Part shown: piece after piece, positions 1 to 64,000 of the stretch
Layout of the letters: every line of letters starts with the position of its first letter
Position numbering within the stretch: position 1 is the stretch's first letter
UHGV virus genome: UHGV-1378817
DNA length: 64,000 nt
Strand: one strand, 5' to 3'
Origin: a virus
The notes under the pieces: model-generated
What the model was told of the DNA's origin: nothing
Database searches by the model: none
Seen by the model: only the letters and a program-made list of their open reading frames with translations
Position numbers and translations under genes: made by a program

Positions 1-1414
1 ATCTTTCCCCGTTGAATTTTTCAAGTTCAGTCAGAAATGCTTCCAGAGTATCAGGATGGAAACTGGATTTTACAATCCTCACCATTCCTTGTTGGGCAAG
101 ATTGGCAAAAGGTGAGAACCTTGTCAGTTTAGATTTGTTGGAAGGCATTGGGTCTTCTTCAACCCTAAACCCTTCGGCGAGCAAGGATCTAGAGGAGGTT
201 AAGAACTCACTCTTACCTGCCTGACCTGGGTCCACAGAGAAGACGATTATGCAATCATCACCATCAAACTGCGCCTGTTTCCTGATGATCACATCTCGTT
301 CACCAGCCTTTTTACAGAACTTGCCTTCCAGACCTGTGGAATACCTCCCGTCATCCACGTTCTCAGGACAATAATCACCGGACAGGTAATAAAAGCCGTC
401 GCTATCTTTACTTACCTTAACACTGGCGGTAAAGTCAGGAAACTTATTACCAGAAGTTCTCTCGGTTCCTGCCTTATCCCATGCCCTACAAGATACTGAT
501 CCAAGGGGCACTCTGTCGGCATCACGAAGGAAAGATCTTTGAAAATAGTTTGCACCCTCAGGCTTTGCAAACCAGTTACCATGGAGAAGCTGAGCTTTTT
601 CAAGCTCGGGCAGACCTTCAAGGAAAGCAAGGTATTCTGGGTTGTCTCTTAAGCAGACAGGATTATCGAATATTGTTGCGCCTATAAACGAGAATGACAA
701 CGGTCTTGGCTTGATCTCCACACCCAGTCCGTTAACCGTGGTGTATTTCTCTATCAACTCTTCTTTAGAGTCTCCCCAGATAAATTCACCGTCGCGTCGG
801 ATAAAATATCTTTTCTTACCACATTTCTCCGGATCTGGATACCCTTCATCGTCCAACCACCATCTAACCAGTTTGGCAAGCATGTGTTCTGAATCGGGGT
901 TACAGCTGATAACCATTCTTGATGGATACTTTGACTGAGATCGCAGACGAGACATCAGATAGTCTATCTGCTCCCATTCGAACTGCGTGCCCTCATCGAA
1001 GCAAACCATGGTATACTCAAGCCCTTGATGGTTAAGCTTATCTTGTACATACTCCATGTGGCAGTATTTTACAACAGCTCCCTTTTTGCTTCTATCCCAC
1101 TTGCCAGTGTTCGGATCAAACCGTGGAAAAATGAACTTATGATCCTTCTCTCTGAACTTTGGCTTAATGTTTTCAGGCAGATCACTATAAATAGCTACTG
1201 CTTTAGGCCATAGTCCACCCTCACCTTCCAACTGTGGGGTTGTTCTTCGGAACATAACCACAGAGCTGTGGGGGTCATCAATAATTTTAAGTGGCATCAA
1301 TTGCAAGAGGAACGACTTGCCAGACCCTGCGGCACCGCCGATTACCAAAATATCTGCATCGTTTTCGAGGATCATCTTCTGCTTTTCAGAACACGGTCCG
1401 TAAATCTTAGACAT
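1..1414 (-). CDS. terminase large subunit, N-terminal ~470 codons; C-terminus lies beyond the window start
   Basis: Manual minus-strand translation from ATG at 1412-1414 stays open to position 1; absent from the ORF track because there is no in-window stop. Starts MSKIYGPCSEKQKMILENDADILVIGGAAGSGKSFLL (Walker A), then MVCFDEGTQF (Walker B-like) and NPEYLAFLEGLPELEKAQLLHGNW. Confidence 0.7.
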   Translation of the reverse strand, partial: MSKIYGPCSEKQKMILENDADILVIGGAAGSGKSFLLQLMPLKIIDDPHSSVVMFRRTTPQLEGEGGLWPKAVAIYSDLPENIKPKFREKDHKFIFPRFDPNTGKWDRSKKGAVVKYCHMEYVQDKLNHQGLEYTMVCFDEGTQFEWEQIDYLMSRLRSQSKYPSRMVISCNPDSEHMLAKLVRWWLDDEGYPDPEKCGKKRYFIRRDGEFIWGDSKEELIEKYTTVNGLGVEIKPRPLSFSFIGATIFDNPVCLRDNPEYLAFLEGLPELEKAQLLHGNWFAKPEGANYFQRSFLRDADRVPLGSVSCRAWDKAGTERTSGNKFPDFTASVKVSKDSDGFYYLSGDYCPENVDDGRYSTGLEGKFCKKAGERDVIIRKQAQFDGDDCIIVFSVDPGQAGKSEFLTSSRSLLAEGFRVEEDPMPSNKSKLTRFSPFANLAQQGMVRIVKSSFHPDTLEAFLTELEKFNGER

Positions 1415-1701
1415 TAACCTCTCTCCTTTGGAAACAGTGTTCTAATATAGTCTTGCAAAATGATCAATTTAGCTCTATCATTGCTACAAGACAGATTATT
1501 ATCCCTCATAATGCCAGAATTCACTGCATCTGGAGCACCTTTCTTCAAAGGCATAGCTTTAGCAGGTGGTTTCATGGCACCTTCCGGGGGTTTAACAATC
1601 AACCTTCCTACATCCGGAGGGTCAATCTTGTATTCTCTCTCAACGCTGGTTGCACACCCACATAATAACAAGCACACAATAAACAGTGTAGCAACTCTCA
1701 T
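1414..1701 (-). CDS. o-spanin-like outer-membrane lipoprotein (Rz1-like)
   Basis: N-terminus MRVATLFIVCLLLCGC (signal plus Cys), proline-rich periplasmic region; stop overlaps terminase ATG (TAATG); start overlaps upstream gene. Confidence 0.5.
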   Translation of the reverse strand: MRVATLFIVCLLLCGCATSVEREYKIDPPDVGRLIVKPPEGAMKPPAKAMPLKKGAPDAVNSGIMRDNNLSCSNDRAKLIILQDYIRTLFPKERG

Positions 1702-2096
1702 CGATCCTCCTGATTGATACTCTCATTATAAATATCTATAAGCTGATCAGGGAGTGTTGACTTCTTGCCTTCAGGTGATTGGAGGTAGATAATCTGCTTT
1801 TCTTTACCTGCCCTCTCAGCCATATTTAATTTATCCTGCAGATCAGAAAGAGATTTTTCAAGGTTTTTAACCTCCTCTGCGTGGCCCATTTTAATTTTGT
1901 CGGCCTGCTTTTGTTGCTGATCAAGGATCCGTTCCCACTTTAACTCTGTTGCTGACACACCCTCTTGGTAGGCATCATTAAGCTTGGAGTTAAACCAATA
2001 CACGGCCCCAAGATAAGCTGTACCTATCGCAGCTGCAAAAACTAAACCTTTTATGATCCCTCTATACCTACTCAGCCATGTTAAAACTGAAATCAT
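1698..2096 (-). CDS. i-spanin-like protein (Rz-like)
   Basis: Single N-terminal TM segment (GLVFAAAIGTAYLGAVYWF) followed by a charged, coiled-coil-like region; 4-nt overlap with the downstream lipoprotein gene. Confidence 0.5.
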   Translation of the reverse strand: MISVLTWLSRYRGIIKGLVFAAAIGTAYLGAVYWFNSKLNDAYQEGVSATELKWERILDQQQKQADKIKMGHAEEVKNLEKSLSDLQDKLNMAERAGKEKQIIYLQSPEGKKSTLPDQLIDIYNESINQEDR

Positions 2097-2109
2097 TTTA
2101 AGGCTCCAG

Positions 2110-2141
2110 AAACGAAAAAACCCCGCAGCTATACAGCTAAC
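2110..2141 (-). terminator. putative rho-independent terminator (minus strand)
   Basis: GC stem (CCCCG...CGGGG) around a palindromic loop, followed on the minus strand by a T6 run; downstream of ORF 2202-2471. Confidence 0.4.
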
Positions 2142-2201
2142 GGGGCGGGTTAAAATTGAGTAACCTAAATAGATCGAAACTAACTAAAAGGAGACTAATA
2201 C

Positions 2202-2471
2202 TTATCGAGGCACTCGGTGGATGATTCTAACAGTAACTGCATTTTCATTCATCAAGTATGCATCTACATCTCTGTAAATATAAAACTTCTGCTCACTATC
2301 AACAACACAAGCTACCGCCCCTTCAGAGTTGTCTTCAAAAAAGACCACCACTGCATCGCAGCTGAGTTCATGATATGACTCTCGAAGATTTACAGCCAGA
2401 GGATTGAAATCGTCACGAAAATCTACGGTATGGGTTGGATTTACACGCTCTACAATTTTAAGTGTATACAT
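2202..2471 (-). CDS. hypothetical protein
   Basis: ORF-track ORF 2202-2561 trimmed to the internal Met (MYTLKIV...) because the longer start overlaps tRNA-Pro. Confidence 0.4.
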   Translation of the reverse strand: MYTLKIVERVNPTHTVDFRDDFNPLAVNLRESYHELSCDAVVVFFEDNSEGAVACVVDSEQKFYIYRDVDAYLMNENAVTVRIIHRVPR

Positions 2472-2517
2472 TTTAAAGGTTCCTTTTGTTTGTATATGTT
2501 TAAAGTATAACTGAAAG

Positions 2518-2594
2518 TGGTCTCCACGGAGTGATTCGAACACTCGACCTCCTGATCCCAAATCAGGCGCTCTACCAAGCTGAGCTACGCGGAG
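2518..2594 (-). tRNA. tRNA-Pro (anticodon UGG)
   Basis: Minus-strand cloverleaf: 7-bp acceptor stem, anticodon stem CCUGA/UCAGG with loop UUUGGGA, T-loop GTTCGAATC, encoded CCA. Confidence 0.7.
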
Positions 2595-2605
2595 TATTTA
2601 TTATT

Positions 2606-2680
2606 TGGTGGCCCTGGGTGGAATTGAACCACCGTCTGGCGATTATGAGTCGCTTGCTTGAACCTTCCAGCTACAGGGCC
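2606..2680 (-). tRNA. tRNA-Met (anticodon CAU; could be a lysidine-modified Ile tRNA)
   Basis: Acceptor stem GGCCCUG/CAGGGCC, anticodon loop CUCAUAA, T-loop GGTTCAATTCC, encoded CCA. Confidence 0.6.
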
Positions 2681-2681
2681 A

Positions 2682-2757
2682 TGGTGCTGATAGCAGGACT
2701 CGAACCTGCAACCTATTGATTACAAATCAATTGCACTACCAATTGTGCTACATCAGC
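2682..2757 (-). tRNA. tRNA-Thr (anticodon UGU)
   Basis: Acceptor GCUGAUG/CAUCAGC, anticodon stem AUUGA/UCAAU with loop UUUGUAA, T-loop GGTTCGAGTCC, encoded CCA. Confidence 0.65.
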
Positions 2758-2762
2758 AAAAA

Positions 2763-2861
2763 GGTGCTAGGTGATGGAATCGAACCACCTATGTATTCAA
2801 CGACTACCTCGTCTATTTTCAGGATTAAAAATCCTCGCCCTTGCCAAAGGGCTTACCTAGC
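2763..2861 (-). tRNA. type II (long variable arm) tRNA-like gene, anticodon ambiguous
   Basis: Good acceptor stem (GCUAGGU/ACCUAGC), D-arm and T-arm (GGTTCGATTCC) plus a long variable arm, but the anticodon arm only forms a 4-bp stem with loop UUUUUAA; no encoded terminal A. Confidence 0.4.
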
Positions 2862-2959
2862 TCAGTATGTTGACCATGTTGCTAGTCGGCGATGACGACT
2901 GTAACATTTGATAATCCGGTTCTGCTTCCGGCTTTCGCTTAATTACAAGGTCAACAATA

Positions 2960-3049
2960 TGGCTGAGGGTAATGGAATCGAACCATCATCGAGTCATCCT
3001 CAACGGGACGGTTTTCAAGACCGCTTGAGCACCATTGCTCCCTACCCTC
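2960..3049 (-). tRNA. tRNA-Ser (anticodon UGA)
   Basis: Acceptor GAGGGUA/UACCCUC, anticodon loop CUUGAAA, long variable arm, T-loop GGTTCGATTCC, encoded CCA. Confidence 0.6.
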
Positions 3050-3164
3050 ATTTATAAACAATACTGATAATGACACTGATTTTCGAGCAGTTAGTGACTA
3101 GTATAAACGACGATAAATATCAATGCCATTATCTGTATGATTTATGCATTTAAAACTATAAATT

Positions 3165-3251
3165 TGGTGGGGAGTGGTGGAGTCGAACCACCCGAGTCGC
3201 AATGACAATAGATTTACAGTCTACACCGCTACCTCTACGGGATAACTCCCC
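3165..3251 (-). tRNA. tRNA-Tyr (anticodon GUA)
   Basis: Acceptor GGGGAGU/ACUCCCC, anticodon loop CUGUAAA, long variable arm, T-loop GGTTCGACTCC, encoded CCA. Confidence 0.6.
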
Positions 3252-3255
3252 AATT

Positions 3256-3330
3256 TGGCACCCCGTACTGGACTCGAACCAGTGTCAACGGCTTAGAAGG
3301 CCGCTGCTTTATCCACTAAGCTAACAGGGC
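3256..3330 (-). tRNA. tRNA-Arg (anticodon UCU)
   Basis: Acceptor stem with G-U wobbles, anticodon loop CUUCUAA, T-loop GGTTCGAGTCC, encoded CCA. Confidence 0.65.
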
Positions 3331-3426
3331 ACTGGGTGGCTTTCTTTTACACCTTAGCCGCCAGAAAAGGTGGGAGACCATGTTTACAATATTACACTGT
3401 TAAGCAAAGTTTGTCAAGAAAATATT

Positions 3427-3765
3427 TTAGCTATTGCCAACAGGTTGTATTTCTGTGGTAAATGGCATAAAAGGTGCTGGTTTTTCAGCCTCTTCTACTA
3501 CCACCTCTTCCTCTTCACCAAACATCTCATCATATTCTTCCTGCATTCGGTCTGCCTTATCAAGAACATACTCTGCAATGCTTTGACGAATATTTTGTTT
3601 GGTTTTCGGGTCCAACATCAGCTCTCTTAAAACTTTGTGAGCTTCTGGAACCATCGCTATAAAAGATTCCTTCATATCAAGGATGTTCTTCTCTAGCTGA
3701 ATGGCGTTGGACTCCTCTTTCAGAGGTCTGCCTCTACGGCGACGCTTTTTAGTTGTATCCGCCAT
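3427..3765 (-). CDS. hypothetical protein, basic N-terminus and acidic C-terminus
   Basis: ORF 3427-3918 trimmed to internal Met (MADTTKKRRRRGRP...); minus-strand TTGACA-17-TAAAAT promoter and GGAGGA RBS immediately upstream. Confidence 0.45.
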   Translation of the reverse strand: MADTTKKRRRRGRPLKEESNAIQLEKNILDMKESFIAMVPEAHKVLRELMLDPKTKQNIRQSIAEYVLDKADRMQEEYDEMFGEEEEVVVEEAEKPAPFMPFTTEIQPVGNS

Positions 3766-4113
3766 GTTTCCTCCATTATCACGTGATAGGTGGATTTTAT
3801 CATAGCAAATACTGATTGTCAAGTTCGCCGCAGGGTGGTATTCCCTGCGACTTGCCCAGCGTCCTGGACCAGCAAGACCCAACAAGTGGGTTTTCCAGCT
3901 ATACCCATTACCGCACACAGGCTCGACCTTATTACAGGTTGGCTGGGGTCACATCGTCATGTGCTGGCTGCCCCTACCATTTTAAGTGTGGTGCACTATC
4001 AAGCCCTCTAAGGGGAACTCAGCCTTCTCCGAACCCTGTTTCAAAGCATCCGGAGATAAAGCCATCAAATTCATCTTTAAATTGGATATTCATCATAATA
4101 CACGAAAACAACC

Positions 4114-4356
4114 TCATTGTAAAGCACAAATAAATAAAACATACTTAATTTGTTTGTTATCAGGCTCAGGGTAGAAGTAGAAGATCTTGCTATCACCGAT
4201 CTGAACACCACCATCCCAACAGCATAGCCCATAACCCGTATTCATACAAGCTAAGTCGTTGGCAAAATCTATTGCATCATCCAGTGCACGAAATTCACCT
4301 TCATCTTCTAAATAATCCTCATTCATGGAACGAAAAACGAGCTTAACCTTAAACAT
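4114..4356 (-). CDS. hypothetical protein
   Basis: 80-aa minus-strand ORF in a gene-dense minus block. Confidence 0.35.
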   Translation of the reverse strand: MFKVKLVFRSMNEDYLEDEGEFRALDDAIDFANDLACMNTGYGLCCWDGGVQIGDSKIFYFYPEPDNKQIKYVLFICALQ

Positions 4357-4432
4357 AGCATTACCTGTAGACCTCGTAAGTTAAAATTGTATCACATCAT
4401 ATTGCAGATCTTATCAGGTAACATTATTTTTG

Positions 4433-4642
4433 TCAACAGATTCCGGCCTTATCTCGCCTGTCTGCGTATTCTTTAATCGCAACCTCCTCGGCATGGGTGA
4501 CTAAATCTTCAAAGTAACTCTCAAGCTCCTCGTCAATGTCAGGAAACCAACTCTTTTTCCTGTCAGTGTGAATCGCAGACTTGTTGAATTTATTACAGTT
4601 CTTTGCTACCGGATTGTTCATTAATCGCCCCTCAGCGTTCAT
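4433..4642 (-). CDS. hypothetical protein
   Basis: 69-aa minus-strand ORF; start region overlaps the stop of ORF 4632-5210. Confidence 0.3.
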   Translation of the reverse strand: MNAEGRLMNNPVAKNCNKFNKSAIHTDRKKSWFPDIDEELESYFEDLVTHAEEVAIKEYADRRDKAGIC

Positions 4643-5210
4643 AGTAAATCTTATTTAACATTACCTCATCCTTTGCAGAGAGAATACCGAGATATGCATC
4701 ACCGAACCTACCTGCAACAACCTCTACATGATACATAACTTCGTTAATATCGTCAAGAGTGATAACTGGATGACCGTATCTCTCTGAGTATTGTCTCAGA
4801 GTGCGATGTAGGGAATCATCATCGTAGGCAGACTTTTTAATATCACAAACACGACGAATAGCCTTGATGTCGAAAAACCCTGTGCGATACCAACCAAGAA
4901 AAAGGTTTCGTACAGTGTCAACACCTACATCAACACCGTCAAGAACCTTATCTACAAGATAGCTGTCATCCTTTGGACCTGCTTCCTTAGTTCGAATGTA
5001 GTTGCCATCTTTTCCAGGTGACAGCTCCTTCTCATCACCAACCTGAATGCCATCATTTGGCGGTGTTAACCACTTATCCGGATGCTTACGATCACGAGCG
5101 TTAGAATGATTACGCTGGAAACCTGGCTTCCACTTGAAAGTTTTCTCCATCTGTTCTTCATTCTGATAACGTTTTGCAATCTTTTCACGGTCATCTTTGC
5201 GTGGACTCAT
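4632..5210 (-). CDS. hypothetical protein
   Basis: 192-aa minus-strand ORF; no motif I recognise. Confidence 0.45.
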   Translation of the reverse strand: MSPRKDDREKIAKRYQNEEQMEKTFKWKPGFQRNHSNARDRKHPDKWLTPPNDGIQVGDEKELSPGKDGNYIRTKEAGPKDDSYLVDKVLDGVDVGVDTVRNLFLGWYRTGFFDIKAIRRVCDIKKSAYDDDSLHRTLRQYSERYGHPVITLDDINEVMYHVEVVAGRFGDAYLGILSAKDEVMLNKIYYER

Positions 5211-5713
5211 AACTACCTCCTCTTCAAGTTATAGAAAAACTCACTGTATCGCTTTGTAACGAGCTTTTCTATCAAACTGGTGCGATTGCCTTACCTGGTA
5301 TAGTTTATATAGCTGTGGAGCGATTTAGGTGCCTTCTTGTCCGTTTCCACACATAAACTTCATCCAAGCTCGCGCGGGAGACTCTCAACCGACTCCTTAC
5401 GGCGCTGGCAAGCTTTCGTCGGTGGTCCACATCAGTGCTCGGCCTTTGGCCTGCGCTATCGCTTCGCTCCCACACATGTTAACAGACCTGCATGTATGCA
5501 CTTCTGTTATTGTGTGCACCAGGGAGGCCCGGCATCTCGCCCCTCGTAGGCGAGTGCCAATGAAGGGCCGACACTACCCATAGTAAGTAATAAATTTAAA
5601 ACATGGTACTTAGGATCTAGTATATTCTACATAAGTTAAGTATATGTACTTAGTACCATAAGTACTAGATCTTTTATTTTTTATTATTTAGTTATTTTAG
5701 TTATATTCTTTAT

Positions 5714-5795
5714 GTGTCCGTATCACGGACAGTTAGTGTCCGTATTACGGGCAGATGTGTCCGCGTGACGGACAGTAGTGTCCGTATCACGGACA
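5714..5795. repeat. four tandem copies of a 17-bp palindrome TGTCCGT-N3-ACGGACA (operator- or iteron-like array)
   Basis: Copies at about 5714, 5737, 5758 and 5779; two perfect (TGTCCGTATCACGGACA), two degenerate; spacing 21-23 bp. Confidence 0.6.
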
Positions 5796-5870
5796 GTTAC
5801 TAACCTCTGTTCCATAGCGAACATAAAACATACGAATCCTTATAGTACAGATATTTAAGTTTTTACTGGT

Positions 5871-6221
5871 CTAACCAGTTGTTGACATTCGAATAACCTC
5901 TTCTGGTGGCAAAACTTTGGAAAATGTGCATCTTTTACCTCTCCCTTGTGTGGATATTTCAACCACTCCTGCACATTCTAAAGTTTTAACGCACGCTGCT
6001 GCTTTTGTTTTCTTTATCCCAACATCTGCTGCAATTTTCCTTGTGCTGGGTGTGAAGCGTGAACTTCCTCCAAGCTTATACCAGTTGTGCAGGTAGCAGT
6101 ATACGATCTTGTCATACAAGTCAAGAACAACAACCTCCCCAGTTGTGTCATTCAAAACTTTTGACATAGACAGTATTTCAAGGGGGACTTTAAGATATAG
6201 CAGCTTATCCCCATCTTTCAT
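5871..6221 (-). CDS. putative helix-turn-helix DNA-binding protein
   Basis: 116-aa ORF; C-terminal segment TPSTRKIAADVGIKKTKAAACVKTLECAGVV looks like an HTH/winged-helix; sits next to the palindrome array. Confidence 0.35.
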   Translation of the reverse strand: MKDGDKLLYLKVPLEILSMSKVLNDTTGEVVVLDLYDKIVYCYLHNWYKLGGSSRFTPSTRKIAADVGIKKTKAAACVKTLECAGVVEISTQGRGKRCTFSKVLPPEEVIRMSTTG

Positions 6222-6268
6222 ATCTCCTGATTCTCCTTGTGTGGCAATTTTCTTTAAAATAGCAGGGA

Positions 6269-6823
6269 TTACTCCCCGCTGTCAATAGCAAGACTCATTG
6301 CAATACTGTATGCCTCTTCTAATGGTAAGAGTCTACCCCACACATCCCAACCGACATCAAACTGCCTGCCAAACAACTGTTGTGTGGTTCCGTGAGCATG
6401 ACCGAACAGTTGTACTGATCCGTGAGGCTTTCTGTTCCACTTTGCAAACTGGTAATGGCTCATACAGATCAAATTCTTGTTGTGGCGAAGCTCGTAATAA
6501 TCTACAACCTCATGATAGAACTCTTTCATAATTCTGACAGTCGTCCTTGTGTCATGGTTGCCACGAACAAGAATAATATGTCCGTTCAACATATTTAGAA
6601 TATCTGGAAGTAAGTTGTTGATATTTTTATCAGTAGTGCACGCAATATCTCCCAAGTGGAACACAGTGTCTGCAGGTGACACAACAGAGTTCCACTCGGC
6701 GATGATTCCCGCATTCATACTGTCAAGATTGTGATCATACTGAGATCTGTGTTTTTGACATGAATCAAACTCCATGACCCGCTGGTGGAGAAAGTGTGTG
6801 TCGCTTGTTACAAAGTATTTCAT
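6269..6823 (-). CDS. calcineurin-like metallophosphoesterase
   Basis: Motifs SDTHF (DxH), GDI, GNHD and GHAHG in canonical order; ORF 6269-6928 trimmed to Met MKYFVTSDTHF. Confidence 0.6.
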   Translation of the reverse strand: MKYFVTSDTHFLHQRVMEFDSCQKHRSQYDHNLDSMNAGIIAEWNSVVSPADTVFHLGDIACTTDKNINNLLPDILNMLNGHIILVRGNHDTRTTVRIMKEFYHEVVDYYELRHNKNLICMSHYQFAKWNRKPHGSVQLFGHAHGTTQQLFGRQFDVGWDVWGRLLPLEEAYSIAMSLAIDSGE

Positions 6824-6830
6824 ACATTCC

Positions 6831-7241
6831 TCATTTAAGTTTAATGCAGTTTTTAAGCTGGCGTTCCATACGATCCACAACCCTGTCTGGAACATCATGA
6901 ATGCTTTTATTACCGTGTCGGTTTTCAACCACGATTACGGTATAATTATACCCATGGCTGATTGCCATGTCAACATATTCTTGCACATGTTTTTCTTTTG
7001 TAAACGTATTACTTACCACGATACGGTCGTATCCCATACGCATCATATCTTCTACGTTATCTTTGCACCATTTTGCTGCAAGTGTTACTTTACTTGCATC
7101 CCAGTTGTAATTGCCGTCATCGTCGTACCAGAACATGTCGTTCTCAAAATGTGGATACAGACCTTCTAAAGATAGCGCATTTGCCAGTGTTGATTTGCCA
7201 GACCCTGGTAGACCACGCACGATATATAGCATTTTAGACAT
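6831..7241 (-). CDS. P-loop polynucleotide 5'-kinase-like protein
   Basis: MSKMLYIVRGLPGSGKSTLANAL Walker A; overall pattern resembles the T4 Pnk kinase domain; GGAGGA RBS upstream of ATG at 7241. Confidence 0.55.
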   Translation of the reverse strand: MSKMLYIVRGLPGSGKSTLANALSLEGLYPHFENDMFWYDDDGNYNWDASKVTLAAKWCKDNVEDMMRMGYDRIVVSNTFTKEKHVQEYVDMAISHGYNYTVIVVENRHGNKSIHDVPDRVVDRMERQLKNCIKLK

Positions 7242-7341
7242 AGTAATCCTCCGTTTTAATTTCAAAGATAGTATACCTAACTGTTTTGTTAATTTCAAGT
7301 GTTGACACTAGGTTATTTGTGTGGCAGGATAGACTGACAAA

Positions 7342-8277
7342 ATGACAAATGAGGAACGTATGATGAAGTATTTTAATGCAGACGACCTAGTTGACAAAGG
7401 TCTTGTAACCAGTAGATATTACCCAGATCTTGGGTTAAAGATCTATAAATACGCCAGAAAAGTATTTTACAACAATTTATGGCATTTGTCCCCTCGTTTA
7501 CTGGAGTGCCGAGGCATTGTTGTCGGTAATGAAGGAAATGTTGTGGCATGGCCCTTCACAAAAGTGTTTAACTTGGGAGAAAACTCCACCAACCTGCCTG
7601 ACAATAAGCTTGTGACGGCGGTAGAGAAAAAGAACGGATTCCTTGGTGTGGTATCATCTCATAAAGGTGAACTATTGTTCTCAACAACCGGATCTCTTGA
7701 TTCTCCATATTGTAACCTTGCAAAGGAAACCATCCAGGAGCAATGCGGTAATTTAGATCTTATCAAGAAGGTTATGGGCAATGAAAACATGACATTCATG
7801 TTTGAAATTTGTCACCCTTCAGATCCGCATATTGTTCAGGAAGATCATGGCGCATATTTGATAGGTTGCAGGTATAATGATTCTGGAATAATGCTACCAG
7901 AGGCAGCTTTAGATGGGATTGCCAAATACCTTGGTGCAAAACGTCCTCACACTGTGCGTGAAATTCCGTTCAGCTATGCAAAAGAATTGGCTGCAGAAAC
8001 AAGAGGTGAAGGGTATATGATTCGTAAGCCTTACTATCCTTATGATCTGCAGCTGAAGATCAAGTCTCCATACTATCTGGCACGGAAGGCCGTAATGAGG
8101 GGTAAAGCTTGGAAGATTTGGGATGATGATATCTTTAAACGTGTTGACGAAGAGTTTTACGGCATGGTAAACTTCATTCGCAACAACTACACAGAGGATG
8201 TATGGAACTGCCTCCTGGAGCAGGAACGCCGTGAGATACTTGACTACTATTTCCACAACGAGGACTATATGCAATGA
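7342..8277 (+). CDS. RNA ligase (T4 Rnl1-like)
   Basis: LLECRGIVV, PFTKVFNLGEN and nucleotidyltransferase motif I lysine in VEKKNGFLGVV parallel T4 RnlA (ECRGIMF, PMEKFFNLNEN, LTKEDGSLV). True start may be ATG at 7360 (better RBS). Confidence 0.55.
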   Translation: MTNEERMMKYFNADDLVDKGLVTSRYYPDLGLKIYKYARKVFYNNLWHLSPRLLECRGIVVGNEGNVVAWPFTKVFNLGENSTNLPDNKLVTAVEKKNGFLGVVSSHKGELLFSTTGSLDSPYCNLAKETIQEQCGNLDLIKKVMGNENMTFMFEICHPSDPHIVQEDHGAYLIGCRYNDSGIMLPEAALDGIAKYLGAKRPHTVREIPFSYAKELAAETRGEGYMIRKPYYPYDLQLKIKSPYYLARKAVMRGKAWKIWDDDIFKRVDEEFYGMVNFIRNNYTEDVWNCLLEQERREILDYYFHNEDYMQ

Positions 8278-8624
8278 AGAAGTTGATTGTGTGGCTGGAT
8301 GACTTGAGAGACCCGTCAAATTATGGGCTCCCAGACGCTATTTGGCTAAAGAATTCCTCCGAGTTTATGGATTTTATTAACGATAATAGAAAGCTCTACA
8401 GACGCGTTTCTGAGTGGCATATGGACAACGACCTTGGAGAGGTATTAGAAGGGTACGATTGTCTATCTATGTTGGAGGAAAAATTTGTATTTGGTAAGCC
8501 TCCTGTAGTTGACAACGTGAAGATTTTCGTGCATACTTCTAACCCATCAGCTGCTCGTAAATTCATGCTTGCAGCTGACTCGTTTAAAAAGTTTGGAATA
8601 GAGATTAAACAAAACATCTACTGA
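8274..8624 (+). CDS. hypothetical protein
   Basis: 116-aa ORF translationally coupled to the RNA ligase gene; no motif I recognise. Confidence 0.45.
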   Translation: MKKLIVWLDDLRDPSNYGLPDAIWLKNSSEFMDFINDNRKLYRRVSEWHMDNDLGEVLEGYDCLSMLEEKFVFGKPPVVDNVKIFVHTSNPSAARKFMLAADSFKKFGIEIKQNIY

Positions 8625-8632
8625 GGACACTT

Positions 8633-9394
8633 ATGCGACGACTTATTATTATCTCCGGTGCTGGTTTGAGCGCTGAATCTGGTATTCCCACTTTCCGATC
8701 TGGTAGCACTGCAATGTGGGAGAATTTCAGCATCGATGAGGTGTGCAACATCCACACCTTTGCCAAGAACTACTATAAGGTGCATGACTTTTACAATGCA
8801 CGTCGTGTAGCTCTAGGCAGTGTTGAGCCTAACCTTGCACATCTTCGGATCGCTGAGTGGTATTCCCGCTGGTCTGGTCGTGTGATCAACCTTACCACCA
8901 ATGTAGATGATTTGCTGGAGCGTGCTGGTGTAAAACATGAAGATATTTTACATGTCCACGGGTATTTGCCAGAAATAGTCTATGAGGACGATGAAGGAAG
9001 TGACGTCATTAAGGACATTGGATACTCTGAGGTAGACGCAGGAAAGTATACCTGGGTTAAGCCTAATGTGGTGTTCTTCGGAGAAGTAGCTCCGAAGTAT
9101 ACAGACATGTATGACCTGTTGACTTCTCTTACGAGCAATGATATGGTTATCCTTGTAGGGTGCTCCAACACAGTTATCAATTTTAACTGGGAGCTATTCC
9201 CTGCCTGCAATAAGGGAACAAAACTGCTGATCGTTAACAAATACGACTCACAGCAGCTAGGGGAGAATGGCATTTCACGTAGTGATATTTACCAATATGA
9301 GGATCGCGGCATCCCAGTTTGGTTTAACGGGGCGGTTGATGCTTTCTCTGATAAAACATTCATTGAGACCGTAGAAAACTTTATGGAACTTTAA
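8633..9394 (+). CDS. Sir2 (sirtuin) family NAD-dependent protein
   Basis: N-terminal GAGLSAESGIPTFRSG matches the sirtuin NAD-binding motif GAGISAESGIPTFRG; downstream NxxD...HG pattern (TNVDDLLERAG...HVHG). Confidence 0.7.
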   Translation: MRRLIIISGAGLSAESGIPTFRSGSTAMWENFSIDEVCNIHTFAKNYYKVHDFYNARRVALGSVEPNLAHLRIAEWYSRWSGRVINLTTNVDDLLERAGVKHEDILHVHGYLPEIVYEDDEGSDVIKDIGYSEVDAGKYTWVKPNVVFFGEVAPKYTDMYDLLTSLTSNDMVILVGCSNTVINFNWELFPACNKGTKLLIVNKYDSQQLGENGISRSDIYQYEDRGIPVWFNGAVDAFSDKTFIETVENFMEL

Positions 9395-9407
9395 AAGGAG
9401 ACCTTTA

Positions 9408-10121
9408 ATGCTGAATACCAAATTAATTGACAACCTGGAAAAACTGTCCCAACCTGAAAACTACCTTTGGTCTGCCAACTGGGTGGAAAACTGGAACCGT
9501 GTGGCAGCTAAAGTGAAAAAATCATACACACCATTCGAATTACAGCTTAGCTTCATTGAGGAAGAGTTCAATGAAGTTTTGGAAGAGCTGGAGAAAGGTG
9601 ATGGCGGAGATCACCTGCTAAAAGAGGCCTGCGATCTTCACGTTGTCACAAGTTATGCCGCTTATCTTGTTAATGATAATCACGAAAAGTGGTCAAACCT
9701 GTTTGATAATCCACAGGGTCTTAAGTTCAAGATCGGTGAGTTCTATGATACACTGATCGCTGCGAAAAACACCTCTAAGCAAAAAGCGTCCGCTTACCGC
9801 TTAGCAGAGTTGTCAACAGCTTTGCTGTTCCAGCTTCGCGGCGATGTGTGCGGGATGATGCGTAAGGTTCTCAAATCGAATGACAGCAAGTTTGCACGGG
9901 TCAACCATCTACGGTATTCACACGGTGCCAGTGCAGATATGCCTGCTGAACAACTCATCGAGTTGGAGATTAAAGATCTTGAGCGACGCTTTGATGGTCG
10001 ATATGAAGGTTTTGTTGCTAAGGAAGAATTCTACAACGGTAATAAAGTTATCATATTCCTTGACAGCAAAGGTAAGATCATGAAGCCTTCGAGCTTCAAG
10101 GATGTAACAGAGTATATTTAA
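9408..10121 (+). CDS. hypothetical protein, possibly MazG-like all-alpha NTP pyrophosphohydrolase
   Basis: FIEEEFNEVLEELEKGD...LLKEACDLHVV resembles the MazG EExxE...D acidic motif; weak. Confidence 0.3.
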   Translation: MLNTKLIDNLEKLSQPENYLWSANWVENWNRVAAKVKKSYTPFELQLSFIEEEFNEVLEELEKGDGGDHLLKEACDLHVVTSYAAYLVNDNHEKWSNLFDNPQGLKFKIGEFYDTLIAAKNTSKQKASAYRLAELSTALLFQLRGDVCGMMRKVLKSNDSKFARVNHLRYSHGASADMPAEQLIELEIKDLERRFDGRYEGFVAKEEFYNGNKVIIFLDSKGKIMKPSSFKDVTEYI

Positions 10122-10128
10122 CAACATA

Positions 10129-10147
10129 GCCGGGATTACCCGGCTTT
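10129..10147 (+). terminator. putative terminator hairpin
   Basis: AGCCGGG-att-ACCCGGCT followed by TTT, directly after the stop of ORF 9408-10121. Confidence 0.4.
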
Positions 10148-10154
10148 ACTTGTT

Positions 10155-10493
10155 GTGGAAAGTATGCAAGTGAGGAAGATAGTTATGTACAAGCACTCTA
10201 GAGATCTTGAAAACGATGCTGTGTTTGGGGATCAGATGAAAGAGTTGGTTAAACTCATAGGCAGGATAGAGGATAAGTTTGACACTAAGATCTACATCGA
10301 CAGCAAAGTATTCAACCACAAAATATGGACAAATCTGTGTGTTGGACTACATGGAGATAAAGATGTGGTAAATTTAGTTGTAATTAAGTTCATAGTGTGG
10401 CAGAATAAAACTATAAATTATTACGATCCACACCTGCTTGTTTACCCGATAAAAGACCTATTAGATAAGGAGGACTGCAGTGCCGTTATTTAA
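10155..10493 (+). CDS. hypothetical protein
   Basis: 112-aa ORF in the plus-strand operon. Confidence 0.35.
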   Translation: MESMQVRKIVMYKHSRDLENDAVFGDQMKELVKLIGRIEDKFDTKIYIDSKVFNHKIWTNLCVGLHGDKDVVNLVVIKFIVWQNKTINYYDPHLLVYPIKDLLDKEDCSAVI

Positions 10494-10749
10494 TCTTGCT
10501 AAACCTGTAGAAGCACACCAGTTTGACGGAAGCTCTTCATCAGTATCTGATCTGCAACGGTGGATTGATACAGGTGTGTTTACATCGTCACCTGTTCGTA
10601 CCAGAGATCTTCGTCGCATGTGTGAGCTTGTCGAGCCGTTTGGTAACCTGGTCTTGTACCAGGGAGATTGGTTAGTTGACTTTATGGGAGACTGGTTGGT
10701 AATGAGTAAAGAAGAGATGTTTAACATTTTTAAGGAAGAGGCCGAGTAA
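10480..10749 (+). CDS. hypothetical protein
   Basis: 89-aa ORF; stop overlaps the DNA ligase start. Confidence 0.35.
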   Translation: MPLFNLAKPVEAHQFDGSSSSVSDLQRWIDTGVFTSSPVRTRDLRRMCELVEPFGNLVLYQGDWLVDFMGDWLVMSKEEMFNIFKEEAE

Positions 10750-12032
10750 TGCATCAGATCAAAACAACACTGTACGCACTGAACAAAGATGGCAGCTACC
10801 AACAGTGGAAAGTATTCACGGATGGTGATAAGGTTATCGTAGAGTTTGGCAAGCTTGATGGTAAACTGCAATACAAAGAGACGGTATGCACGCCTAAGAA
10901 CGTAGGTCGTGCCAACGAGACTACCGCTGAGCAACAGGCCGAGCTTGAGGCTATTAGCAAGTGGGAAAAACAAGTCCGTCTTGGGTATGTTGAGAATATG
11001 GAAGATTGCGAGCAGGGTGTTGACCTTTTACCCATGCTGGTGCATGACTACCTGAAGCGTGGCAAGGCTCTTAAATTACCTTGCTGGATCTTGCGTAAGT
11101 TAGATGGCCTTCGTCTACTTGTTGTTTTCCAGAATGGTGAGCCCAAATTTATTTCCCGTGGTAATAAGTCCTACCCTATTCAAGGAAAGCTTCTGGAGCA
11201 ACTTCGCTCTTTCCACCTCACCACTGGGATTAAACAGCTCGACGGAGAGCTCTATATTCATGGTCTGCCTCTGCAGAAAATAGTTTCTCTTGCTAAACGA
11301 TGGCGCACACAGGAAGAAATTCAGGCCGAGATCGATAAAGACTACAAGGCAGATAAAAAACGCCGTCAGGCTGCTATTAAGGCAGGTTTAGCAACATACA
11401 AAAACTTCAATAAGATGGACATTCCTGTTGATGTTGAGCCTGTTCGTGATGATTTGCGTTACGGAGGGTATTGCAGCTACGACTTAGAGTATCATATTTT
11501 CGATATCCCTAGCGATAAGGTGTGGTGGGATCCTGAAACAGAGTCTGGGCGCTGTAAGGATCTTATGGAGGCAAATGGTGCCATTTCTTCTTTGATGCTT
11601 GATCATATTAAGGTTGTTGATGCAGAGCTTGCATATACAGTTGATCGGTGCGAAGAGTCTGTTGGTATATTTATGTCTGAGGGATATGAAGGTACCATTA
11701 TGCGTAACTTCTGTGGTAAGTATGAGTATGGTCAGCGAACATCTGAAGCATTGAAATGGAAAAAGTTCAACGACGCAGAGGTGAAAGTTATTGACGTTGA
11801 GAAAGATAAGAATGATGAAGGTGTTCTTATCTGTGTTGACAAGGAGGGTGTTGTTGTTAAAATGAAGATGAAAGGCACGCACGAGGAGCGTAGCTATGAC
11901 AGGATGCAGGAAATGATCGGCAAGTTTGTCACCTTCAAATATCAAGCAAGGACAGAAGACAACAATTACCAATTCCCTGTCGGTATCTGCGTCCGAAATG
12001 TTAACCCGGACACTTGGGAGGTGCTGGAATGA
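10749..12032 (+). CDS. ATP-dependent DNA ligase
   Basis: Motif I KxDGxR (ILRKLDGLRLLV), motif IV-like SEGYEGTIMRN, motif V-like LKWKKF; 427 aa. Confidence 0.75.
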   Translation: MHQIKTTLYALNKDGSYQQWKVFTDGDKVIVEFGKLDGKLQYKETVCTPKNVGRANETTAEQQAELEAISKWEKQVRLGYVENMEDCEQGVDLLPMLVHDYLKRGKALKLPCWILRKLDGLRLLVVFQNGEPKFISRGNKSYPIQGKLLEQLRSFHLTTGIKQLDGELYIHGLPLQKIVSLAKRWRTQEEIQAEIDKDYKADKKRRQAAIKAGLATYKNFNKMDIPVDVEPVRDDLRYGGYCSYDLEYHIFDIPSDKVWWDPETESGRCKDLMEANGAISSLMLDHIKVVDAELAYTVDRCEESVGIFMSEGYEGTIMRNFCGKYEYGQRTSEALKWKKFNDAEVKVIDVEKDKNDEGVLICVDKEGVVVKMKMKGTHEERSYDRMQEMIGKFVTFKYQARTEDNNYQFPVGICVRNVNPDTWEVLE

Positions 12033-12156
12033 TGTAGTGAGGTTCAGTAGGTAACGGTAGCCAATTGAATGATGGTTTTTCAATTGGCACCTACATAACC
12101 ACACTATGTAGTGTTGTTGATCGGGTTAGTTATGAGTAAACTGGAGAGTATGAAAG

Positions 12157-12627
12157 ATGAAACTTGATAAAAATGTTCAACGAAAAGCTTTCTTGGATAT
12201 GATCGCATATTCGGAAGGCACAGATAATGGTAGACAACCTACCAAGGATCGGGGGTACGATGTCATAGTCGGAGGCAAGCTGTTCAGCGATTACAGCAAG
12301 CATCCCGGTGTTTACGTTAAGCTAAATGCTAAGCTTACCTCCTCCGCTGCTGGGCGTTACCAGGTTTTGGAGAAGTTTGCTAAACACTACATGAAACAGT
12401 TAGGATTACCAGATTTTGGCCCTGCCAGTCAGGACAAGATTGCGTTGCAACTGATCCGTGAGTGCAAGGCTCTCGCCGACATTGACGAAGGGCGTATCCA
12501 CGAAGCTATCCGCAAATGCCGTTCCCGCTGGGCTTCGTTACCCGGTGCCGGATATGGTCAGCATGAACAGAAGATCGAGAAGTTGATCGAGGTGTTTAAA
12601 AAGGCAGGCGGCATTGTTCTGGATTGA
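12157..12627 (+). CDS. endolysin (lambda R-like lysozyme / lytic transglycosylase)
   Basis: QRKAFLDMIAYSEGTDNGRQPTKDRGYDVIVGG closely parallels lambda R (QRKAFLDMLAWSEGTDNGRQKTRNHGYDVIVGG). Confidence 0.75.
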   Translation: MKLDKNVQRKAFLDMIAYSEGTDNGRQPTKDRGYDVIVGGKLFSDYSKHPGVYVKLNAKLTSSAAGRYQVLEKFAKHYMKQLGLPDFGPASQDKIALQLIRECKALADIDEGRIHEAIRKCRSRWASLPGAGYGQHEQKIEKLIEVFKKAGGIVLD

Positions 12628-12690
12628 TCATTGACATAACCACACGGACGTGGTATTGTTACCTCATAAGATGTTCAGGAGGGTTTAACC

Positions 12691-12897
12691 ATGAAAGATT
12701 TTCTGTTGGCAATTTTGTTCATGGCAGCATGTCTGTCCTGTGGTGTCGTGTTTGCAGGTGAAACAGCGTATCTTGTCGATGTGTATCGGGACAATGGTAA
12801 ACGTATTTGCCTTTATGAGACAAGCCAAGGTGAGCTCTACGAGCTTGTGAAACAAGGCGAGGCAGGTTCCTGCCCTCGCACCCATTTCTTTGAATAA
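12691..12897 (+). CDS. small protein with N-terminal signal or membrane anchor
   Basis: MKDFLLAILFMAACLSCGVVFA hydrophobic N-terminus; directly downstream of the endolysin gene. Confidence 0.4.
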   Translation: MKDFLLAILFMAACLSCGVVFAGETAYLVDVYRDNGKRICLYETSQGELYELVKQGEAGSCPRTHFFE

Positions 12898-12906
12898 GGG
12901 GGATAC

Positions 12907-13371
12907 GTGGAAGACGGACGTTTAATGAAGTCTGAACGCAGGCTTATTGTGCAACTGATCCCAGAAACAGCTTGGTATAATAACCTCCGAAACGCTGTGA
13001 AGAAGAGTGAGTGGGATAAGATCCGTAAGAAGTGCTACAGAGAAGCCAACTACACTTGTGAGGTGTGCGGCGGTAAAGGCAGCAAACATCCAGTGGAATG
13101 TCATGAACTTTACACTTTCGAAGAGGGAGTGATCCGGCTTGTCGGACTGATAGCGTTGTGCCCAGATTGTCACACATCTGTGCATCCTGGGTTAGCAAAT
13201 ATCCGTGGAAAGTATGCTCAGGCAGTTAGTCAGTTGGCTAAGGTGAATAAGATCACTAAGGGTATGGCAGAGGCGTATTACCGAGACTGCTTTGCAGAGT
13301 GGCGTGAGCTTAGTAAAGTTCCGGAATGGAAGACTGACTTTTCTTGGATACATCAGTATTTGGAGAGTTAA
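12907..13371 (+). CDS. HNH-family endonuclease
   Basis: Paired Cys/His motifs CEVCGG...HPVECHELY...CPDCHTSVH typical of HNH zinc-binding nucleases. Confidence 0.55.
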   Translation: MEDGRLMKSERRLIVQLIPETAWYNNLRNAVKKSEWDKIRKKCYREANYTCEVCGGKGSKHPVECHELYTFEEGVIRLVGLIALCPDCHTSVHPGLANIRGKYAQAVSQLAKVNKITKGMAEAYYRDCFAEWRELSKVPEWKTDFSWIHQYLES

Positions 13372-14228
13372 GTGTGGTATACTACAATGACAATGATAAA
13401 GATGCAGTTGCTTGGTTGAAGAATCTAATATCTTTAGGACTACTTCCTCAAGGCGAGGTGGATGATCGTTCTATTACAGAGGTTACTGTAGAAGATCTTA
13501 GAGGTTTCACTCAGTGGCACTTCTTCGCTGGCATAGGTGGATGGCCTTTGGCCTTGAAACTTGCTGGCATTCCAGAAACTTGGTCGGTATGCACAGGATC
13601 TCCGTGCTGCCAACCTTTCTCTCAGGCAGGTAAGCAACGTGGAAAATTTGACCCAAGACATCTTGCACCAACATACCTCCGGCTCGTTAAACAGCTTAAA
13701 CCTGAGTTCATGTTTGGAGAGCAGGTTGCAAAAGCGGTTGAATCTGGATGGCTCGACGATATGCAGAATGAAATGGAAAACTCTGGTTACAGCTTCGGGG
13801 CTTCCATACTTAATGCTGCAATCCTCAACGCCCCGCACCGCCGCGAACGACTTTACTTCGGGGCAGTTAGCAACGTGGTTAACCCCTACGGTAACTCAGG
13901 TAGGGTGCAGATCTCAGGAAGCGATGGAAAGGCGCAAGCAACAACGCTTAGCAACTGGCAGGAAGTCATTAAGTCCTGGGAATCTGTGGGAGCAGGTGAG
14001 GATGTATTACGGGTGTGGGAGCATACAAGACAGTATCTATGCCGAGACGGAAAATGGCGTAAACTTCCTGAACCCGGCATTCCCTTGTTGGTTGATGGGC
14101 TATCCACCCCAATGGGATTGTCTCGCCACAAAGGCTTCGGTAACGCTATAGTTCCGCAAATAGGGGCACTTTGGGTGCAAGAGTTTATGAAGTCAGTGGA
14201 TGATTGTGTAAGAGGTGAGTATGGCTAA
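13344..14228 (+). CDS. DNA (cytosine-5)-methyltransferase
   Basis: Motif I FFAGIGGW, motif IV GSPCCQPFSQAG (PCQ catalytic Cys), ENV-like FGEQVAKAV. Confidence 0.6.
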   Translation: MDTSVFGELSVVYYNDNDKDAVAWLKNLISLGLLPQGEVDDRSITEVTVEDLRGFTQWHFFAGIGGWPLALKLAGIPETWSVCTGSPCCQPFSQAGKQRGKFDPRHLAPTYLRLVKQLKPEFMFGEQVAKAVESGWLDDMQNEMENSGYSFGASILNAAILNAPHRRERLYFGAVSNVVNPYGNSGRVQISGSDGKAQATTLSNWQEVIKSWESVGAGEDVLRVWEHTRQYLCRDGKWRKLPEPGIPLLVDGLSTPMGLSRHKGFGNAIVPQIGALWVQEFMKSVDDCVRGEYG

Positions 14229-14511
14229 GAAACCTGTAAAAGAGAAATTTGATAAGACAGCTTTTGTATTCGATACACCTCTGGACGACATCATCAGAGG
14301 TATGCAATCCTTGTATCGGAAGGCTGAATCTGAGCAGTTGTCTGAATCAGAACTTTACTGGCTTGGTTGGTGGGAGTTAAACCTGCCTAAAGCTGAAAGT
14401 TCTTGTCTGAGAACTGTTAAAACGTGCGCCCAAGAAAACGCTGCACTTGGAATCTACCACAAAAGGAAAAGATCAACAAAAAGCTCTCCAAGAAAGACCA
14501 AAAAGTCTTGA
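14215..14511 (+). CDS. hypothetical protein
   Basis: 98-aa ORF with basic C-terminal tail. Confidence 0.35.
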   Translation: MSMAKKPVKEKFDKTAFVFDTPLDDIIRGMQSLYRKAESEQLSESELYWLGWWELNLPKAESSCLRTVKTCAQENAALGIYHKRKRSTKSSPRKTKKS

Positions 14512-14536
14512 CAAAAGTGTTATTAATCTGATATTA
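14508..14536 (+). promoter_or_regulatory. sigma70-like promoter
   Basis: TTGACA-17 nt-ATATTA, upstream of ORF 14571 with AGGAG RBS. Confidence 0.45.
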
Positions 14537-14570
14537 TCGGTCAGATATCTATAAACTAGGAGAACTAGAT

Positions 14571-14879
14571 ATGCTTAAAATTTTTATTGTTGAAGATAAA
14601 GATATTGTCCAGTTGTATGCAAACGAGAATCATAAAGGTATGATTCTGAAGAAGGCAAGCAACCTTCATGAAAACACAATTCAACCTGGCGATGTAATTA
14701 AGATCTGTGGTTATATGATATCAGACTCCTTGATGAAAATAACCCACCACTGGGGGTCTAATCCGTTCCTTTTTGAAAAGTATTGGGATGTTGAGTCACT
14801 TATTGCAGAGAGTGATGATGCATTCCATTACAGCATCCAACCATCTTGCAGAATAACTAACAGGAGGGTCTTTGAGTAG
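14571..14879 (+). CDS. hypothetical protein
   Basis: 102-aa ORF with its own promoter and RBS. Confidence 0.4.
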   Translation: MLKIFIVEDKDIVQLYANENHKGMILKKASNLHENTIQPGDVIKICGYMISDSLMKITHHWGSNPFLFEKYWDVESLIAESDDAFHYSIQPSCRITNRRVFE

Positions 14880-16011
14880 AGAATATCCACTTATTGAGTC
14901 CATAGATTGTCTGGCTGATCTTCTTGAACCTGACGCTATAGTTTATTATGACTTCGATCAAGTTGCATATCAAGCTGCAGCAAGTTGTGAAAAAAGGACA
15001 ATTGAGGTAACACACAAAGCCTCCGGACGTAAGAAGATGTTTAAAACACGAACAGAGTTCTGGGGGCGGCAGAAGAACACCGTTGGTGGTTGGTTAAAAG
15101 CTGAGAATACCAACCGTGAAGCTGCATGTAAAAAGGCTGGCAAGGAGTTTATTCCGTGGACACGAGAAGATTTCGATGTCTTGGATATCCAAACCCCTGA
15201 TCCTGTAGAGAACTGCTTGCACACAATTAAGTGTAAAGCTAATGCAGTCCTTAATTATCTCGGTATTCCGGAAGATCGGTGCGTGGGGGTACTTGGAGGC
15301 ACAGGTAATTTCAGACTAGATCTTCCCATGCCGGAAAGATATAAAGCCAACCGTAACAATACTCTTCGACCACTGCTGCTTGGAGATGCAAGACAGTATC
15401 TCCAAAAGCAGTATAATGCTCAAGTGATCAACGGTATCGAGGCTGACGACTGGTTAGCTATCCAGCAATTTGAAGGTTGGAACCACTACCAAAAAACAGG
15501 TAAGTTCAACAAGTTTATTATCTCTATTGATAAGGACCAAAGAACACTACCGGGGCTTGTGTTCGATCCCATGCGAAACGATAAGGGAGATTTTGTAAGA
15601 GAAACCCCTATGCTGATCGATAACGGTATGGGAAACATCTTCATGAAGCCTAATGGAGAGGTTGGTGGTTACGGAATGCTGTTCTTCGGATACCAAATGC
15701 TGTGTGGTGATTCTGCTGACAACATCAAGCCGTATCAGGGACTTATCGGTAAGGGTAAGTTCGGAGATGCCTCAGCATTCTACCTACTGTCTCAGTGCAG
15801 CACTCCAAAGGAGATGTGGATGGCTATTATTGATCAGTACAAGAAGTGGTTCCCGAAAGGTGTTGTTAAGTATACTGACTTCAATGGTATTGATCGTAGA
15901 ATTTCCGTAGGTCAATGGATGAGTATAATTTTTGACTGTTTGTATATGAAGCGAACATTCAATGATCAAACAAAACTTGTTAACGTTCTTAGAAATGTTG
16001 GAGCAATTTGA
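14872..16011 (+). CDS. 5'-3' exonuclease / flap endonuclease (FEN family)
   Basis: GIEADDWLA and LCGDSADNIKPYQGL match the 5'-nuclease motifs (EADD; GDxSDNIPG). Confidence 0.65.
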   Translation: MSREYPLIESIDCLADLLEPDAIVYYDFDQVAYQAAASCEKRTIEVTHKASGRKKMFKTRTEFWGRQKNTVGGWLKAENTNREAACKKAGKEFIPWTREDFDVLDIQTPDPVENCLHTIKCKANAVLNYLGIPEDRCVGVLGGTGNFRLDLPMPERYKANRNNTLRPLLLGDARQYLQKQYNAQVINGIEADDWLAIQQFEGWNHYQKTGKFNKFIISIDKDQRTLPGLVFDPMRNDKGDFVRETPMLIDNGMGNIFMKPNGEVGGYGMLFFGYQMLCGDSADNIKPYQGLIGKGKFGDASAFYLLSQCSTPKEMWMAIIDQYKKWFPKGVVKYTDFNGIDRRISVGQWMSIIFDCLYMKRTFNDQTKLVNVLRNVGAI

Positions 16012-16343
16012 TGACTAAAAATTCTGTAGATAACGCAATTATGGAAGCTGTTTTTGAGGATGATCACACAACAGGGACACTTAAAACAAAAAATACATTC
16101 GTTGTTGCCACAGGTATGTGGCGGTTGTATGAAGATGACACCATTTCATACATCCTGTACACGGATGATTACGCAGATGACCGTGTATGGTCTGCTGTTT
16201 TAAAAGAGGATTGTGAGCTGATTGAGGGCGAGCGGTTATGCATGTTCACCAGTGTGGAAACAGATGTTAAGCTTTGCTCTCTCGTATTGTTCAAAGATAA
16301 GGCTTATGCTCCTGATGAAGGAGAGGAGGATGAGGAAGCATGA
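16008..16343 (+). CDS. hypothetical acidic protein
   Basis: 111-aa ORF, C-terminal EGEEDEEA. Confidence 0.35.
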   Translation: MMTKNSVDNAIMEAVFEDDHTTGTLKTKNTFVVATGMWRLYEDDTISYILYTDDYADDRVWSAVLKEDCELIEGERLCMFTSVETDVKLCSLVLFKDKAYAPDEGEEDEEA

Positions 16344-16969
16344 GAGAGCGTCTATTATCCATAGACCAGTCGTTGACACACACAGCTTGCGTTGTATGGG
16401 ACGATGGAAAGCCTGTTCATAAGGTTGTGTTACGAACTCAAAGCTCATCTGCAAAAGAGAAGAAACCAGGGACGGTTTCTTTTGCAACAGCTGCTGAGCG
16501 TATTGACTGGATCTGCAAACAGGTCAGATATTATATCCACACGCACGGCGTTGACACCGTAGTTATGGAAGGGCTTTCCTTTGGATCACGCGGGGATGCC
16601 ACACGTGAACTGGCTGGGTTGTTTTACGGTCTTGAAGTTATGCTTTGGGATGCCTTAGCTGATTGTGAAAATGACGGCCTGTTTAAGGTCCACACAGTGA
16701 CACCAACAACTGCCAAAAAGTTTGCTCGTAGTCATCTTCCTGAGGAACTGGCTTTCGAGGAGAAGAAAAAGCTTGACAAAAAGACAGGTAAAGAGCATAC
16801 TGTGAAGAAACCTGTTACAATGGATAAAAAGTTGATGGTTAAGGCCTGCGAAGTATCTGAACCTGGGTTCCTAGATGGGATCAATTTGGTACAAGGTAAG
16901 GCCGATCTCGCAGATGCTTATTGGATAGGCAGGGCGCATCTGGAGGGATTATCGCAAAGCGTAAAATAA
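16340..16969 (+). CDS. putative RuvC-like (RNase H-fold) junction resolvase
   Basis: N-terminal LSIDQSLTHTACVVWD and later VVMEGLSFG resemble RuvC-type catalytic acidic residues; weak. Confidence 0.35.
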   Translation: MRERLLSIDQSLTHTACVVWDDGKPVHKVVLRTQSSSAKEKKPGTVSFATAAERIDWICKQVRYYIHTHGVDTVVMEGLSFGSRGDATRELAGLFYGLEVMLWDALADCENDGLFKVHTVTPTTAKKFARSHLPEELAFEEKKKLDKKTGKEHTVKKPVTMDKKLMVKACEVSEPGFLDGINLVQGKADLADAYWIGRAHLEGLSQSVK

Positions 16970-17526
16970 GAAAGAAAGCTGTCAAAGCCCCCGTTCATAA
17001 CGGGTGGTTAAAAGATTCTAAGGACATAGCCAACTTTCGAAAAGAATTGTCAGAGGAGCAGGATGGTCTTGATCCGATCTTGTGCGAGCCACTTCGTAAG
17101 CCTTGTTTGGATCATGACCATCTGACTGGTCGTTGCAGGGGTGTTTTGTCACAATGCACTAATACCTTTGAGGGGTATGTGCTTAAATACTGGATGAAAT
17201 ACTGTAACGAGTATACAGATTGCAGTTTATCAGAGGCGTTGCGCCGGATGGCTGACTATTTGGAGAAAGACTACAGCGACTTCCCGCTCCACAAAAACTA
17301 CAGAGATGATATGACAAAGTTCTTGAGGAGATGCTCTAAAGCTACGATCATTGCACGAGCAGAATCAGATCTCAATCTTGTCATTAATCCAGAGTGCACC
17401 AAGCATGAGGCTATTGAGTTCTACATGCAGGAGTTTATAAAGAAAACTGAGGAGAGAGATTTCTATGGGGATGAAAAAGGTATTCAATCCTTGCGACTCA
17501 GTCCTGATCAGGATGAAATACCGTAA
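16921..17526 (+). CDS. endonuclease VII-like nuclease
   Basis: CEPLRKPCLDHDHLTGRCRGVLSQCTN matches the Endonuclease_7 pattern (C...C..DHDH.TG..RG.LC..CN). Confidence 0.5.
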   Translation: MDRQGASGGIIAKRKIRKKAVKAPVHNGWLKDSKDIANFRKELSEEQDGLDPILCEPLRKPCLDHDHLTGRCRGVLSQCTNTFEGYVLKYWMKYCNEYTDCSLSEALRRMADYLEKDYSDFPLHKNYRDDMTKFLRRCSKATIIARAESDLNLVINPECTKHEAIEFYMQEFIKKTEERDFYGDEKGIQSLRLSPDQDEIP

Positions 17527-17698
17527 CTGGAAAGGTGTTGTTGCAGATCGCTGCGTTACTGAGCCTAATTTATGGTTTGGCTCTACAGAGTATCATAAAG
17601 AAGAGCAGTGGTTGATGCGTGCCTTCGATGTAGACAAGGGCGAATATCGTGACTTCGCTTTAAAAGACATTCTTCAGTTTTACTAAGGAATCTTAACG

Positions 17699-18682
17699 AT
17701 GATGACAAAGTTAACTCTTGAGCAAATTTTAACACTAAAGCAACAGGGATACACTAATAGACAAATTGCTCGTGAATTTTTAGGCCGTGAGTCACGTGAG
17801 AGCTGGATCCGACTACAGCTTAAACGTGCACAAGAGAATATGTCAGAGATTGTAGGAGAAGCAACGGAGCGCTTCCTTGAAGAGCACAAAGGTGCTAAAG
17901 TTTGGGTGTATGATACAGAGACATCTCCAACAAACGGCTGGTTCTTTGGGCACTATAAGACCAACATTCAAACCTGCGGTATTGAAATTATGCCCTACAT
18001 GCTAACTTTCGCAGGTAAGTGGTTAGACAGTCCTAGTGTGGTTGACTGCGCTCTTCCTGATTACAAAATGTGGGATGAGGATATTCACAATGATCTCGAA
18101 TTGATTCAGGATTTGTGGTATTATCTGGATACATGTGATGTCGCAGTAGCCCACAATTCAGGTTTTGACTGTGGGTGGGCCAACCAACGATTTGCATTTC
18201 ACGGATTGCCTCCAACAAGCCCCTACAAAGAGGTTGACACCCTTAAAATGATCAAGAAGGCATTCCGTTTGAATGCAAACACTTTGGAGTATGCATGCAA
18301 ATACTTCCAACTTGCCCGACAGAAACTGATTGACCACACATTTGAAATGTGGATCAAGTGTGTTCACGGTGATCTTGAGGCGTTTAAACAGATGCGGGAG
18401 TACAATGTTGGCGATATCCTATCTCTGGAAGGCCTGTATTTGCTGGCTCGCCCGTTTGCTAAGCAGCACCCCAACATGTCATTGTACTACCAGGATGAGG
18501 AGCCAAAAGTTCGTTGCCCACGCTGTGGTGGAGAACACCTTCACGAGGAAGAAGCTTTGGCGTATACTCAACTGAGTGCATTTAAAACATACCGCTGCGA
18601 AGGTTGTGGATCTGTTGTTCGTGACCGTAACAACATCCGCACCAGAGAAGAAATGAAAAATACCCTGATTCAGATAATCTAA
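17699..18682 (+). CDS. DEDD-family 3'-5' exonuclease with C-terminal zinc ribbon
   Basis: Exo I VYDTETS, Exo II AHNSGFDCG, Exo III YNVGD; C-terminal CPRCGG...CEGCG. Confidence 0.55.
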   Translation: MMTKLTLEQILTLKQQGYTNRQIAREFLGRESRESWIRLQLKRAQENMSEIVGEATERFLEEHKGAKVWVYDTETSPTNGWFFGHYKTNIQTCGIEIMPYMLTFAGKWLDSPSVVDCALPDYKMWDEDIHNDLELIQDLWYYLDTCDVAVAHNSGFDCGWANQRFAFHGLPPTSPYKEVDTLKMIKKAFRLNANTLEYACKYFQLARQKLIDHTFEMWIKCVHGDLEAFKQMREYNVGDILSLEGLYLLARPFAKQHPNMSLYYQDEEPKVRCPRCGGEHLHEEEALAYTQLSAFKTYRCEGCGSVVRDRNNIRTREEMKNTLIQII

Positions 18683-18690
18683 CAATTATA

Positions 18691-18714
18691 GGGAGGCTTG
18701 CGCCTCCCTTTTCC
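18691..18714 (+). terminator. putative rho-independent terminator
   Basis: GGGAGGC-ttgc-GCCTCCC followed by TTTTCCTTTT, directly after the stop of ORF 17699-18682. Confidence 0.5.
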
Positions 18715-18727
18715 TTTTGGAGGCACT

Positions 18728-19546
18728 TTGAGCAAGAAAGAGTCCAACGACAAATACTACACAAACCCTGAGTATGCAGAATATCTTGTTGGTAAAGTAA
18801 AAGATAAGTATGGGAATTGTGCATACGTTGAGCCTTCTGCTGGAAGGGGTTCTTTTTCAAAACTATTTTCAGAGATACTGTCGTACGATTTAGTACCAGA
18901 TCCTGAATTTGAAGGACCAACACCGTGCATTCAGGCAAACTTCTTGGAGGTGCATCCCAAGGCAGATGTCTTCATAGGTAACCCACCATTTGGCAAGAAT
19001 TCATCCTTAGCTTGCAAATTCTTTAACCATTGTGCATCATTGCTAGAGCTTGGAGGGGCTATAGCCTTCATCTTGCCACGGACATTTGAAAAAATATTTT
19101 TTGCAAACAAACTGGACATGTCGATGCACCTTGTCTACAGCGAAAGGTGCCCTAAGAATTCGTTTTTACTTAATGGCAAACCTTATGACGTGCCATGTGT
19201 TTTCCAAATTTGGGAGAAAAAGGCGTGCAATAGGGATCCTGTAGAGATTGGAGAGAATAAGTTATTTTCTTTTAGCACACCAGATGACTACGACTTCTGT
19301 GTAAGACGTGTTGGGTATAATGCTGGAAAAGTATTGGGGGATGATGACCCAAAATCTGAAGAATCAACATATTTCATAAAATCTTTAGTTAACGGTGTTG
19401 ACAGAGTGTTTGCTGAATGCTATTCTTCTTTTCAAGAAGAAGCAGGTAAGACTGCTGGAATGAAGAGTATAGGTAAGAAAGAACTACAATACATTTTGGA
19501 GACCAGGTATGATCAAAAGCATAGACTTGACCAAAGAACTTACTGA
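18728..19546 (+). CDS. DNA N6-adenine methyltransferase
   Basis: Motif I EPSAGRGSF and motif IV IGNPPFG. ORF-track start at 18698 lies inside the terminator hairpin; a TTG near 18728 with GGAGG RBS is more plausible. Confidence 0.55.
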   Translation: MSKKESNDKYYTNPEYAEYLVGKVKDKYGNCAYVEPSAGRGSFSKLFSEILSYDLVPDPEFEGPTPCIQANFLEVHPKADVFIGNPPFGKNSSLACKFFNHCASLLELGGAIAFILPRTFEKIFFANKLDMSMHLVYSERCPKNSFLLNGKPYDVPCVFQIWEKKACNRDPVEIGENKLFSFSTPDDYDFCVRRVGYNAGKVLGDDDPKSEESTYFIKSLVNGVDRVFAECYSSFQEEAGKTAGMKSIGKKELQYILETRYDQKHRLDQRTY

Positions 19547-19967
19547 TGCAAAAGCTTTTGGTGAGACAGCGGTACAAAGAGGACAGGCGATGGGACTGGC
19601 ACTACCTTTCGTCTTAAAAGAGCACTTTACAGATTTTCAACTTATCAAAGGTGATAAGGGAATGCTTATCCTGGAGCATAAGTTGAGTAAGAAACGCTAT
19701 AAAGTCGTTTTTAATTCTAAAGCTCCAACAAAACTGGGATTCAGAACTTACAATCTTAACCCTTCCTACACTAAGGGTGTTGGAAGGGTAGAACAACAGC
19801 ATTTCAGTGCCAGAGCTTCTTTAGCCCCTTTGATGCTAAATTTCTCAGGGGTGGCTTTAGGATACCTTGATAAGAAAAGGGTTCTTCATGTTCGTTTCAC
19901 AGACTTTGTAACGCTTTTAGCTAACAACGAGGTTGATGAGAAGGGACGTGTAAAAACAAACTTCTAA
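19509..19967 (+). CDS. hypothetical protein
   Basis: 152-aa ORF downstream of the methyltransferase. Confidence 0.4.
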   Translation: MIKSIDLTKELTDAKAFGETAVQRGQAMGLALPFVLKEHFTDFQLIKGDKGMLILEHKLSKKRYKVVFNSKAPTKLGFRTYNLNPSYTKGVGRVEQQHFSARASLAPLMLNFSGVALGYLDKKRVLHVRFTDFVTLLANNEVDEKGRVKTNF

Positions 19968-19982
19968 TAACGCATAGTATGA

Positions 19983-20186
19983 TTGGAGACCGAAATGACA
20001 CTAGAGTTAACAATTCCAGACAGCTTTTCAGAAAACTTTATCCCAGAAATGATGAGTAAGATGCGATCATTGCTTGATCAGATTGAGGAGGCTGTTTGGG
20101 AAGACGATGCTGTAGTGGCTAACGAGCTGGTAGATAAGTGTAAAAGTATTATTGATGCAGTTGAAGAATACCACGGAGGTTTTTAA
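19983..20186 (+). CDS. hypothetical acidic protein
   Basis: 67-aa ORF coupled to the downstream gene. Confidence 0.35.
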   Translation: METEMTLELTIPDSFSENFIPEMMSKMRSLLDQIEEAVWEDDAVVANELVDKCKSIIDAVEEYHGGF

Positions 20187-20800
20187 TGGATATTATTGTT
20201 CTTAACGCCCCACCCAGCAGTGGTAAGGATCACATTGCAGATCTCTTGTTGGAAGCTATTCCTAACTCACACCACCGTGAGGTTAAGGAAATGCTCTTCA
20301 GTGTGGCAATTAAGGCAGCTGGTGTAACTCCTCAACTCTGGAATGCACTTTATGACCGCCACTACAAAGAAGAGCCTTGCCCTTTCTTAATGATAGACGG
20401 CAAGCATGTTTCTCCGCGAGAATGGATGATCCATTGTAGTGAAAATCTGATTAAACCTATCTTTGGTGAAGATGCTTTCGGTAAAGCCGCAGTCGCATCT
20501 TTGAAGAAAGATTTCCCTGAAGGTAAAGGGGTTATTGTTTACTCCGATGGGGGATTCAAAGAGGAGCTGGCATGCCTTAGCGAGTACGCATACAGCACAG
20601 GTGGAGATCTGTTGTTGTTCCGTATTCACCGTGTAGGATATGACTGGGGAAATGATTCCAGAACCTATCTAAGTCTGGAAAAGAACGGAATAAAAGGGGT
20701 TGAGTTTGATGTTGTAAACCCTGAAGGTGCACCTTGGGAGTGTGCATCGGAGATTGTGTGCAAGTATATTGATGCTAAAGAGGCCCAAGAAGAATGTTAA
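20186..20800 (+). CDS. putative deoxynucleoside monophosphate kinase
   Basis: MDIIVLNAPPSSGKDHIADLL resembles the T4 gp1 dNMP kinase N-terminus (MKLIFLSGVKRSGKDTTADFI). Confidence 0.45.
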   Translation: MDIIVLNAPPSSGKDHIADLLLEAIPNSHHREVKEMLFSVAIKAAGVTPQLWNALYDRHYKEEPCPFLMIDGKHVSPREWMIHCSENLIKPIFGEDAFGKAAVASLKKDFPEGKGVIVYSDGGFKEELACLSEYAYSTGGDLLLFRIHRVGYDWGNDSRTYLSLEKNGIKGVEFDVVNPEGAPWECASEIVCKYIDAKEAQEEC

Positions 20801-21387
20801 TCGGAATTGATGTAGATCTGACACTGGTAGATTCAGGAACAGCATGGTGGGAGTGGTTGGAGCGTTTGTATGGTCCAGCCAGTAAGACAGTAGCTAAACC
20901 TTCTAATGGGCTAATGTATTACGATTTGTCAAAGTATTGGCCTGATCGTCCCAAAGAAAACATCATAGGACCTTTTGATTTCTGGAGTGATCCGTTCCTC
21001 TACGACTTCCTTAAGCCTGAAGAGGGGGCTATTGAGGTTATGAAAGATTTGGTGGCTCGTGGTCACAAGCTTGCATTTATCTCGGTATGCAAGAAAGGTC
21101 ACCTTGCATCTAAATCAAGGTTCTTAAAGCGTTGGACCAGTGATTTTATGGACCTGGACGATCACACCCAGGGCCACGGCTTCTACGCCACACATTTCAA
21201 AGGGAATGTGGCTGTAGATGTTATAATTGACGACAGGCATGAATACCTGAACCAATTCGCTTCACGACCTGAAGTTATTAAAATCCTAAAAGATACGCCT
21301 TATGAGCAATTCGAGGAGTTAAAGGTCAGTGTTGACTATACCGCTAATAGCTGGTATAAAATAGGAAAATTTTTAGAAGGTATTTGA
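20794..21387 (+). CDS. HAD-superfamily phosphatase, possibly a deoxyribonucleotidase
   Basis: N-terminal IGIDVDLTL carries the HAD DxDxT motif. Confidence 0.4.
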   Translation: MLIGIDVDLTLVDSGTAWWEWLERLYGPASKTVAKPSNGLMYYDLSKYWPDRPKENIIGPFDFWSDPFLYDFLKPEEGAIEVMKDLVARGHKLAFISVCKKGHLASKSRFLKRWTSDFMDLDDHTQGHGFYATHFKGNVAVDVIIDDRHEYLNQFASRPEVIKILKDTPYEQFEELKVSVDYTANSWYKIGKFLEGI

Positions 21388-21388
21388 A

Positions 21389-21589
21389 ATGGGCAGATGT
21401 TCTAAAGGTGGCGATCCTGTAGTCAGATACGGTGACTGGCTAGAGGTGTATGATCTAGGAGGTAAGCTAGTGTATGCCTCTAGGATCACCCAAGATATGT
21501 GCTCTGACATGTTCAACAGATACCTTGCATTTAAGGCCAACATAAACCCAGACGAAATTTCCAAAATTAAAACAAGGAGAGCTAAATAA
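21389..21589 (+). CDS. hypothetical protein
   Basis: 66-aa ORF between the HAD and thyX genes. Confidence 0.3.
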   Translation: MGRCSKGGDPVVRYGDWLEVYDLGGKLVYASRITQDMCSDMFNRYLAFKANINPDEISKIKTRRAK

Positions 21590-22572
21590 TGCTAAAACTG
21601 TGCACTGCAAAGATTATTGCTGACAGCATTTCCGAGAAAGGTAAGCGTATCACCACTTTTGAACTAGAGTATCCTCGAATTATTCACTCAGAGCTTATGA
21701 CGCACCGAGTGTTCAGCCGAAACGCCATGTCTTCCCGTGCAGTACCTGTCGGCAAGATGCTGCAACAGATTGTGGAGAATCCGGCAATGCCAGTTCGCTT
21801 CGGTGTAAATAAGCGAGGAATGGAAGATGGTGGGGAACACGATCAAAAGATCCGTGTAGAGTACACTGACATGGAGCTAACTCCTGAAGAGTTTTGGAAA
21901 GAAGCTGCAAAAAACGCCGCTTGGCATGCAGAGAAGTTCGCCCTTGCTGGTTACCATAAGCAAGTATGTAACCGCTTAGTGGAGCCGTTCCAGCGCATGA
22001 AAACAGTTGTAACAAGCACCGAGTGGAATAATTTTTTCCACCTCCGTTGCTGGCACGATGCGGATCCTACGATTCAGATGTTAGCTAATTGTATGTGGGA
22101 GGCTCTTGAGAATAGCACTCCTGAAATCCTTAAACCGGGTCAATGGCACACCCCATATGTAGAGCACGTTTATTTGGACGGAGAGTTTAACTACGCTGTA
22201 CGTGACACAGAAGGAAAGCTCTGCATTCTCGATACTAAAGAAGCTCTGTCTATCAGTGCTAGTTGCTGTGCACAAGTATCTTATCGAAATATTGACAGCA
22301 CGTTTGAAAAGGCAGATAGTGTGGCTAAAAAATTGATTGGTGGGGATCGTATTCATGCAAGCCCTTACGAGCACCAGGCAACACCTATGGATCACGATAA
22401 CGCAATGGAACGTTTAAACTACTACCTGTCTTCATGTGAAATCACACAAGACATCAGTACTTGGCAGGAAGGTGTAACCCATCAAGACCGTGATGGTAAA
22501 TTCTGGTCTGCCAACTTTTGTGGGTGGGTTCAGCACAGACAACTGCTTAATAACCACTTCGTGAAAGGTTAA
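21589..22572 (+). CDS. thyX: flavin-dependent thymidylate synthase
   Basis: ThyX signature RHRxxSxxxxSxR present as THRVFSRNAMSSRA. Confidence 0.8.
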   Translation: MLKLCTAKIIADSISEKGKRITTFELEYPRIIHSELMTHRVFSRNAMSSRAVPVGKMLQQIVENPAMPVRFGVNKRGMEDGGEHDQKIRVEYTDMELTPEEFWKEAAKNAAWHAEKFALAGYHKQVCNRLVEPFQRMKTVVTSTEWNNFFHLRCWHDADPTIQMLANCMWEALENSTPEILKPGQWHTPYVEHVYLDGEFNYAVRDTEGKLCILDTKEALSISASCCAQVSYRNIDSTFEKADSVAKKLIGGDRIHASPYEHQATPMDHDNAMERLNYYLSSCEITQDISTWQEGVTHQDRDGKFWSANFCGWVQHRQLLNNHFVKG

Positions 22573-22601
22573 TCCTATCACAGTGATAGGTAACTTTTGT
22601 G

Positions 22602-22630
22602 TTGACTAATAGTATTAGATAATCTATAAT
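22602..22630 (+). promoter_or_regulatory. sigma70-like promoter with an adjacent perfect palindrome
   Basis: TTGACT-17 nt-TATAAT; immediately upstream is the palindrome CCTATCAC-ag-GTGATAGG at about 22573-22589. Confidence 0.5.
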
Positions 22631-22631
22631 A

Positions 22632-23132
22632 ATGGCTCACTTTGTTGGTGAGCCAGAAATGGAGACAGATATGAGTAATGTTATGATTCCTAAAAAGACA
22701 TTTATTTCAGTTACTTTAGATTTTCTATCTACCGTCCCCGGGTTTAACGTTCGCACACGAAACGGTCTCCGAGCTGCACTCTTTGCCGTAGGGTTTGATT
22801 TAAAAAGTATTGATGTTCTTCGTGGAAAAAACGTTCGATGCAAAAATAAGCCAACACATTATCGAAAGGCAGATGTATTTGCTGGTGTCATGCGTGCAGA
22901 CTTTAGATACCCACAAATGTATAACGGTGTAGATATTTTAGATGTAGATAAAGCACCTGGTGAGGCAATGCTTGTTCAAGATCTCCCGTATGATATCCCC
23001 GTAGAGGATCGTGTTAATGTAAGAAAGTATACAAAACAATCTGAAAAGGCTGAAGATATTCATATTGTTGATGAACCTTTCAATTTTGAAGATCTGCATC
23101 GCCTGGAAAAATTATTCGGTATTGAAAGCTAA
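22632..23132 (+). CDS. hypothetical protein
   Basis: 166-aa ORF downstream of the promoter. Confidence 0.4.
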   Translation: MAHFVGEPEMETDMSNVMIPKKTFISVTLDFLSTVPGFNVRTRNGLRAALFAVGFDLKSIDVLRGKNVRCKNKPTHYRKADVFAGVMRADFRYPQMYNGVDILDVDKAPGEAMLVQDLPYDIPVEDRVNVRKYTKQSEKAEDIHIVDEPFNFEDLHRLEKLFGIES

Positions 23133-23373
23133 GGTGGTGAAGATGAATCATAACTCCAAGTGGAAGGATCTTGGTTTTGCAAGTCGGGCAGAATATGTTG
23201 GTTGGCTTTGGTTCAACGGCCTGACAAACGATATTAAAATGTATGATGATGTTTATTATGACGAGTATACAGGTAAAATTATAAATATCTCTGTAGAAGA
23301 GGATACCTTTATCCAGCAAGATACTGATACCTGCCTTGATAAATACGTTAATGAAGTGGAGGAAGCAAATTGA
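23065..23373 (+). CDS. hypothetical protein
   Basis: 102-aa ORF; start likely at a later Met; GGAGGA near its 3' end serves as RBS for nrdA. Confidence 0.3.
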   Translation: MLMNLSILKICIAWKNYSVLKAKVVKMNHNSKWKDLGFASRAEYVGWLWFNGLTNDIKMYDDVYYDEYTGKIINISVEEDTFIQQDTDTCLDKYVNEVEEAN

Positions 23374-25685
23374 TCACCAAGGTAATTAAAAGCAACGGAT
23401 GTGAAGTGGCATTCGATCCAGAACGTTTAAATAAGGCAGCTATTTTCGGTGACGACGGTAACGGCAATTGGTCACACATTGCACTGGATGCATACAAACG
23501 ACTGTATGATGGATGTACAACCAAAGAAGTTAACCAAGCTATCATAGACTCCTGTGTTAGCCGTAAAGACGAAGCACATTCCCGTATGGCTGGTCGTGTT
23601 CTTATTGGTCAGATTTATAAAGAGGCTTTTGGAGGGTTTACAAAGATCCCTTCCTTACCATCATTTTACAATGACATGGTTGAGAAAGGTTATTGGGAGG
23701 ATATGGGTTATAGCTTTACCGAGCTAAACACTTTAGACGCTGTTATTGACCACAGTAAAGATCTCGGTTATGGCTATGCAGTCCTTAAACAGTTTCGCGA
23801 CAAATACGGGATCAAGGATACTCTTAAAGACACCTTGTTTGAATCTCCCCAGATGATGTTTATGGGGATAGCAATGGCTGTCATGAAGAATATGCCGAAA
23901 GAACGTCGTATCAACGATGTTGTAAAATTATACACTTATCTGTCCGACTTAAAGATCAATGCCCCGACACCGTACTTAAACGGGCTACGCACAGGTAAGA
24001 CAGGGTATGCATCTTGTTGTGTAATAAAAGCTGACGATACAGCAAAATCTATCGGTGTGGCACGTGAAGTTGCGTACACAATGACGGTTAACCAAGCAGG
24101 TATCGGCTACTATTTATCATCAAGATCTGCAGGCGATGGTGTTCGTGGTAACACTATTAAACATATGGGTAAGATTCCATATTATCGAGGTATTGATGCT
24201 GGGGTTAAGGAGAACAGACAACAATCACGTGGCGGTTCTGCAACAGTATCATTCCTTGCACTGGACCCGCAGATTGATGAGCTAATCCGTTTGAGAAACC
24301 CTATGACTGTTGCTTCAAAAAGAATCAACACCATGGACTACTCCATCGGTATTAATAGGTCGTTTATCAACCGTGTGGCTAAGAATTTAGATTGGATGCT
24401 TGTTTCTTATAAGCACGCGCCTCAACTGCATGAGGGTATCTTCACCATGTCTATGGAGGAGTTTGATGCAGAGGTTGATCGTATTGCTAAAGATGACAGT
24501 ATTCCTAAAACATGGATCCGAGCTAGAGATCTTGCTGTTGAACTGATCACGCAGCGCACTGAGGTGGGAAGGCTGTACGTATACTGGACAGATGAGATGA
24601 ATAGACATACACCTTTTAAAGATGTGATCTATTCAAGCAACCTGTGTGCAGAAATAGCCCTCCCGACAAAAGGCTATTCAGATATGCGTAATATCTTCAA
24701 GTACGATGCTGATGATGGAGAGGTTGCATTGTGCTTCCTGTCATCTCTTGTAGCTGGGAGGGTTACTCCAGAGGAGTATGAGGATGTTGCATACTATACG
24801 GTGCTTATGATTGACAATGTTATGGAAATCATGACATATCCGTATGAAAATATGGAAAGCACAGTTAAAAAACGCAGATCCATCGGGGTTGGCCTTACCA
24901 ATGTTGCACATTTTATTGCCAGCCACAAGGTTACTTACGGGTCTCCTGAAAGTAAACAGCTCGTTCACGATCTTGCAGAACTTCACAGCTATAGCTTGCA
25001 TAAGGCAAGTTTACGGTTGGCAAAAGAGCGTGGTGTCTGCGAGTGGATGCATAAAACAAAATATCCAGAAGGTTGGTTACCAATCGACACCTATAACAAA
25101 GAGGTCGATAGCGTGGTGAAAGATCCTTCTCTTAAACAGAATTGGGAAGGGTTACGTAAAGAAATCATTGAGAATGGTGGGCTACGTAATAGCGTTCTTG
25201 AAGCATATATGCCTAATGAAAGCTCTTCGCTGGCAACAAACACCACTAACGGGGTTTATCCTGTCCGTGAGCACATTATCTTTAAAAAGTCGCCACAAGG
25301 GCAGGTGCTGTTTATCGTTCCTGACTATGATGAGTTGAAAGAGTATTACACCTCGGCTTGGGACGTTGATACTAACGACATGATCGATATGTATGCCGTG
25401 ATTCAAAAATTCACAGGTCAGGCAATCAGCGCGGATTTATACATAGACTACACCAAGTTGAAAGATGGTAAAATTTCAATGAAGGAGCAGTTAGGGTACC
25501 TTATCCGTGCCACTAAATTCGGGATGAAGACATGGTATTATTTAAACTCTAGGGTTGGTGCTGGTGACTCCTTGGCAGAGGAACTTCATGCCAAGAAACA
25601 GGCTGAAGATGAAACCAGAAAGAACTATCCTTTGATTGCAGATAGTTCAGTTGAAGATCCGTATTGCGAAAGCTGTGCACTATAA
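23370..25685 (+). CDS. nrdA: ribonucleotide reductase class I large subunit
   Basis: 771 aa; ATP-cone-like N-terminus; active-site region NLCAEIALPT; TTG start with GGAGGA RBS. Confidence 0.85.
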   Translation: MITKVIKSNGCEVAFDPERLNKAAIFGDDGNGNWSHIALDAYKRLYDGCTTKEVNQAIIDSCVSRKDEAHSRMAGRVLIGQIYKEAFGGFTKIPSLPSFYNDMVEKGYWEDMGYSFTELNTLDAVIDHSKDLGYGYAVLKQFRDKYGIKDTLKDTLFESPQMMFMGIAMAVMKNMPKERRINDVVKLYTYLSDLKINAPTPYLNGLRTGKTGYASCCVIKADDTAKSIGVAREVAYTMTVNQAGIGYYLSSRSAGDGVRGNTIKHMGKIPYYRGIDAGVKENRQQSRGGSATVSFLALDPQIDELIRLRNPMTVASKRINTMDYSIGINRSFINRVAKNLDWMLVSYKHAPQLHEGIFTMSMEEFDAEVDRIAKDDSIPKTWIRARDLAVELITQRTEVGRLYVYWTDEMNRHTPFKDVIYSSNLCAEIALPTKGYSDMRNIFKYDADDGEVALCFLSSLVAGRVTPEEYEDVAYYTVLMIDNVMEIMTYPYENMESTVKKRRSIGVGLTNVAHFIASHKVTYGSPESKQLVHDLAELHSYSLHKASLRLAKERGVCEWMHKTKYPEGWLPIDTYNKEVDSVVKDPSLKQNWEGLRKEIIENGGLRNSVLEAYMPNESSSLATNTTNGVYPVREHIIFKKSPQGQVLFIVPDYDELKEYYTSAWDVDTNDMIDMYAVIQKFTGQAISADLYIDYTKLKDGKISMKEQLGYLIRATKFGMKTWYYLNSRVGAGDSLAEELHAKKQAEDETRKNYPLIADSSVEDPYCESCAL

Positions 25686-25690
25686 TTTTA

Positions 25691-25711
25691 AAGGGGCTTC
25701 GGCCCCATTTT
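25691..25711 (+). other. GC hairpin between nrdA and nrdB
   Basis: GGGGC-ttcg-GCCCC followed by ATTTT, between the nrdA stop and the nrdB RBS. Confidence 0.35.
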
Positions 25712-25723
25712 AGAGGTAGAATA

Positions 25724-26812
25724 ATGGCTGTATTTAATGCTGAGAACACCGCTCATAAAACTGGTGACTATCCGCTGTTTCTGGGACAGCAAATGGGTAT
25801 GTACGATTCTATCAACAAAAAATATCCACAACTGTTTGAACTATACAAAAAACAAAAAGAGCAAGATTGGGCAGAGGATGAAGTGGATTTGTCGCAATCT
25901 ATTTCAGATTTTGTAACATGCTCAAAGTCAACTTATGACGTGATGGTGCAGACCTTGATGTGGCAATGGGAGGCTGATAGCGTTGCGGCAAGATCGATCA
26001 TCTGCCTCTTTTCACCATTCATCACTAATAGTGAGCTTTTCACTCTATTGATGAAACAGTCGGAGATTGAAGTTCTTCACGCACTAACTTACTCAGAGAT
26101 TGTTAGACAATGCCTCCCCAATGCCCGTGAGATTATAGAAGAGATTCAGGAAAACCAAAACGTTCTGAGCAGATCCGGCGTTATTGTCAAATACATGCAA
26201 GAGCTTGAGGTTATTGGTGCAAAATACCGACTGGATCCTTCTAGTGTTGAAGAAGATGTTGTGCGGAAATGCATTCTTAGAGCGCTTTTTGCACTTTTAG
26301 CTCTGGAAAGTATTGAGTTTATTGCAAGTTTTGCATGCACTTTTGCAGTAGCTGAACAGGGTATCTTTGTTCAGGTGGCGCAGCTTGTTCAAAAAATCAT
26401 GCTTGACGAAATGCTACATTCGAAAGGGGATTTTGCCATCATTGATATCCTGCTTAATGATCCCGCATGGGAGAAAAGCTTCCTTGAGATAAAGGGGGAG
26501 TTAAAAGAGATTCTTGATGAAGTACGAACCAAAGAGTACGGTTGGAGTGACTATATTTTCAGCGAAGGAAGAGCGATTATAGGTCTTAACTCCCCGTTGC
26601 TTAAAGAGTGGGTTGACTATAACTGCTCACCGATTTATGATTACTACGACATCGACAAAGACTTTGTGCCGCCAACAAAGGACCCGCTACCGTTTATGCA
26701 GGTGTGGATGAAACCTTCATTGCAACAGACGGCGAACCAAGAAATGTCGAACACTGACTACCGCGTCAACACAACTGTTAACGACGCTGAAGAAGAAATT
26801 TGGGAGTTTTAA
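25724..26812 (+). CDS. nrdB: ribonucleotide reductase class I small subunit
   Basis: ORF 25664-26812 trimmed to Met MAVFNAENTAHK with RBS; position and size fit a di-iron R2 subunit. Confidence 0.7.
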   Translation: MAVFNAENTAHKTGDYPLFLGQQMGMYDSINKKYPQLFELYKKQKEQDWAEDEVDLSQSISDFVTCSKSTYDVMVQTLMWQWEADSVAARSIICLFSPFITNSELFTLLMKQSEIEVLHALTYSEIVRQCLPNAREIIEEIQENQNVLSRSGVIVKYMQELEVIGAKYRLDPSSVEEDVVRKCILRALFALLALESIEFIASFACTFAVAEQGIFVQVAQLVQKIMLDEMLHSKGDFAIIDILLNDPAWEKSFLEIKGELKEILDEVRTKEYGWSDYIFSEGRAIIGLNSPLLKEWVDYNCSPIYDYYDIDKDFVPPTKDPLPFMQVWMKPSLQQTANQEMSNTDYRVNTTVNDAEEEIWEF

Positions 26813-26815
26813 TAT

Positions 26816-27094
26816 ATGAGCTGCGAAAAATCTTTTTTCATCATCATTTACGGTAAGGATAACTGCCCACATTGTGTCAGAGCAAAAGAATTTGCAATCA
26901 GCAAAGGTCTGCCTTTTGTATATAAGACACTTGGCGAGGGCTACACAAAAGAAGAGCTTATTGAGAAGTGCAGTCCAATTGTCCCTAGAACGTTGCCGCA
27001 GATCTTCTTAGAAAGCGATCTTGACAGTGTCCATATAGGCGGTGCCGACGATTTCATCTCTTTTGTTAAGAATGGTTTTGGAGAGAAAAAGTGA
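26816..27094 (+). CDS. glutaredoxin / NrdH-like redoxin
   Basis: 92 aa with CPHC active-site motif (GKDNCPHCVRAKEF). Confidence 0.55.
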   Translation: MSCEKSFFIIIYGKDNCPHCVRAKEFAISKGLPFVYKTLGEGYTKEELIEKCSPIVPRTLPQIFLESDLDSVHIGGADDFISFVKNGFGEKK

Positions 27095-29214
27095 AAGTTG
27101 TAAAACGGGACGGTAGAGAAGAGTTCTATAACGGAATTAAGGTGATCAAGGCGGCAGAGTCCGCCTTACTTGAGTCTGGGCATACTGAAGAAGAAGCTTA
27201 CCGGATCGCCTGCGCGGTTAATGAAGTTGTTGCTAACAATCTACCAACCGACCAGTGCACGATCTCTGTAAAAAATATCCATATCCTTGTTGAAGATGCT
27301 CTTATGGATATGGGTTTAAAATGTGCAGCCAGAGAATACATCCAGTATAGACAGACAAGAGATAATAACAGAGAGGCAGGTGGAAAACTGCTTGCAGATA
27401 TTAGTGGCTTCTTGGATCGAACTTGTGATGAATTTACAAAAGAAAACGCAAATAAGCCTACTAATCATGTACACACTCATCGCGACCTGCTTGCGGGTAT
27501 TCTTAGCAAACACCTTGCATCAACACAGATCCTGCCAGACCGTGTCTCCGAAGAGCACAATAAGGGCTTCATCCATGTGCATGATCTTGACTACTTGATC
27601 AGTCCGTTAACAAACTGTTGTTTGGTAAACTATCCAGATATGTTGGAAAACGGATTCAACATTGGTAACGCCCATGTCAGTAAGCCGAAGTCAATAGGGG
27701 TTGCAACAACAATCCTTAGCCAAATCTCTAGTGCGGTAGCTAGTGCTCAATATGGTGGTCAGACTATGAGCCATATTGATCATTATCTGGCACAGTATGC
27801 TGAAGCAACCTATGAGAAGAACCTTAAATTTTGCCAGGAACATTGGTTGCCAGATGCTGAGAGTGTTGCAATGCAAATGACAGATAAAGACGTATTTGAC
27901 AGCATGCAGACTTTGCTCTATCAAATCAATACGTTAACTTCTGTCAACGGGCAAACTCCATTCATCACATTGAGTTTAGGACTGGATACCTCGGTCTTTG
28001 GTAGAATGATTACCAAAAACTACCTGAAAGTCCACAAAATGGGTCTTGGTGAAGAACGTATTACACCTGTGTTTCCTAAAGTGCTGTTCTTCCTAGAAGA
28101 GGGTGTCAACATGAACCCTGGGGATCCTAACTATGATTTGAAACGATTAGCTCTGGAATGCTGTGCAGAACGTATCTACCCTGACTTCGTGTCTGTACCA
28201 CTAAATAGAAAAGTGACAGGCTCGACAGATGGCAAAGTAACGAGCATGGGTTGCCGGAGTTTTCTTAGCAAATACAATGACTTGGAAACAGGCGAGGAGA
28301 AATATCTTGGCAGATTTAACTTAGGCGTTGTTAGCCTTAACCTGCCAATGATTGCGGCAAAAGCTAAGACGGAAGGTGTTGATTTCTTTGCAGTTCTTGA
28401 CGAATACTTGGATCTTGCATACGAGGCTCACCTTGTAAGGGTTAATCGTCTAAAAGGAACAAAGGCAGGGCAGAACCCCATCATGTGGTGTGAAGGCGCT
28501 CTTGCTCGCCTGGATCCTGAAGAGAGTATTGATAAACTCTTCTATGACGGGTACGCTTCCATCAGTATTGGGTATATCGGTGTGTATGAAACCTGTCAGA
28601 TTTTGGGTAGAGAGGGTGACAAGGCTTTAGCTCTTGGAATCCTTCAGCACATGAGAGATGCTTGTGAGCGATACAAGAAGGAAAGTAGACTAGCATTTAG
28701 CTTGTACGGCACTCCTTCTGAGAGTCTATGCTATAAAGCTGCAACCTGTCTGGATCGTGAATATCCGGAAGTGTTAAAGCACGATCATGAATATCTCACC
28801 AACAGTTTCCATCAGCCAGTATGGATAAATAGCTCTCCTTTTGATAAGTGGGAGTATGAGGAAGGTTTTGCTATGATCTCCTCTGGTGGCAACATCGGAT
28901 ACGTAGAGACACCTAACCTGAAAAACAACCTGGATGCTTTAGAGGCTCTTGTTGACTTCGGGTATAAACACATTATGTATTTTGGTATTAACCAACCTGT
29001 GGATAAATGTCTCAAGTGCGGTTTCTCTGGTGAGTTCAGTGCAACAGCTAAAGGCTTTGTATGCCCAGAGTGTGGAAACCATGAAGAGGGAACGATCAGT
29101 GTAATTCGACGTGTGTCTGGATACCTTTCCAGTCCTAACTCCCGTCCTTACAATAAAGGTAAGCAAGCGGAAGTTATCGAGCGAGTTAAGCACTACGGAA
29201 GTTGTGGTTGCTGA
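27091..29214 (+). CDS. nrdD: anaerobic ribonucleoside-triphosphate reductase
   Basis: 707 aa, GTG start; C-terminal glycyl-radical motif RVSGYL and Cys cluster CLKCG...CPECG. Confidence 0.85.
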   Translation: MKVVKRDGREEFYNGIKVIKAAESALLESGHTEEEAYRIACAVNEVVANNLPTDQCTISVKNIHILVEDALMDMGLKCAAREYIQYRQTRDNNREAGGKLLADISGFLDRTCDEFTKENANKPTNHVHTHRDLLAGILSKHLASTQILPDRVSEEHNKGFIHVHDLDYLISPLTNCCLVNYPDMLENGFNIGNAHVSKPKSIGVATTILSQISSAVASAQYGGQTMSHIDHYLAQYAEATYEKNLKFCQEHWLPDAESVAMQMTDKDVFDSMQTLLYQINTLTSVNGQTPFITLSLGLDTSVFGRMITKNYLKVHKMGLGEERITPVFPKVLFFLEEGVNMNPGDPNYDLKRLALECCAERIYPDFVSVPLNRKVTGSTDGKVTSMGCRSFLSKYNDLETGEEKYLGRFNLGVVSLNLPMIAAKAKTEGVDFFAVLDEYLDLAYEAHLVRVNRLKGTKAGQNPIMWCEGALARLDPEESIDKLFYDGYASISIGYIGVYETCQILGREGDKALALGILQHMRDACERYKKESRLAFSLYGTPSESLCYKAATCLDREYPEVLKHDHEYLTNSFHQPVWINSSPFDKWEYEEGFAMISSGGNIGYVETPNLKNNLDALEALVDFGYKHIMYFGINQPVDKCLKCGFSGEFSATAKGFVCPECGNHEEGTISVIRRVSGYLSSPNSRPYNKGKQAEVIERVKHYGSCGC

Positions 29215-29217
29215 TTC

Positions 29218-29247
29218 TTGACAAAAGCCACAAGGATGTGGCATATT
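29218..29247 (+). promoter_or_regulatory. sigma70-like promoter
   Basis: TTGACA-18 nt-CATATT just after nrdD; a second TTGACA follows. Confidence 0.35.
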
Positions 29248-29277
29248 ATTGACACACAGTGAGCTAGGAGGTGCAGT

Positions 29278-29391
29278 ATGTCATCAGGTATTTATAAAAT
29301 TTGCAAGTGCGGCTGTAGTTGCAATCTTCGTTGGTGCAAGGCACTAGACGATTTTATTTGGCATTGCCCTAAATGTGATGCGGAGTATCTA
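29278..29391 (+). CDS. small Cys-rich zinc-ribbon-like peptide (~37 aa)
   Basis: MSSGIYKICKCGCSCNLRWCKALDDFIWHCPKCDAEYL; AGGAGG RBS; stop overlaps the nrdG ATG (ATGA); below the ORF-track size cutoff. Confidence 0.4.
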
Positions 29392-29864
29392 TGAACATTG
29401 TCGGATACACAGAAATATCTTACACCGAAGGGCCAGGTATTAGAACTGCCTTGTGGGTATCTGGGTGCCCACACGCTTGCCCTGGTTGCTTTAATCAGGC
29501 ATTTTGGTCAAAAGATAAGGGGAGGGAGTTCACTGAAGAAGACTTGCAAAAAATCTTGTCAGATTTAGATAACCCGTCTGTGTGCGGTATCTCTCTACTG
29601 GGTGGAGAACCCTTAGCATACTATAATGAGCCAGATATTATTAGCCTGATGGAGAAAATTAAGGAAAAATTTGGTGACAAGAAAACTATTCTTGTATATA
29701 CTGGGTTCACATTTGACCATATCTCTAGTGATGTTCTTAAACTGGCTGATATCATCATTGACGGTAAGTATGTAAAAGATTTACCAACCAAGAAACCGTT
29801 CAGAGGCAGTGATAACCAAAGAATGTTTAAAAAAGTATCAGGCGGTTGGGTTCAGGTAGACTAG
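29391..29864 (+). CDS. nrdG: anaerobic ribonucleotide reductase activating protein (radical SAM)
   Basis: CPHACPGCFN radical-SAM CxxxCxxC cluster; directly follows nrdD. Confidence 0.8.
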   Translation: MNIVGYTEISYTEGPGIRTALWVSGCPHACPGCFNQAFWSKDKGREFTEEDLQKILSDLDNPSVCGISLLGGEPLAYYNEPDIISLMEKIKEKFGDKKTILVYTGFTFDHISSDVLKLADIIIDGKYVKDLPTKKPFRGSDNQRMFKKVSGGWVQVD

Positions 29865-29867
29865 TTG

Positions 29868-29897
29868 TTGACAAAGCTTTGTTGAGTTGGTTATAAT
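29868..29897 (+). promoter_or_regulatory. strong sigma70 consensus promoter
   Basis: TTGACA-18 nt-TATAAT, then GAGGAGG RBS and ATG at 29927. Confidence 0.55.
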
Positions 29898-29926
29898 TGC
29901 CGTAATGAAAGCAGAGGAGGTGCAAA

Positions 29927-30040
29927 ATGGCTAAAAAAGCCTTGAAGAAGGCGTACAAGAAAGAGATTGCGCTTGAGCTTAAGAAAAAACACAAGCGTGA
30001 AAAGAAACATCATGAAGATGAAGAGGGGGTGCAACAGTGA
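29927..30040 (+). CDS. small lysine-rich basic protein (~37 aa)
   Basis: MAKKALKKAYKKEIALELKKKHKREKKHHEDEEGVQQ; stop overlaps the GTG start of ORF 30037 (GTGA). Confidence 0.4.
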   Translation: MAKKALKKAYKKEIALELKKKHKREKKHHEDEEGVQQ

Positions 30041-30387
30041 CACAAGAACGTATCGATTTGGCTAATAAGTTTGTAGACCTCATTTTGCCACGGTTAGTTA
30101 CTCAACATGCAGATGCTATTTCTACTAATCTTGATGGCTTACGCCTAATGCTGAATCGCACAGATGACCCTCGTATTCGGGCTGATTTAGAAGCCTCTGC
30201 CAACAAACTGGAAAAGTTCTTGCAAGTAGACACGCAAGAAGCCTTGCACAAGATTATGGTGGAAGGTTTCTCTAAAGAATTTACCATTAAAGAGCTTAAG
30301 GAGCTGATCCACCAAGAAGAGATGAATATCCGAGTTCAGGCTGTTGCAAGCAGCATGGAAGCGGCTATTGAAAAACTGTTGCAGTAA
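30037..30387 (+). CDS. hypothetical protein
   Basis: 116-aa ORF coupled to the upstream small ORF. Confidence 0.4.
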   Translation: MTQERIDLANKFVDLILPRLVTQHADAISTNLDGLRLMLNRTDDPRIRADLEASANKLEKFLQVDTQEALHKIMVEGFSKEFTIKELKELIHQEEMNIRVQAVASSMEAAIEKLLQ

Positions 30388-30425
30388 AAGTACTTGGCAC
30401 ATCTCAATCTGAAAGGAGTCCCAAC

Positions 30426-31214
30426 ATGGGTCGAGCTAAAGAAACAAAACGCATGCGTGATGAAGCTAGAGAGGCTCGCAAATCTGATCGCCTGCGTAAG
30501 GCTGCTGAGAAATTTGCTGACGAACGAGAGCACACTGCTCCAGCTCTCCGACCAATGAATAAGAAGCAGCAAAAGTATCTTGATTATCTAGGGTCACGTA
30601 AGATTATTATTGTAAACGGTGTGTTTGGATCCGGTAAGACATTCATGGCATCTGCATATGCAGGTGATCTTCTGCGTAAGAACGAGATTGATAAGATCAT
30701 TGTTGCACGTCCTTACGTTCAGACAGGAAAGACTTCAGGATTTAAACCTGGAAATGCAATGCAGAAATTGTGGCCCTATCTTCGAAGCATGATGGACACG
30801 ATTTGTCGTCGTGTTGGCAAAGGTGCTTTTGCCGCAATGCTGGGAGACGGTCAGAACAGCCGTATCGAGATTTGTGAAGTTGAAAGCATTCGTGGTCGTA
30901 GTTTCGATGAGCGATGCTTTGTCCTGATTGACGAGGCACAGCAAACTAACCCTGAAGAAATGTTGTCAATTATCACAAGGATCTCTGATCAAGCCACCCT
31001 TGTAATTATGGGTGATAATAGCCAACGTGACATCCCTGGTAAATCTGGCCTTGCATGGGTGACGGATTTCTTTACTCGTCATCCAGATCCTGAGGTTGGA
31101 ATGATCAGCTTTGATAGTCCAGACGATGTCGTTCGTTCCGGGTTGGGTCGTCAGATCGCACTCAATCTTATTGAGGATCGTGCAAATCATATTTGGACCC
31201 CTGTTTCCGAGTAA
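30426..31214 (+). CDS. phoH: PhoH-like ATPase
   Basis: Walker A GVFGSGKTF, Walker B-like VLIDEAQ, overall PhoH layout. Confidence 0.75.
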   Translation: MGRAKETKRMRDEAREARKSDRLRKAAEKFADEREHTAPALRPMNKKQQKYLDYLGSRKIIIVNGVFGSGKTFMASAYAGDLLRKNEIDKIIVARPYVQTGKTSGFKPGNAMQKLWPYLRSMMDTICRRVGKGAFAAMLGDGQNSRIEICEVESIRGRSFDERCFVLIDEAQQTNPEEMLSIITRISDQATLVIMGDNSQRDIPGKSGLAWVTDFFTRHPDPEVGMISFDSPDDVVRSGLGRQIALNLIEDRANHIWTPVSE

Positions 31215-31219
31215 TACAG

Positions 31220-31240
31220 AAGGGTGGTTATTCCACCCTT
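31220..31240 (+). terminator. putative terminator hairpin
   Basis: AAGGGTGG-ttatt-CCACCCTT followed by AAAAT, after phoH. Confidence 0.35.
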
Positions 31241-31259
31241 AAAATGTCTAAAACGGTTG

Positions 31260-31288
31260 TTGACAAATAGGTAAGCTTTAGATATTAT
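31260..31288 (+). promoter_or_regulatory. sigma70-like promoter
   Basis: TTGACA-17 nt-TATTAT upstream of ORF 31317. Confidence 0.5.
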
Positions 31289-31316
31289 TATCGGACAAAA
31301 CAGAGAGAAGGACAGT

Positions 31317-31628
31317 ATGGCTACAATACAAGAGAAACTGAATAAAATATACTGCCTGTTTGTCTATAACGGCGAGACAATTTTGGCAAATAAAGGATCC
31401 AAGAATGTGTGGATCAAGGACAGCGGTGGTAACATAATTAACTTAGCGTTGCTACGTGAGCGCCGACACAGATTCTTTATCGAGTCTCGAATTATTGAAA
31501 GCAGCACTTGCTACAGAACAGGCGATAAAGTAATTGTTGACAATGATACGTGGTATGTGGTAGACTGGCAATCATTGAGTTGTGATGCTTCTGACAATCG
31601 TAAGTATTCCATAGTGATTGCTAAATAA
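31317..31628 (+). CDS. hypothetical protein
   Basis: 103-aa ORF. Confidence 0.4.
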   Translation: MATIQEKLNKIYCLFVYNGETILANKGSKNVWIKDSGGNIINLALLRERRHRFFIESRIIESSTCYRTGDKVIVDNDTWYVVDWQSLSCDASDNRKYSIVIAK

Positions 31629-31688
31629 AGGTAAATGTGAATCAGGTTTAAATAAATAGCTTTCAACTTCCAATATTAAGGATTTCTC

Positions 31689-32738
31689 ATGAATTTAACA
31701 CCTCGCAGCACCATGGTACACGGCATGAAAGAAAAACAGAACGGTTTCGAACCTATGAGTAATAAAATGTTTGGTATGCCGGGCGGTATTATGGAAACAT
31801 ACAGCTACCCAACACCTGTTGTTGACCACGTTCTTTATATCGACGATTTGGAGGACCTGCAGGATCATATGTCTCGTCTGCAGACGATTCGTATGGCTCA
31901 GCCGGAAGAAAGCATTCGCGTGATCATCAATAGCCCCGGGGGTTGCGTGCACATTGCAATGGCTTATCTGCAGGCATTCCGCGAGTCTCAGGCAAGCGTT
32001 GTTGCACATGCTGAAGGGATGTGCTGCTCTGCTGGAACAATCTTATGGCTTGGTTGCAAAGAACGTACTGTGGCTCCGGACACAGAATTTATGTTCCACT
32101 ACTATCAAGGTGGCACTTATGGTAACGGTGTTAACATGAATATTCAGGTCAGCTACTGGAAAAAACGTTTTGAACACCTGATCGAAAAATACTACGGTGG
32201 GGTGCTGACAGAAGATGAGATCGCATCCATCACAGCTGGTGGCGAAGTGTGGTTGGACGGAGAAGAGTTGGCAGCACGTACTGGAGCTATTATTCTGGAT
32301 GAAGGTAACATACAACGCATCCAGAATGGACAAAAACCGAAAAAGCTTCTGGCAAAAGGGGATGAAGAAGGCGTGTTAGGTGAAGCAGGTCTTCCGGAGA
32401 TTCACCAGTGCACCTCTTTAGATGAGTTAGTTCATGCTGTTGAATCTGCAAAAGCGGGTGGTTCGAAAGGTGATGTTCACACTGTGTTCCTGAACCTGCA
32501 GATGGAAAGTGGTGAGACCGTTAAGATTGCCTTAGGTGAGATCACCTCAGAAGATTTGCAGCGATTCTCTGTTGTTGAACTTCAAGACATTCTGTCCCAA
32601 TTGAAGACAACCCTGAACGGCGGTGAAGAGGTTAAGGTAAAAGATAAGACTCGTAAGCGTCTGGTGGACAATATTATTAAAACAGCAAAAGAGCTTAATG
32701 AAAAAATCCTGGGTGCAGGAATTGTCGAAGAAGCTTAA
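31689..32738 (+). CDS. ClpP/S14-family serine protease homolog with long C-terminal extension
   Basis: VIINSPGG and GMCCSAGT match ClpP-type motifs; about 150 extra C-terminal residues. Confidence 0.5.
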   Translation: MNLTPRSTMVHGMKEKQNGFEPMSNKMFGMPGGIMETYSYPTPVVDHVLYIDDLEDLQDHMSRLQTIRMAQPEESIRVIINSPGGCVHIAMAYLQAFRESQASVVAHAEGMCCSAGTILWLGCKERTVAPDTEFMFHYYQGGTYGNGVNMNIQVSYWKKRFEHLIEKYYGGVLTEDEIASITAGGEVWLDGEELAARTGAIILDEGNIQRIQNGQKPKKLLAKGDEEGVLGEAGLPEIHQCTSLDELVHAVESAKAGGSKGDVHTVFLNLQMESGETVKIALGEITSEDLQRFSVVELQDILSQLKTTLNGGEEVKVKDKTRKRLVDNIIKTAKELNEKILGAGIVEEA

Positions 32739-32750
32739 ACATTAATTCTA

Positions 32751-32772
32751 AAGCCCTCTTCGGAGGGCTTTT
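32751..32772 (+). terminator. putative rho-independent terminator
   Basis: GCCCTC-ttcg-GAGGGC followed by TTTT. Confidence 0.5.
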
Positions 32773-32789
32773 ATGATCTGGAGATTTGC

Positions 32790-33323
32790 ATGACTTGTGC
32801 TAGAAAACCTGATGAACAACGTAACGCCTACGACGAGTATGTGACACCGGAGTGGTGTGCAGAAGGGCTGTATGACCTTATTCCGTTCCCAGAAGACTGG
32901 ACCTACTTAGAGCCTTGCAGGAATAGTGCCTCAGGTGTGTTTTACTCCCGTATGCCGTTAGGATCTGCATGGGGAGAAATCCAAGAAGGTGTTGACTATC
33001 TGAATACAGAATACAACCATGTTGACTGTATTATCACCAACCCACCATACAGCCTAGCTCGTGAGTTTGTAGACAAGGCGTTGAAAGATGCTGACGTAGT
33101 TATTATGCTTTTGCGTCTTAATTTTCTGGAAAGCAAAGCCAGATTTGAATGGTGGCTTGATAATGCACCCACTACTGTGATCACAATATCTAAGCGTCCA
33201 TCATTTCAATCAAATGGTAGAACTGACGGGCAAGCATATGCGTATTTTGTGTGGGATAAGAAAAACCGTTTAGGCTTGCCGCCATTTATGTGGTTGGCAC
33301 CACCAGAGGTGGACCTGAAATGA
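32790..33323 (+). CDS. DNA N6-adenine methyltransferase (small)
   Basis: Catalytic motif ITNPPYS; 177 aa. Confidence 0.55.
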   Translation: MTCARKPDEQRNAYDEYVTPEWCAEGLYDLIPFPEDWTYLEPCRNSASGVFYSRMPLGSAWGEIQEGVDYLNTEYNHVDCIITNPPYSLAREFVDKALKDADVVIMLLRLNFLESKARFEWWLDNAPTTVITISKRPSFQSNGRTDGQAYAYFVWDKKNRLGLPPFMWLAPPEVDLK

Positions 33324-33604
33324 AAATGAGTGCTAAGGACAAATTACACCAGTTAGCGCTAAAACGTCCTGTAACGCTCCCTGACGAGCTTAACTCCATT
33401 TATGATGCGATTGTAGGGGAGATACAAAATAAAGCGTTAGCAGGCTTTCTGGGATGCGGATTTTCGATAAATCTACCCTCGCATCTCTCAGACTACTTCC
33501 CGCACATTGTTGGAGATTTAAGGGCAGGAGGTCTGCAGGTAGATGTTGTTGGCATCTCCCCAGAGAAAAATAATACGGTTGCCTACTTGACAGTAACCTG
33601 GTAG
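33320..33604 (+). CDS. hypothetical protein
   Basis: ORF 33290-33604 trimmed to Met MKMSAKD, coupled to the methyltransferase stop. Confidence 0.35.
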   Translation: MKMSAKDKLHQLALKRPVTLPDELNSIYDAIVGEIQNKALAGFLGCGFSINLPSHLSDYFPHIVGDLRAGGLQVDVVGISPEKNNTVAYLTVTW

Positions 33605-33880
33605 TTGTGTATTGTTGTTTTCAACAAGAGGGGGTCATTTATGTACAAGTCATTTTCAATCTACTCAAGACAGGCGAAACACTACACAGAGATCCTGATC
33701 ACTCAGAAAAAATCTGTGGAAGGTGAGTGGGAATATCACCATAAAATGTTGCGTCCAGACTGGGTTTTTGATAGACTTATTGCTATGATCCCTCTCGGAG
33801 AAGTATACCCTCTGACAGCCCATCGCGATGCTTGGGATTTAATTGATTACATAGATTCATTTAAGGAGCCTAGATTATGA
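33605..33880 (+). CDS. hypothetical protein
   Basis: 91-aa ORF. Confidence 0.35.
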   Translation: MCIVVFNKRGSFMYKSFSIYSRQAKHYTEILITQKKSVEGEWEYHHKMLRPDWVFDRLIAMIPLGEVYPLTAHRDAWDLIDYIDSFKEPRL

Positions 33881-34275
33881 AGATTGAGATTACTAAAGAA
33901 GGTAATAAAGTGTCCGGCAACTATGCAACAGTAATTCGGGATTTAATGTTTGAAGCCACCAAGATCGGTACATCTAAAGTTGGTCAAACTGTTAGTGTGA
34001 AAAGTAATATCGCCACAGGAGAGAAGGTATTCATTGTGGTCAAAGGGCAGGATCCCGTGGAAGGAACAGTGGGCCGAGGTGGCTACCTGTGCATTTCTGA
34101 AGAGCCGCGTATGTTAGTGGCTGACGCTACTATGGGTGGGAAACGTGTGTGCGAGGCGGATGAGGTAATGATTATCCAACCTGTTGATCCAGATGACCCA
34201 GCAACTTGGGTGGTAGGAAATGAAATCTTCTCTTTAGAAGAGTTATCCTTCCCAGCACCGCGCTCTGTTCAGTAA
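33877..34275 (+). CDS. hypothetical protein
   Basis: 132-aa ORF, MKIEIT N-terminus. Confidence 0.4.
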   Translation: MKIEITKEGNKVSGNYATVIRDLMFEATKIGTSKVGQTVSVKSNIATGEKVFIVVKGQDPVEGTVGRGGYLCISEEPRMLVADATMGGKRVCEADEVMIIQPVDPDDPATWVVGNEIFSLEELSFPAPRSVQ

Positions 34276-34312
34276 TAATTTATCTTACCAGGGACGGTAG
34301 GTAGGAGGTAGC

Positions 34313-34546
34313 ATGAAAGTTAAATTTCTTACAGATTTAGGGTACCCTTCCTTGGTTGACTGTGTTGGTAAAATTGTGGAAGCAAAACGGCTATCTGCAA
34401 ACGAGAATGTTGTCCTGGTTAAAGGGAAGGATTTACTAGCTGCAGGTGCAGAGTCTGGCAGGATCTCTCCTGATTATATGTATTACCTATCTTTAAGTAA
34501 TCTGCCAGAGCGAGGCGGTAAAGGCCTTGAAGTTGTGGAGGAGTGA
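34313..34546 (+). CDS. small acidic protein, paralog family member
   Basis: MKVKFLTD...KGKDLLAAGAESG...EVVEE; shares N-terminal MKVK-L-D and the (D/K)L(L/I)(A/T)AGA motif with ORFs 37968 and 38185. Confidence 0.45.
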   Translation: MKVKFLTDLGYPSLVDCVGKIVEAKRLSANENVVLVKGKDLLAAGAESGRISPDYMYYLSLSNLPERGGKGLEVVEE

Positions 34547-35076
34547 CAGGTATGCTTCTGATTAACTGGGAAGACCTCTATGGGGACAAAGACCCTGTTG
34601 CGTTTGTTGATCGTAGGTGGAGATACACTGAAGAACAACTGGCGGCAAAAAATTTAACTGCAAAACGCAGAAAGATCATCCAGTGCAAGTACAAATACGC
34701 ACAGTTTGCTGCAAAAGTGTCTCCACAAATCGAGAGCTTTGTGCTTAAATTGTATGACGAGTACCTCAAATTCCAATTGGATTTTGTGCAGGTGTACCGT
34801 GCACAGGTACGACCAGATACCAACATATGTAGATGGAAGGTTGTTTGTGAAGGTAAAGATTTGCCGCTCAGCTTGACAATTGAGTGGCGTTATGGGTATC
34901 ATGAGTGTGGTCTGTATGATATTTGGGATGTCATTGTAGATCCTGCTAAGCATCTGAACACAGAGGAGCTGGAATATATCAATAAGGTTATTCTCGATAT
35001 GTTTTTCAGCTACACACATGAAAACTCTGAGAAAGAACGGGATAATTTTCTTGACACCCTCAGCGACCATTTGTAG
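34543..35076 (+). CDS. hypothetical protein
   Basis: 177-aa ORF. Confidence 0.4.
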   Translation: MTGMLLINWEDLYGDKDPVAFVDRRWRYTEEQLAAKNLTAKRRKIIQCKYKYAQFAAKVSPQIESFVLKLYDEYLKFQLDFVQVYRAQVRPDTNICRWKVVCEGKDLPLSLTIEWRYGYHECGLYDIWDVIVDPAKHLNTEELEYINKVILDMFFSYTHENSEKERDNFLDTLSDHL

Positions 35077-35106
35077 TATACAATTTAACCTACAAAGGGA
35101 GGACCA

Positions 35107-35334
35107 ATGAGTATAAATGTTGTGCTAATAGGTTACCTGGTAATGTCCGTTATAACAGCGGTATTCTTGACAGGTGTATGCATCGTGTCCAGACGAAGGG
35201 TGAAGTTTGATGATTTTATCACCATCATCACTGCTGCACCTTTTTGGCCTGTTGTTATCTTCATCGTAATAATGTGCCTAGTTGATTACTACAAGAATAT
35301 CAGGAAGGAGAGTAGGGATGGAGGCCGCACCTAA
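35107..35334 (+). CDS. small membrane protein
   Basis: 75 aa with two hydrophobic segments. Confidence 0.4.
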   Translation: MSINVVLIGYLVMSVITAVFLTGVCIVSRRRVKFDDFITIITAAPFWPVVIFIVIMCLVDYYKNIRKESRDGGRT

Positions 35335-35535
35335 AACTATCTATACTGTTCTTAAAGAGATTGCGTTCTACGCAGATCTTAGCCAGGCACCTTTATGGGA
35401 AAAGAGCATGTATTTAAAATGGTGCGTTAATTTAGGGAGACCTTCCAGTGTTTCAAGCCATGTTTATTGAGATGCTATCTGGGATATTGTTACTGGTAGC
35501 CATCTTAGGTGGTGCAGTTCTGATGTATAACTATC

Positions 35536-35739
35536 TTGAAAAAGGAGACAGCAATGGTAAAAAATAAATCTTTAGAGCAGGCTGAAAACCTTCTCCACGA
35601 GCTGGTAAAGGAGTGGAAAGTTGAATACTCAGATTTTAATGCACGAGAGGGTGAAGATTATTGGCCTACGGAGCGCTCAGAGGGCGAATGGTATCAAGAT
35701 TTTATAGAGTGGTTATATCAGACGTGCGATGAGGGGTGA
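35536..35739 (+). CDS. hypothetical protein
   Basis: 67-aa ORF with RBS. Confidence 0.35.
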   Translation: MKKETAMVKNKSLEQAENLLHELVKEWKVEYSDFNAREGEDYWPTERSEGEWYQDFIEWLYQTCDEG

Positions 35740-36206
35740 CGATGTTTGTTAAATATGTAAAAACGTGCCTCAACAGTCTTGGCAGAGAGCATTGGTACAC
35801 CTTGCTTGAAAAAGGGGAAATTTTAACAAAATCTGGAAAGATAACTTTGATACCTCTTGATAGTAAAGGTAAAGACCCGTCACGACTTGTTATAGATGAT
35901 TACGTTACAGGTGTGACGTTCGAGGTCTCTGTGGAGAGGTTAATACGCAGAGCTGGCGGCCCTTATGACCGAAGAGAGTATGTTTTCGATTCCGTTACAG
36001 AGATGGGGGAGCATCCGTCTTTAATGTTCAGGATGGTAATCAGAGATATGAGGTCATCTATAGATAGGATCGTAAAGGACATTAAGGAACCTTTTAGAGT
36101 AAAAGTTAAGAAGTTTTTCGATTCTAAGATTAACATACTCGCCGTTGCACTAGGTGTAGTTCAACTTCTGTTAATTTTGCACTATTTTGAACTACTATTT
36201 AAGTAG
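35736..36206 (+). CDS. hypothetical protein with C-terminal TM segment
   Basis: 156 aa; C-terminal ILAVALGVVQLLLILHYF. Confidence 0.4.
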   Translation: MTMFVKYVKTCLNSLGREHWYTLLEKGEILTKSGKITLIPLDSKGKDPSRLVIDDYVTGVTFEVSVERLIRRAGGPYDRREYVFDSVTEMGEHPSLMFRMVIRDMRSSIDRIVKDIKEPFRVKVKKFFDSKINILAVALGVVQLLLILHYFELLFK

Positions 36207-36268
36207 TAGTTGAGATATGGCACAAAGGATGTGCCATAGTGAAATAAACTAAGAAAGAGGTAGAGAGA

Positions 36269-36616
36269 ATGCCAAAGATTAAAACGTTATTACTGTGGGT
36301 AGCTGTTTTAGCTTTTATAGGGTACTGGACTTGGGAAACTGAATTAAAAGATATCGGATATACCAGTCTTGAGAGCAAGGCGTGCATTGGCATAACCGAT
36401 GCGTTCAGGCAAAATGCTATGGATCACGAATGTGTTGATGCAGATATAGATGAGAAACTGTCTAAGGACAAAGATTTTTACCATGGGCATGCTTTACTTG
36501 ATAGTGGTGACACTGTAGAGTTCTGGTCGTGGTTTCGTGAAGATGGAACAATAAAAACAGCAGTAAAGATCTCTAACAAAGAGTTAATGCTGTTGCAGCA
36601 AAAGGAGGCTCAATGA
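36269..36616 (+). CDS. hypothetical protein with N-terminal signal/TM
   Basis: MPKIKTLLLWVAVLAFIGYWTW hydrophobic N-terminus. Confidence 0.4.
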   Translation: MPKIKTLLLWVAVLAFIGYWTWETELKDIGYTSLESKACIGITDAFRQNAMDHECVDADIDEKLSKDKDFYHGHALLDSGDTVEFWSWFREDGTIKTAVKISNKELMLLQQKEAQ

Positions 36617-36900
36617 TCTGGATATCCTATGCTGATGGCACCATGCTGTATACTGCAGGTACCAGATATGAAGTTCAGGAGAACGATAAAAAATTTATCG
36701 TAAAAACATTTGACAAGGACGACAACCTTTTGCTAGAATTGACTTACAAGGTTGGAGAGGTATCCAATATCCAATTGGATTGTGGTCATAAAGATAATCC
36801 ACTCAAAAAACCTGGAATAGGCAAGGCTTCAGAAGAACGTTTGTCTCGTATTGCAGAAAGCGTTTCTACACAAAAATCTAAGAAGGGGACTAGAAAATGA
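36613..36900 (+). CDS. hypothetical protein
   Basis: 95-aa ORF coupled to neighbours. Confidence 0.35.
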   Translation: MIWISYADGTMLYTAGTRYEVQENDKKFIVKTFDKDDNLLLELTYKVGEVSNIQLDCGHKDNPLKKPGIGKASEERLSRIAESVSTQKSKKGTRK

Positions 36901-37390
36901 AAAACTTACGTTTTAACACTTATTACTACAACACATTAAATGATTTGTACTATATTGTTCGAAGTAAAAGTCCTGAAACAGTCCTATTCTGCCGTGAACC
37001 CTTCAAAGGGGAGGAAGTAGAGTCTGAGATGAATGTTAGCCAAATCACCTCTTTGTTGCTCTCAGGCGCAATGGAAGAAGTAATATTCTAAACCAGGCGG
37101 GAGGGTTTTATGAAGCACTATTGCCTGTCTGGTAGAATGGGTGCAGATTGTGATTGGGTTTTCTTAAAACTTGTCAGCATTCGAGAGTTCATCCCAGAGG
37201 AAGAGCAAGAAAGTGAGCTGATGTCATGGATCAACCATTACGGTAACACTTTTCGACATGTTAAGGTAGAAGAGTTGCCAAGCGAGGCTGATTGACTATG
37301 ATTGCATCAATATTAACGTTTATGGGTGGCGTGGCATTCGGATTCATTGTTTGCCTGTTTATAGTGATTATGTCTATGCGAGGCTGAATT

Positions 37391-37687
37391 ATGAAACTTT
37401 TTGAGTGGTTTAAAAAGTTTAAATATAAAGCTGTAGCCATCGTGCCGTGGTCAATTCAGTGGGTTGATGAAGGTGGTCTACCAATACCTGGTGACAAAGA
37501 TACTGGGTACTGGATTATGATGGAGAACGGGTTTGGAAAGCGAAAGTATACGTGCACAAACTCTACTCGATCTGCACTTAATAGAGTGCCTGGTTACAAA
37601 CTTATGGTTGTGTGGAAAATGTCAGGCGTCCCTCCAGCCAATGCTCAATTTCTTACTGACAATCCTACCACGGTAGAGGGAGATTGA
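37391..37687 (+). CDS. hypothetical protein
   Basis: 98-aa ORF. Confidence 0.35.
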   Translation: MKLFEWFKKFKYKAVAIVPWSIQWVDEGGLPIPGDKDTGYWIMMENGFGKRKYTCTNSTRSALNRVPGYKLMVVWKMSGVPPANAQFLTDNPTTVEGD

Positions 37688-37971
37688 TAATGAAAAAGAT
37701 TAACAGTAGTGAAGTCGAGTTTAAACTTGTCGGAAAAGGCACTTACTGGGAAGTTCGTCAAAAGGTATATTTGTTCGGTCTTATTCCTTACTGGTCTAAA
37801 TTCTACTGGGGAGCTAACGAGTGGGGAAGATACGCCACCAAATCAATGGCACTTATTGGTATAGCAGAGTACATTGCAGCCAGAGATAGGGTTGGAGACA
37901 CTTATTACTATACTGCGGACGATATTCGTAACAGTGTTTACGTCCCACAACCACCTGATGGAGACCGTTGA
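37684..37971 (+). CDS. hypothetical protein
   Basis: 95-aa ORF. Confidence 0.35.
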   Translation: MIMKKINSSEVEFKLVGKGTYWEVRQKVYLFGLIPYWSKFYWGANEWGRYATKSMALIGIAEYIAARDRVGDTYYYTADDIRNSVYVPQPPDGDR

Positions 37972-38195
37972 TGAAAGTTAAAGTTTTAGATTCAAGCTTC
38001 TATATTGGTCAGGAGCCCTTAGTGGGGAAAGTGTTTACTGCTGTCCCTAACGAAGATTACCCCGACCTTTTAAAAATAAAAGGGGCAGATCTTATTGCCG
38101 CTGGTGCATCTCAGGAATGCTTTGACAGTCAGTGGACCTACAACTTTGCCCTAGGTGAGGATGTAGAGATAGTGGAGGACAATCATGAAGGTTAA
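37968..38195 (+). CDS. small acidic protein, paralog family member
   Basis: MMKVKVLDSSFYIGQEPLVGKVFTAVP...KGADLIAAGASQE...EDVEIVED. Confidence 0.45.
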   Translation: MMKVKVLDSSFYIGQEPLVGKVFTAVPNEDYPDLLKIKGADLIAAGASQECFDSQWTYNFALGEDVEIVEDNHEG

Positions 38196-38439
38196 AATTC
38201 TTGATTCTAACGTCTACTTGGGACAATCCTTCCTGAAGGGAAAAGTCGTTCCTGCGGTATACTTTGAAGGGTTGCCGTGGGATGATCCTGTTCGGCAACA
38301 TCACAGTTATGTAGGCCACAACGTAGTGTTTATCTTAGGAGCAGACCTGATCACCGCTGGTGCACCTGAATATTATTTCGGGGAAGAGTCCTATTATGCC
38401 TTTGGGGTAGGGTCAGATGCAGATATTGTAGAGCTGTGA
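38185..38439 (+). CDS. small acidic protein, paralog family member
   Basis: MKVKILDSNVYLGQSFLKGKVVPAV...GADLITAGAPEY...DADIVEL; adjacent to paralog 37968. Confidence 0.45.
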   Translation: MKVKILDSNVYLGQSFLKGKVVPAVYFEGLPWDDPVRQHHSYVGHNVVFILGADLITAGAPEYYFGEESYYAFGVGSDADIVEL

Positions 38440-38451
38440 TGGGTAACCGTT

Positions 38452-38850
38452 GTGAAAAATAAACTGTTCAAAGTTACAATGAAAATTCGCGGAGCTTGGA
38501 GCGTAAAGCAAGGGCGTATTCCAGAATTTGAGAAAGACTTCTACGTAGTCTCCACCTCGGAGGAGGCTGCATGCTGGCAAGCTGGCTATGCCTATGCAAG
38601 AACCTGGTACGAAGGATACCAGACTGGGGGCTATGACGGAGAAATTATCAGCAAGAGTGTAGAAGAAATTAATGTGTTGACAAGTGAAAAAGTTTTTGTT
38701 ATAGTGCATCCAGATTCCAGAGTGAAGCATTACTGGAATGCCAGAACAAAAACTTGGACACCGTTTGCAGATTCTGCTACGCCACTTTTAAACCAGAAAG
38801 CTCTTGACTCTGCCCCAAGTTATGGGGTTGTTGAAGAAAAGCTAAACTGA
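38452..38850 (+). CDS. hypothetical protein (paralog of ORF 40661)
   Basis: Shares HP-S...YW......WTP pattern with ORF 40661-41056. Confidence 0.4.
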   Translation: MKNKLFKVTMKIRGAWSVKQGRIPEFEKDFYVVSTSEEAACWQAGYAYARTWYEGYQTGGYDGEIISKSVEEINVLTSEKVFVIVHPDSRVKHYWNARTKTWTPFADSATPLLNQKALDSAPSYGVVEEKLN

Positions 38851-38867
38851 AACAGTGAGGTGCCACT

Positions 38868-39158
38868 ATGATGGATTTAGTTCTGAATATTGATAACGCA
38901 GGAGAGCTTAAAGACGATGGTGTAACAAGTATGGACAAACCCTGCTCTGCCGAGGTTGACTCAAAATGGACCTACAAGTTTGACGGAGAGATCTTCGCAA
39001 ATGATGAGAAGGTTGTAGATGCTGCAGCCATTTTGAACGCTTTAGGGTACGACCCTGTGAATTCTTTGATCAAGGATCCTGTTGAGTTTGCAGAGTATGT
39101 TCGAAAAATGGCAGATCTTGCTGTAGATATTTTAAGAACTATCGACAACAAGCTATAA
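38868..39158 (+). CDS. hypothetical acidic protein
   Basis: 96-aa ORF. Confidence 0.35.
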   Translation: MMDLVLNIDNAGELKDDGVTSMDKPCSAEVDSKWTYKFDGEIFANDEKVVDAAAILNALGYDPVNSLIKDPVEFAEYVRKMADLAVDILRTIDNKL

Positions 39159-39163
39159 AACTG

Positions 39164-39192
39164 TTGACACAACGCTTCGGCTATAGTATTAT
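39164..39192 (+). promoter_or_regulatory. sigma70-like promoter upstream of the HPF-like gene
   Basis: TTGACA-17 nt-TATTAT. Confidence 0.5.
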
Positions 39193-39241
39193 TGTTTTCA
39201 AAGAGAGATAGTTATTCCCTCTTCCTTAAAAGGAACACGTT

Positions 39242-39562
39242 ATGCAAATTGAAATCACTGGCAACAATGTAGAAATCACAGAAGGTATGGTATCTTTTAT
39301 TTCCCGCAAAATGTCCAAGCTGGAGCGTTTACATCCCTCTGTTAACTATGCACGTGTGAGTGTAAAAGTTGAAAATGATCACCAGGAAGTTATGGCGTTC
39401 ATTTTTGACAATTCTGGAAAAGAAGTTATTGCCAAGGCTAAAGGCAGTGATGCTTACGAGGCAACTGACCGTATGGTAGATGTTGCAGCACGTCAGCTGG
39501 CTAAATGCGGTGGAAAGAAAGGTAAGGGGAAAGGCAAAGTAAAGATTGACTTTGGAGAATGA
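39242..39562 (+). CDS. ribosome hibernation-promoting factor homolog (HPF/YfiA/RaiA family)
   Basis: MQIEITGNNVEITEGMVSFISRKMSKLERL... closely parallels E. coli HPF MQLNITGNNVEITEALREFVTAKFAKLEQY...; similar length, basic C-terminus. Confidence 0.7.
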   Translation: MQIEITGNNVEITEGMVSFISRKMSKLERLHPSVNYARVSVKVENDHQEVMAFIFDNSGKEVIAKAKGSDAYEATDRMVDVAARQLAKCGGKKGKGKGKVKIDFGE

Positions 39563-39699
39563 GGTGCTACAATGGGTGTGATTAAGAAATTAGTCCCAAA
39601 TGTAGAGATTGCATGCTTTGAAATTATGTTTGCAATCGCAGTTGTAGTTAATGTGTTAGGTTACGGCTATTAATATCAAATAATTGAGGAGACCTCTAA

Positions 39700-39969
39700 A
39701 TGAAAATTAAATTATTCAAAACTGAGCTGGCAGACAAAAACTGTGGACTGGTTGAAGGCATGATTGTTGAAGCACAACCAGTGGACTATATGAAGGTGGT
39801 TCGTGATGCCCTGGGTGAAGGTTTTGATCTGATGGAGCCAGCTCTGCGAGAAGATGTTATCGAGATGGCTAAAAAGCACACACCTGAAGGTTTGGTGGTG
39901 TTTGTTGCACCGGGTAACGGAGAAGAGTTGATTGTAACTCCTGATGTGTATGAGATTGTAGAGGAATAA
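39700..39969 (+). CDS. small acidic protein (possible distant family member)
   Basis: MKIKLFKTE...YEIVEE. Confidence 0.4.
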   Translation: MKIKLFKTELADKNCGLVEGMIVEAQPVDYMKVVRDALGEGFDLMEPALREDVIEMAKKHTPEGLVVFVAPGNGEELIVTPDVYEIVEE

Positions 39970-40060
39970 TCCTACTTGGATTAGCATACTTCCTCGATAA
40001 GGAAGATCTGTAATTATTTGTGGGAAAGGAATCCCAATCTCTTACCAGAGGTGATACTAT

Positions 40061-40324
40061 ATGATTGTTTATTTTAAAACTTCAGGTGGATACCCTGATT
40101 CTCAAAGTTTGATCGGAAAAACGTGCACAGCATACTCACCTCTTGATGAGGAGGTAAGCGATATTCTACGAAATATGTATCGGATTGACCCACAAGAAGC
40201 CTTTGATCAAAACCTTGTATTTGTCAAGGGCTCAGACATGAAGTCTTTGGGAGCATTCCCTGAAGCAGATGATGATGCCGTTTATTCGTTCATGACCCCT
40301 TTTGAAGCTATGGTTGTTGGGTGA
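40061..40324 (+). CDS. small acidic protein, paralog family member
   Basis: YPDSQSLIGKTCTAYSP and VFVKGSDMKSLGAFPE parallel motifs in ORFs 37968 and 38185. Confidence 0.4.
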   Translation: MIVYFKTSGGYPDSQSLIGKTCTAYSPLDEEVSDILRNMYRIDPQEAFDQNLVFVKGSDMKSLGAFPEADDDAVYSFMTPFEAMVVG

Positions 40325-40328
40325 TAAT

Positions 40329-40661
40329 ATGAAAGTACGCTTTATTGGTGAAACAATTCCTGTGCATCTCCGGTCTCCTGAGGATTCTGCAGATCTTGCA
40401 TCTCAAAAGGCGAGAGGTTATGATAAGAAAGTAACCTCAACCGATGTAGTGCTTGAGGCTACCAGTCTACCTGACCCTGCTGCATTCTTTAATCATTATG
40501 GGTACTATTTCAGCAATCTGATGAATATCGGTGAGCTTGTGTTTATCAGTGGTGGAGAGATTGTTAGCAAGCTTGGCGGCGATCCGGATGTCTTTCATGA
40601 AACCTGTCCTTTTGCATTTGTGGTAGGTTCAGATGTGGAAGTTATTGAGGAGGTGCGGTAA
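40329..40661 (+). CDS. small acidic protein (possible family member)
   Basis: ORF 40302-40661 trimmed to Met MKVRFIGE; ends VVGSDVEVIEEVR. Confidence 0.4.
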   Translation: MKVRFIGETIPVHLRSPEDSADLASQKARGYDKKVTSTDVVLEATSLPDPAAFFNHYGYYFSNLMNIGELVFISGGEIVSKLGGDPDVFHETCPFAFVVGSDVEVIEEVR

Positions 40662-41056
40662 TGGTAAGCCTATACCGTGTTGAGTATAGCTCAGATACTG
40701 TATACAACGTAAGAAGCAAAGATCGCAGCGACAGAGTGCAAGAAATGTATGTTCTTGCCGACAGTCCGTTATCTGCAGCGTTCAAGGCAGGGGCTCTTGC
40801 ATCTCGTTGGAAATTCGAAGGTGGATCTTTCTATGAAGAAACCCTTGAAGATTCTGTTGTTATTTCTTCTGTAGAGGTTTCAGATGACTACGAAGGGAAA
40901 AAGTTCGTAATGCGGCACCCACACAGCAACATTGCGTACTACTGGGATGTTCTGAACAACGAGTGGACCCCAGATCTTCAGAAGGCTACTGTGCTAACAC
41001 CGTTTTTGGCAGATAAGTTCCCACCAGAAGGTAATTTATCCGCACTGTTTCAGTAA
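40661..41056 (+). CDS. hypothetical protein (paralog of ORF 38452)
   Basis: Shares HPHSNIAYYWDVLNNEWTP pattern with ORF 38452. Confidence 0.4.
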   Translation: MVSLYRVEYSSDTVYNVRSKDRSDRVQEMYVLADSPLSAAFKAGALASRWKFEGGSFYEETLEDSVVISSVEVSDDYEGKKFVMRHPHSNIAYYWDVLNNEWTPDLQKATVLTPFLADKFPPEGNLSALFQ

Positions 41057-41074
41057 TTTTCTTGCACACAGGTG

Positions 41075-41103
41075 TTGACAACGCCAACCCTGTGTGAAAT
41101 AAT
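41075..41103 (+). promoter_or_regulatory. sigma70-like promoter
   Basis: TTGACA-17 nt-AATAAT upstream of ORF 41133. Confidence 0.4.
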
Positions 41104-41132
41104 ACCTTCATCTTAACAAGACAGGAGACCGA

Positions 41133-41393
41133 TTGATGAAGATTAAATTGAAAAACCTTGAAACGGCAGAGATTCAGGACGGTGTTGATTTCCGTTCTAA
41201 AGATGGTGACATCTTAGAGGTAAATATTCCAACCTACGAGCTGATTAAAGGTTTTGGCAACGTCCCAGAGGAAGGTATCGCAGACGTTCTTCTAATGTTA
41301 ATCGTTAGTGGGACAGTGTTCTTGGGTGAAGGTGAGAACGCTATTGCAATCCCAAGCCATTTTTATGAAGTAGTTGACGAAGAGGTGCTGTAA
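41133..41393 (+). CDS. small acidic protein
   Basis: MMKIKLKNLE...YEVVDEEVL. Confidence 0.4.
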   Translation: MMKIKLKNLETAEIQDGVDFRSKDGDILEVNIPTYELIKGFGNVPEEGIADVLLMLIVSGTVFLGEGENAIAIPSHFYEVVDEEVL

Positions 41394-41744
41394 ATGAAAG
41401 TAGAAATTACCGGTTTTGATATTAATATGGTTCCGGAAGATATTTTAGCTAAATTGCCGGAAGGTTTTGGTAACGGTGTTGTGGTGGATGCTGTTCCTCC
41501 TACCAAAGACATTCTGCTGCAGTATGGTGTAGCAGAGGAAGATGTCGATAAAGTTCTTACAATGATGGCAATCGATCGTGTTGTCGTTGTTAAAGGTCTC
41601 GATAATTTTGAGAGTGATCCCCTGATTATTCGTGGAGATGACTACAAAATCATCGATAATGAAGGCCAAGAGTTCTATGAGCCTTGTGCAGAAGATATTC
41701 TTAACTTATTACTGGAAGCAGGTACCGAAGAGGAGGACGAATAA
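41394..41744 (+). CDS. small acidic protein
   Basis: MKVEITGFD...; coupled to neighbours. Confidence 0.4.
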   Translation: MKVEITGFDINMVPEDILAKLPEGFGNGVVVDAVPPTKDILLQYGVAEEDVDKVLTMMAIDRVVVVKGLDNFESDPLIIRGDDYKIIDNEGQEFYEPCAEDILNLLLEAGTEEEDE

Positions 41745-42073
41745 TGAAGATTGACCCGTTACTGAAGGCTCGTGCAGAAAAAGCGTACACCATTAAGCTG
41801 ACCAACCTGGTTCCTACTTGTCATCCAGATGTAGGTTGGCCTGAAGGTCTGGTAGAGGGGACTGTAACAGCTGCATACCTCCCTAACATCAAATACCTCA
41901 TGGAGATCTTAGAGATGGATGAGGAAACTGCAGAACAGTTCCAGTTGGACATGAAACAAAGTGGGACTCTGGTTATTCACGGGTGGTACAATACTAAAGA
42001 TGCAGAAGACCCTCTTGTAACTTCTAATCTGGCATATGAAATCTTAGGACCTTTGAACCTGGGGGAAGACTAA
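41744..42073 (+). CDS. small acidic protein
   Basis: 109-aa ORF. Confidence 0.4.
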   Translation: MKIDPLLKARAEKAYTIKLTNLVPTCHPDVGWPEGLVEGTVTAAYLPNIKYLMEILEMDEETAEQFQLDMKQSGTLVIHGWYNTKDAEDPLVTSNLAYEILGPLNLGED

Positions 42074-42360
42074 TGAAAGATCTGGTTAAGATTAAGATTA
42101 AAGATACCAACGGCGAACTCAGCCATTTTGGAATTAATGATGGTGACGAGCTGATCGCACACCTACCTACCAAGGAAGTTGTAAGCAAAGCAGTTGCCGG
42201 AGAAGAAGATGCAATGCAGGCTGCAGGTGTGGATGAAAACTATGTAGCCATGTGTATGTGCCGAGATCAGGTTGTTCTGTATAAAGCGTATCGACCAAAC
42301 GGAGCCACGGAGTGGCTTGTATTCCGACCTGAAGGATATGAAATCCTAGAGGCACTATGA
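42073..42360 (+). CDS. small acidic protein
   Basis: MKDLVKIKIKD...YEILEAL. Confidence 0.4.
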   Translation: MKDLVKIKIKDTNGELSHFGINDGDELIAHLPTKEVVSKAVAGEEDAMQAAGVDENYVAMCMCRDQVVLYKAYRPNGATEWLVFRPEGYEILEAL

Positions 42361-42449
42361 TAAATCTTGCCAAGGTTGCAATGGTCCTGCTAATTATTTG
42401 CTGGTCAGTAACCTTAACACTGTGTCTTGTATTTCAGTAAGGTGCTTAT

Positions 42450-42713
42450 ATGAACATCCTGATGTGGGTTGTAGCAGTGGCGTTTGTTGCATGTTTTTGC
42501 TGCTGGGTTGCGGTGAGGATTTCTGTAGCTACCCTTCGGAAGTTGGGGTTCTCAGAGTGGGATATTAATATTCTTTCTTTTCGCAATGAAACAATCTCAG
42601 CCGCCCTGCTCTGTAAGAAATTCAAGTGGGAACCTTGTGAGGTCATGAGCTATCTAAGAACAGGTGATATCCCTGAAAGATTTAAAAAAGTTCTTGACGG
42701 CGATGATAAATGA
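42450..42713 (+). CDS. small membrane protein
   Basis: MNILMWVVAVAFVACFCCWVAV hydrophobic N-terminus. Confidence 0.35.
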   Translation: MNILMWVVAVAFVACFCCWVAVRISVATLRKLGFSEWDINILSFRNETISAALLCKKFKWEPCEVMSYLRTGDIPERFKKVLDGDDK

Positions 42714-42868
42714 CAGTATAGTGACTAACAAGAGGTGGTGAGTGATTGATTTTACTGAAGCTTTAATGATGGCCTTGTCTGTTTTAGCGCTATCGGTGTG
42801 TTTTGGGGCGTTATTCACATCTCTGGTTAAAGTTTTACATACAGTATTATTACCCAAGGAGCGCAGTA

Positions 42869-43120
42869 ATGACGAAGATTGACTTGAATGCTGGCGACCA
42901 TGTTGTTGTCAAATGCATTGGAGATTATCTTGGATTCACAATCGGCAATACTTACGAAGCGGTAGTGGCGAAGGTTTATCATGATAAAGTCCTCAGTCTT
43001 GTATTTGACTGCGATGATGATGGGGATGACCGATACGTCTGTGAGGTGCTGGCACGAGACGATAGTGAAGACCAGAAATTCCTGGTTATTGAACTGAACG
43101 GTATTTTTGTAGAACGTTAA
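42869..43120 (+). CDS. hypothetical protein
   Basis: ORF 42803-43120 trimmed to Met MTKIDLNAG with AAGGAG RBS. Confidence 0.4.
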   Translation: MTKIDLNAGDHVVVKCIGDYLGFTIGNTYEAVVAKVYHDKVLSLVFDCDDDGDDRYVCEVLARDDSEDQKFLVIELNGIFVER

Positions 43121-43148
43121 TTTAAAACAACATAAGGAGACTCTTACT

Positions 43149-43454
43149 ATGGCTAAATCTAAAGTTGAACTGTTCACCTCTCTTCCTTCTGACACTGCAG
43201 AACGTGATCGCCTTCGCAAAACAATCGAAGAGCTGGTGGAACTCCAGCTTCAGATTAAAGATCTGAAAGATGCCATCAAGGATATCATTCTCGTTGAGAA
43301 GCAGGATCATCTGTATTCTCCTAAATTCATCAAATCTCTGGTGGCTACAGAGTTCGATATTCGCTATGAGGCTGAAAAACGTCGCGCTAAAATCGAAGAA
43401 GAGGTTGAGCACATGTCTGAGGCAGACATTCTGTTCAAACGCTCTGTAGAATAA
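43149..43454 (+). CDS. hypothetical coiled-coil protein
   Basis: 101-aa charged ORF with AAGGAG RBS. Confidence 0.4.
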   Translation: MAKSKVELFTSLPSDTAERDRLRKTIEELVELQLQIKDLKDAIKDIILVEKQDHLYSPKFIKSLVATEFDIRYEAEKRRAKIEEEVEHMSEADILFKRSVE

Positions 43455-43458
43455 TGAC

Positions 43459-43490
43459 AAAGAGAGGGGCCTGGGCCCCTCTTTCACTAT
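43459..43490 (+). terminator. rho-independent terminator
   Basis: AGAGGGGCC-tgg-GCCCCTCT followed by a T-rich stretch, immediately after the stop of ORF 43149-43454. Confidence 0.55.
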
Positions 43491-43835
43491 TTGCAAAAGG
43501 AACCAGCTATGAGAATGCCAATCACTGTGAAAGAGCTAAATGAACGTGATGCAGGTGGTCTATGGCCTGCACGAAAAATCCGCTGCGTCTATATGAAAGA
43601 GAATCTTGAACATCTTGATCAACAGATCAAGGTCGGTGATATTTTTGAGGTCTTCTATTCCAATCGTCGTAACTGGGAAACCATTCAGCCTTCTGGTTTT
43701 GTTCTTGCCAAACTTGACACTGGAGAAGTGATTATCCCTGGGTTGGATATTGTCTTCGAAATTATCCAGGAGTGGGATCCGGATAAGATTAGATACGAAG
43801 AATTATTCGGTAAAGGTATTATCAAACCTGTGTGA
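43491..43835 (+). CDS. hypothetical protein
   Basis: 114-aa ORF. Confidence 0.4.
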   Translation: MQKEPAMRMPITVKELNERDAGGLWPARKIRCVYMKENLEHLDQQIKVGDIFEVFYSNRRNWETIQPSGFVLAKLDTGEVIIPGLDIVFEIIQEWDPDKIRYEELFGKGIIKPV

Positions 43836-44143
43836 GGTGGATTATGTCTACAAAGGCGGCTAAATACTCCTACATGCCATCAACCTCTGCAGAGGTAGAC
43901 TTTAGTTTCGATGTGTTTCCACTGTTTGAGGCGGTTCTGGCATACCCAACAATACTATCTACTCCTGAATCACTTGTGCCTGTTAAGTTGCAGAACGCTA
44001 TGCATTCTATGCACTACAACAATAAATGTAGGCACAGATGGTGTCAGGACGAGGAAAAAGATTTGGACAGTTTGAGAGATTTTGACAGTCACCTTTTGAC
44101 ACCTTTCAGCTACTCCAACCTTGATAAGCCCTCATGGGTATAG
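43832..44143 (+). CDS. hypothetical protein
   Basis: 103-aa ORF. Confidence 0.35.
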   Translation: MRWIMSTKAAKYSYMPSTSAEVDFSFDVFPLFEAVLAYPTILSTPESLVPVKLQNAMHSMHYNNKCRHRWCQDEEKDLDSLRDFDSHLLTPFSYSNLDKPSWV

Positions 44144-44298
44144 CAAAATATCAAATTTAAGACACCTAGGACGCTCTGTGGCGTCCTTTTCTTTATCTGG
44201 TGCACGATTGCATACCTTGGACAGGTAATCTCATTATAGAGCGCTTTAGAAAGAATTTGACTGTTTTCCTAAACCACCAACATCTTGAGGTATCATTT

Positions 44299-44520
44299 AT
44301 GAAAATTGTTCTATACGACGATAACGATATTGCTCTCAGTACTGTATATTTTGAAGATGATGATCTGCCAGATTTTCTACGTGTCTCCACATTTGCTGCA
44401 GAATACGGTGTGAGCCGTCAGGCAATGCATAAGTACCGAGAGTATCAGAATTGCTCATGGGCTGAGACCTTTATGCACTTTATCCAACGTAAGCAGGCTC
44501 TGGACCGCAAAAAGCTTTAA
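44299..44520 (+). CDS. small putative DNA-binding protein
   Basis: ORF 44200-44520 trimmed to Met MKIVLYDDND; FAAEYGVSRQAMHKY looks HTH-like. Confidence 0.35.
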   Translation: MKIVLYDDNDIALSTVYFEDDDLPDFLRVSTFAAEYGVSRQAMHKYREYQNCSWAETFMHFIQRKQALDRKKL

Positions 44521-44620
44521 GTGTATATACTTTTTATTTCGAGCGTAGCGAGAACGCACGTCCGTTTTGACCCAAATCACCATACGCTCGGATTTTAACC
44601 AAACCCTCGCGGCGTTTCTG

Positions 44621-44649
44621 TTGACACATTACCGCTCTCGTGATAGTAT
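44621..44649 (+). promoter_or_regulatory. sigma70-like promoter
   Basis: TTGACA-17 nt-TAGTAT; GGAGAA RBS and ATG at about 44682 downstream. Confidence 0.45.
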
Positions 44650-44681
44650 CCACACATCGTTTGGAGAATATGGGATACACA

Positions 44682-44771
44682 ATGAGAACATTGTCCGAAG
44701 TTTTAGTGGTGATCCTGATGATCATTACGTCCATAGCGGCTGTTGCCGGAATACTCACGGGTGGAACATGA
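44682..44771 (+). CDS. candidate small hydrophobic peptide (~29 aa)
   Basis: MRTLSEVLVVILMIITSIAAVAGILTGGT, single TM-like helix, own promoter and RBS; overlaps two featureless longer ORFs (44567-44980 plus, 44534-44953 minus) so the coding frame here is unresolved. Confidence 0.3.
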   Translation: MRTLSEVLVVILMIITSIAAVAGILTGGT

Positions 44772-45101
44772 TCAACACGCATGCATCTGAAGAGACATCT
44801 GAAGGAGTGACCATATGTCCATTGGCTGATCCAGTGAAAGGGGAAAACTTCGATTCTGAAGATTCTCCATCTTCGCTCCAGATAGATCCTGAGGCTGATG
44901 ACTTGACGTGGGGAGACATCGTAGATATCTGGTTCTCTATTATGCCTGAGCACGAAGAGTTCAGAGGTGGTAGACTATGAAGCACCGAGCCCACACAGGT
45001 TCCTCATGCTAAAGCATGGCCTGAAGAGGCAAACGTGCATAATTCCCGTGCATTGGAACGTATAAAACCCTGTTCACACTCTCATTTCCAGAGGAGATTT
45101 C

Positions 45102-45317
45102 ATGAAGATAGAAATATTTGGTGGGGCTGACAACACTCGTGGCCTGATTTACCTTGAATTTGATGAATCATACCTGCCAGAGGTGTTAAATATAGACTCT
45201 GTTGCTGAGGCTTTGGGAGTAAACCCTAAAGAACTCCACTCTTGTGCTGAGATCGATGGTTGGGAAGAGACCATGAACATTGATTTCAGTGAAGTAGAGG
45301 ACGAACCGCTGGACTGA
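45102..45317 (+). CDS. small acidic protein
   Basis: MKIEIFGG... 71 aa with GGAG RBS; last gene of the plus-strand block. Confidence 0.4.
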   Translation: MKIEIFGGADNTRGLIYLEFDESYLPEVLNIDSVAEALGVNPKELHSCAEIDGWEETMNIDFSEVEDEPLD

Positions 45318-45446
45318 CACACAATTAGCTGCCCGGCTAAAGTGCTGGAAGCGCACCTATAACACATCTTTCAACTAAATTTCCTACCACCACAATCACT
45401 TACCTCCAACACATGACTGTTTGCTTGTTTAGTGAGCAGTCATGCC

Positions 45447-45474
45447 TTGACATTCTTGCCTATCCTGATAAAAT
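45447..45474 (+). promoter_or_regulatory. sigma70-like promoter reading into a GC-rich non-coding segment
   Basis: TTGACA-16 nt-TAAAAT with no ORF downstream; followed by about 270 nt of unusually GC-rich sequence ending in a G-run and T-rich stretch near 45730-45760. Confidence 0.4.
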
Positions 45475-47725
45475 TAAGTTCTTCTCTTTTCTTTTACCGA
45501 GTAATTCGGGTTTTCTGTTCTCTTCGGTTTGAAGGGGTATGGAGATACACCTGAGTGAACAGGGTGAACAACCGAACCATTGGCTATGGCATTAGCATGG
45601 CGAAGCGGACGGGTGACGAAAGAGGGGCCGGAGGACACCAGTCACTGCCATATGATATATGGGTGATAACCTGAAGAGTCTGAATAAGTGTTTAAGTACC
45701 AGTCAGAGGAAAAGGTGAATGGTAGCCGAAGGGGGAGGGGGGTTTCTTGTATCTTTAATTTGTATATTATGTATACACTTGTAAACCAATATCATCTAGA
45801 TCTGTTTACCACACAAAGTGGATAGAGACAAATATTACCTATTAAACTTGAATTATTTATAGAAAATACCACAACACCACTTAAGTCTTTGATTTTACAC
45901 ACAAATCTTACAGATATTCAACCTCCATATTTAACATACCTGTAACATATTCCATACTCTACCTGCCTGATCAATTTCCCCAACTACATCCCTCATATTT
46001 CCCCTGTCTGTACTACCCTGCCCCACCGGGAGTCCCGTCATATCTGGCTTTCCAGCAAATATCACACCCACAAATATCATGCCTGAAGAGGGTTTCATCC
46101 CATAATACCTGCCTTGCCTGAAGAGCGCTTCATACACCACGTAAATTTTTTAATTGACCTCCCCTGCCCCGCCGGAGAGGTTGGCTTTTCCCACACAGAC
46201 CTGAAGAGTCAGCCAGAAATATCTGAATAGGCCCAGTTCTACCACGATTTTGACCTGACCTACAGGAGCGCTGCCAGGCGGACGAAATGGGAATACTTCT
46301 CATTCTTATAACAATTCTCAAATATCGAGGCAGTGAGGCAAATTAATAGGCCAGGCCGTTCACACAGTGGCACAACATTTGCAACCTATCTTGTGGGGGT
46401 GAATGAGAATACCTATCATTGTGAGAACCATTATCATTACGGGCAATTTAACATAATACCCATTATGCGCACCACTGGTGATACATACAGGGATTGATAA
46501 CACGAGTTACAGTTTACGCATATAACAATCATATTTCTTACTATTTGTGTGGGATATAGTTAGCAGCCGATAGATTAGATATTGACCTGTGGACTTCCAA
46601 CCGTCTAGACGTCTAAGCGCCCACACAACAAGGCTTATACATACATTACTGAATGTAAACAGGGCCGCAAAAATGCTACCATACCAGTTTGTAAATTTTC
46701 ATGCAGCACTTGACAAAGAGGAGGAAAACTTGTCTGACACAATGTCACACAATATGACACAATAACGGCTGTTACCATTCCATATCTCACTGTTTACGCA
46801 TAGACTGTTTACGCCTGGATAGTTTACACCTTGACAGTTTACACAGATATGATAAGCCATGACATTCGTTTGCATGAAAACAATTAGCAAGTTAACAATT
46901 AACAAGTTAATAATATATGACATAATATAAAAGCAGGGCAACTATTAGAAGATCTATAGTTGCCTTGCTTGTTATGTCATGATTAACTAAATACAAGGCA
47001 ACTATGATCTGATTAATAGTTTGCAGACAAACTATCACGGGGGTGATGGTTACTGCTTTTATATTATGTCGCGACTCCGTCGCGCCATGCCATTCGTTTG
47101 CATAGTTGCCTTATTGTTACAGATAAAATAATTGTATTGTTAATTATTTCTTATCTTTCTATTAGTCATCTAATGATTCCGGTTAGTATAGTAACGTACA
47201 GTAAACATTAGACGACTAAATATTTCTATGTTTATGATAACCTATCGTGACAATTCCGGACTGTTTACGAAAAATGTTGACACCTGAGCTGATTTATGTT
47301 ATGCAATTTAAACGAATAATTATTTTATGCAGGTATTGACTATTCCGTTATTCTATGGTTGGAATAAATACTTAGCAAGCTATAGAATGGTGAGCGTACG
47401 TAAATTCTGAGATTTGTCGGCTATAGTTATACTCGATTTTTCACGTAGAACACGCTTTTTGGTTTGTGTAAGTGTATGACTTATAAAGATTTTTAGTTGT
47501 TGACAAGATATTGAAGATGTGCATCAGGTTAAATTTTGTGCAATAGCTGCATTACGTGCAATTTTGGAAGGAAAACTGGTAAAAATAGCACCGATACCAC
47601 ACAATGAAAGGTTATGCAATAGCTATTTTATATGTATATTTGTACAGTGTGCAGGATTGATGGCTCGTCAATTATTCCACTTGCCAGGTAGGGCCGTTTA
47701 TGGTAGGGGAAGAGCAGACAAAAAG

Positions 47726-47744
47726 AAAGGGGCCTAAGCCCCTT
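47726..47744 (-). terminator. rho-independent terminator (minus strand)
   Basis: On the minus strand AAGGGGC-ttag-GCCCCTT followed by TCTTTTT, immediately downstream of the stop of ORF 47763-48182. Confidence 0.5.
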
Positions 47745-47762
47745 GATAATTCAGTTAAAAAA

Positions 47763-48182
47763 TTATAATGATTCGTATATTTCAAAAATCCGATTTGCCA
47801 GGTCGTTACGGTAGCGGAATTTTTCCTCACGTTTGATCATCAGATCTTTAAAGCCGTATTCTTTAAGCACTTCATTAACTTTATGGCGGCATACCTTCAT
47901 ATTATCTTGAGCGTCACCAATAAACTTGTTGCTGTGGTGCATTGCTTTAATTTCTTCTTCCAGGACCAGGGCAACTACCCGTACCGGATCAAGCTGGTAG
48001 GCGGTAACATCGATGCGGCATTGTAGACGGCTTTTAACGTCTGCCACCGGATATACTGCAACCTCTTCCCCGTCAACATTGACAATAATTAGTTTACCAT
48101 CGATTTCGAATCCTTTCGCCGCCGGACCGTGACAAAAAGCGTTATCAAAGCTATATGCCGGATTATTAGATTTAATGTTCAT
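47763..48182 (-). CDS. hypothetical protein
   Basis: 139-aa ORF. Confidence 0.45.
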   Translation of the reverse strand: MNIKSNNPAYSFDNAFCHGPAAKGFEIDGKLIIVNVDGEEVAVYPVADVKSRLQCRIDVTAYQLDPVRVVALVLEEEIKAMHHSNKFIGDAQDNMKVCRHKVNEVLKEYGFKDLMIKREEKFRYRNDLANRIFEIYESL

Positions 48183-48326
48183 GGTGTTTTTACCTCTTAG
48201 TTAATTTTCTTACAACTTCCCTTCAAAAAAGAATATAGCAAAACTGCCGATCCCTGTCAACCAAGGATGGCATAATTTTTATGTGATCAAGGGGCTTTAT
48301 TGCCCCTGACCATGTAACTTGTTGTA

Positions 48327-48590
48327 TTATTTGTTATTCATCCAGTTTTCCCAAGCTGCCTGATAATCTGCCTCACTGCGGCGGATCTCTTCTTGCTCTT
48401 CAAGCCGGATCTCTTCTTCTAGGTACCCCAAGATATCGGCTTTTTTGGTCTGGCGTAACATCCAATCATCTTTTTTACGGGTAAAGATCTTATATGCTTT
48501 CTCGCAAACCTCTTTTTTGCTACCTTTTTGGACTTCAAGAACTTTGTAGGCCATGTACTGAACTAGTTTGAGCTGATCAAGACGTTTCAT
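48327..48590 (-). CDS. hypothetical protein
   Basis: 87-aa charged ORF. Confidence 0.4.
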   Translation of the reverse strand: MKRLDQLKLVQYMAYKVLEVQKGSKKEVCEKAYKIFTRKKDDWMLRQTKKADILGYLEEEIRLEEQEEIRRSEADYQAAWENWMNNK

Positions 48591-48653
48591 GATGTTTACC
48601 TCTTTATGGGGTTCTGGTTTGGTGTGGGCCTTTTGGCCCGTGTCATTATCTTA

Positions 48654-48926
48654 TTACTTACGGCGGCAAAATTCAAGTGTTTTTAATTGATAATCTTCCT
48701 CAGCTTGGAGTACAACCGCCTCGATCATTTCGTTGGCATTGGTGAAGCCATACCCTTGAGCGAACTCATCCGCGCCACCTTCGTGATCATGTTCTGCGTT
48801 CATCGCTTCCACAAAATGGAATTCAAGATTATTGAGGTAAGGGCTTGATGTTCCGTCCTCTTTTTCGATGAGATCCCAGATAGCATTAAAACGTGATTCG
48901 ACTTCTTGATTAATCCAGCTTGACAT
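48654..48926 (-). CDS. hypothetical acidic protein
   Basis: 90-aa ORF. Confidence 0.4.
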   Translation of the reverse strand: MSSWINQEVESRFNAIWDLIEKEDGTSSPYLNNLEFHFVEAMNAEHDHEGGADEFAQGYGFTNANEMIEAVVLQAEEDYQLKTLEFCRRK

Positions 48927-49139
48927 AATGTTTTCCTCTCTTCTGGTTGTTGTGTGGGCACTTTTGCCCCTTCAAGATAAATGATACCCCCACCACCTGG
49001 CAGATGTCAACGGTTTTTATAGTTTTTTATATAACAGGCACCCCCGGTGATTGTCTCCCCCCGTCGCCAGGTGCCTGCCGTGAAACAAGTATAACAAAAA
49101 ACAGGACCATTGCAAGCCCTGTTTTGTAGTTTATAAATA

Positions 49140-49331
49140 TTATATTTTTTCGCCTATGTAGTCCGGTCGGTTTTTCTCTGTCATGCGCTTTAGCAATTCT
49201 TGCATGTTGCTTATGGCTTGTAGTGTATCCCCTTCCAGGCTTGAATCGACATAATCAGGATCGTCTATGACCTTTCTATGATTATGATAACGCAGTACCG
49301 CCAATACCTTTCTAACTTGTTCGATATTCAT
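49140..49331 (-). CDS. hypothetical protein
   Basis: 63-aa ORF. Confidence 0.35.
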   Translation of the reverse strand: MNIEQVRKVLAVLRYHNHRKVIDDPDYVDSSLEGDTLQAISNMQELLKRMTEKNRPDYIGEKI

Positions 49332-49480
49332 TTTTACCGCTCTTTAAAACAAGGTGCCAACCGTTTCCAATAGATCACTAACTATCAGGACAATACTGAT
49401 CAGCACATATCTAACCATAAGGGGAAAGAGCGCCAGCGATCCCGCCACAATCCCCAAGGTGATGATTATCTTTCTCATGG

Positions 49481-49765
49481 TTAACGGTTTACGTAAGTTT
49501 TCCCGTTCACGGTTATGGGCAGATCCTCCAGGTCTGGATCTTCCTTAAGGTCGCGAGCAAGCTCACCGCACCGGATACCCTCGAATCCGTAGTACTCTGT
49601 CGTGCCGTCCTTAAAAGTTTTAGCGGCAAGGCATAAGCGATAAGTAACCCCGATTCGATTGACGGCATGAATATCCGTTAGATTAACCTCTTTTGCCAGC
49701 TCTTTAGCCATTACAGGCGCATTAAGTCCAACAACCAGGGCAACCACTGCGATCATCTTTTTCAT
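49481..49765 (-). CDS. small secreted protein
   Basis: MKKMIAVVALVVGLNAPVMAKE signal-peptide-like N-terminus. Confidence 0.45.
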   Translation of the reverse strand: MKKMIAVVALVVGLNAPVMAKELAKEVNLTDIHAVNRIGVTYRLCLAAKTFKDGTTEYYGFEGIRCGELARDLKEDPDLEDLPITVNGKTYVNR

Positions 49766-49856
49766 TGTGTCTATCCTCTTTCTGCTACGTTTAAGGCGGA
49801 GGTAACCGCCTGTTTATGCTTTGTTGGTTAATTTTCGGGTATCGGTATAAATTAAA

Positions 49857-50072
49857 CTATGCTGTACGTTCAACTATAACAACGGTTTGGGGGATCTCAC
49901 CTTCCACCACTAATAAGGCCTTTTTCTGCGTGATGGATATCTTTACCCGTTGCAGCGTGGCGGTGAAGTCTTTCATTTCGTCACGTGGTGTTTTAGTGCA
50001 ATACCAGATCTCAGGCTTGCCGATCTGTAAGTTGCGTAAAAATTCCGTTTTGCCTGTTTTGTTAGTGATCAT
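49857..50072 (-). CDS. hypothetical protein
   Basis: 71-aa ORF. Confidence 0.35.
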   Translation of the reverse strand: MITNKTGKTEFLRNLQIGKPEIWYCTKTPRDEMKDFTATLQRVKISITQKKALLVVEGEIPQTVVIVERTA

Positions 50073-50263
50073 TTGCCAACCTCACCCGATACCGTTGGAA
50101 GACAAGATCACATTAGCCATGGTTGCAATCAGGCCAATACCCAGGGCAATAACCAGGATCACCGCATCAATTAATTTCTGTTTCATGGTGTTTATTCTCT
50201 TCTGTTAGTAACCTTATTCATGGGGCCGCTACTACAGCCCCAGGGTAAGGCGGCTATGTGCTT

Positions 50264-50551
50264 TTAGTGTTTCATTCCAACCATCGCGGCACGGATCGCC
50301 GTAGTGCTGTACTTGAAGCCGTCCGGGGTCTTATCTTGTCCGGTTAGCTCCAGAAAAAGCATCATATCCCGCGCCGCATCATTACGATTAGCATTAGCGT
50401 TAATAAAGCCTTGGGCCAACCGGTACAATGACTCATCGTTATTAATCCAAAGGCTTACATTCCAATGAGTTTTGTTTTTGTAACCGTTATAACCTTTATT
50501 GCTTTTCATGGTGTTTACCTCTTCTTTGTTCCAGGTGGCGGACCATTCCAC
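50264..50551 (-). CDS. hypothetical protein
   Basis: 95-aa ORF. Confidence 0.4.
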   Translation of the reverse strand: MEWSATWNKEEVNTMKSNKGYNGYKNKTHWNVSLWINNDESLYRLAQGFINANANRNDAARDMMLFLELTGQDKTPDGFKYSTTAIRAAMVGMKH

Positions 50552-50602
50552 CGCCTTATGTATTATGCTTTGTTAGATGGTTGTTTGTTGTCAAACTATT
50601 TT

Positions 50603-50782
50603 AACGATAATCATCGTACGCTTTATTAACCTGGCGAATATAACATTCAAAAGCCAGATCAATAGATTTATATTCACGGATATATTCACCATAGGAAACC
50701 ACATACATTTCTATAGCTTCCTCATATGCGAGGAGAATAGAATCTAAGCCTACGATCTCAGTCTTTGCAATAATAGCCATGA
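50603..50782 (-). CDS. hypothetical protein (~59 aa)
   Basis: Manual translation MAIIAKTEIVGLDSILLAYEEAIEMYVVSYGEYIREYKSIDLAFECYIRQVNKAYDDYR; preceded on the minus strand by TTGACA-16-TAGTAT promoter, GC hairpin and AGAGGA RBS. Confidence 0.35.
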
Positions 50783-50855
50783 TTTTTATCCTCTTTGTGG
50801 TTGGTGGGGCTTGTTGCCCCCTTTGATTTATATACTACAGTCTTATATGGTCATG

Positions 50856-51089
50856 TCAACTATTTTCAAAAAATTTTTCTGCTGTAATATTTTTCCCGGT
50901 AGGGTTCGCTACTTTCAAAATTTTATCATGCACTGGACGCCCAAAAGAATAAGCGCCGTACACAGTGCACCAATAATCGCCGTCAGGCTGTACTATTACC
51001 GCCGCATAGGGTACGCCTTTTTCGTTTTTGCTGACAAAATAGATCACGTTGCCATTAATAGCCTCGGCGCGTTTAATTTGTTCCATCAT
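50856..51089 (-). CDS. hypothetical protein
   Basis: 77-aa ORF. Confidence 0.4.
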   Translation of the reverse strand: MMEQIKRAEAINGNVIYFVSKNEKGVPYAAVIVQPDGDYWCTVYGAYSFGRPVHDKILKVANPTGKNITAEKFFENS

Positions 51090-51145
51090 GATGATTTGCC
51101 TCTCTTTATTTTCATAATTGGGGGGCCTTTTCGGCCCAGCCAGGT

Positions 51146-51430
51146 TTATTTATTGATAGCGTGCAGCGGGAAAGGTACGCCAGGTTGATAGATAACTTTT
51201 ACAACCTCATCAGGACAAAAGAAGTTGCAGAACTCACCGCAATAGGCCTCATCCTCTTTCAACTCTTCATCAATATACTCAAAAAAGTAGTCGATGCTTG
51301 GATAATCTTGCCCTGGGTTATAGTCAACCATTGTCAGGACCAGTTCAAGATCGTTGCGTAGGATATGCATACCCGCTTTTAAGTATTTTGCTTCCATTTC
51401 TACTACATCGCCAGCGGTAACAATAGCCAT
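51146..51430 (-). CDS. hypothetical acidic protein
   Basis: 94-aa ORF. Confidence 0.4.
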   Translation of the reverse strand: MAIVTAGDVVEMEAKYLKAGMHILRNDLELVLTMVDYNPGQDYPSIDYFFEYIDEELKEDEAYCGEFCNFFCPDEVVKVIYQPGVPFPLHAINK

Positions 51431-51657
51431 GGTTTTAACTCCTATCTATCCGGTTAATGATTGGGGGCCGCCCCCCTGATGAGTCCTATTATCCATATTG
51501 TAGGGCTTGATGCAAGTACTTATTTAAAAAATTTTTTAAGCGCTCCGTATGCCGTTGTAACGCCAAAATAATAAAGGCCATGCAACCGCATAGCCTTTAT
51601 GTGATTATATCGCTGCAGGCCCTGCCAGGGGCCTTATTTTGCATCATTTTACCGGAA

Positions 51658-51957
51658 CTATACAGAGAAAACATCGTTCACAATAGCGATCACAATGCCG
51701 CCCACCTTGTCACGGTCAACAATGCACAAATCACCATAAATCATGTGGTAGTCTGGATGATCTTTCACGGAATAGTCAATGAGTGTTTTCTTGTCGTCCA
51801 GCTTTGTAACTTCCATTCTCATAACGATATGAGAATCATCAAAGGCATTATTCCGAAAAGTCATAGCCTGACCACCAGGGCACCCAGTGATCTCAACTTC
51901 CACACCGTCTACGATCTGACCATCAAAGAAATAAAGATTATTAGCCGGGATAAACAT
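51658..51957 (-). CDS. hypothetical protein
   Basis: ORF 51658-51966 trimmed to ATG (MFIPANN) with AAGGAG RBS; downstream of palindromic promoter copy 1. Confidence 0.4.
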   Translation of the reverse strand: MFIPANNLYFFDGQIVDGVEVEITGCPGGQAMTFRNNAFDDSHIVMRMEVTKLDDKKTLIDYSVKDHPDYHMIYGDLCIVDRDKVGGIVIAIVNDVFSV

Positions 51958-52001
51958 GTTTATCACTCCTTGTTAACTGCGTGTTATTTTACCACGATTA
52001 A

Positions 52002-52047
52002 AATTTACTTTACCGATGGCCCTGAAGTCAAGGCCATCTAAAAATAA
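52002..52047 (-). promoter_or_regulatory. conserved palindrome-embedded promoter element, copy 1
   Basis: About 46 bp, near-identical to copies at 55714 and 56335; on the minus strand a TTGAC -35 sits inside the inverted repeat GATGGCC...GGCCATC. Confidence 0.55.
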
Positions 52048-52049
52048 AT

Positions 52050-52250
52050 TTACAGGCCTACAATCTCTTTGATTCGTTTTACTGCTGCCTCAGCGCCTTG
52101 GGGGTAGAAATTATGGTAACCGATCACGCGAGTGATACTAATCGCCGTTTGATGATCTTCATAATCGCCCTTGAAGATTTCTTGACCGTCAATCAGCACG
52201 GCAATTTTTTCTTCTTTTTTGAAGTTAATAACGCGGATATTGTTGCTCAT
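52050..52250 (-). CDS. hypothetical protein
   Basis: 66-aa ORF. Confidence 0.4.
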   Translation of the reverse strand: MSNNIRVINFKKEEKIAVLIDGQEIFKGDYEDHQTAISITRVIGYHNFYPQGAEAAVKRIKEIVGL

Positions 52251-52727
52251 TTTGTTTCTCCTTTCTGGTTTTTGTGTTGGTGGGGATTAGCTCCCCGTTG
52301 ATTGTCATTATCCACATTCTGGACCGGATTGCAACACCCCGGAAGAAAAATTTTTTAAAAAGATAGGCCCCATGATCGGGGGCTGTTCTTAGTTACTTAC
52401 TGCGATAAAGTACATCCCTACGCCTAGCAATATTTCAAGGGCGATGATCTCAAGCCATACCATAACCCGGCGCGCCTTATCGGTGCGGGGCTTATCCTTG
52501 GTTGTCATCGTCTCCCCCTTTCCTCCTGGTAGTAGTGACGCGATCTACAATGACCCCCAGGAGTCCTATCACGACACACATCACGAGAAAAATTATCTCC
52601 GCTGTTGTTCGGTCCATTATTATAAAAGTCCTCAAGATCAGGCCTGAAAATAAAGCTTTCGTTATTGAATCCATCACGCCAGGCGGCTGGCTTCAAATCT
52701 TCATTAAAGGGATTAATTAACGTGGTA

Positions 52728-53099
52728 TTATTTAAACGGCTGGCCCACATATTTTCTATTCCTCTCAAATAGGCGATCCGCCTCAGTTAAACATATCTCA
52801 TGGGCTTGATCTCTGGTTTTAGCTTCATCAAAAACCTGTTGCGCCAGGCTGCAACGTAGGGAGACTGGAAGATCACTATAATAGGCGTTGACAAACGTTT
52901 GAGCGTCGTACAGGTCTGAAAATACTTTACCCTTTCTATTATCGCCTTTGTCAACAATTGCAAGGATAACAAGTACAATAGTTGCAACCACCCCCAGGAA
53001 AATAGATATAATAAACCATAAAAAGGCGGATCTACCTATCTTGCCAGCGATCCAGGCGTTGAACAAGGCAACTACTACAGCCAAAATAATAAATTCCAT
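52728..53099 (-). CDS. membrane protein
   Basis: ORF 52728-53132 trimmed to Met MEFIILAVVVALFNAWIAG; two hydrophobic helices; AGAGG RBS. Confidence 0.45.
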   Translation of the reverse strand: MEFIILAVVVALFNAWIAGKIGRSAFLWFIISIFLGVVATIVLVILAIVDKGDNRKGKVFSDLYDAQTFVNAYYSDLPVSLRCSLAQQVFDEAKTRDQAHEICLTEADRLFERNRKYVGQPFK

Positions 53100-53163
53100 T
53101 CTATGTACCTCTTTTGTAGTTCTGTTTAACAATAAGGCGGCAAATATGCCGCCTGTTACCTGA

Positions 53164-53544
53164 TTAAAAATTATCGCCGTAAATCTTTCCGCTTTCTACC
53201 CATACCACCACGCGAGGCATACTATCCCACACGTCTTGTTTTAGATTGAGCGCGTGCAATTCTTCGGTGGTGCTCATACCGGGCACGGGCTGATTGTATA
53301 CTGCAAAACGACCGCCTGCATAATCATAGGCCAGGGTTAAATCACACTGGATCATCTTTTTGATCATGGCATTAAGCATGGCGTTAGCCGCATATTGATC
53401 ACGTTTTAAAGGCAACTCTTTGATTAGTTTGCGATAGTTTTCGATATGGTCGCACACTGTTTCACGAGGAAGATCTTTCATATCTTCACGGAATGTAACC
53501 AGGTTAAACATAACGGTGTCAATAGCCTTGGTAGTGTTTTTCAT
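53164..53544 (-). CDS. hypothetical protein
   Basis: 126-aa ORF. Confidence 0.4.
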   Translation of the reverse strand: MKNTTKAIDTVMFNLVTFREDMKDLPRETVCDHIENYRKLIKELPLKRDQYAANAMLNAMIKKMIQCDLTLAYDYAGGRFAVYNQPVPGMSTTEELHALNLKQDVWDSMPRVVVWVESGKIYGDNF

Positions 53545-53634
53545 GATGTTATCCTCTTTGTTTTGTGTTGGGGCAAACGTCTTGCCCCCTTGAGTTTTAA
53601 TATAGCAGGTTTTTAGGTTATTGCAACACTTTAT

Positions 53635-54258
53635 TTATGAAAAAGTCATCTCACCATATTCATCGACATCAAACCGCCAATCATTGGCCTCGATAAGGCC
53701 GATCAGGTTTTCTGCGGTGAACTGTTCTAGATAGGCCTCCTTCAGGTCTACGTAAACCTTGCGGGATAGCTCCCGTACCGTCTCGGTGATCAGTTCTTCC
53801 AGGTCTTCCACTTTGTTTTCTTGTTTGGCGGTCAGATCTAGCCAAGTGGTATCAATGTACCCGCTTACAGTGTTTTCATGGCTGTAATGGCTGTACTTGT
53901 CGCGTTCAACACTGGCTGATAACTCGCCATCGTGCATTGTGCCGAACAAGTGACGAATTGATCGGAACTTGGTCAGGGCCTTTACTTTACGCAAAAATTT
54001 TTCTAAATCCACGTTTTCAGCACTGATTGACGCGCCGTCACCCTGGCACCAAAAGCCGGACCAATGTACTTCGGTATCTTCAAGGCCGTACTCTGGAAAG
54101 ATATATTCTTTGTAGTGTTCAATTACACTTTCTGCAAAAAAGTTATCCCCGCTGTGTTCTTCTCTTTCGCGGACCATTTCAATAGCTTTTTCTTTTTGTT
54201 CGTCGGTCAGCACGTCGAAAGATAAATTGTAACCTGTGGTAATGTTAACGGTGGTCAT
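53635..54258 (-). CDS. hypothetical protein
   Basis: 207-aa ORF; contains FWCQGDGASIS; no family assignable by eye. Confidence 0.45.
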   Translation of the reverse strand: MTTVNITTGYNLSFDVLTDEQKEKAIEMVREREEHSGDNFFAESVIEHYKEYIFPEYGLEDTEVHWSGFWCQGDGASISAENVDLEKFLRKVKALTKFRSIRHLFGTMHDGELSASVERDKYSHYSHENTVSGYIDTTWLDLTAKQENKVEDLEELITETVRELSRKVYVDLKEAYLEQFTAENLIGLIEANDWRFDVDEYGEMTFS

Positions 54259-54332
54259 GATATTTTCTCCTATTTTCTTTGTTAGTGGCGGGAAAACTTC
54301 CCGCCTGTGTGCTTAAGTATACTTATTGAGAT

Positions 54333-54593
54333 TTACTTGTCAACACTATTTTTTAAATTATTGTGGCGTAAAATATTCAAGATCTCTTCAACGTCATCAA
54401 CACGGCGGCAATTTTTAAACGCTACCAATTGCCCCAGGATTTTAATCACTGGACGGCCTTGCCAGTGCCCTTGGAGAAAGCGCGCTTTAACTTTATCGGT
54501 GGAACTATCACGCCACCAAATAGCCTTGTTGTTGCAGTAGTAAAAATTATTCAGGATAACATCAACTTTATCAAAATTTTTTAATTTACGCAT
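54333..54593 (-). CDS. hypothetical protein
   Basis: 86-aa ORF preceded by a minus-strand TTGACA-16-TATACT promoter. Confidence 0.4.
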   Translation of the reverse strand: MRKLKNFDKVDVILNNFYYCNNKAIWWRDSSTDKVKARFLQGHWQGRPVIKILGQLVAFKNCRRVDDVEEILNILRHNNLKNSVDK

Positions 54594-54997
54594 GGCGTTT
54601 ACTCCTTTCTCTCTTTGATGTGGTTAGTATAGCTAACCTGTTGACGATGTCAATGATATTTTTAACGCCATGAAACGGCCCTGGGCGATGTTTTCAGGTT
54701 AAAGGGGGCGATTGCATAGGTGGGGCCTTTTTGGCGCTTACAGGGCCAACCAGGGGCGCTATTCGTAGGATAGAAATAAAAAGCCCCGCACAATGGCGGG
54801 GCGTTGGTTGTTATTTGCCTTTGTGGCGGTATCGTTCCGCCTGTCGTTCACGTTCCAAAAGCAGGCCCGGTAATTTGCGATCATAATGATTCCGCCAGAT
54901 CTTCCCAAATCTTTTTGGCTTATTCAGTTTATTGTTGCGCTGGCGGCGTTCCGGCAGCTCTTCGGAAGCATGAGATCGCTTTACAATCTTCTCAAAA

Positions 54998-55351
54998 TTA
55001 ATCTTCATATATTCCCCCCTTGCTAACTTCAATATTGGCCTGAATAGCCCGGATACGGCGCTTTATAACTTCCTGATCTGTGTGATCGTATCCCCAAAAG
55101 TCTACGATTTTTGCGCCTCCAGCCTTTAGGCGGTATAGTGTTTCTTGCATCTTGTAAGCCGGGATCGGTCGCGGTGTTACCTGGTCGCCCTTCTCATTCT
55201 TGTACTTGATAATGTAGTCTTCATTGTCGTTGAATACCCAAAATGGGTATTCTGTGAGCGCGTTGCTCTCTTTTTCGTTTTTAGATTGGATCTTGTTTAC
55301 AATTAAAGCCGTAGCAATAGCGCCAATAATAAAACTTGCCCCGCTGATCAT
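54998..55351 (-). CDS. membrane-anchored protein
   Basis: ORF 54998-55414 trimmed to Met MISGASFIIGAIATALIV; AAGGAG RBS. Confidence 0.4.
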   Translation of the reverse strand: MISGASFIIGAIATALIVNKIQSKNEKESNALTEYPFWVFNDNEDYIIKYKNEKGDQVTPRPIPAYKMQETLYRLKAGGAKIVDFWGYDHTDQEVIKRRIRAIQANIEVSKGGIYED

Positions 55352-55426
55352 GTACTTTCTCCTTTCATTGTGTTGATAAACTGTCTTTATAGATGGCCCT
55401 GCTACCAGGACCACCGAAAAAACAGC

Positions 55427-55672
55427 TTATTTGACGATACCGACAAAACAGATCCCGCCTTCCCCTATATAGGCAATATCGGTAATTTTATAATTTGTCA
55501 AGATCCGCGTGTTCAGATCATTAATAAAATCGGTCATCGCGTTGGTGTAGTTGTCTTCCGTGTCTAAGGCATAATCCCAGGTGTAAACCTTTTTACGTCC
55601 GAAGCCTTTTACCATGATACGGGCGCTTTTGGTGTTGGTAGGGGCATAATATTTAGTGATTAGTGCTGCCAT
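55427..55672 (-). CDS. hypothetical protein
   Basis: 81-aa ORF with AGGAG RBS; downstream of palindromic promoter copy 2. Confidence 0.45.
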   Translation of the reverse strand: MAALITKYYAPTNTKSARIMVKGFGRKKVYTWDYALDTEDNYTNAMTDFINDLNTRILTNYKITDIAYIGEGGICFVGIVK

Positions 55673-55713
55673 GGTTTTAACTCCTATGCATTAGTTCAGT
55701 GTTAACAGTATAA

Positions 55714-55759
55714 AGTTTACTTTATTGATGGCCCTAAAGTCAAGGCCATCTAAAAATAA
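55714..55759 (-). promoter_or_regulatory. conserved palindrome-embedded promoter element, copy 2
   Basis: AGTTTACTTTATTGATGGCCCTAAAGTCAAGGCCATCTAAAAATAA on the plus strand; same element as copies 1 and 3. Confidence 0.55.
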
Positions 55760-55761
55760 TC

Positions 55762-56103
55762 TTACTCGTTTTCTTCCAGCTCCGCAAGCTCTTCTTTTGC
55801 TTCTTCCAACCCTGTCTGTAATTCCTGGTATTCTTCATCGTCCTCAATATCCAGGCTGTCGATGTAGTCGCTAAATCCGCAGCGGTAAGCGATAGGATCT
55901 AGCTCCTTGAGGATACGCGACGGAAGAAAAGAAATGTTTCCGATCATAATTTCGCCGTAGATCTCGTCTAACCATTCATCATAGTTTTCGTCGTACTTGT
56001 CCTCGTCGATTTCAAAGTTATCGATCTTATTCTCAAGGTCTGCGATCTGTTTTTTCAGCGCGGCGATCTGCATAGCTTTTTCTGCGGCGGTCATAGTAGT
56101 CAT
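55762..56103 (-). CDS. hypothetical acidic coiled-coil protein
   Basis: 113-aa ORF, highly acidic C-terminus. Confidence 0.4.
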   Translation of the reverse strand: MTTMTAAEKAMQIAALKKQIADLENKIDNFEIDEDKYDENYDEWLDEIYGEIMIGNISFLPSRILKELDPIAYRCGFSDYIDSLDIEDDEEYQELQTGLEEAKEELAELEENE

Positions 56104-56179
56104 GGTGTTTTTCTCCTTTTGTGTGTTCTGGGAAGTTTTCCCGTTTATGTGCTTATTATATCGATTTAAGTTAGCTTGT

Positions 56180-56302
56180 CAATTAAAAGTTTAAGAAAAA
56201 TTTTGCGACACCGTTGGCGCTACCCATCAACATTTGCGCCAGGATGTACCCAATGATGCAAACGATGATGGTTACCTTTGTGTGCTGGCGTGTAGTACTC
56301 AT
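56180..56302 (-). CDS. small hydrophobic membrane peptide (~40 aa)
   Basis: Manual translation MSTTRQHTKVTIIVCIIGYILAQMLMGSANGVAKFFLNF; G-rich RBS; downstream of palindromic promoter copy 3; below the ORF-track cutoff. Confidence 0.35.
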
Positions 56303-56334
56303 CTTTAAGCCCCCTTTTCCGCTCAACTGTGGTT

Positions 56335-56380
56335 AGTTTACTTTATTGATGGCCCTGGTGTCAAGGCCATCTAAAAATAA
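56335..56380 (-). promoter_or_regulatory. conserved palindrome-embedded promoter element, copy 3
   Basis: AGTTTACTTTATTGATGGCCCTGGTGTCAAGGCCATCTAAAAATAA; differs from the other copies mainly in the 3-nt palindrome centre. Confidence 0.55.
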
Positions 56381-56382
56381 GC

Positions 56383-56787
56383 TTAATAAGTTTTCAGTAC
56401 TTTCCCGTCCAATCTGTCAAGCTGGATCTCGATAGCTGCAGAAAACCTATTGTAAACCACATCACCCATAGAATCCAACCAGTCTATGACATTATACACT
56501 TGCTCTTTGTTCTTGCAGGTCCGGATCCGTTTCATGATGTAAGCCGGATCAATATTGGTACTCTCGTTGGTGTTCCCCTGTACCTTGTTTGCCGTATTAG
56601 TTACATCTTTAATGGCCTTTACCACCACCTGGAATGGCTTTAAGGTGCCTTTTGCGTTCATCTCACGCGCTTTTGCGGCGCGGTTGTTATATGTTACACA
56701 ACGGCGGCAAATGTTGATCAAATGCATGTCAATAATTTTTTCATCGTTTGCCAACTCGTTCATGATGCGGCGTACGTTCTTATTCAT
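56383..56787 (-). CDS. hypothetical protein
   Basis: 134-aa ORF; minus-strand TTGACA promoter, GC hairpin and RBS upstream. Confidence 0.45.
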   Translation of the reverse strand: MNKNVRRIMNELANDEKIIDMHLINICRRCVTYNNRAAKAREMNAKGTLKPFQVVVKAIKDVTNTANKVQGNTNESTNIDPAYIMKRIRTCKNKEQVYNVIDWLDSMGDVVYNRFSAAIEIQLDRLDGKVLKTY

Positions 56788-56869
56788 GATCTTTTTCCTT
56801 TGTGCTGGCGGGAAACATTCCCGCCTTTTGTGTCTAGTTTATTTAAATTTTGCAGCGTGTCAATGATTT

Positions 56870-57268
56870 TTATTCGTGGGCGCATGTTACAATGTGCTTT
56901 TTATAGCCCAGGTGGTCAGCAAGTGCCGACAAAAACTCTTCTTCGTAGATCCAGCCGTCGGCAGTGATCCCCATAGCATTTAATGCGCTCTCAAGTGCTG
57001 CGTTAGCTTTATCGTAACCGTGACCGCTCGCCTTGCCGCCAGTATAACCGTACTTATTGTTCTTGTTGTCGTGAATCCAAAACACGCAGTAGTGAGTGTT
57101 ACCACTGGCGGCGGCATAATACCGGATCTCAGCTACTTCGTGCAAATTATTGTCATCGTCCAGGCCCACCAGATTATAAGCCTTGTAAAATCCACGATCA
57201 CGGCGGCAGTTCTTGACATCAGAAAAAGAAAAGTCCGCATTATCAAAATTAAAGGTAGTGGTTTTCAT
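56870..57268 (-). CDS. hypothetical protein
   Basis: 132-aa ORF. Confidence 0.45.
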   Translation of the reverse strand: MKTTTFNFDNADFSFSDVKNCRRDRGFYKAYNLVGLDDDNNLHEVAEIRYYAAASGNTHYCVFWIHDNKNNKYGYTGGKASGHGYDKANAALESALNAMGITADGWIYEEEFLSALADHLGYKKHIVTCAHE

Positions 57269-57332
57269 GATTTTATCCTCTTAGTGTCTTTTGTGCTTTT
57301 AGTGTATTTGGTGTCGGACTATATGTCAATAC

Positions 57333-57530
57333 TTATTTTTTATTAAACCAGTGGTTGATCTGTCCTTTTGTCAGGGCGCAACGATTAAGCTGTTGCCGGG
57401 TATAGCTCTGACCGCGACGGAATTTATAAAGGCCTTGCCCGTTGTTGATGGTTACGTCCACCTGGCAAACCATTTGATCGGTGACCACCTGGCGAGTGTT
57501 GCGACGTACTTTGATCCCGTATGCGTTCAT
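57333..57530 (-). CDS. small basic protein
   Basis: ORF 57333-57608 trimmed to Met MNAYGIKVRRNTRQ with AGAGGA RBS; minus-strand TTGACA-16-TATTAT promoter near 57590-57620. Confidence 0.4.
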   Translation of the reverse strand: MNAYGIKVRRNTRQVVTDQMVCQVDVTINNGQGLYKFRRGQSYTRQQLNRCALTKGQINHWFNKK

Positions 57531-57611
57531 AAATTTATCCTCTTTACTGGTTAGTGCGGTGTTGTTCACCTTGTAGGGTAATAATACCATGATTAACCTT
57601 GTTGTCAACGA

Positions 57612-57752
57612 TTATTTTAAATTATTTTTATGATAGAATCCACCTGCCGCCCCCGCCAGGTTAACCACCATTTTTTCGTACTCTTCTTTATGTTCTCGCG
57701 CTTCTGTATCATTAATCACTACATTTCCCAGGTGAGTAGCATTACCTTTCAT
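57612..57752 (-). CDS. hypothetical small protein (~46 aa)
   Basis: Manual translation MKGNATHLGNVVINDTEAREHKEEYEKMVVNLAGAAGGFYHKNNLK with GGAGGT RBS. Confidence 0.3.
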   Translation of the reverse strand: MKGNATHLGNVVINDTEAREHKEEYEKMVVNLAGAAGGFYHKNNLK

Positions 57753-58766
57753 TTTTGTACCTCCTCTTCAATTGTTTTCCCTACAGCATGGGCCTACCAG
57801 GTTTGCAAGATTTCACCCTCTCCCACCTGGTCAGTTAGGTCCTGCCAGGCTGGCCCCGCCAGGTTGCAACGGTTAGCGCATCAGGTTAGAAAAATTTTTT
57901 GAAAAGGTGTTGACAGCGGCCCCGCCAGGTGGCACAATATACCTATCGAAAGGACGGCAGGCACCGGTGACGGGGGAGACAACCACCGGGGATGGGCGCT
58001 GCATAAAATGAGAACGGTTATCATTATCATTTAAAAATTTATGCAAAAAATCCTTGCCTTCTTTGTCCTGTGTGATACTATAATAACAAGCCGGGGCAAC
58101 AGGGGCCGGGAGACAATCACCGGGCCTGCCCGTTATTCTGCAAACGAGAATGATTATCATTCAAAATTCTAAATGAGAACTCCTCGCATTTAATAAATTT
58201 AATTAGCACGCTAATTACCCTCCGTAACAATTTCCTATAAAATAGTATCCACTAAAATATTCCCATATAGAAATTTTAAAAATCCATTTCTGAAAACGAA
58301 AAATCGATTTCGTCCCCAAAAATTTCAGGTCGAGAGCTGGAACGATTTCCAGAAAATCCGATTCAGAAAACGAAAAACAGATCGAGTACTGAGAAATTTA
58401 TCGAGAAAAATTTTCAGAAAATTCAATCTTTGAAACGAAAAACAGATCGAGTACTTGGAAAGCTGTACCGCAACTTCAAGATAGTGGCTGGATTATTGCC
58501 ATAAAAGGCCAAGGGCGAGTGGGAAAGTTCTGGTAGAAGGGTGTGAGCATACGCGGAAAATCTGGAATGGTAGCCCGGAATATGACGCAAACGATAGGAT
58601 GAGTGGTTCAGCTCATCGTGTCTACCCTGAAAAATCCATTTTAGTTTTCGATCCGTTTTCTGATTTTCTAAGAATTTTAAAATATCTGGCCTGGTGAAAT
58701 ATCAAAAAGGAGGAAATCCATTTTAGAAATCCCCCTTATACTTGATATGCCAGAAATTTTCAAGTA
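57753..58766. repeat. 1-kb ORF-free, repeat-rich intergenic region
   Basis: No credible ORF; GCCCCGCCAGGT(T/G) repeats, two tandem paralogous units, 68-bp-spaced direct repeats, AAATCCATTT motifs; itemised in findings. Confidence 0.55.
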
Positions 58767-59096
58767 TCAGCTATCTTTGTTTTTAGGTTTATACATGCGG
58801 AGAGGTATAGTCTTTGTAACATTCCACTTCCTCAACCCTTCCCAGCTCCAATTGTGGGCGTGGTATCCGGTTATGCATGCACTGCTAGAGTGATCGTAAG
58901 CATAAGAGAACGCTAAGCGCACCAGGTGAGGCCAGTCCTTCCACGGTTGTGGCCCGTAAGCTTTTCTCCAACACCGACACAAACTAAATGTCTCAAGGAT
59001 AGGAAGGATAACAAACCCATACACTGTAACCAAAATAGTCAGTGCAATGATTGTCAGGAACACATACCCTGCAGTTGAAATGATGATCTCTGTCAT
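58767..59096 (-). CDS. membrane protein
   Basis: N-terminal hydrophobic segments (IISTAGYVFLTIIALTILVTVYGFVILPIL). Confidence 0.4.
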   Translation of the reverse strand: MTEIIISTAGYVFLTIIALTILVTVYGFVILPILETFSLCRCWRKAYGPQPWKDWPHLVRLAFSYAYDHSSSACITGYHAHNWSWEGLRKWNVTKTIPLRMYKPKNKDS

Positions 59097-59356
59097 TTGT
59101 CGTCCCCTTTCTTACGGATATAAATGTGAGAACCTGCCTGTATATAAATTTCTCGACCATCTTCTGCAAAGATGTGGAATACACGATCACCTTCGTACTC
59201 GATACGAGATATCTTCATAATTGTCTTTCCGCCTGGGATGCGGATCTCGTCTCCCACAGCGATGTTCCATGCAGATTTAAGCTTAAACATCCGCACCCTC
59301 CTTTGGGAACTCGAATTCTGGCATAGCCATATACGCCACAACAGGGTTGTAATCAA
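59093..59356 (-). CDS. hypothetical protein
   Basis: 87-aa ORF coupled to the downstream gene. Confidence 0.4.
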   Translation of the reverse strand: MITTLLWRIWLCQNSSSQRRVRMFKLKSAWNIAVGDEIRIPGGKTIMKISRIEYEGDRVFHIFAEDGREIYIQAGSHIYIRKKGDDK

Positions 59357-59528
59357 AGTAGAAATGACCGTTAATTATCCCAGTTTTGTGCACATGGTCA
59401 CCAGATCCTGCAAGAACAATCTCGCAAGCTCCGAAATCTACCTTACCATTCTCATCTGCCATGGCTACAATATACTTTCCTAGAGGCATGTTTTCAACGC
59501 CGTCTACAAATGTCCACCCTTTGTTCAT
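59283..59528 (-). CDS. hypothetical protein
   Basis: 81-aa ORF. Confidence 0.4.
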   Translation of the reverse strand: MNKGWTFVDGVENMPLGKYIVAMADENGKVDFGACEIVLAGSGDHVHKTGIINGHFYFDYNPVVAYMAMPEFEFPKEGADV

Positions 59529-59548
59529 ACTTTATCTCCTGCACTTTC

Positions 59549-59884
59549 TTAAGGTAACCAGTAAACAATCTCGCCTTTCAGCTTCATGTCATTTCCAACA
59601 TAAATTTGCCAGCCATCCATCGTTTTGGCAACTGCAGGCCCAAAGTCATCCGCACCCCTTACCTCTTTCCAGGTCCCGTAGTCAGGTTGCCAGATATAAA
59701 ATCCACCTTCTTTGTCCCATGCTCCATACACCACGTTTGACAGGTTTCCCATTGCAACAATAGTGGGCCGTGGGAATAATGCATCTACAGATGCGCCACA
59801 ATATCGGGTATCTTTTAAATTGCAATCCCAAAAGATGTCTGCCAGTGTGGCGGCGATAGCTTTACGTCTTTCCAATGTTACCAT
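59549..59884 (-). CDS. hypothetical protein
   Basis: 111-aa ORF. Confidence 0.4.
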   Translation of the reverse strand: MVTLERRKAIAATLADIFWDCNLKDTRYCGASVDALFPRPTIVAMGNLSNVVYGAWDKEGGFYIWQPDYGTWKEVRGADDFGPAVAKTMDGWQIYVGNDMKLKGEIVYWLP

Positions 59885-59891
59885 ATCATAC

Positions 59892-60083
59892 TCACTTGTT
59901 GTTAAGAAGTTCTAAAACTTTCTGTCTTACTTTGTCAAGGTCTGTGGATTCAAAAACTGTACGGTATCCCCAACTTTGCCCATAGGAGTGACTGCAATCC
60001 CCGTAGCACCATTGCTCAATTTGATAGTATTCAAGGAACGGGTGCTGTCTAACTATGATACCATCTCGGTTAAAAATTACCAT
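59892..60083 (-). CDS. hypothetical protein
   Basis: 63-aa ORF. Confidence 0.35.
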   Translation of the reverse strand: MVIFNRDGIIVRQHPFLEYYQIEQWCYGDCSHSYGQSWGYRTVFESTDLDKVRQKVLELLNNK

Positions 60084-60146
60084 AATACATCGCTCTCTGT
60101 TAGTTTATGCGTATATTATACACTGCAGTTTTCAGATGTCAACCTC

Positions 60147-60398
60147 TTACAGATTGCTCCAGTACAATCGGCATTTACATTTTGGGCAATGAGGTTCTTT
60201 TATATAATAACCATCAGTCTTTGGAACACTTTTTGGTGCAGTTTTAAGATTGTACCTGGTAAAACATCGGAAGCAGGTTACCTCTCCCACCTGTTGATCG
60301 TTGATCCACTCACCAGAGTAAAGTTCTTTCTTGTTTCTCATAATTCTCTCCCAAATCATCTGCAATCTTATACCAAAATCTCCAGCCAGAAAGCACAC
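60147..60398 (-). CDS. small zinc-ribbon protein
   Basis: CFRC...CPKCKC Cys pairs. Confidence 0.35.
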   Translation of the reverse strand: MCFLAGDFGIRLQMIWERIMRNKKELYSGEWINDQQVGEVTCFRCFTRYNLKTAPKSVPKTDGYYIKEPHCPKCKCRLYWSNL

Positions 60399-60592
60399 GG
60401 GAACACTTTGAGGATTGAATCTTTACTTGGCTCGGAAGTTCTTTTTCCGTATGGTAGGTAGAAATACCCTCCTGCAGATTCGAATATAGCTCCTTCGGTT
60501 GTATCTACCACAGCAAGAATTAAGATTTTAGTCTCCACAGTGCTCTCCTCTCTTAGTTGTTGTGGAAACTATATCACCTCAGAAGATGGTCG

Positions 60593-61090
60593 TCAACACT
60601 TTTTGTACTCTACTACAACCACATCAATATCTGTGGTTGCAAGATTAATTACATCTTCTACATGTTTCCACTTTAGACCTCCAATACCGCATCCGATTTT
60701 AGGAATGTAGAACGGCAATGACATACCTTTGAATACCTCGTTGACTCGCTCAAAACCTTTCATGATTGAGAAGTATTCAGCATTGGGCCCTGGGTAGAAC
60801 TGGGTATATAGGTTGATTCCATATACGACCCTGGCCTTGGCAAAATGCTCCCAACAAGAAAACATACCCAGCTTGTCTAGATTACCATAAGCAGTCTCTT
60901 TGTCGGCTGCCAGTGCTTGAGGGAACTCACGGGCAATATCTTTCGCTATACCTGCACCCATTGTGTGAAAGCAGTTACAACCGTGGATCATGTGGCCTGA
61001 CCCTTTCTTGAAAATGGAGATTAGATCTCCCTTTACAGTATCAATAATCACGGTATTCCAGCTCCTCTTCTGCAATTTCCAAAAACTCAT
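60593..61090 (-). CDS. macro-domain protein (ADP-ribose binding/processing)
   Basis: VIIDTVKGDLISIF...HGCNCFHTMGAGIAKDI fits the macro-domain N-terminal pattern. Start uncertain: the longest ORF reaches 61150 and overlaps the upstream gene by about 110 nt; Met at 61090 still overlaps by about 50 nt. Confidence 0.45.
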   Translation of the reverse strand: MSFWKLQKRSWNTVIIDTVKGDLISIFKKGSGHMIHGCNCFHTMGAGIAKDIAREFPQALAADKETAYGNLDKLGMFSCWEHFAKARVVYGINLYTQFYPGPNAEYFSIMKGFERVNEVFKGMSLPFYIPKIGCGIGGLKWKHVEDVINLATTDIDVVVVEYKKC

Positions 61091-61466
61091 CCCAACCCTG
61101 TGGCATATTTGAGTTGCCGAAGTGGCTTTCGTAGTAGAGATTTTTACCACTTGGAAGGTAGAAATCTGTTACCTCATAGAATCCACAATCGTCGCACTCA
61201 CCTTCTTCAAACTTGGCCTCGACCTTAATACCGAGGAAGGTGAAAAGTTTATGGATATCTTCAGTTTCGAACTCCCAGTGAATGTTGTTTTCCGCATCGG
61301 TGTAGAACTGGATCAGCAGACCATTGTCCAGTTTACCAAAATACTCTGTGAAGTAACTTCCTTCCCAGAAATCTTTATGACAAATAATATCCATACGTTT
61401 GCCCATAATAATGGTGTGAGCGTTTTGGGCATCATCACGAATCAGTTTTGGCATTTCATAGATCAT
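61041..61466 (-). CDS. hypothetical acidic protein
   Basis: 141-aa ORF; CDDCG motif. Confidence 0.4.
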   Translation of the reverse strand: MIYEMPKLIRDDAQNAHTIIMGKRMDIICHKDFWEGSYFTEYFGKLDNGLLIQFYTDAENNIHWEFETEDIHKLFTFLGIKVEAKFEEGECDDCGFYEVTDFYLPSGKNLYYESHFGNSNMPQGWDEFLEIAEEELEYRDY

Positions 61467-61534
61467 CTTAGTTCTCCGGGTTCAACAGGTGGTGGTGCTA
61501 CAGGAAGATCATAAAACATGGCTATCACAGTCTC

Positions 61535-61732
61535 TTACACAGGAATTGCTTCAAATAGACCGTTATCTATACCGTCCTTCAGATAGAGATTATATTCTAT
61601 GTCGGTATCTGTATAAAGGGCAGCATCCAGCATTCTATCTGTGAGTCCATCCATCGGGTGGAGAAACCACCACCCACGCCAGTCAAAGTAACAGCCTGGT
61701 GCATCTTCTCTTACACGGATTCGATAAATCAT
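61535..61732 (-). CDS. hypothetical protein
   Basis: 65-aa ORF. Confidence 0.35.
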   Translation of the reverse strand: MIYRIRVREDAPGCYFDWRGWWFLHPMDGLTDRMLDAALYTDTDIEYNLYLKDGIDNGLFEAIPV

Positions 61733-61828
61733 GGGCAGTGGCCTCCTGTTAGTTATACATCCCAGTTTTCTTCGTTCATCACGTCCTCCCGTTCTATGAA
61801 GTTATAATTGCACACCTTTCAACCTGTG

Positions 61829-62245
61829 TCAACAGAAAACTTCAACAAATTCTTCCACAGTTTTAATGTCGTGGGAAAAAGGTTTACGGCTATAACGGGC
61901 AATAGCACTGTCAACCACAGCGCGATACTCTAAATCTTCAGAATATTTCATGAAGCATTGCAGCGTCTCTGGGCAGATAGCTAAATAGCTCCACCACCCC
62001 TCTTCAGATTGGTAGTCGAATCCCATACTCTCCAACCATGAAGCATATACGCCTGCACCCTCAAGCCAGTGAGTATTTTCATCCAGAAACTTGTTAATAG
62101 ACATGTGAGCTTCTAAGCATTTATCCAGCTCTTTTCCGTTAACCAGCCACGCACTGACCGTGGCGCATCCAAAGTCTACAGATTGAGTTGACAGGTTGTA
62201 TTGGTCATAGTTCTCAGGTTTAACAATGATATCTTCTAATGTCAT
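61829..62245 (-). CDS. hypothetical protein
   Basis: 138-aa ORF. Confidence 0.4.
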   Translation of the reverse strand: MTLEDIIVKPENYDQYNLSTQSVDFGCATVSAWLVNGKELDKCLEAHMSINKFLDENTHWLEGAGVYASWLESMGFDYQSEEGWWSYLAICPETLQCFMKYSEDLEYRAVVDSAIARYSRKPFSHDIKTVEEFVEVFC

Positions 62246-62307
62246 TTTTCAGATCTCCTTATACAAAAATGCCCCACCCTTTCGGGCAGGGCTATGTTAA
62301 CTAATTG

Positions 62308-63534
62308 TTAAAAAGGGATGTCATCATCAAAGGCGTACTGTGCTGGATTCTGATCCATTGGGTCATCTTCCTCATCATTTACAGGAGGAGCGTCTACAGT
62401 GTTTTGCTGTGGAGCTGCTTCCTGTTTGGCAGCCTGAGGTTCTTGATGGTCAGTTGACCCAGCACCGTTCTTGATCCAATCGTACAACGGCTCAGCCAGA
62501 TTAGTCAAGACATCTTTTGCTTCTGCAGTAATTGCCGCTGCAAAATCATCAACTTTCGTTTTCTTGTCAATACGGCGACAAGCGTTCAACACCGCATTAC
62601 CGACACTGGCACCTACTTCATCCTCAGTTCGGTTGGTGGCTTGAGCATACTCTTTCTTAAGCTCAATGGTGACTACGTGCAGTGTTTTAGCCACGCTTAG
62701 TGGGTCGTCCACCTTAAACCCGCGATCTAGGATGATTTGCAACGCATTGATGCTATGTCCCGTCTCCACACCAATAGGGTCGTAAGAGGATTTACGCTTG
62801 CCACCAGAGCCTTGGGTGCCGTTCTCTGCCTTAGGTGGATAGGCTTTGAAACCACTGATAATGTTTCCGGTGTCTTTGTCAACAATGGCTGCAACACGAC
62901 CACCTACCACCAGGTCTTTAAGCTGCTCATCAGTGACAACCATGGCACCTTCGCCAATCTTGTGGTCATTAACAGTAACCACGTTGCCAACAATCTGAGT
63001 CACATCGCCATAGATGCGTAAAACGTCCTGATTGGCATTCTGCTGAGGTTTCTGCTTCTGGCCTTGTGATTGTGCACCTTGTTGCTGTTTTTGCTGCTGA
63101 GTCGCTGCTGGAGCCTCTCCTGCACCCAGCTTGACCATCTTAGCTAGTGAGCCTTTGTAATAGGTCTTACCGTTATGCTCGTTTGCCTTCAAAGGGATAT
63201 TTACGATCCATCCCGGCGTTACGGTTTCCCACTTGTCATCAATTTTAACAGAGACAGAGTCTTGATGACCAGGTTTAAGCAGCTTATCACCCATACTGAT
63301 CCAAACTTCTTCACCACCTTGAAGCAGGTTATCAGAGGAATCCAGTTCAGAAATCAGTAAAGAGATGGTGTGGCTGGATTCAATTTTCTTACCTTGCCAC
63401 ACAGTGGTTTTAATACCTGTTGTAGGATCAGCACCTTTGATAGGTTTGATGCTGACACGTTTAATCATGCCGTGAGCCAGTAAAACAGTTTCACGCGGAT
63501 TCATCGGGTTAGCGAATTGTTGAATAACGCTCAT
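62308..63534 (-). CDS. single-stranded DNA-binding protein-like
   Basis: 408 aa ending in DDDIPF, the canonical acidic SSB C-terminal tip; Gln/Gly-rich low-complexity linker before the tail. Confidence 0.5.
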   Translation of the reverse strand: MSVIQQFANPMNPRETVLLAHGMIKRVSIKPIKGADPTTGIKTTVWQGKKIESSHTISLLISELDSSDNLLQGGEEVWISMGDKLLKPGHQDSVSVKIDDKWETVTPGWIVNIPLKANEHNGKTYYKGSLAKMVKLGAGEAPAATQQQKQQQGAQSQGQKQKPQQNANQDVLRIYGDVTQIVGNVVTVNDHKIGEGAMVVTDEQLKDLVVGGRVAAIVDKDTGNIISGFKAYPPKAENGTQGSGGKRKSSYDPIGVETGHSINALQIILDRGFKVDDPLSVAKTLHVVTIELKKEYAQATNRTEDEVGASVGNAVLNACRRIDKKTKVDDFAAAITAEAKDVLTNLAEPLYDWIKNGAGSTDHQEPQAAKQEAAPQQNTVDAPPVNDEEDDPMDQNPAQYAFDDDIPF

Positions 63535-63899
63535 TATTTGTCTCCTTGTTCTTCGTTAGTGTTTGCTGTGTGTGCAAACCCTGCTTGAATTAATTTGTCC
63601 TGAACTTGAGCCAACAGGCCCATTGCAAAACTTGTAGTCCCAGAGAGGGCCATTAGCATATCTCGTTGTTGAGCTACCCAACCTAAGGCATAGTCCAAAC
63701 GACGATATTTTTCTTCTTCACGCAGAGCCTGAAATAATTGTTCAGCCTCCGGTTGTTGTGTGAGCTCCTGAAGTCTTCCCATGAAAGAAGAAAGCACTAG
63801 CAAAAGAGACACTTGATCTTTACTTAACCCTAAGAAAAATTCTTGAGGTTGTTCTTGCTCGTTCATCGCAACCGACGCTTGATCGTTCATTTGTTCCAT
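63534..63899 (-). CDS. hypothetical protein
   Basis: 121-aa ORF whose stop overlaps the SSB-like gene start. Confidence 0.4.
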   Translation of the reverse strand: MEQMNDQASVAMNEQEQPQEFFLGLSKDQVSLLLVLSSFMGRLQELTQQPEAEQLFQALREEEKYRRLDYALGWVAQQRDMLMALSGTTSFAMGLLAQVQDKLIQAGFAHTANTNEEQGDK

Positions 63900-64000
63900 T
63901 ATGGAATCTCCGATTTTATTTGAACAACATAGAAGGAGACACTATTTTAGCATCCCTTCTGTAAATTACAATAGATATTTGTTAGCCAATCACTTCAAAA

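Follow-up and report, generated by a model that had tools for sequence, protein, structure and literature searches.

In phage T4, tRNAs cut by PrrC are repaired by the products of the pseT and rnlA genes, according to the T4 annotation, a precedent that supports an RNA-repair reading of the locus described here. The phosphatase of T4 Pnkp (pseT) is a fused HAD/DxDxT domain, and T4 Rnl1 (rnlA) carries a 120-aa C-terminal domain. The bacterial Pnkp-Hen1 systems (Clostridium thermocellum Pnkp, Capnocytophaga Pnkp1-Rnl-Hen1) perform RNA repair with the same chemistry as that considered here, namely a kinase, a binuclear metallophosphoesterase and a ligase. In fungi and plants, Trl1 and Tpt1 follow a 2'-phosphate pathway in which the activities are fused. 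Finally, Iyer, Burroughs, Anantharaman and Aravind (2022, Viruses 14:1977, section 3.7.3; PMC9503650) described a sirtuin-centred neighbourhood in phage V5 and Proteus phage Mydo as a predicted NAD+-using RNA repair system, with MazG listed among its components.

The window analyzed here, a stretch of 64,000 nucleotides of viral DNA, shares about 98% identity with rV5-like Vequintavirus phages. A previous sequence-only reading proposed a split RNA-repair set of three genes next to a tRNA array. All four elements are present, at or close to the positions first given (Table 1), and profile searches place the kinase, the metallophosphoesterase (MPE) and the ligase in the families needed for healing and sealing RNA ends. 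The cluster is larger than those three genes and had been annotated before; it is known in silico from the prediction for phage V5. The V5/Mydo neighbourhood is essentially the present locus, since its sirtuin, T4-like tRNA ligase, cREC, nucleotide kinase, MazG and calcineurin-like phosphoesterase are all in the window. On balance, we favour the view that an rV5-type E. coli phage here encodes an RNA heal-and-seal pathway split over separate genes.

Table 1. Features of the locus, with positions in the window
Feature	Position	Strand	Length	Evidence
Seven tRNA genes	2518-3330	-		ARAGORN
Stand-alone binuclear metallophosphoesterase, aq_1665 family	6269-6823	-	184 aa	
Stand-alone P-loop kinase, AAA_33	6831-7241	-	136 aa	Pfam, PHROG, alignment, PDB profile, hhalign
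Divergent intergenic region	7242-7359	.		Promoter scan, reading by eye, GC skew
Rnl1-family ATP-dependent RNA ligase	7342-8277	+	311-aa ORF	
cREC (cyclic-phosphate-processing receiver-like) protein	8274-8624	+	116 aa	Pfam PF20274, phrog_1479
Sirtuin (Sir2)	8633-9394	+	253 aa	Pfam SIR2 3e-27; phrog_2162 5e-109; PDB
MazG-like nucleotide pyrophosphohydrolase homologue	9408-10121	+	237 aa	phrog_671 6e-22
Bidirectional intrinsic-terminator-like hairpin	10128-10145	.		Terminator scan

Kinase, metallophosphoesterase and ligase

The kinase and MPE genes, previously thought to lie back-to-back, are in tandem, head to tail, with a 7-bp gap. The kinase ORF extends over 6831-7298, and translation from the ATG at 7241 yields a protein with N-terminus MSKMLYIVRGLPGSGKST, P-loop residues K16/S17, Asp35 and the invariant R108. 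It matched Pfam AAA_33 (6.6e-11), phrog_2071 (2.5e-58) and phrog_505, 'polynucleotide kinase' (3.8e-10). The top PDB profiles were RNA- or tRNA-acting kinases (Rhizopus kinase 9e-6, PSTK 3e-4, Pnkp1 3.5e-4, T4 Pnk 4-6e-4, CthPnk 2e-3), whereas adenylate and shikimate kinases matched only at 0.02 or worse. When the kinase family was compared with T4 Pnkp by hhalign (95.8% probability, E 8e-9), Asp35 aligned to the essential Asp35 of T4. The nearest solved relatives are thus polynucleotide or tRNA kinases and not nucleotide kinases, and we propose that the protein is a putative RNA 5'-OH polynucleotide kinase. Against this reading, the acceptor-binding Arg38 of T4 Pnkp is not conserved, corresponding to Trp38 here and to Phe in the family consensus.

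The MPE translation begins MKYFVTSDTHF, and its metal ligands D8, H10, D59, N89, H123, H142 and H144, together with the motif III histidine H90, are invariant across the family. The protein is not a Ser/Thr protein phosphatase. It shares its fold family with Aquifex aeolicus aq_1665 (PDB 1xm7), a structural-genomics metallophosphoesterase with no assigned function, so that this match places the fold family and identifies no substrate. We propose the MPE as a candidate 2',3'-cyclic phosphodiesterase/3'-phosphatase for RNA 3' ends, although its nearest structural relatives (LpxH, MJ0936, YfcE and the P. putida MPE) are diesterases or nucleases whose substrates are unrelated or unassigned. Small-molecule phosphodiesterases (YfcE, MJ0936, GpdQ, Rv0805) are among the closest characterized structural relatives, and this would suit an enzyme of counter-signalling or nucleotide metabolism, perhaps acting with the kinase, that degrades, for example, cyclic (oligo)nucleotide or ADP-ribose-derived immune messengers and has no part in RNA ends. 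Sir2 and MazG genes are neighbours here, and PRPP-synthetase-like and NAPRTase-like NAD-salvage genes adjoin the cassette in ESCO8, GRLPWR and L003. Such a role is nevertheless very improbable: it does not account for the operons that time and again tie the kinase and MPE closely to an Rnl1-type ligase, and known defence and anti-defence models gave no match beyond weak P-loop hits.

The ORF, family and divergent orientation assigned earlier to the ligase stand, but its start is probably at 7360/7363, giving 304-305 aa, as indicated by a GAGGA Shine-Dalgarno sequence at 7351-7355, the consensus MKF start of homologues, the 918-nt length in GenBank relatives and pLDDT values below 50 at residues 2-7. 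The predicted adenylylation site is K96 (KKNG), and R57, K74, F76, E155, E223, G224, K239 and K241 are conserved. The long C-terminal domain of T4 Rnl1 confers tRNA specificity. This domain is missing here, where the C-terminal domain is short and helical (about residues 243-305), and Thr116 takes the place of T4 Lys119; both differences count against RNA repair. The NCBIfam RnlA equivalog model scored 39, with a cutoff of 242.

A promoter scan and reading by eye showed, in the divergent intergenic region, a promoter-like site on the minus strand, TTGAAA-17-TATACT at 7298-7270, and, on the plus strand, TTGACA at 7302-7307 with TGg-CAGGAT beginning 17 bp further on; phage Gotham has a PhagePromoter annotation at the matching place. 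What had been proposed as one divergent promoter region is where the genome changes over from one of its two large opposed gene blocks to the other, at the minimum of cumulative GC skew. All three genes run collinearly in relatives.

Recurrence of the three genes in other phages

Linkage was surveyed in 80 IMG/VR loci encoding a kinase 40-51% identical to that of the window. A member of the MPE family lay on the kinase strand in 57 of them (directly adjacent in 30), and all three genes occurred together in 18. The ligase was present within 6 kb in only about a quarter (21/80), which counts against RNA repair. The trio is found again in distant phages as a cassette on a single strand, with mpe-lig-kin or lig-kin-mpe operons in Henunavirus, Stephanstirmvirinae, Vibrio Demerecviridae and an unclassified 91-kb contig. 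Since many phage contigs that are unrelated to one another hold these families together on the same strand, their grouping is not due to chance. Furthermore, phrog_8238 matches both the kinase (profile positions 2-109) and the ligase (441-686), a pattern that fits putative kinase-ligase fusion proteins. Compared with the sirtuin-centred account, in which the phosphoesterase is 'occasional' (PMC9503650), this kinase-centred view makes the aq_1665-type MPE the most constant partner and the MPE-ligase-kinase triad the widely distributed core.

An ATP-dependent DNA ligase often neighbours the cassette, being found at 10749-12032 in the window, 2.5 kb downstream, and adjoining it in L003, L086 and L087. 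The kinase and MPE might therefore heal DNA ends (5'-OH, 3'-phosphate, blocked nicks) with this ligase in replication or repair, the RNA ligase being incidental; T4 Pnkp works on DNA besides RNA. We consider this improbable, as it is the Rnl1-type RNA ligase, and not the DNA ligase, that directly adjoins or overlaps its partners in collinear operons, the TIGR04123 model scored 18.6 with a cutoff of 150, and a DNA ligase HMM matched only 4 of the 80 loci.

The cREC, sirtuin and MazG-like genes

The three repair genes are separate, as first described, but the ligase is apparently co-transcribed with further genes that had been overlooked. It heads a co-oriented operon in which the cREC start overlaps the ligase stop (ATGA), Sir2 follows, and the MazG-like gene ends the rightward unit. 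The hairpin closes this unit, and an ARNold terminator occupies the matching place in phage Gotham. The cREC protein, of a family defined in PMC7824862 and PMC9503650, matched its Pfam model at 1.3e-14 (55 bits, cutoff 27) and carries the receiver-type acidic residues D9, D10, D51 and D53, plus T88; it is proposed to open 2',3'-cyclic or ADPr cyclic phosphates in a metal-independent manner. Sir2 matched SIRT5/CobB in PDB (about 2e-21) and has the GAGxSxxSGIPTFR NAD motif and H109, and residue inspection found no CxxC zinc module in the protein. A Pfam search of the MazG-like protein gave no match; L086 and L087 have homologues close to the cassette.

According to the model of Iyer et al. (PMC9503650), NAD+-dependent repair would be the main route: cREC would open the 2',3'-cyclic phosphate to leave a 2'-phosphate, sealing would fall to the Rnl1/Trl1-like ligase, and the sirtuin, in a hypothesis from that work, would remove the RNA 2'-phosphate by transferring it to NAD+, as KptA/Tpt1 do, while MazG and the MPE would just clear ADP-ribose cyclic phosphate or nucleotide by-products. 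This model overlaps with the explanation that we favour; the two differ in the enzymes assigned to healing of the 3' end. The overlapping or tightly spaced, terminator-closed unit, the cREC score above its cutoff and the naming of phage V5 in the published analysis speak for it. However, in the 80 kinase loci of other phages, where the MPE was the commonest partner, single-sequence HMMs, whose sensitivity is limited, found neither Sir2 nor MazG and one weak cREC (E 0.002). Moreover, ESCO8 has cREC without Sir2 and an Erwinia phage has Sir2 without detectable cREC, RNA 2'-phosphate activity has been demonstrated for no sirtuin, and cREC is termed experimentally uncharacterized by the authors of the model (PMC9503650). 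We consequently regard the NAD+ route as unlikely to be the main one, and propose that the three genes, extras relative to T4, form a lineage-specific accessory branch, which probably provides an alternative NAD+-dependent clearing of 2'-phosphate or cyclic-phosphate ends, or disposes of ADP-ribose by-products.

tRNA array and proposed repair of cut tRNAs

The array comprises Pro(UGG), CAU, Thr(UGU), Lys(UUU), Ser(UGA), Tyr(GUA) and Arg(UCU) genes. Its count of seven was confirmed, but the fourth (2763-2861) is abnormal: it resembles a Lys(UUU) gene, measures 97-99 nt and has an extra arm. ARAGORN assigned the CAU tRNA to Met; the BASEL phage record of RudolfGeigy has it as Ile2 in the homologous region. 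Six of the seven reach the Rfam gathering score; the Ser gene matches the tRNA-Sec model below threshold. The proximity of tRNA and repair genes, true here, is not conserved, as only 9 of 60 loci have tRNA genes close to the module.

In the heal-and-seal scheme, all steps of which we infer, the kinase would place a phosphate onto the 5'-OH, the MPE would open and remove the cyclic or 3' phosphate, the two jointly taking the role of T4 Pnkp, and the ligase would reseal the break via a Lys96-AMP intermediate. The three activities are on separate polypeptides, unlike those of bacterial Pnkp-Hen1, and among the genes examined none was annotated, or recognized, as Hen1. They are likewise unfused relative to Trl1/Tpt1; here the cyclic phosphodiesterase would be cREC or the MPE rather than a 2H enzyme, and a sirtuin takes the place of the Tpt1/KptA ADP-ribosyltransferase as the NAD+ enzyme.

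The locus is thus a probable genuine tRNA heal-and-seal system: the kinase, the metallophosphoesterase and the T4-like RNA ligase, each encoded by its own gene, most likely serve to mend tRNAs that have been cut. We infer a counter-defence role for the cluster and propose a tie between the repair genes and the tRNA array; by our conjecture, the phage tRNAs would replace those tRNAs that are beyond repair.

Family placement of the kinase, the phosphoesterase and the ligase

The ORF listing contained the P-loop kinase, the metallophosphoesterase (MPE) and the divergent RNA ligase where an earlier reading, made from the sequence alone (the sequence-only reading), had put them. The kinase and the MPE are not back-to-back, as that reading described them: the two genes run head to tail, the kinase first, with 7 bp between them.

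The kinase matches Pfam AAA_33 (6.6e-11), phrog_2071 (2.5e-58) and, more weakly, the phrog_505 'polynucleotide kinase' family (3.8e-10). With over 8000 candidates scored, its family is a very large one, made up of free-standing proteins about 130 aa in length. The residues invariant in the family are R9, G10, G15, K16, T18, D35, N78, T79, E106-N107-R108-H109 and H115, and the P-loop of the kinase reads GLPGSGKST. A single-sequence PDB search gave noise only, and ranking the structural relatives required a family profile, searched against all PDB sequences. RNA-acting kinases came out on top: a Rhizopus kinase (9e-6), L-seryl-tRNA(Sec) kinase (3e-4), Pnkp1 of the Pnkp1-Rnl-Hen1 complex (3.5e-4), T4 polynucleotide kinase (4-6e-4) and the C. 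thermocellum Pnk domain (2e-3); adenylate, shikimate and gluconate kinases appeared at E 0.02 or worse, through the P-loop. When the family was aligned by hhalign with T4 Pnkp, taken from the T4 genome, the match (95.8% probability, E 8e-9) covered T4 residues 2-141. The general base Asp35 of T4 is exactly aligned with the family-invariant D35, the acceptor-binding Arg38 with Trp38 (family consensus Phe), R122 with the invariant R108, and the lid residue R126 with the variable position K112. Since the profile matches are led by RNA-acting kinases and the alignment to T4 Pnkp agrees, the protein does not belong to an unrelated nucleotide kinase family, the outcome that the sequence-only reading had named as its counter-case. 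Its sequence marks it as a kinase-only relative of T4 Pnkp and not a member of the T4 Pnkp family: it shares the P-loop domain and the general-base aspartate, but the T4 enzyme carries a fused C-terminal DxDxT (HAD) phosphatase that the 136-aa kinase lacks.

The MPE scores 30.7 and 27.6 bits against Pfam PF00149 and PF12850, at or above the cutoffs. Its five motifs (DxH, GD, GNH, H and GHxH), with the seven metal or catalytic residues, are present, and none of D8, H10, D59, N89, H90, H123, H142 and H144 varies among 37 homologues; these features assign it to the binuclear metallophosphoesterase superfamily. The best PDB match of the family profile (6e-29) is Aquifex aq_1665 (1xm7), a structure of unassigned function, followed by weak matches to GpdQ, YfcE and a P. 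putida MPE nuclease. The lambda phosphatase, CthPnkp and the PPP phosphatases were all absent among the matches up to E 1, and the protein has neither the PPP signature motifs (GDxxDRG, GNHE) of a lambda-phosphatase-type module nor its closest similarity to PP1, PP2B or lambda phosphatase. This excludes it from the protein phosphatases, and it has no specific kinship with the phosphatase of bacterial Pnkp. Placement among the Ser/Thr protein phosphatases, again a counter-case named beforehand, was accordingly rejected, and the suggestion that the MPE is closer to bacterial Pnkp holds at the level of the superfamily, but not as a specific relationship. Members of the MPE family are present in about 1,190 phage records, whose hosts span many genera.

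For the ligase, the true start is most likely at 7360/7363, because positions 7351-7355 form a GAGGA ribosome-binding site, the consensus sequence of 31 homologues begins at the corresponding MKF, GenBank relatives annotate 918 nt, and residues 2-7 of the long form are predicted to be disordered in the model. The protein matches Pfam PF09511 RNA_lig_T4_1 (6.4e-15; 56 bits against a cutoff of 28.3) and phrog_562 (1.3e-66). A single-sequence PDB search again returned noise only, so that a family profile was required; T4 Rnl1 was its sole match (2e-12), hhalign gave 97.3% for the same protein, and among ligases the predicted fold is closest to it. In motif I, K96-K-N-G is aligned with T4 K99-E-D-G, while FEIC (E155), EGYM (E223, G224) and KIKS (K239, K241) correspond to T4 E159, E227/G228 and K240/K242, and the residues of motifs I, III, IV and V are invariant in the 31 homologues. 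Also invariant are R57 (ECRG), K74 and F76 (PFTKVFN), the counterparts of T4 Arg54, Lys75 and Phe77, which we take to be essential, Rnl1-specific N-terminal residues. We therefore regard the protein as a member of the Rnl1 family (the T4 Rnl1 / Trl1-LIG clade). It was rejected as a T4 RnlA orthologue in the sense of TIGR02308 (39.3 bits against a cutoff of 242.25). The profile alignments end near T4 residue 250, and the T4 C-terminal tRNA-specificity domain (residues 255-374) has a counterpart of about 65 aa, about half its length. Thus, unlike T4 RnlA, the ligase lacks the full C-terminal domain, and it also lacks Lys119, whose position is occupied by T116. NCBIfam held no above-cutoff family for the kinase, the MPE, the ligase or the cREC protein that follows it.

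Bacterial Pnkp (CthPnkp) differs from this arrangement in being a single trifunctional polypeptide working with Hen1, whereas three separate genes are found here, and in its lambda-phosphatase-like MPE as opposed to the aq_1665 type. No Hen1-like gene was seen among the annotated or scanned neighbours of the trio.

Features of the region and of related loci (positions in the window unless another locus is named)
Feature	Position	Strand	Basis or remark
Seven tRNA genes	2518-3330	-	ARAGORN
tRNA-Thr(UGU)	2682-2757	-	anticodon stem AUUGA/UCAAU
Atypical tRNA, 97-99 nt	2763-2861	-	Rfam tRNA 35.5 bits; ARAGORN 'tRNA-???'
Small HTH protein	5871-6221	-	47 bp downstream of MPE, same strand
MPE	6269-6823	-	184 aa; ORF listing
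Kinase	6831-7241	-	136 aa from ATG at 7241; ORF listing
Sigma-70 consensus inside kinase gene	6945-6973	-	TTGACA-17-TATAAT, 12/12
Promoter-like TTGAAA-17-TATACT	7298-7270	-	sigma-70 scan; upstream of kinase
Ligase	7342-8277	+	divergent ORF; ORF listing
Sirtuin	8633-9394	+	
Terminator-like hairpin, bidirectional	10128-10145	both	terminator scan; ends ligase-cREC-Sir2-MazG unit
NAD-salvage pair, ESCO8 (L087)	1405-4103		
NAD-salvage pair, Vibrio phage GRLPWR (L088)	8641-11671		
NAD-salvage pair, 91-kb metagenomic contig (L003)	9099-11661		

Gene organization and conservation in other phages

The trio had been described as arranged around one divergent promoter region. The promoter-like site upstream of the kinase is also predicted by PhagePromoter in phage Gotham; for the plus strand, the sigma-70 scan gave no promoter in the kinase-ligase gap, and a candidate picked by eye, TTGACA (7302-7307) followed after 17 bp by an extended -10-like TGg-CAGGAT, counts as weak evidence. 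Cumulative GC skew is lowest in this intergenic region (window at about 7200), and the gene calls are all on the minus strand to its left and all on the plus strand to its right. The gap is therefore where the genome's two opposed blocks of genes meet and not a regulatory node of its own, and in relatives the trio is collinear. The GC-skew minimum could also mark a replication-related boundary.

Two further observations concern the leftward genes. The perfect sigma-70 consensus within the kinase coding sequence lies about 120 bp upstream of the MPE start, is the sole 12/12 match in the 4.5 kb scanned, and might give the phosphoesterase its own transcript. For the small HTH protein downstream of the MPE, the match is to phrog_12838 'replication initiation protein' (8.5e-80), and DUF6945 and HTH_36 score under the Pfam cutoffs; relatives label it 'putative transcriptional regulator', and its gene may share the leftward transcript.

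On the rightward side, the three-gene set captured only half of the cluster. The stop of the ligase overlaps the start of a gene for a cREC protein ('cyclic-phosphate processing receiver domain'; PF20274, 55 bits against a cutoff of 27) with the receiver-type acidic residues D9, D10, D51, D53 and T88 present, and a sirtuin (Pfam match 3e-27) and a MazG-like protein (phrog_671) follow closely, one after the other. Phage Gotham has an independent annotation of the terminator that closes this unit. The NAD-binding motif and a catalytic histidine (H109) are retained in the sirtuin, and it lacks the usual zinc-binding module, having three scattered cysteines and no CxxC pairs, which fits the 'distinct clade of sirtuins' of PMC9503650. 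In PADLOC, none of the six proteins had a meaningful match to a defence system, the hits being weak P-loop similarities. Elsewhere in the window, a Pfam scan identified nucleotide-metabolism genes (RNR, NrdD, ThyX, PhoH, NT5C and Endo VII), and neither further RNA-repair genes (RtcB, Rnl2, 2H, Tpt1) nor NAD-salvage genes.

Linkage was examined in 80 IMG/VR loci, each with a kinase that shares 40-51% identity with that of the window, by scanning their six-frame ORFs with HMMs built from our own alignments; the set includes near-duplicate loci, and the counts are lower bounds as many loci are truncated by contig ends. An aq_1665-type MPE was present in at least 57 of the 80, always on the kinase strand and directly adjacent in 30, an Rnl1-like ligase in 21, and all three genes in 18. 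In the same loci, single-sequence HMMs detected next to no cREC, Sir2 or MazG, which is soft evidence given the possibly low sensitivity of such HMMs. Collinear operons were found in an Erwinia Henunavirus (MPE-ligase-kinase, then Sir2, DNA ligase and MazG), ESCO8 of the Stephanstirmvirinae (cREC, MPE-ligase-kinase, DNA ligase, MazG), the Vibrio Demerecviridae phage GRLPWR (ligase-kinase-MPE) and a 91-kb metagenomic contig (MPE-ligase-kinase), and a 283-kb contig carries kinase-MPE. From these counts and operons, the conserved core is therefore the kinase and the MPE, with the ligase in part of the loci, and Sir2, cREC and MazG are variable additions. In phrog_8238 the kinase matches the N-terminus and the ligase the C-terminus, a pattern consistent with kinase-ligase fusion proteins. 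Beside the cassette in ESCO8, GRLPWR and the 91-kb contig lies an NAD-salvage pair (PRPP-synthetase-like and nicotinate-phosphoribosyltransferase-like genes); the window lacks this pair and has the NAD+-consuming Sir2 instead.

Identity to rV5-like phages is about 98% for the window. The 3.6-kb stretch round the trio matches over 100 rV5-like Vequintavirus genomes at 97-98%, among them Phage 203/206 and the BASEL phage RudolfGeigy (Bas52). Among the similar records (97-100%) are 18 labelled 'Campylobacter phage' (MG0656xx; host C. jejuni); these host labels look doubtful for an E. coli rV5-like region, and the phages may be coliphages carried through isolation.

The tRNA genes

The array of seven tRNA genes proposed from sequence was confirmed by ARAGORN, six of them with Rfam support at the gathering score; the sole Rfam match of the seventh, a tRNA-Ser, is the tRNA-Sec model, under threshold. 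A search for a conserved association of such genes with the module was negative: of 60 other loci, only 9 have tRNA genes no more than 6 kb from the kinase. Some of the 9 stand out, such as L069, another phage locus, which has 23 tRNAs directly upstream. The two-layer combination of tRNA supply and repair, a published general hypothesis (PMC7824862, PMC9503650), is plausible here, and adjacency in the window is no demonstration of it.

The atypical tRNA has the anticodon loop UUUUUAA and reads Lys(UUU). A 26-nt insertion in its variable region forms an extra 5-bp hairpin resembling a class II arm (MFE -34.2 kcal/mol, z -3.7), and 90 Vequintavirus records contain the gene with at least 99% conservation, often without annotation or under the label tRNA-OTHER or tRNA-Lys. 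Since PrrC and PARIS target tRNA-Lys(UUU), a copy of altered shape could evade the nuclease and serve as a replacement. The phage tRNA-Thr(UGU) is without the paired CNG motif that P2-OLD needs to cut tRNA-Thr(UGU); phage threonyl-tRNAs have been described as resisting OLD because they have no such motif (PMC12445682).

Readings of the system and their meaning

The proposed RNA-repair function is largely reasonable, and the finding is real and coherent in its biology. We favour, with some confidence, repair of cut tRNA by the kinase, the MPE and the ligase, with cREC, Sir2 and MazG as an accessory branch; the latter would probably deal with 2'-phosphate or cyclic ends by an alternative, NAD+-dependent route, or remove by-products. 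That cREC and Sir2 are instead the main 3' healers would accord with the KptA-like removal of RNA 2'-phosphate by the sirtuin proposed by the authors of PMC9503650; we consider it unlikely, and both genes are variable additions to the core. DNA-end repair, and small-molecule or anti-signalling roles, jointly take up the probability that remains.

The system is already known as a computational prediction, for the rV5-like group itself, because it is annotated in the records of relatives ('polynucleotide kinase', 'phosphoesterase', 'RNA ligase') and described in PMC9503650. That study defines a type 2 sirtuin-centred RNA-repair neighbourhood (sirtuin, T4-like tRNA ligase, cREC, nucleotide kinase and MazG, with or without a calcineurin-like phosphoesterase), and all six genes lie inside 6269-10121; cREC was first defined in the same authors' 2021 jumbo-phage paper (PMC7824862). 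Our literature search found no experimental work on the system: no kinase, phosphatase or tRNA-sealing activity data, and no phage rescue on anticodon-nuclease hosts. The prediction is thus not new, and what is added here is its confirmation, a sharper family placement and the recognition of kinase and MPE as the conserved core. The remaining value lies in this abundant, uncharacterised and putative end-healing pair, the kinase alone having thousands of metagenomic relatives, and in the sirtuin hypothesis. To our knowledge, T4 Pnkp/Rnl1 is still the sole phage repair system with experimental support.

Tentatively, and with doubt as to the whole, we propose that the AAA_33 kinase and the aq_1665-type MPE are a widespread, never-characterised two-protein equivalent of Pnkp, and that in rV5-like phages this pair is coupled to an NAD+-using sirtuin that removes RNA 2'-phosphate. 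If true, the former would add to phage tRNA repair a third 3'-end-healing chemistry, of independent evolutionary origin, and would give a function to the orphan structural-genomics fold 1xm7; the latter would be a new sirtuin reaction, in a bacteriophage with a fungal-style 2'-PO4-dependent ligation pathway, and would make the rV5 lineage a testbed for a sirtuin and a receiver-like domain acting on RNA ends. The conserved extra-arm Lys(UUU) tRNA is a possible nuclease-resistant replacement alongside repair.

Defences that cut tRNA are now known to be common in bacteria, and one recent preprint lists RloC (a PrrC relative), PARIS, retron-Septu, Cas13 and others. If the inferred roles are true, a separate kinase, an aq_1665-type phosphoesterase and a short Rnl1 ligase would form a very widespread alternative toolkit, carried by many therapeutic-candidate phages of E. 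coli, Klebsiella, Vibrio, Pseudomonas, Listeria and Staphylococcus, and it could influence which hosts such phages overcome.

Follow-up and report, generated by a model that had tools for sequence, protein, structure and literature searches.

A conserved, non-canonical tRNA-like RNA gene in the tRNA array of an rV5-like coliphage

Conservation and compensatory substitution indicate that a 99-nt feature in the tRNA array of an rV5-like Escherichia coli phage is a functional, evolutionarily maintained RNA gene, which represents Vequintavirus in a conserved family of non-canonical tRNA-like RNAs. The gene lies at positions 2763–2861 of a 64,000-nucleotide stretch of the virus genome UHGV-1378817, hereafter the window. 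The family is previously undescribed; literature searches found no description of the tRNA-like RNA, and the six tRNAs listed in the rV5 genome paper do not include this gene. The body of the family departs from every standard tRNA class, and for this reason the gene is probably neither dead nor an ordinary Leu or Ser tRNA gene but one for a specialised tRNA mimic or surrogate. A tRNA with unusual decoding and a processed regulatory or other RNA are both compatible with the data.

A tRNA-like gene in a conserved phage array

The gene is one of seven in its array (Table 1), and the same array is carried by more than 100 Vequintavirus records. ARAGORN calls the gene 'tRNA-???' with an implausible 4-base anticodon, and the Rfam tRNA model (RF00005) matches positions 2765–2861 on the minus strand at 35.5 bits, above its gathering score of 29. 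The two programs agree with the original prediction of a tRNA-like feature at this site and add the strand, which that prediction did not give. The gene is the sole strong match of our family covariance model (R1), at 102.6 bits (E = 3e-28); the model found no extra copies within the window, where the next-best matches are ordinary tRNA-Ser and tRNA-Tyr genes. Public annotation of the gene and its relatives is inconsistent: GenBank records label it tRNA-OTHER, tRNA-Pseudo, tRNA-Lys, tRNA-TERM, '???' or a hypothetical protein, or leave it unannotated. About 60 nt upstream of the first tRNA, a sigma-70-like site is the likely array promoter, judged by its match to the consensus. On the 3′ side, the tRNA-like gene is followed by UUUUU and then tRNA-Thr, and in Vequintavirinae the element adjoins tRNA-Thr(UGU) or lies one gene away from it.

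Table 1 Features of the tRNA-like gene, its array and the nearby repair module (positions in the window).
Feature	Position	Strand	Remarks
tRNA array Arg(UCU)-Tyr-Ser(UGA)-(98-nt spacer)-X-Thr(UGU)-Met/Ile(CAU)-Pro(UGG)	2518–3330	−	ARAGORN; X is the tRNA-like gene
tRNA-like RNA gene, 99 nt including discriminator A and CC	2763–2861	−	ARAGORN; Rfam tRNA, 35.5 bits
Discriminator A73 and CC	2763–2765	−	Read from sequence; next base U
T arm GGUGG-UUCGAUU-CCAUC	2773–2789	−	Canonical T loop; pair 51:63 covaries (U:A, C:G)
Linker 2, GAAUACAUA	2790–2798	−	Conserved single strand; AAUAC invariant and AUACAUA nearly invariant in alignment
Variable-region hairpin GACGA-GGUAG-UCGUU, 5 bp	2799–2813	−	Hairpin kept, sequence free
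Linker 1, GAAAAUA	2814–2820	−	Conserved single strand; GAAAA invariant in 19-sequence alignment
Anticodon-type arm, 4-bp stem AGGA/UCCU, 7-nt loop UUUUUAA	2821–2835	−	U33, UUU, A37, A38
Invariant G between D stem and anticodon stem	2836	−	31/31 members
D arm, 6-bp stem GCCCUU/AAGGGC, 4-nt loop UGGC	2837–2852	−	tRNA-Sec-like
Acceptor stem, 5′ strand GCUAGGU	2855–2861	−	Pairs with ACCUAGC at 2766–2772
Sigma-70-like promoter TTGACA-17-TAATAT	3389–3417	−	Consensus scan, 10/12 matches
Metallophosphoesterase	6269–6928	−	Pfam PF00149
P-loop kinase	6831–7298	−	Pfam PF13671
T4 Rnl1-family RNA ligase	7342–8277	+	Pfam PF09511, 56 bits
cREC_REC protein	8274–8624	+	Pfam PF20274

An unusual body on a tRNA frame

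Read 5′ to 3′, the RNA divides into GCUAGGU AA GCCCUU UGGC AAGGGC G AGGA UUUUUAA UCCU GAAAAUA GACGA GGUAG UCGUU GAAUACAUA GGUGG UUCGAUU CCAUC ACCUAGC A CC. Its minimum free energy is −34.2 kcal/mol (z = −3.66), and none of 200 shuffled sequences folds equally well. The sequence bears out several elements of the original prediction: the 7-bp acceptor stem and the T arm, with its 5-bp stem and canonical loop, are well formed; the 4-bp anticodon stem with loop UUUUUAA appears both in the sequence read and in the Rfam alignment, which deletes position 27 of the window RNA and aligns this same stem and loop; and the terminal A of CCA is missing, because the encoded 'ACC' is followed by U. Invariant G 2836 lies opposite G 2820, the 3′ flanking base and first base of the GAAAA linker, and a G-G pair atop the anticodon helix is possible.

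Other parts of that prediction hold only loosely. A D arm is present, but with its 6-bp stem and 4-nt loop it is not the standard one; the long variable arm exists as a 31-nt region containing a 5-bp hairpin, but the hairpin sits between single strands of 7 and 9 nt, unlike the type II build. The label 'type II tRNA' fits only loosely: the D arm is Sec-like, and the variable region greatly exceeds that of Leu, Ser and Tyr tRNAs in length and differs from it in build. Type II Leu, Ser and Tyr tRNAs carry an arm of about 10–24 nt that starts 1–2 nt past the anticodon stem, and the window triplet, UUU, is not a Leu, Ser or Tyr anticodon. The long variable region and an A73 compatible with Leu are what an ordinary type II tRNA with misdrawn arms would offer. 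Against such a misreading, the gene finders returned no standard Leu or Ser tRNA with other arm boundaries (ARAGORN has no such fold and Rfam draws the same arms), no Leu, Ser or Tyr anticodon appears in any register supported by relatives, the D arm has no type II features, and C2:G71, nearly invariant across the family, is a SerRS antideterminant in E. coli (PMC9976931). We regard this explanation as almost certainly wrong. A73, an identity element of Leu and Tyr tRNAs, stands in the window RNA, and most relatives have U73.

Selection on structure across two phage subfamilies

We found 31 distinct homologues in Vequintavirinae, phi92-like Justusliebigvirus and metagenomes; the genera represented are Vequintavirus, Avunavirus, Seunavirus, Mydovirus, Henunavirus and Justusliebigvirus. 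Pairing and covariation statistics were computed on an alignment of 19 sequences with 23 stem pairs. In these sequences 99.1% of stem cells pair, compared with 34–48% when the 3′ partners are slid, both sides change at 10 of the 23 pairs, and the covariation score exceeds that of all 500 shuffles. All seven acceptor pairs are standard in each of the 19, with pairs 3, 4 and 5 changing on both sides; in the D stem, pairs 11:24, 12:23 and 13:22 covary (CG, GC, AU) and two U:A pairs are invariant. The tertiary elbow pair is G19:C56 in 13 sequences and U19:A56 in 6, with zero exceptions, and the same switch holds over the 30 correctly parsed members of the larger set (20 G:C, 10 U:A, no exception). 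That 31-member tally was parsed on the GAAAA anchor, and one mis-parsed member (L097) is the source of the few non-standard acceptor and T-stem cells. The four anticodon-type pairs are standard in 31/31 members, with pair 4 being A:U, U:A or C:G and pair 1 A:U, G:C or G:U.

Compensation also occurs within the Vequintavirus/Avunavirus clade, where A4:U69 becomes G4:C69 and a variable-stem A:U becomes G:C (in TH18 and Av-05); other genera have longer, unrelated variable stems. Across the family the variable region spans 31–41 nt: a hairpin whose sequence is free is framed by two A-rich linkers, both highly conserved and, outside the T loop, the most conserved elements of the molecule. All members share a 7/5 acceptor/T configuration and A at position 8.

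These data bear directly on the proposal that the gene is a decaying, functionless pseudo-tRNA, one of the options in the original prediction. The record labels tRNA-Pseudo and tRNA-OTHER, the low Rfam score, the incomplete CCA and the short anticodon stem would all suit decay. The proposal is contradicted by homologues spread over two phage subfamilies, by pairs changed on both sides, a covarying tertiary pair and compensation within a clade, and by retention of the gene in the most reduced arrays, including one shrunk to 6 canonical tRNAs; we consider it hardly tenable.

The same conservation can be set against a more modest role, in which the element is solely an RNase P/RNase Z module that punctuates or stabilises the array transcript and has no function as a free RNA. 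The element is always part of a tRNA array, often immediately adjacent to the tRNA before it (…CCAAU followed directly by G1), the RNase P determinants (acceptor/T minihelix and elbow) are the best-kept structural parts, and in the window the T/acceptor hairpin followed by U5 scores as terminator-like. A processing module would nevertheless have no need of a conserved D arm, a G-flanked anticodon stem, a YAUCNAA loop consensus or two linkers, and neighbouring tRNAs already supply processing sites. We judge this role improbable.

A pattern scan of 185,579 species genomes, made with an exact-pattern pre-filter and then scored with the covariance model, found no bacterial member (best score 27 bits). 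The IMG/VR pattern hits L033, L035, L036 and L038, together with most pattern hits in genomes and metagenomes, were rejected as chance matches. The most divergent members sit in very long, non-phage-like contigs, in which PHROG matches were limited to an HNH nuclease and no plasmid match was found. A 200–300-nt conserved non-coding block lies 3′ of the element in Seunavirus and Avunavirus; considered as an obligate partner RNA, it has no counterpart in the window.

Departure from known tRNA classes

Comparison with canonical tRNA (RF00005) shows a shared frame and a divergent interior. The 7-bp acceptor stem, 5-bp T stem, UUCGAUU T loop, G19:C56 elbow pair and location in a phage tRNA array are all tRNA-like; the window RNA passes the gathering score, and it has, unlike most relatives, a 7-nt loop with U33 and a purine at position 37. 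By contrast, position 8 is A rather than U, the D stem has 6 bp and a tetraloop instead of 3–4 bp with a 7–11-nt loop, the anticodon stem has 4 bp flanked by invariant Gs instead of 5 bp, the 31–41-nt variable region contains long conserved single strands, and loop sequence, loop length and discriminator vary among orthologues.

Selenocysteine tRNA (selC, RF01852) is similar in its 6-bp D stem with UGGY tetraloop, its extra arm and, in several lineages of the family, a UCA-containing loop. Most non-Vequintavirus relatives are missed by ARAGORN and score better on the tRNA-Sec than on the tRNA model; RF01852 is their top Rfam model, at 23–38 bits, below its gathering score of 47, and it is not the Rfam match kept in the window. 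We rejected membership of the tRNA-Sec class on these sub-threshold scores and on the failure of four defining features: the acceptor/T branch is 7/5 rather than 8/5 (13 bp), and an eighth pair would mismatch; the anticodon stem has 4 bp rather than 6; the discriminator is U or A rather than G; and UCA in relatives comes with A33, where tRNA-Sec has U33, and with U73, the window itself having UUU.

An architectural parallel is offered by allo-tRNAs and selC* tRNA-Cys: their D stem-loop is Sec-like, their extra arm is long and their anticodons, UAU among them, are highly polymorphic; selC* tRNAs combine U73 with UCA, some of these RNAs lie in phage tRNA clusters, and some have been proposed to be non-translating regulatory RNAs (PMC5389517, Mukai et al. 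2017). The likeness to the phage family seen here is one of architecture (D stem-loop, extra arm, polymorphic anticodon), and the two differ in that allo-tRNAs and selC* tRNAs have 8/4 or 9/3 branches and longer anticodon stems, whereas the phage family has a 7/5 branch, a short stem and A-rich linkers.

A variable loop on a conserved body

The anticodon-type loop and the 3′ end vary across the family. The 31 members have between them 11 loop sequences, and their discriminator may be A, C or U. Most lineages have either a YAUCNAA loop with A33 or a loop of 6 or 8 nt, the latter in Seunavirus and Mydovirus. Between phages KE22 and NINP13076 there are 3 differences in 109 nt, and 2 of these fall in the loop. 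In 20/31 members U73 precedes an encoded CCA; the remainder end in different tails after A, C or U, and within the window's own clade the 3′ tail is subject to drift. Several of these features argue against family-wide decoding and for a mimic: the YAUCNAA lineages have A33 at a position where U33 is universal, other lineages have 6- or 8-nt loops, loops switch between near-identical genomes, and the discriminator is not conserved. Members of Seunavirus and Mydovirus with 'UCC' loops coexist with a canonical tRNA-Gly(UCC), and UGA stops are frequent in an Erwinia phage whose member has a UCA loop. The best-conserved linkers, moreover, have no role in decoding.

The window RNA has the most canonical loop of the family (7 nt, U33, A37), and its combination of UUUUUAA with A73 is a derived, tRNA-Lys-like state. 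The anticodon arm of E. coli tRNA-Lys, which we take to be GA CUUUUAA UC, compares with G30 A31 UUUUUAA U39 C40 in the window. Lysine identity in E. coli consists of the anticodon triplet and A73 (PMC9976931), and the window RNA carries this complete set. These observations raise the possibility that the gene encodes an atypical working tRNA-Lys(UUU), a family RNA re-tooled in Vequintavirus by an anticodon shift to decode AAA and AAG. Its odd anticodon stem and body would make it a poor substrate for anticodon-arm nucleases, and so sustain phage translation when host tRNA-Lys is cut, much as T5 tRNA-Lys does against PARIS.

Several further points fit a lysine decoder. rV5-type phages have no canonical tRNA-Lys, and Mydovirus BIS47 and Justusliebigvirus, whose family members have different loops, do have a canonical tRNA-Lys(UUU); all other array tRNAs except Tyr(GUA) read A-ending codons according to ARAGORN; several GenBank records give tRNA-Lys with 'codon recognized AAA'; the 7/5 acceptor/T branch is the form that EF-Tu recognises (PMC5389517); and there is precedent in phage tRNAs that escape the nuclease AriB through anticodon-stem changes (PMC11464382, PMC12409363). 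Against it stand an anticodon stem of only 4 Watson–Crick pairs, the 31-nt variable region and the non-standard D arm, and class II LysRS may clash with so large a variable domain. In the sister clade, Avunavirus, UAU goes with C73 or U73, a mismatch to Ile identity, which requires A73; CCA is unencoded; and, because the family-specific features unrelated to decoding (linkers and G flanks) are kept unchanged, the ancestral function can be argued to persist. We regard a lysine decoder, the chief alternative to a mimic, as possible, if on balance unlikely.

Decoding of another kind, by a frameshift or nonsense suppressor, would use either the 4-base anticodon AUCC called by ARAGORN or, in UCA-loop relatives, weak reading of UGA. 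Some records label relatives 'tRNA-TERM / suppressor', ancestral-looking loops contain UCA, the D arm resembles that of UGA-reading tRNA-Sec, and loops in Seunavirus and Mydovirus can be drawn with 8 nt, the form of frameshift suppressors. We rejected the AUCC fold because its alternative arm, AUUUU/AAAAU, cannot form in any other genus. The window loop presents UUU, not a stop anticodon, A33 should weaken decoding in relatives, and the UCA-loop Erwinia phage does not avoid UGA stops, which end 18 of its 51 long ORFs. The Erwinia phage count led us to reject efficient opal suppression by UCA-loop relatives; as a low-power test it is still compatible with weak suppression; in BME3, UGA ends 6/48 long ORFs, but that genome has 37% GC. 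A suppressor has, in our estimate, little chance of being the answer.

An RNA-repair module near the array

Between 6269 and 8624, 3–5 kb from the tRNA-like gene, the window encodes a metallophosphoesterase, a P-loop kinase, a T4 Rnl1-family RNA ligase and a cREC_REC protein (Table 1). Proteins of this module are 46–50% identical to Erwinia phage proteins annotated as 'RNA ligase', 'Pnkp' and 'phosphoesterase'. We infer from proximity only that the tRNA-like RNA may be tied to this module. No homologue of the Erwinia phage CCA-adding enzyme, or of the small 'HisRS-like' and 'tRNA amidotransferase-like' proteins of BME3, was found within the 64-kb window; such genes may be located in another part of the genome.

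Discussion

Taken together, the compensated structure, the breadth of the family and retention of the gene in a reduced array favour, in our reading, a processed, L-shaped tRNA mimic that may act in conflict over tRNA damage, with a ligase, kinase, phosphoesterase and cREC protein encoded near the array. We hold this reading as quite possible though short of probable. Transcription of the whole array would start at the promoter-like site near 3400; RNase P and 3′ trimming would then free the RNA from the transcript, a CCA-adding enzyme would finish its 3′ end, and the product would fold into an L shape. The RNA would not be a routine decoder and, in the window's lineage, would display a tRNA-Lys(UUU)-like anticodon loop on an aberrant body. 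Host nucleases of the PrrC type or the PARIS AriB type, which target the anticodon arm of tRNA-Lys, could take such an RNA as a competing substrate or decoy; alternatively, it could be a dedicated partner or substrate of the phage's own Rnl1, kinase and phosphoesterase repair enzymes.

Some points count against the mimic. The canonical loop of the window RNA, its lysine identity set and the lack of a canonical tRNA-Lys suit a working decoder no less well. A decoy alone would be a weak counter-defence, because it cannot restore translation once host tRNA-Lys is depleted. The divergent members in very long, non-phage-like contigs are unexplained by a story of phage defence. More speculatively, and with clear doubt, we suggest that the family is a previously undescribed class of non-decoding mimics in rV5- and phi92-like phages, acting as decoy, sensor or cofactor in tRNA-directed immunity and repair, with a loop retuned in each lineage and here mimicking tRNA-Lys, the classic PrrC and PARIS target.

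Known phage systems offer partial parallels. T4 'species 1 and 2' (rnaC and rnaD) are presumably stable non-tRNA RNAs, co-transcribed and co-processed with the T4 tRNA cluster, and we liken them to the window RNA by description only. T4 also encodes Pnkp and Rnl1, and the function of species 1 and 2 is still unknown. In bacteria, YrlA, or bacterial Y RNA (RF02553), contains tRNA-mimicking modules and is tied to Rsr–RtcB RNA-repair operons; YrlA has no anticodon arm and has a Ro-binding stem, and Rfam gives no RF02553 match in the window. A variant tRNA-Lys(UUU) encoded by phage T5 neutralises PARIS (PMC11464382, PMC12409363). Like the window RNA, it is phage-encoded, has a UUU loop and an altered anticodon stem, and belongs to a lineage that invests in tRNA-level counter-defence; unlike it, the T5 RNA is a canonical 76-nt class I tRNA and a known decoder, whereas the window RNA has an aberrant body and is known from sequence alone.

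Phage tRNAs have recently been recognised as counters to bacterial immune nucleases that cut tRNA, and the gene described here is present in hundreds of sequenced coliphages that are therapeutic candidates and in phages of Salmonella, Klebsiella and Cronobacter. Its recognition as a separate family under structural selection supplies a model for annotation, and the small group of tRNA-Sec-like non-canonical tRNAs gains a lineage with a 7/5 branch. The family also defines an experimental target, in terms of charging, decoding, and binding or absorbing PrrC- or PARIS-type nucleases or the phage Rnl1 and Pnkp enzymes. If the gene encodes a working lysine tRNA, LysRS, EF-Tu and the ribosome would have to tolerate more structural deviation than they are known to; if it encodes a non-decoding mimic, that mimic would represent a new type of RNA-based cofactor in anti-defence or repair.

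A tRNA-like gene within a Vequintavirus tRNA array

BLAST identifies the window as DNA of an rV5-like E. coli myovirus of the genus Vequintavirus, with positions 2400–3500 99.6% identical to many such genomes. About 18 GenBank MG0656xx 'Campylobacter phage' records share at least 99% identity with E. coli rV5-like phages across the array region and are probably mislabelled or contaminant assemblies. The tRNA-like gene lies within a minus-strand tRNA array, and pattern matching gives a candidate sigma-70-like promoter (TTGACA-17-TAATAT) some 60 nt ahead of the array's first tRNA. ARAGORN reports the gene as 'tRNA-???' with a 4-base anticodon, and the Rfam tRNA model aligns to it at 35.5 bits (threshold 29) with one anticodon-stem position deleted and about 26 nt inserted in the variable region. 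The predicted fold has an energy of −34.2 kcal/mol (z = −3.66). The features described in the original prediction are confirmed: well-formed acceptor, D, T and extra arms, a 4-bp anticodon stem carrying the loop UUUUUAA, and a 3′ end on which the terminal A of CCA is not encoded ('ACC' precedes U). In public records the same gene appears as tRNA-OTHER, tRNA-Pseudo, tRNA-Lys (AAA), tRNA-TERM, 'tRNA-???(atcc)' or hypothetical protein, or is left out; the six tRNAs given in the rV5 genome paper do not include it (PMC3606486), and we found no experimental work on the RNA in the searchable literature. The object is a non-canonical tRNA or tRNA-like RNA, already visible in databases and uncharacterised. 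Its T-arm/acceptor hairpin and adjoining U-run score as an intrinsic-terminator-like site, with UUUUU just ahead of tRNA-Thr, as comparably do the D arm and U-rich loop; both scores are probably by-products of the tRNA-like fold.

Coordinates of the tRNA-like gene and associated features (L numbers denote comparison sequences)
Feature	Location	Details
tRNA array	window, minus strand	Arg(UCU), Tyr(GUA), Ser(UGA), 98-nt spacer, tRNA-like gene (2763–2861), Thr(UGU), Met/Ile(CAU), Pro(UGG); ARAGORN
Terminator-like hairpin	window 2768–2791, U-run 2758–2762 (minus)	T-arm/acceptor hairpin
RNA-repair set	window 6269–8624	metallophosphoesterase, P-loop kinase, T4 Rnl1-family RNA ligase, cREC_REC cyclic-phosphate-processing receiver protein
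Spacer RNA	window 2862–2959 (minus); lambda J02459 44866–44952 (L005 601–687); L008 372–460	
200–300-nt block	L004 1601–1925; L003 1600–1800; also L010, L011, L014, L015, L021, L026–L028	
Divergent members	L134 5031–5137; L148 6186–6292; L097 3791–3897	866-kb and 368-kb contigs; loop UAUCGAA or UAUCGCA, A73
HNH protein	L134 7632–8930	432 aa
Further 'tRNA-???' genes	L018/L019/L020 311–385 or 251–325; L011 324–400; L027 5994–6079; L022 928–997	ARAGORN
Synthetase-, amidotransferase- and nucleotidyltransferase-type genes	L181 (BME3) 24786–25805; L182 (Erwinia phage) 32766–34031	

Selection maintains an L-shaped RNA family

BLAST with the window sequence and then with diverged copies as queries recovered homologs in Avunavirus and TH18, Seunavirus (PVP-SE1, NINP13076, GAP31 and others), Mydovirus (BIS47, Ro1 and AV124), a Henunavirus Erwinia phage, and Justusliebigvirus BME3 and VEcB of the separate subfamily Stephanstirmvirinae. 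Pattern scans and R1, a covariance model of the family, added IMG/VR and metagenome members to reach 31 distinct sequences. In a 19-sequence alignment, 99.1% of the cells assigned to the acceptor, D, anticodon and T stems contain standard pairs, a value that falls to 34–48% when the 3′ partners are slid by 1–3 columns, and 10 of 23 pairs have changed on both sides. Compensatory changes separate the window from its closest outgroup at A4:U69 (to G4:C69) and in the variable hairpin (A:U to G:C). The D-loop G19 equivalent is replaced by U in precisely the sequences that have A in place of T-loop C56 (13 versus 6 sequences in the alignment, 20 versus 10 in the wider set), with no exceptions in either; because the two switch together, the tRNA elbow, and hence the L-shaped fold, is maintained. 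On this comparative evidence the RNA represents a selected, L-shaped family with a non-canonical body, and a decaying pseudogene is effectively excluded. The original interpretation holds only in part, its pseudo-tRNA option being very improbable given the pairing and compensatory changes.

A search of bacteria and archaea, one genome per species and pre-filtered by an exact degenerate pattern, returned no family member. The most divergent metagenomic members come from contigs of 866 kb and 368 kb, where they are embedded in large, repetitive tRNA arrays (Val/Gly/Arg/Met); since we saw no phage hallmarks on these contigs, the family may not be restricted to phages. The same contigs carry a weaker paralog (35–39 bits; 4-bp stem CCGC/GCGG, loop CCUCAAA, U73-CCA) and a 73-nt ARAGORN 'tRNA-SeC(tca)', and on one of the sequences an HNH protein with an IscB-like PLMP-type N-terminus adjoins the array.

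A body distinct from the standard tRNA classes

Family members carry A8 where tRNAs have U8, a tRNA-Sec-like 6-bp D stem with a UGGY/UGUC tetraloop, and a 4-bp NGGN/NCCN stem with an invariant G on either side. The variable region (31–41 nt) comprises a sequence-free hairpin between the single strands GAAAA(A)UA… and …(G/A)AAUACAUA, which count among the best-conserved elements of the RNA. The gene escapes ARAGORN in members outside Vequintavirus, where tRNA-Sec is the highest-scoring Rfam model, at 23–38 bits against a threshold of 47; we rejected tRNA-Sec membership, as the 7/5 branch, short anticodon stem, position 33 and discriminator all fail. The nearest described concept is the allo-tRNA/selC* group, which shares a Sec-like D arm, long extra arm and polymorphic anticodons but has 8/4 or 9/3 rather than 7/5 architecture (PMC5389517).

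Most lineages have the loop Y-A-U-C-N-A-A (CAUCAAA, UAUCAAA, UAUCGAA or UAUCGCA), with A33 in place of the tRNA U33. Seunavirus and Mydovirus members close a 6-nt loop with an additional C-G pair, a structure that can equally be drawn as an 8-nt loop (CAUCCA, CCUCAA, CCUCCA, CAGCCA or CUUCCA), and in one near-identical Seunavirus genome pair two of the three differences in 109 positions fall inside this loop. The loops with U33, UUUUUAA in Vequintavirus and UUUAUAA in Avunavirus, are derived. Discriminator U with encoded CCA occurs in 20 of 31 members; Vequintavirus members have A at this position and Avunavirus members C or U, and tails drift. Sequence comparison shows the window copy to be derived within the family, its loop resembling that of tRNA-Lys and its discriminator being A73.

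Decoding potential

Phages with a 'UCC'-loop member also encode canonical tRNA-Gly(UCC), making the member redundant as a decoder. UGA is the stop codon of 18 of 51 long ORFs in the Erwinia phage ('UCA' loop), whose member is therefore unlikely to be an efficient opal suppressor; unusual decoding in general, another option raised originally, is quite improbable. The 'type II' label would suggest Ser charging, which is disfavoured by the near-invariant C2:G71, a SerRS antideterminant (PMC9976931), and a misdrawn Leu or Ser tRNA is exceedingly improbable. The main rival is that the Vequintavirus RNA has become a working, nuclease-refractory tRNA-Lys: the window loop and A73 form the full E. coli lysine identity set (PMC9976931), and rV5-type phages lack any other tRNA-Lys; canonical tRNA-Lys(UUU) is present in BIS47 and Justusliebigvirus. 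We regard this conversion as a serious though rather unlikely alternative.

Neighbouring structured RNAs

Another structured RNA, matching no Rfam family, forms the spacer that separates tRNA-Ser from the tRNA-like gene. Its core of about 65 nt is 83–87% identical to an unannotated phage lambda stretch between orf-64 and S, with further matches in phages D6 and ST1UNAM. Among the three sources the closing stem has wholly different sequences yet keeps its pairing (UGUUGACC/GGUCAACA, AGGAUCA/UGAUCCU and GUUGUGCUG/CAGCACAAC), and hairpin 2 shows a compensatory change from GUCG/CGAC to GGCG/CGCC. In Seunavirus and Avunavirus, a conserved non-coding block of 200–300 nt follows the tRNA-like gene (90–98% identity within Seunavirus; 64-nt core shared with Avunavirus); it matches no Rfam family, and nothing in the window corresponds to it. 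The TH18 copy has ends capable of pairing (UAGUGUAU…AUACACUA) and begins with a sequence resembling the 5′ half of a tRNA (GCAUUAGCUCAG).

A possible role in conflict over tRNA damage

In Vequintavirinae the tRNA-like gene adjoins tRNA-Thr(UGU) or stands one gene off; in Justusliebigvirus it instead follows tRNA-Leu(UAA). Four repair-related genes lie 3–5 kb from the window array, and T4 counters PrrC, an anticodon nuclease that targets tRNA-Lys, with a tRNA-repair set of this kind. The Erwinia relative has a tRNA nucleotidyltransferase gene as well. Annotations in relatives include a 190-aa 'histidyl tRNA synthetase'-like protein, a 144-aa 'tRNA amidotransferase'-like protein and tRNA nucleotidyltransferase; tblastn of these three against the 64-kb window found no homolog. 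ARAGORN calls additional 'tRNA-???' genes in the arrays of relatives and assigns them anticodons of two or four bases (ga, agat, ggca, gt), so these phages may commonly carry non-canonical tRNAs.

The RNA would be transcribed with the array, released by RNase P and 3′ processing and completed with CCA; that it is purely a processing element is unlikely. We tentatively prefer a non-decoding tRNA mimic because the features conserved family-wide have no bearing on decoding, the loops of most members are ill-suited to decoding, canonical tRNAs make members redundant, and the gene is kept even in minimal arrays. Such a mimic would have its role in conflict over tRNA damage, serving as a decoy for anticodon-arm nucleases or as a partner of phage repair enzymes.

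Follow-up and report, generated by a model that had tools for sequence, protein, structure and literature searches.

The tRNA array of phage T4 holds, on the same strand, the small stable non-coding RNAs rnaC and rnaD (species 1 and 2), which are presumably released by tRNA-processing enzymes. ROOL and GOLLD, of about 580 and 800 nt, are structured RNAs often found in phages or prophages next to tRNA genes, and T4-type phages carry promoter-early stem-loop (PeSL) cassettes, in which a stem-loop followed by an early sigma70 promoter is repeated through the genome. Theta ribozymes, which are minimal HDV-like ribozymes without P4, are associated with phage tRNAs, and in HDV-like ribozymes the catalytic cytosine is the first nucleotide of J4/2 (PMC10879173). 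More than 10,000 unnamed viral RNA candidates are listed in a 2023 catalogue of viral RNA structures (PMC10690425).

We analysed a stretch of 64,000 nucleotides (the window) from an rV5-like myovirus (Vequintavirus) that is 98.8% identical to Escherichia phage slur16. The comparative analysis shows that its minus strand encodes, at 4015-3829, a predicted non-coding RNA, the centre of which is the rV5-lineage copy of a widespread phage RNA class. Judged by Rfam and the literature, this class is apparently new and uncatalogued. The Rfam covariance-model scan that the original prediction had proposed was run on the whole window with Rfam 15 (4227 models) and gave no family match in 3766-4113 at gathering thresholds; none appeared at E<=10 when 3300-4500 was searched, and in 17 loci of other lineages the motif was likewise unmatched at E<=1. 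Searching the literature by exact sequence and by keyword, the supplements of the 2023 catalogue excepted, brought up no description, and the class may be among the unnamed candidates of that catalogue.

The RNA resembles rnaC and rnaD in being a small non-coding RNA encoded on the same strand inside phage tRNA arrays, but rnaC ends in a tRNA-like T-arm and acceptor, and in T4 the new motif is found about 6 kb from them, before vs.8. Homology to rnaC or rnaD was rejected, as the covariance model of the new class (R1, see below) scores at most 5.2 bits in T4 69,000-74,500. The new fold, of roughly 80-110 nt, also differs from ROOL and GOLLD in size and architecture, and the Rfam models of those RNAs gave no match.

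The locus between ORF75 and ORF74

The segment under study (3766-4113) lies between two minus-strand genes, ORF74 (3427-3765) and ORF75 (4114-4356), where the original prediction had placed it, in a region covered by 119 Vequintavirus records in a phage database search. Along the minus strand, promoter P75 is followed by ORF75, the segment, ORF74, a tRNA promoter and a cluster of seven tRNA or tRNA-like genes (3330-2518; ARAGORN and Rfam). The cluster is on the strand of the RNA and begins about 570 nt downstream of the RNA core. tRNAs were found only at 2518-3330, and neither ARAGORN nor the Rfam tRNA model detected a cloverleaf in 3766-4113. For one tRNA-like gene of the cluster (99 nt, 2763-2861, minus strand), ARAGORN calls a four-base anticodon and the Rfam tRNA model gives 35.5 bits; an insertion or intron may interrupt this gene. 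Window positions 3300-4500 also match, at about 98% identity, eighteen records that bear the name 'Campylobacter phage' (host C. jejuni), which suggests that these genomes are mislabelled or contaminants.

The segment had been described as GC-rich within AT-rich surroundings. Its GC content is 47.4%, compared with 42.8% on average for the window (z 1.5; a value matched or exceeded in 7% of windows of that size), and the surroundings, at about 43% GC, are not markedly AT-rich. The description suits the sub-block 3823-4020, which has 55.6% GC (z 3.2; top 0.2% of windows), but neither the segment as a whole nor 4021-4113, which at 37.6% is under the window average. The segment is mixed, with a micro-ORF (4117-4019), the GC-rich block (4020-3823), and a promoter together with the ORF74 leader (3822-3766); its outer parts are micro-ORF and promoter or leader rather than RNA structure.

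The highest GC peak of the 64 kb (59.5%) is at 5361-5560 on the minus strand (patch 5300-5600), in an ORF-poor stretch between rV5 ORF78 and ORF79 that is unannotated in most of the 119 rV5-like records. The patch has an MFE z-score of -2.1, and it had no homolog in L072, a diverged relative (loci from other phages and contigs carry L numbers), and no Rfam match; it may be a second non-coding RNA. At 5714-5799, just downstream of a gene annotated as a replication initiation protein (5871-6221, minus strand), there are four tandem repeats of 21-22 nt, each an imperfect palindrome (GTGTCCGTATCACGGACA), which look like iterons or operator sites.

The segment had also been called ORF-free. This does not hold for 4117-4019 on the minus strand, which carries a micro-ORF of 32 aa (MRLFSCIMMNIQFKDEFDGFISGCFETGFGEG); its ATG overlaps the stop codon of ORF75 (ATGA), and through this overlap it is predicted to be translationally coupled to ORF75. 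The micro-ORF is annotated in phage slur16 and matches phrog_6828 (E 5.5e-9), and it shows synonymous changes among relatives. In the diverged relatives L072 and L061 it is shortened to MKDEFDGF with a strong Shine-Dalgarno sequence, and a run of 21 nt (AAAGATGAATTTGATGGCTTT) stays identical. In the GC-rich part the claim fared better: a PHROG search with the three ORFs overlapping the RNA matched no family, and the reading frames are broken by 4-nt and 11-nt indels among close relatives. In addition, the loop of hairpin P3 of the RNA is 4 or 5 nt long among variants, which argues that it is non-coding, and the corresponding frame is closed in the T4 relatives. On these four grounds we rejected a protein-coding or decayed gene.

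A promoter or promoter-like site was found on either side of the RNA. The near-consensus sigma70 promoter of ORF74, P74 (3794-3822, minus strand; TTGACA-17-TAAAAT with TG; promoter scan 11/12), lies downstream of the RNA, is annotated under that name in the rV5 record and is kept in L072. A promoter-like site at 4095-4123 (minus strand; TTTACA-17-TATTAT; promoter scan 10/12), a match to the consensus only and absent from L072, could possibly start a transcript bearing both the micro-ORF and the RNA. We found no informative domains in ORF74 and ORF75. The ORF74 product (3427-3765, minus strand) has an N-terminal KKRRRRGRP, an AT-hook-like or arginine-rich motif, and a long acidic C-terminal tail; the basic stretch, which is kept in L072, suggests a nucleic-acid-binding early protein.

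A three-way junction inside a pseudoknot

The conserved core, supported by covariance model R1, covariation and blastn, spans 47 nt (3946-3900, minus strand) and has the form of a three-way junction. Helix P1 pairs 3943-3940 with 3907 and 3905-3903, leaving G3906 bulged. It closes hairpin P2, ACCU-GUAAUA-AGGU (3939-3926), and hairpin P3 (3924-3911), with a single C (3925) between the hairpins and UAA (3910-3908) between P3 and the 3' strand of P1. In the class consensus, P1 has 4-5 bp with a bulged purine after the first pair on the 3' strand, P2 reads ACCU-GUAAYA-AGGU, P3 reads NAGYC-loop-RCGG and the junctions are C and UAA; the junction and loop bases are almost invariant throughout the class. 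A metagenomic contig (L079) has two divergent copies (159-203 and 2460-2505), one of which has a GUAA tetraloop in P2.

We analysed covariation in an alignment of 45 distinct core variants. Part of this sample came from a pattern that fixed most of P2 and P3, and independent evidence therefore comes only from P1, from the outer helices H, S and P0 described below, and from two variable positions. Among the 45 variants 91% of the cells of the core pair, as opposed to 80% in shuffles (0/500 reach 91%), and pairing falls to 30-42% when the partners are slid. The three inner pairs of P1, which lies outside the retrieval pattern, are paired in all 45 variants with four pair types each, and the Y:R pair of P3 is only ever C:G (31 variants) or U:A (14). 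The G:U pairs establish the minus strand of the window as the sense strand of the RNA. R1, the covariance model built from this alignment, has a single match in the 64 kb, at 3946-3900 (68.7 bits, E 3e-23), the next best reaching 11 bits. Against shuffles, the whole segment has MFE z-scores of -1.6 on one strand and -1.3 on the other, and 3825-4020 has one of -0.4, none of them significant; we discarded single-sequence folding as a test, since it is uninformative for a pseudoknotted RNA.

Two helices outside the core recur in nearly all lineages. Helix H pairs GGGG (3974-3971) with CCCC (3948-3945, minus strand), its 3' strand abutting P1, and helix S pairs CCAGC (3967-3963) with GCUGG (3899-3895, minus strand). 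As S runs from a 5' strand within H to a 3' strand beyond P1, the two helices form a pseudoknot. Besides the 5' strand of S, H encloses hairpin P0, ACAU-gacg-AUGU (3951-3962, minus strand), which can be closed by C3963:G3950; P0 is variable, usually lies within H and is missing in the L022/L069 lineage. H, S and P0 are all compensated in relatives.

Indeed, the window and L072 differ by whole-helix swaps in H (GGGG/CCCC and GGAAC/GUUCC, respectively), S (CCAGC/GCUGG and UGAGG/CCUCA) and P0 (ACAU-gacg-AUGU and CUACG-gacg-CGUAG). Other versions of H are GGGAA/UUCCC in T4, GGGAG/CUCCC in L009, AAAGG/CCUUU in JS98, AAAGC/GCUUU in GF and AAAGA/UCUUU in L046. S is replaced by GGGUA/UACCC in L027, GGGAG/CUCCC in L039 and CAAGAAC/GUUCUUG in L057, and P0 by CAUG-gaaa-CAUG in L027 and CAUC-gaaa-GAUG in L033. 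In subgroup A3 (12 sequences) 95% of the cells pair and 11 pairs show double changes, spread over H, S, P0 and P1 with two or three pairs in each (three in S), a result that 0/500 shuffles reach. A naive helix-swap test had low power for H and S; the position-constrained version found H in 19/22 cognate pairs versus 45% of non-cognate pairs. Among rV5-likes the spacer between P1 and S varies in length, with S retained.

The rV5-lineage copy extends beyond this fold on both sides. A 5' domain of 41 nt (CCCCUUAGAGGGCUUGAUAGUGCACCACACUUAAAAUGGUA; 3975-4015, minus strand) is almost invariant in the strongly diverged L072 and L061, and in L072 a TTGACA-16-TATACT promoter lies a few bases before its start. 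Three 3' hairpins (3891-3877, 3876-3851 and 3849-3829, minus strand), visible in the sequence and in the MFE fold, are accessory, as L072/L061 do not preserve them and L087 has lost the first by deletion. The 5' domain, the flanking hairpins and the genome position would be lineage-specific packaging. The last of the three hairpins is the stem on which the original prediction had drawn (CGCAGGG-tggtatt-CCCTGCG); it exists as quoted, at 3829-3835/3843-3849 instead of 3826-3848, is specific to the lineage and directly abuts the -35 box of P74. The proposal of a structured non-coding RNA was thus right, given covariation over about 45 variants from unrelated phages, but its core is at 3946-3900 and not in the 3829-3849 hairpin. 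With its promoter this hairpin presumably resembles a PeSL cassette, a likeness that would concern the accessory hairpin and not the conserved core. The string 'GAGUUCCCC' at 4020-4012, which matches the start of the E. coli type I-E CRISPR repeat, is not conserved in L072 (GCGUAUCCC), and CRISPR-repeat mimicry was therefore dropped as chance.

It is most improbable, in our judgement, that the segment has no RNA function and is a decayed gene fragment, a chance fluctuation in GC content or only a stem-loop-plus-promoter cassette. The folding energies, which are not significant, and the hairpin abutting P74 would agree with such a view. It is contradicted, however, by the covariation data, which show a conserved and covarying core in unrelated phage families and environments, as well as by the strong and solitary R1 match and by the failure to find a matching protein family or a host counterpart.

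Distribution among phages

A sensitive blastn search with the segment matched 849 phage records, with the 45-nt core at 75-99% identity. The 119 rV5-like records match throughout the segment; the remaining records, about 730, match only about 45 nt (window 3902-3946) at roughly 83-96% identity, and their flanks are unrelated. These non-rV5 matches fall in Tequatrovirus, Dhakavirus, Gelderlandvirus, Jiaodavirus, the Merlin group and Vibrio phages. Scanning IMG/VR and metagenome contigs with a degenerate pattern gave about 50 distinct core versions, among them one on a 360-kb jumbo-phage contig and others from marine, soil and gut samples. A broader pattern (ACCTGTAAYAAGGTC) returned mostly chance matches and a few new variants with an altered P3 (L202, L142, L136 and L201). 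The lineages with the RNA are thus Vequintavirus, Straboviridae including T4, Vibrio phages of 133-148 kb, the jumbo-phage contig and uncultured viruses.

In 185,579 bacterial and archaeal genomes the pattern matched six times, and none of the matches was a member of the class by the covariance model. No copy of the RNA was found in E. coli genomes and the only plasmid match was an rV5-like record, on which grounds a host or plasmid origin was rejected. The sequence is under strong purifying selection in many lineages. This selection, together with the lack of a protein-family match and of a host or plasmid counterpart, speaks against the decayed acquired fragment that had been offered as the other explanation of the segment.

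Genomic neighbours and possible roles

Outside the T4-likes, a tRNA on the same strand lies within about 1.2 kb of the RNA in most lineages. The tRNA cluster is 0.5-0.6 kb downstream in the window and in L072, the Vibrio phages carry the RNA in an ORF-poor stretch of about 1 kb beside tRNAs, and in L069, L033, L037, L040 and L057 it sits between tRNAs. The 3' end of a tRNA is 2-5 nt before H in L067 and L041, and about 25 nt before it in L022 and L095. All-against-all BLAST of the ORFs within 5 kb revealed no neighbour protein shared across lineages. A strong promoter stands on either side of the RNA in L072. In L042 the core is followed, about 50 nt on, by an intrinsic terminator of 13 bp, and L041 shows a GCCC/GGGC hairpin with UUUUAUUUU after it, terminator-like with its U-run but too weak for the scanner's criteria. 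The two promoters of L072, the L042 terminator, and the start of the RNA 2-5 nt past a tRNA in L041 and L067 give it the character of a stand-alone gene. The distribution shows what appears to be a mobile module, encoded mostly inside phage RNA-gene islands.

On balance, we favour the explanation that this conserved, pseudoknotted RNA class provides a stable molecule acting in trans through its invariant junction. One part of it, that the RNA is stable, made early and binds a conserved partner through the junction, we put forward only tentatively when it is taken alone. We infer that the RNA is transcribed, processed and stable. It would be made early from host-type promoters or within tRNA-array transcripts, and in the arrays the nucleases that mature the neighbouring tRNAs would release it. 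The rigid, invariant junction would bind a partner conserved across many bacterial hosts, for which a protein, an RNA of the translation or tRNA machinery and a small ligand are candidates; neither base-pairing nor a role as a DNA site would be its mode of action. Almost all bases of the junction and the loops are kept from enterobacteria to marine vibrios, which points to a universal interaction, and the translation or tRNA machinery, a metabolite, or catalysis are what it might involve. Some observations tell against this explanation: in T4-likes, the position directly 5' of vs.8 and an extra hairpin look cis-regulatory; the position 2-25 nt after a tRNA in several lineages would also fit a processing element; and the window copy folds no more stably than shuffled sequence.

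The helices nest as H( S[ P0() H) 3WJ S], which is the topology of the nested double pseudoknot (P1, P2, P3, P4) of HDV-like ribozymes; H takes the place of P1, S that of P2, P0 that of P3 and the junction that of P4. The RNA could accordingly be a new self-cleaving or catalytic RNA, in which the junction would form the active site, with the substrate strand held in the H/S double pseudoknot; cutting at or near its own 5' end, it would free upstream tRNAs or separate cistrons. We consider this unlikely, though several features agree with it. Small ribozymes typically combine near-invariant junction and loop nucleotides with a compact fold, as this RNA does at roughly 80-110 nt, and H is usually preceded by an A/U-rich '..UA'. 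Like theta ribozymes, which are associated with phage tRNAs (PMC10879173), the RNA is phage-encoded and several copies start just 3' of a tRNA, 2-25 nt past its 3' end in L067, L041, L022 and L095. However, no conserved C follows the P4-equivalent, the spacer between P1 and the 3' strand of S being 0-6 nt long and unconserved (GUAUA in the window, GCU in rV5, none in L027 and L039). The loops of P0 are mostly tetraloops (gacg, gaaa or gcaa) with no room for P1.1, and the P4-equivalent junction, which has no counterpart in theta ribozymes, is the most conserved part of the new RNA. Furthermore, no Rfam ribozyme family matches, and hundreds of T4-like and rV5-like copies have no upstream tRNA. 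Slightly less likely again is a new catalytic class that combines HDV-like topology with an unrelated, invariant three-way-junction active core and that large lytic phages, including T4, would employ for processing tRNA-array and early polycistronic transcripts or for some other RNA-directed reaction.

In all T4-like loci examined, the core lies between an upstream stop codon (that of denV or of an internal-protein gene) and vs.8, the gene of a P-loop protein, and an extra conserved hairpin, GCCA-NGGAA-UGGC, precedes the vs.8 Shine-Dalgarno sequence. In T4 itself (NC_000866) the motif is inside the annotated 5' end of vs.8 (64,253-64,912), and the counterpart of window 4015-3829 is at about 64,915-64,800. 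The T4 vs.8 N-terminal frame is closed in the relatives NBG2, S16, JS98 and others, where vs.8 starts about 110 nt downstream (loci L003, L004 and L102). The annotated N-terminus of T4 Vs.8 is therefore probably wrong, the start of vs.8 having been mis-annotated so that the RNA motif is currently counted as protein; our comparison would correct this annotation.

These loci are the best fit for a cis-acting, riboswitch-like leader, in which the junction would be an aptamer for a metabolite or protein and would control read-through into, or translation of, what lies downstream: vs.8 in T4-likes, and tRNAs or ORF74 elsewhere. The element fills the gap 5' of vs.8 in every T4-like locus examined, with the conserved hairpin before the Shine-Dalgarno sequence, and is followed by the terminator in L042 and by the terminator-like hairpin with its U-run in L041. 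As in the small three-way-junction aptamers of the purine class, P1 closes two hairpins around a near-invariant junction and, in T4-likes, the RNA takes the place of a 5' leader. In contrast to those aptamers, it has no conserved class of downstream gene, no identifiable expression platform and an additional H/S pseudoknot, and copies also occur between tRNAs or between promoters. The genes downstream are unrelated across lineages, a strong promoter stands between the element and the next gene both in L072 and in the window, L034 keeps the element although vs.8 has been replaced by another gene, and we found no conserved alternative pairing. A leader function of this kind thus seems doubtful, about as much so as the new catalytic class.

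We noted that the motif, which reads GUAAUA-A-GGUCGAGYC, shares its hexaloop and the string GGUCGAGUC with the GTPase-associated centre (H42-H44) of 23S rRNA. Helix 44 of E. coli 23S rRNA (L210) has its GUAAUA hexaloop at 1093-1098 and the 9-mer follows 7 nt on, at 1106-1114; in other bacteria the rRNA loop varies U/C at the same position as the motif. The GTPase-associated centre shares the three-way-junction form, with two hairpins of which one bears a GUAAYA hexaloop. An RNA mimicking it could titrate a ribosomal protein or factor, or be a decoy for a ribosome-directed host defence. We regard this as improbable, because the order of the hairpins and their pairing partners differ, with the shared 9-mer in a different pairing role, and because the resemblance was noticed post hoc. 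In a direct comparison R1 matched neither 23S rRNA, where its best score was 6 bits, nor the rplJ leader; mimicry of the L10 leader or the GTPase centre was rejected as a candidate on this basis, the identity of strings being a weak lead.

The trans-acting RNA that we favour would be an unrecognised and strongly constrained RNA common to large lytic phages of very different lineages. T4 and the rV5-like phages are genetically tractable, which makes its function directly testable. It would also add to a view of phage tRNA arrays as islands for further functional RNAs; abiF-type RNAs are found in the same arrays. abiF RNA (RF03085) scored above the gathering threshold in L027 (3624-3655, minus strand) and L057 (140-171, plus strand) and weakly in L065 (541-614, plus strand); these matches are in phage tRNA regions that also bear the new motif, but at other positions. 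Phage tRNA arrays may thus also host antitoxin-like or anti-defence RNAs. Type III antitoxin (ToxI-like) or abiF RNA was rejected as an identity for the new RNA itself, as there are no tandem repeats in 3600-4300, the abiF matches lie elsewhere and no copies of the class were found in bacterial chromosomes. In Vibrio phage 501E54-1, a TnpB-family RNA-guided endonuclease (L018 1955-3061) is encoded about 400 nt downstream of the RNA copy, beside tRNA genes.
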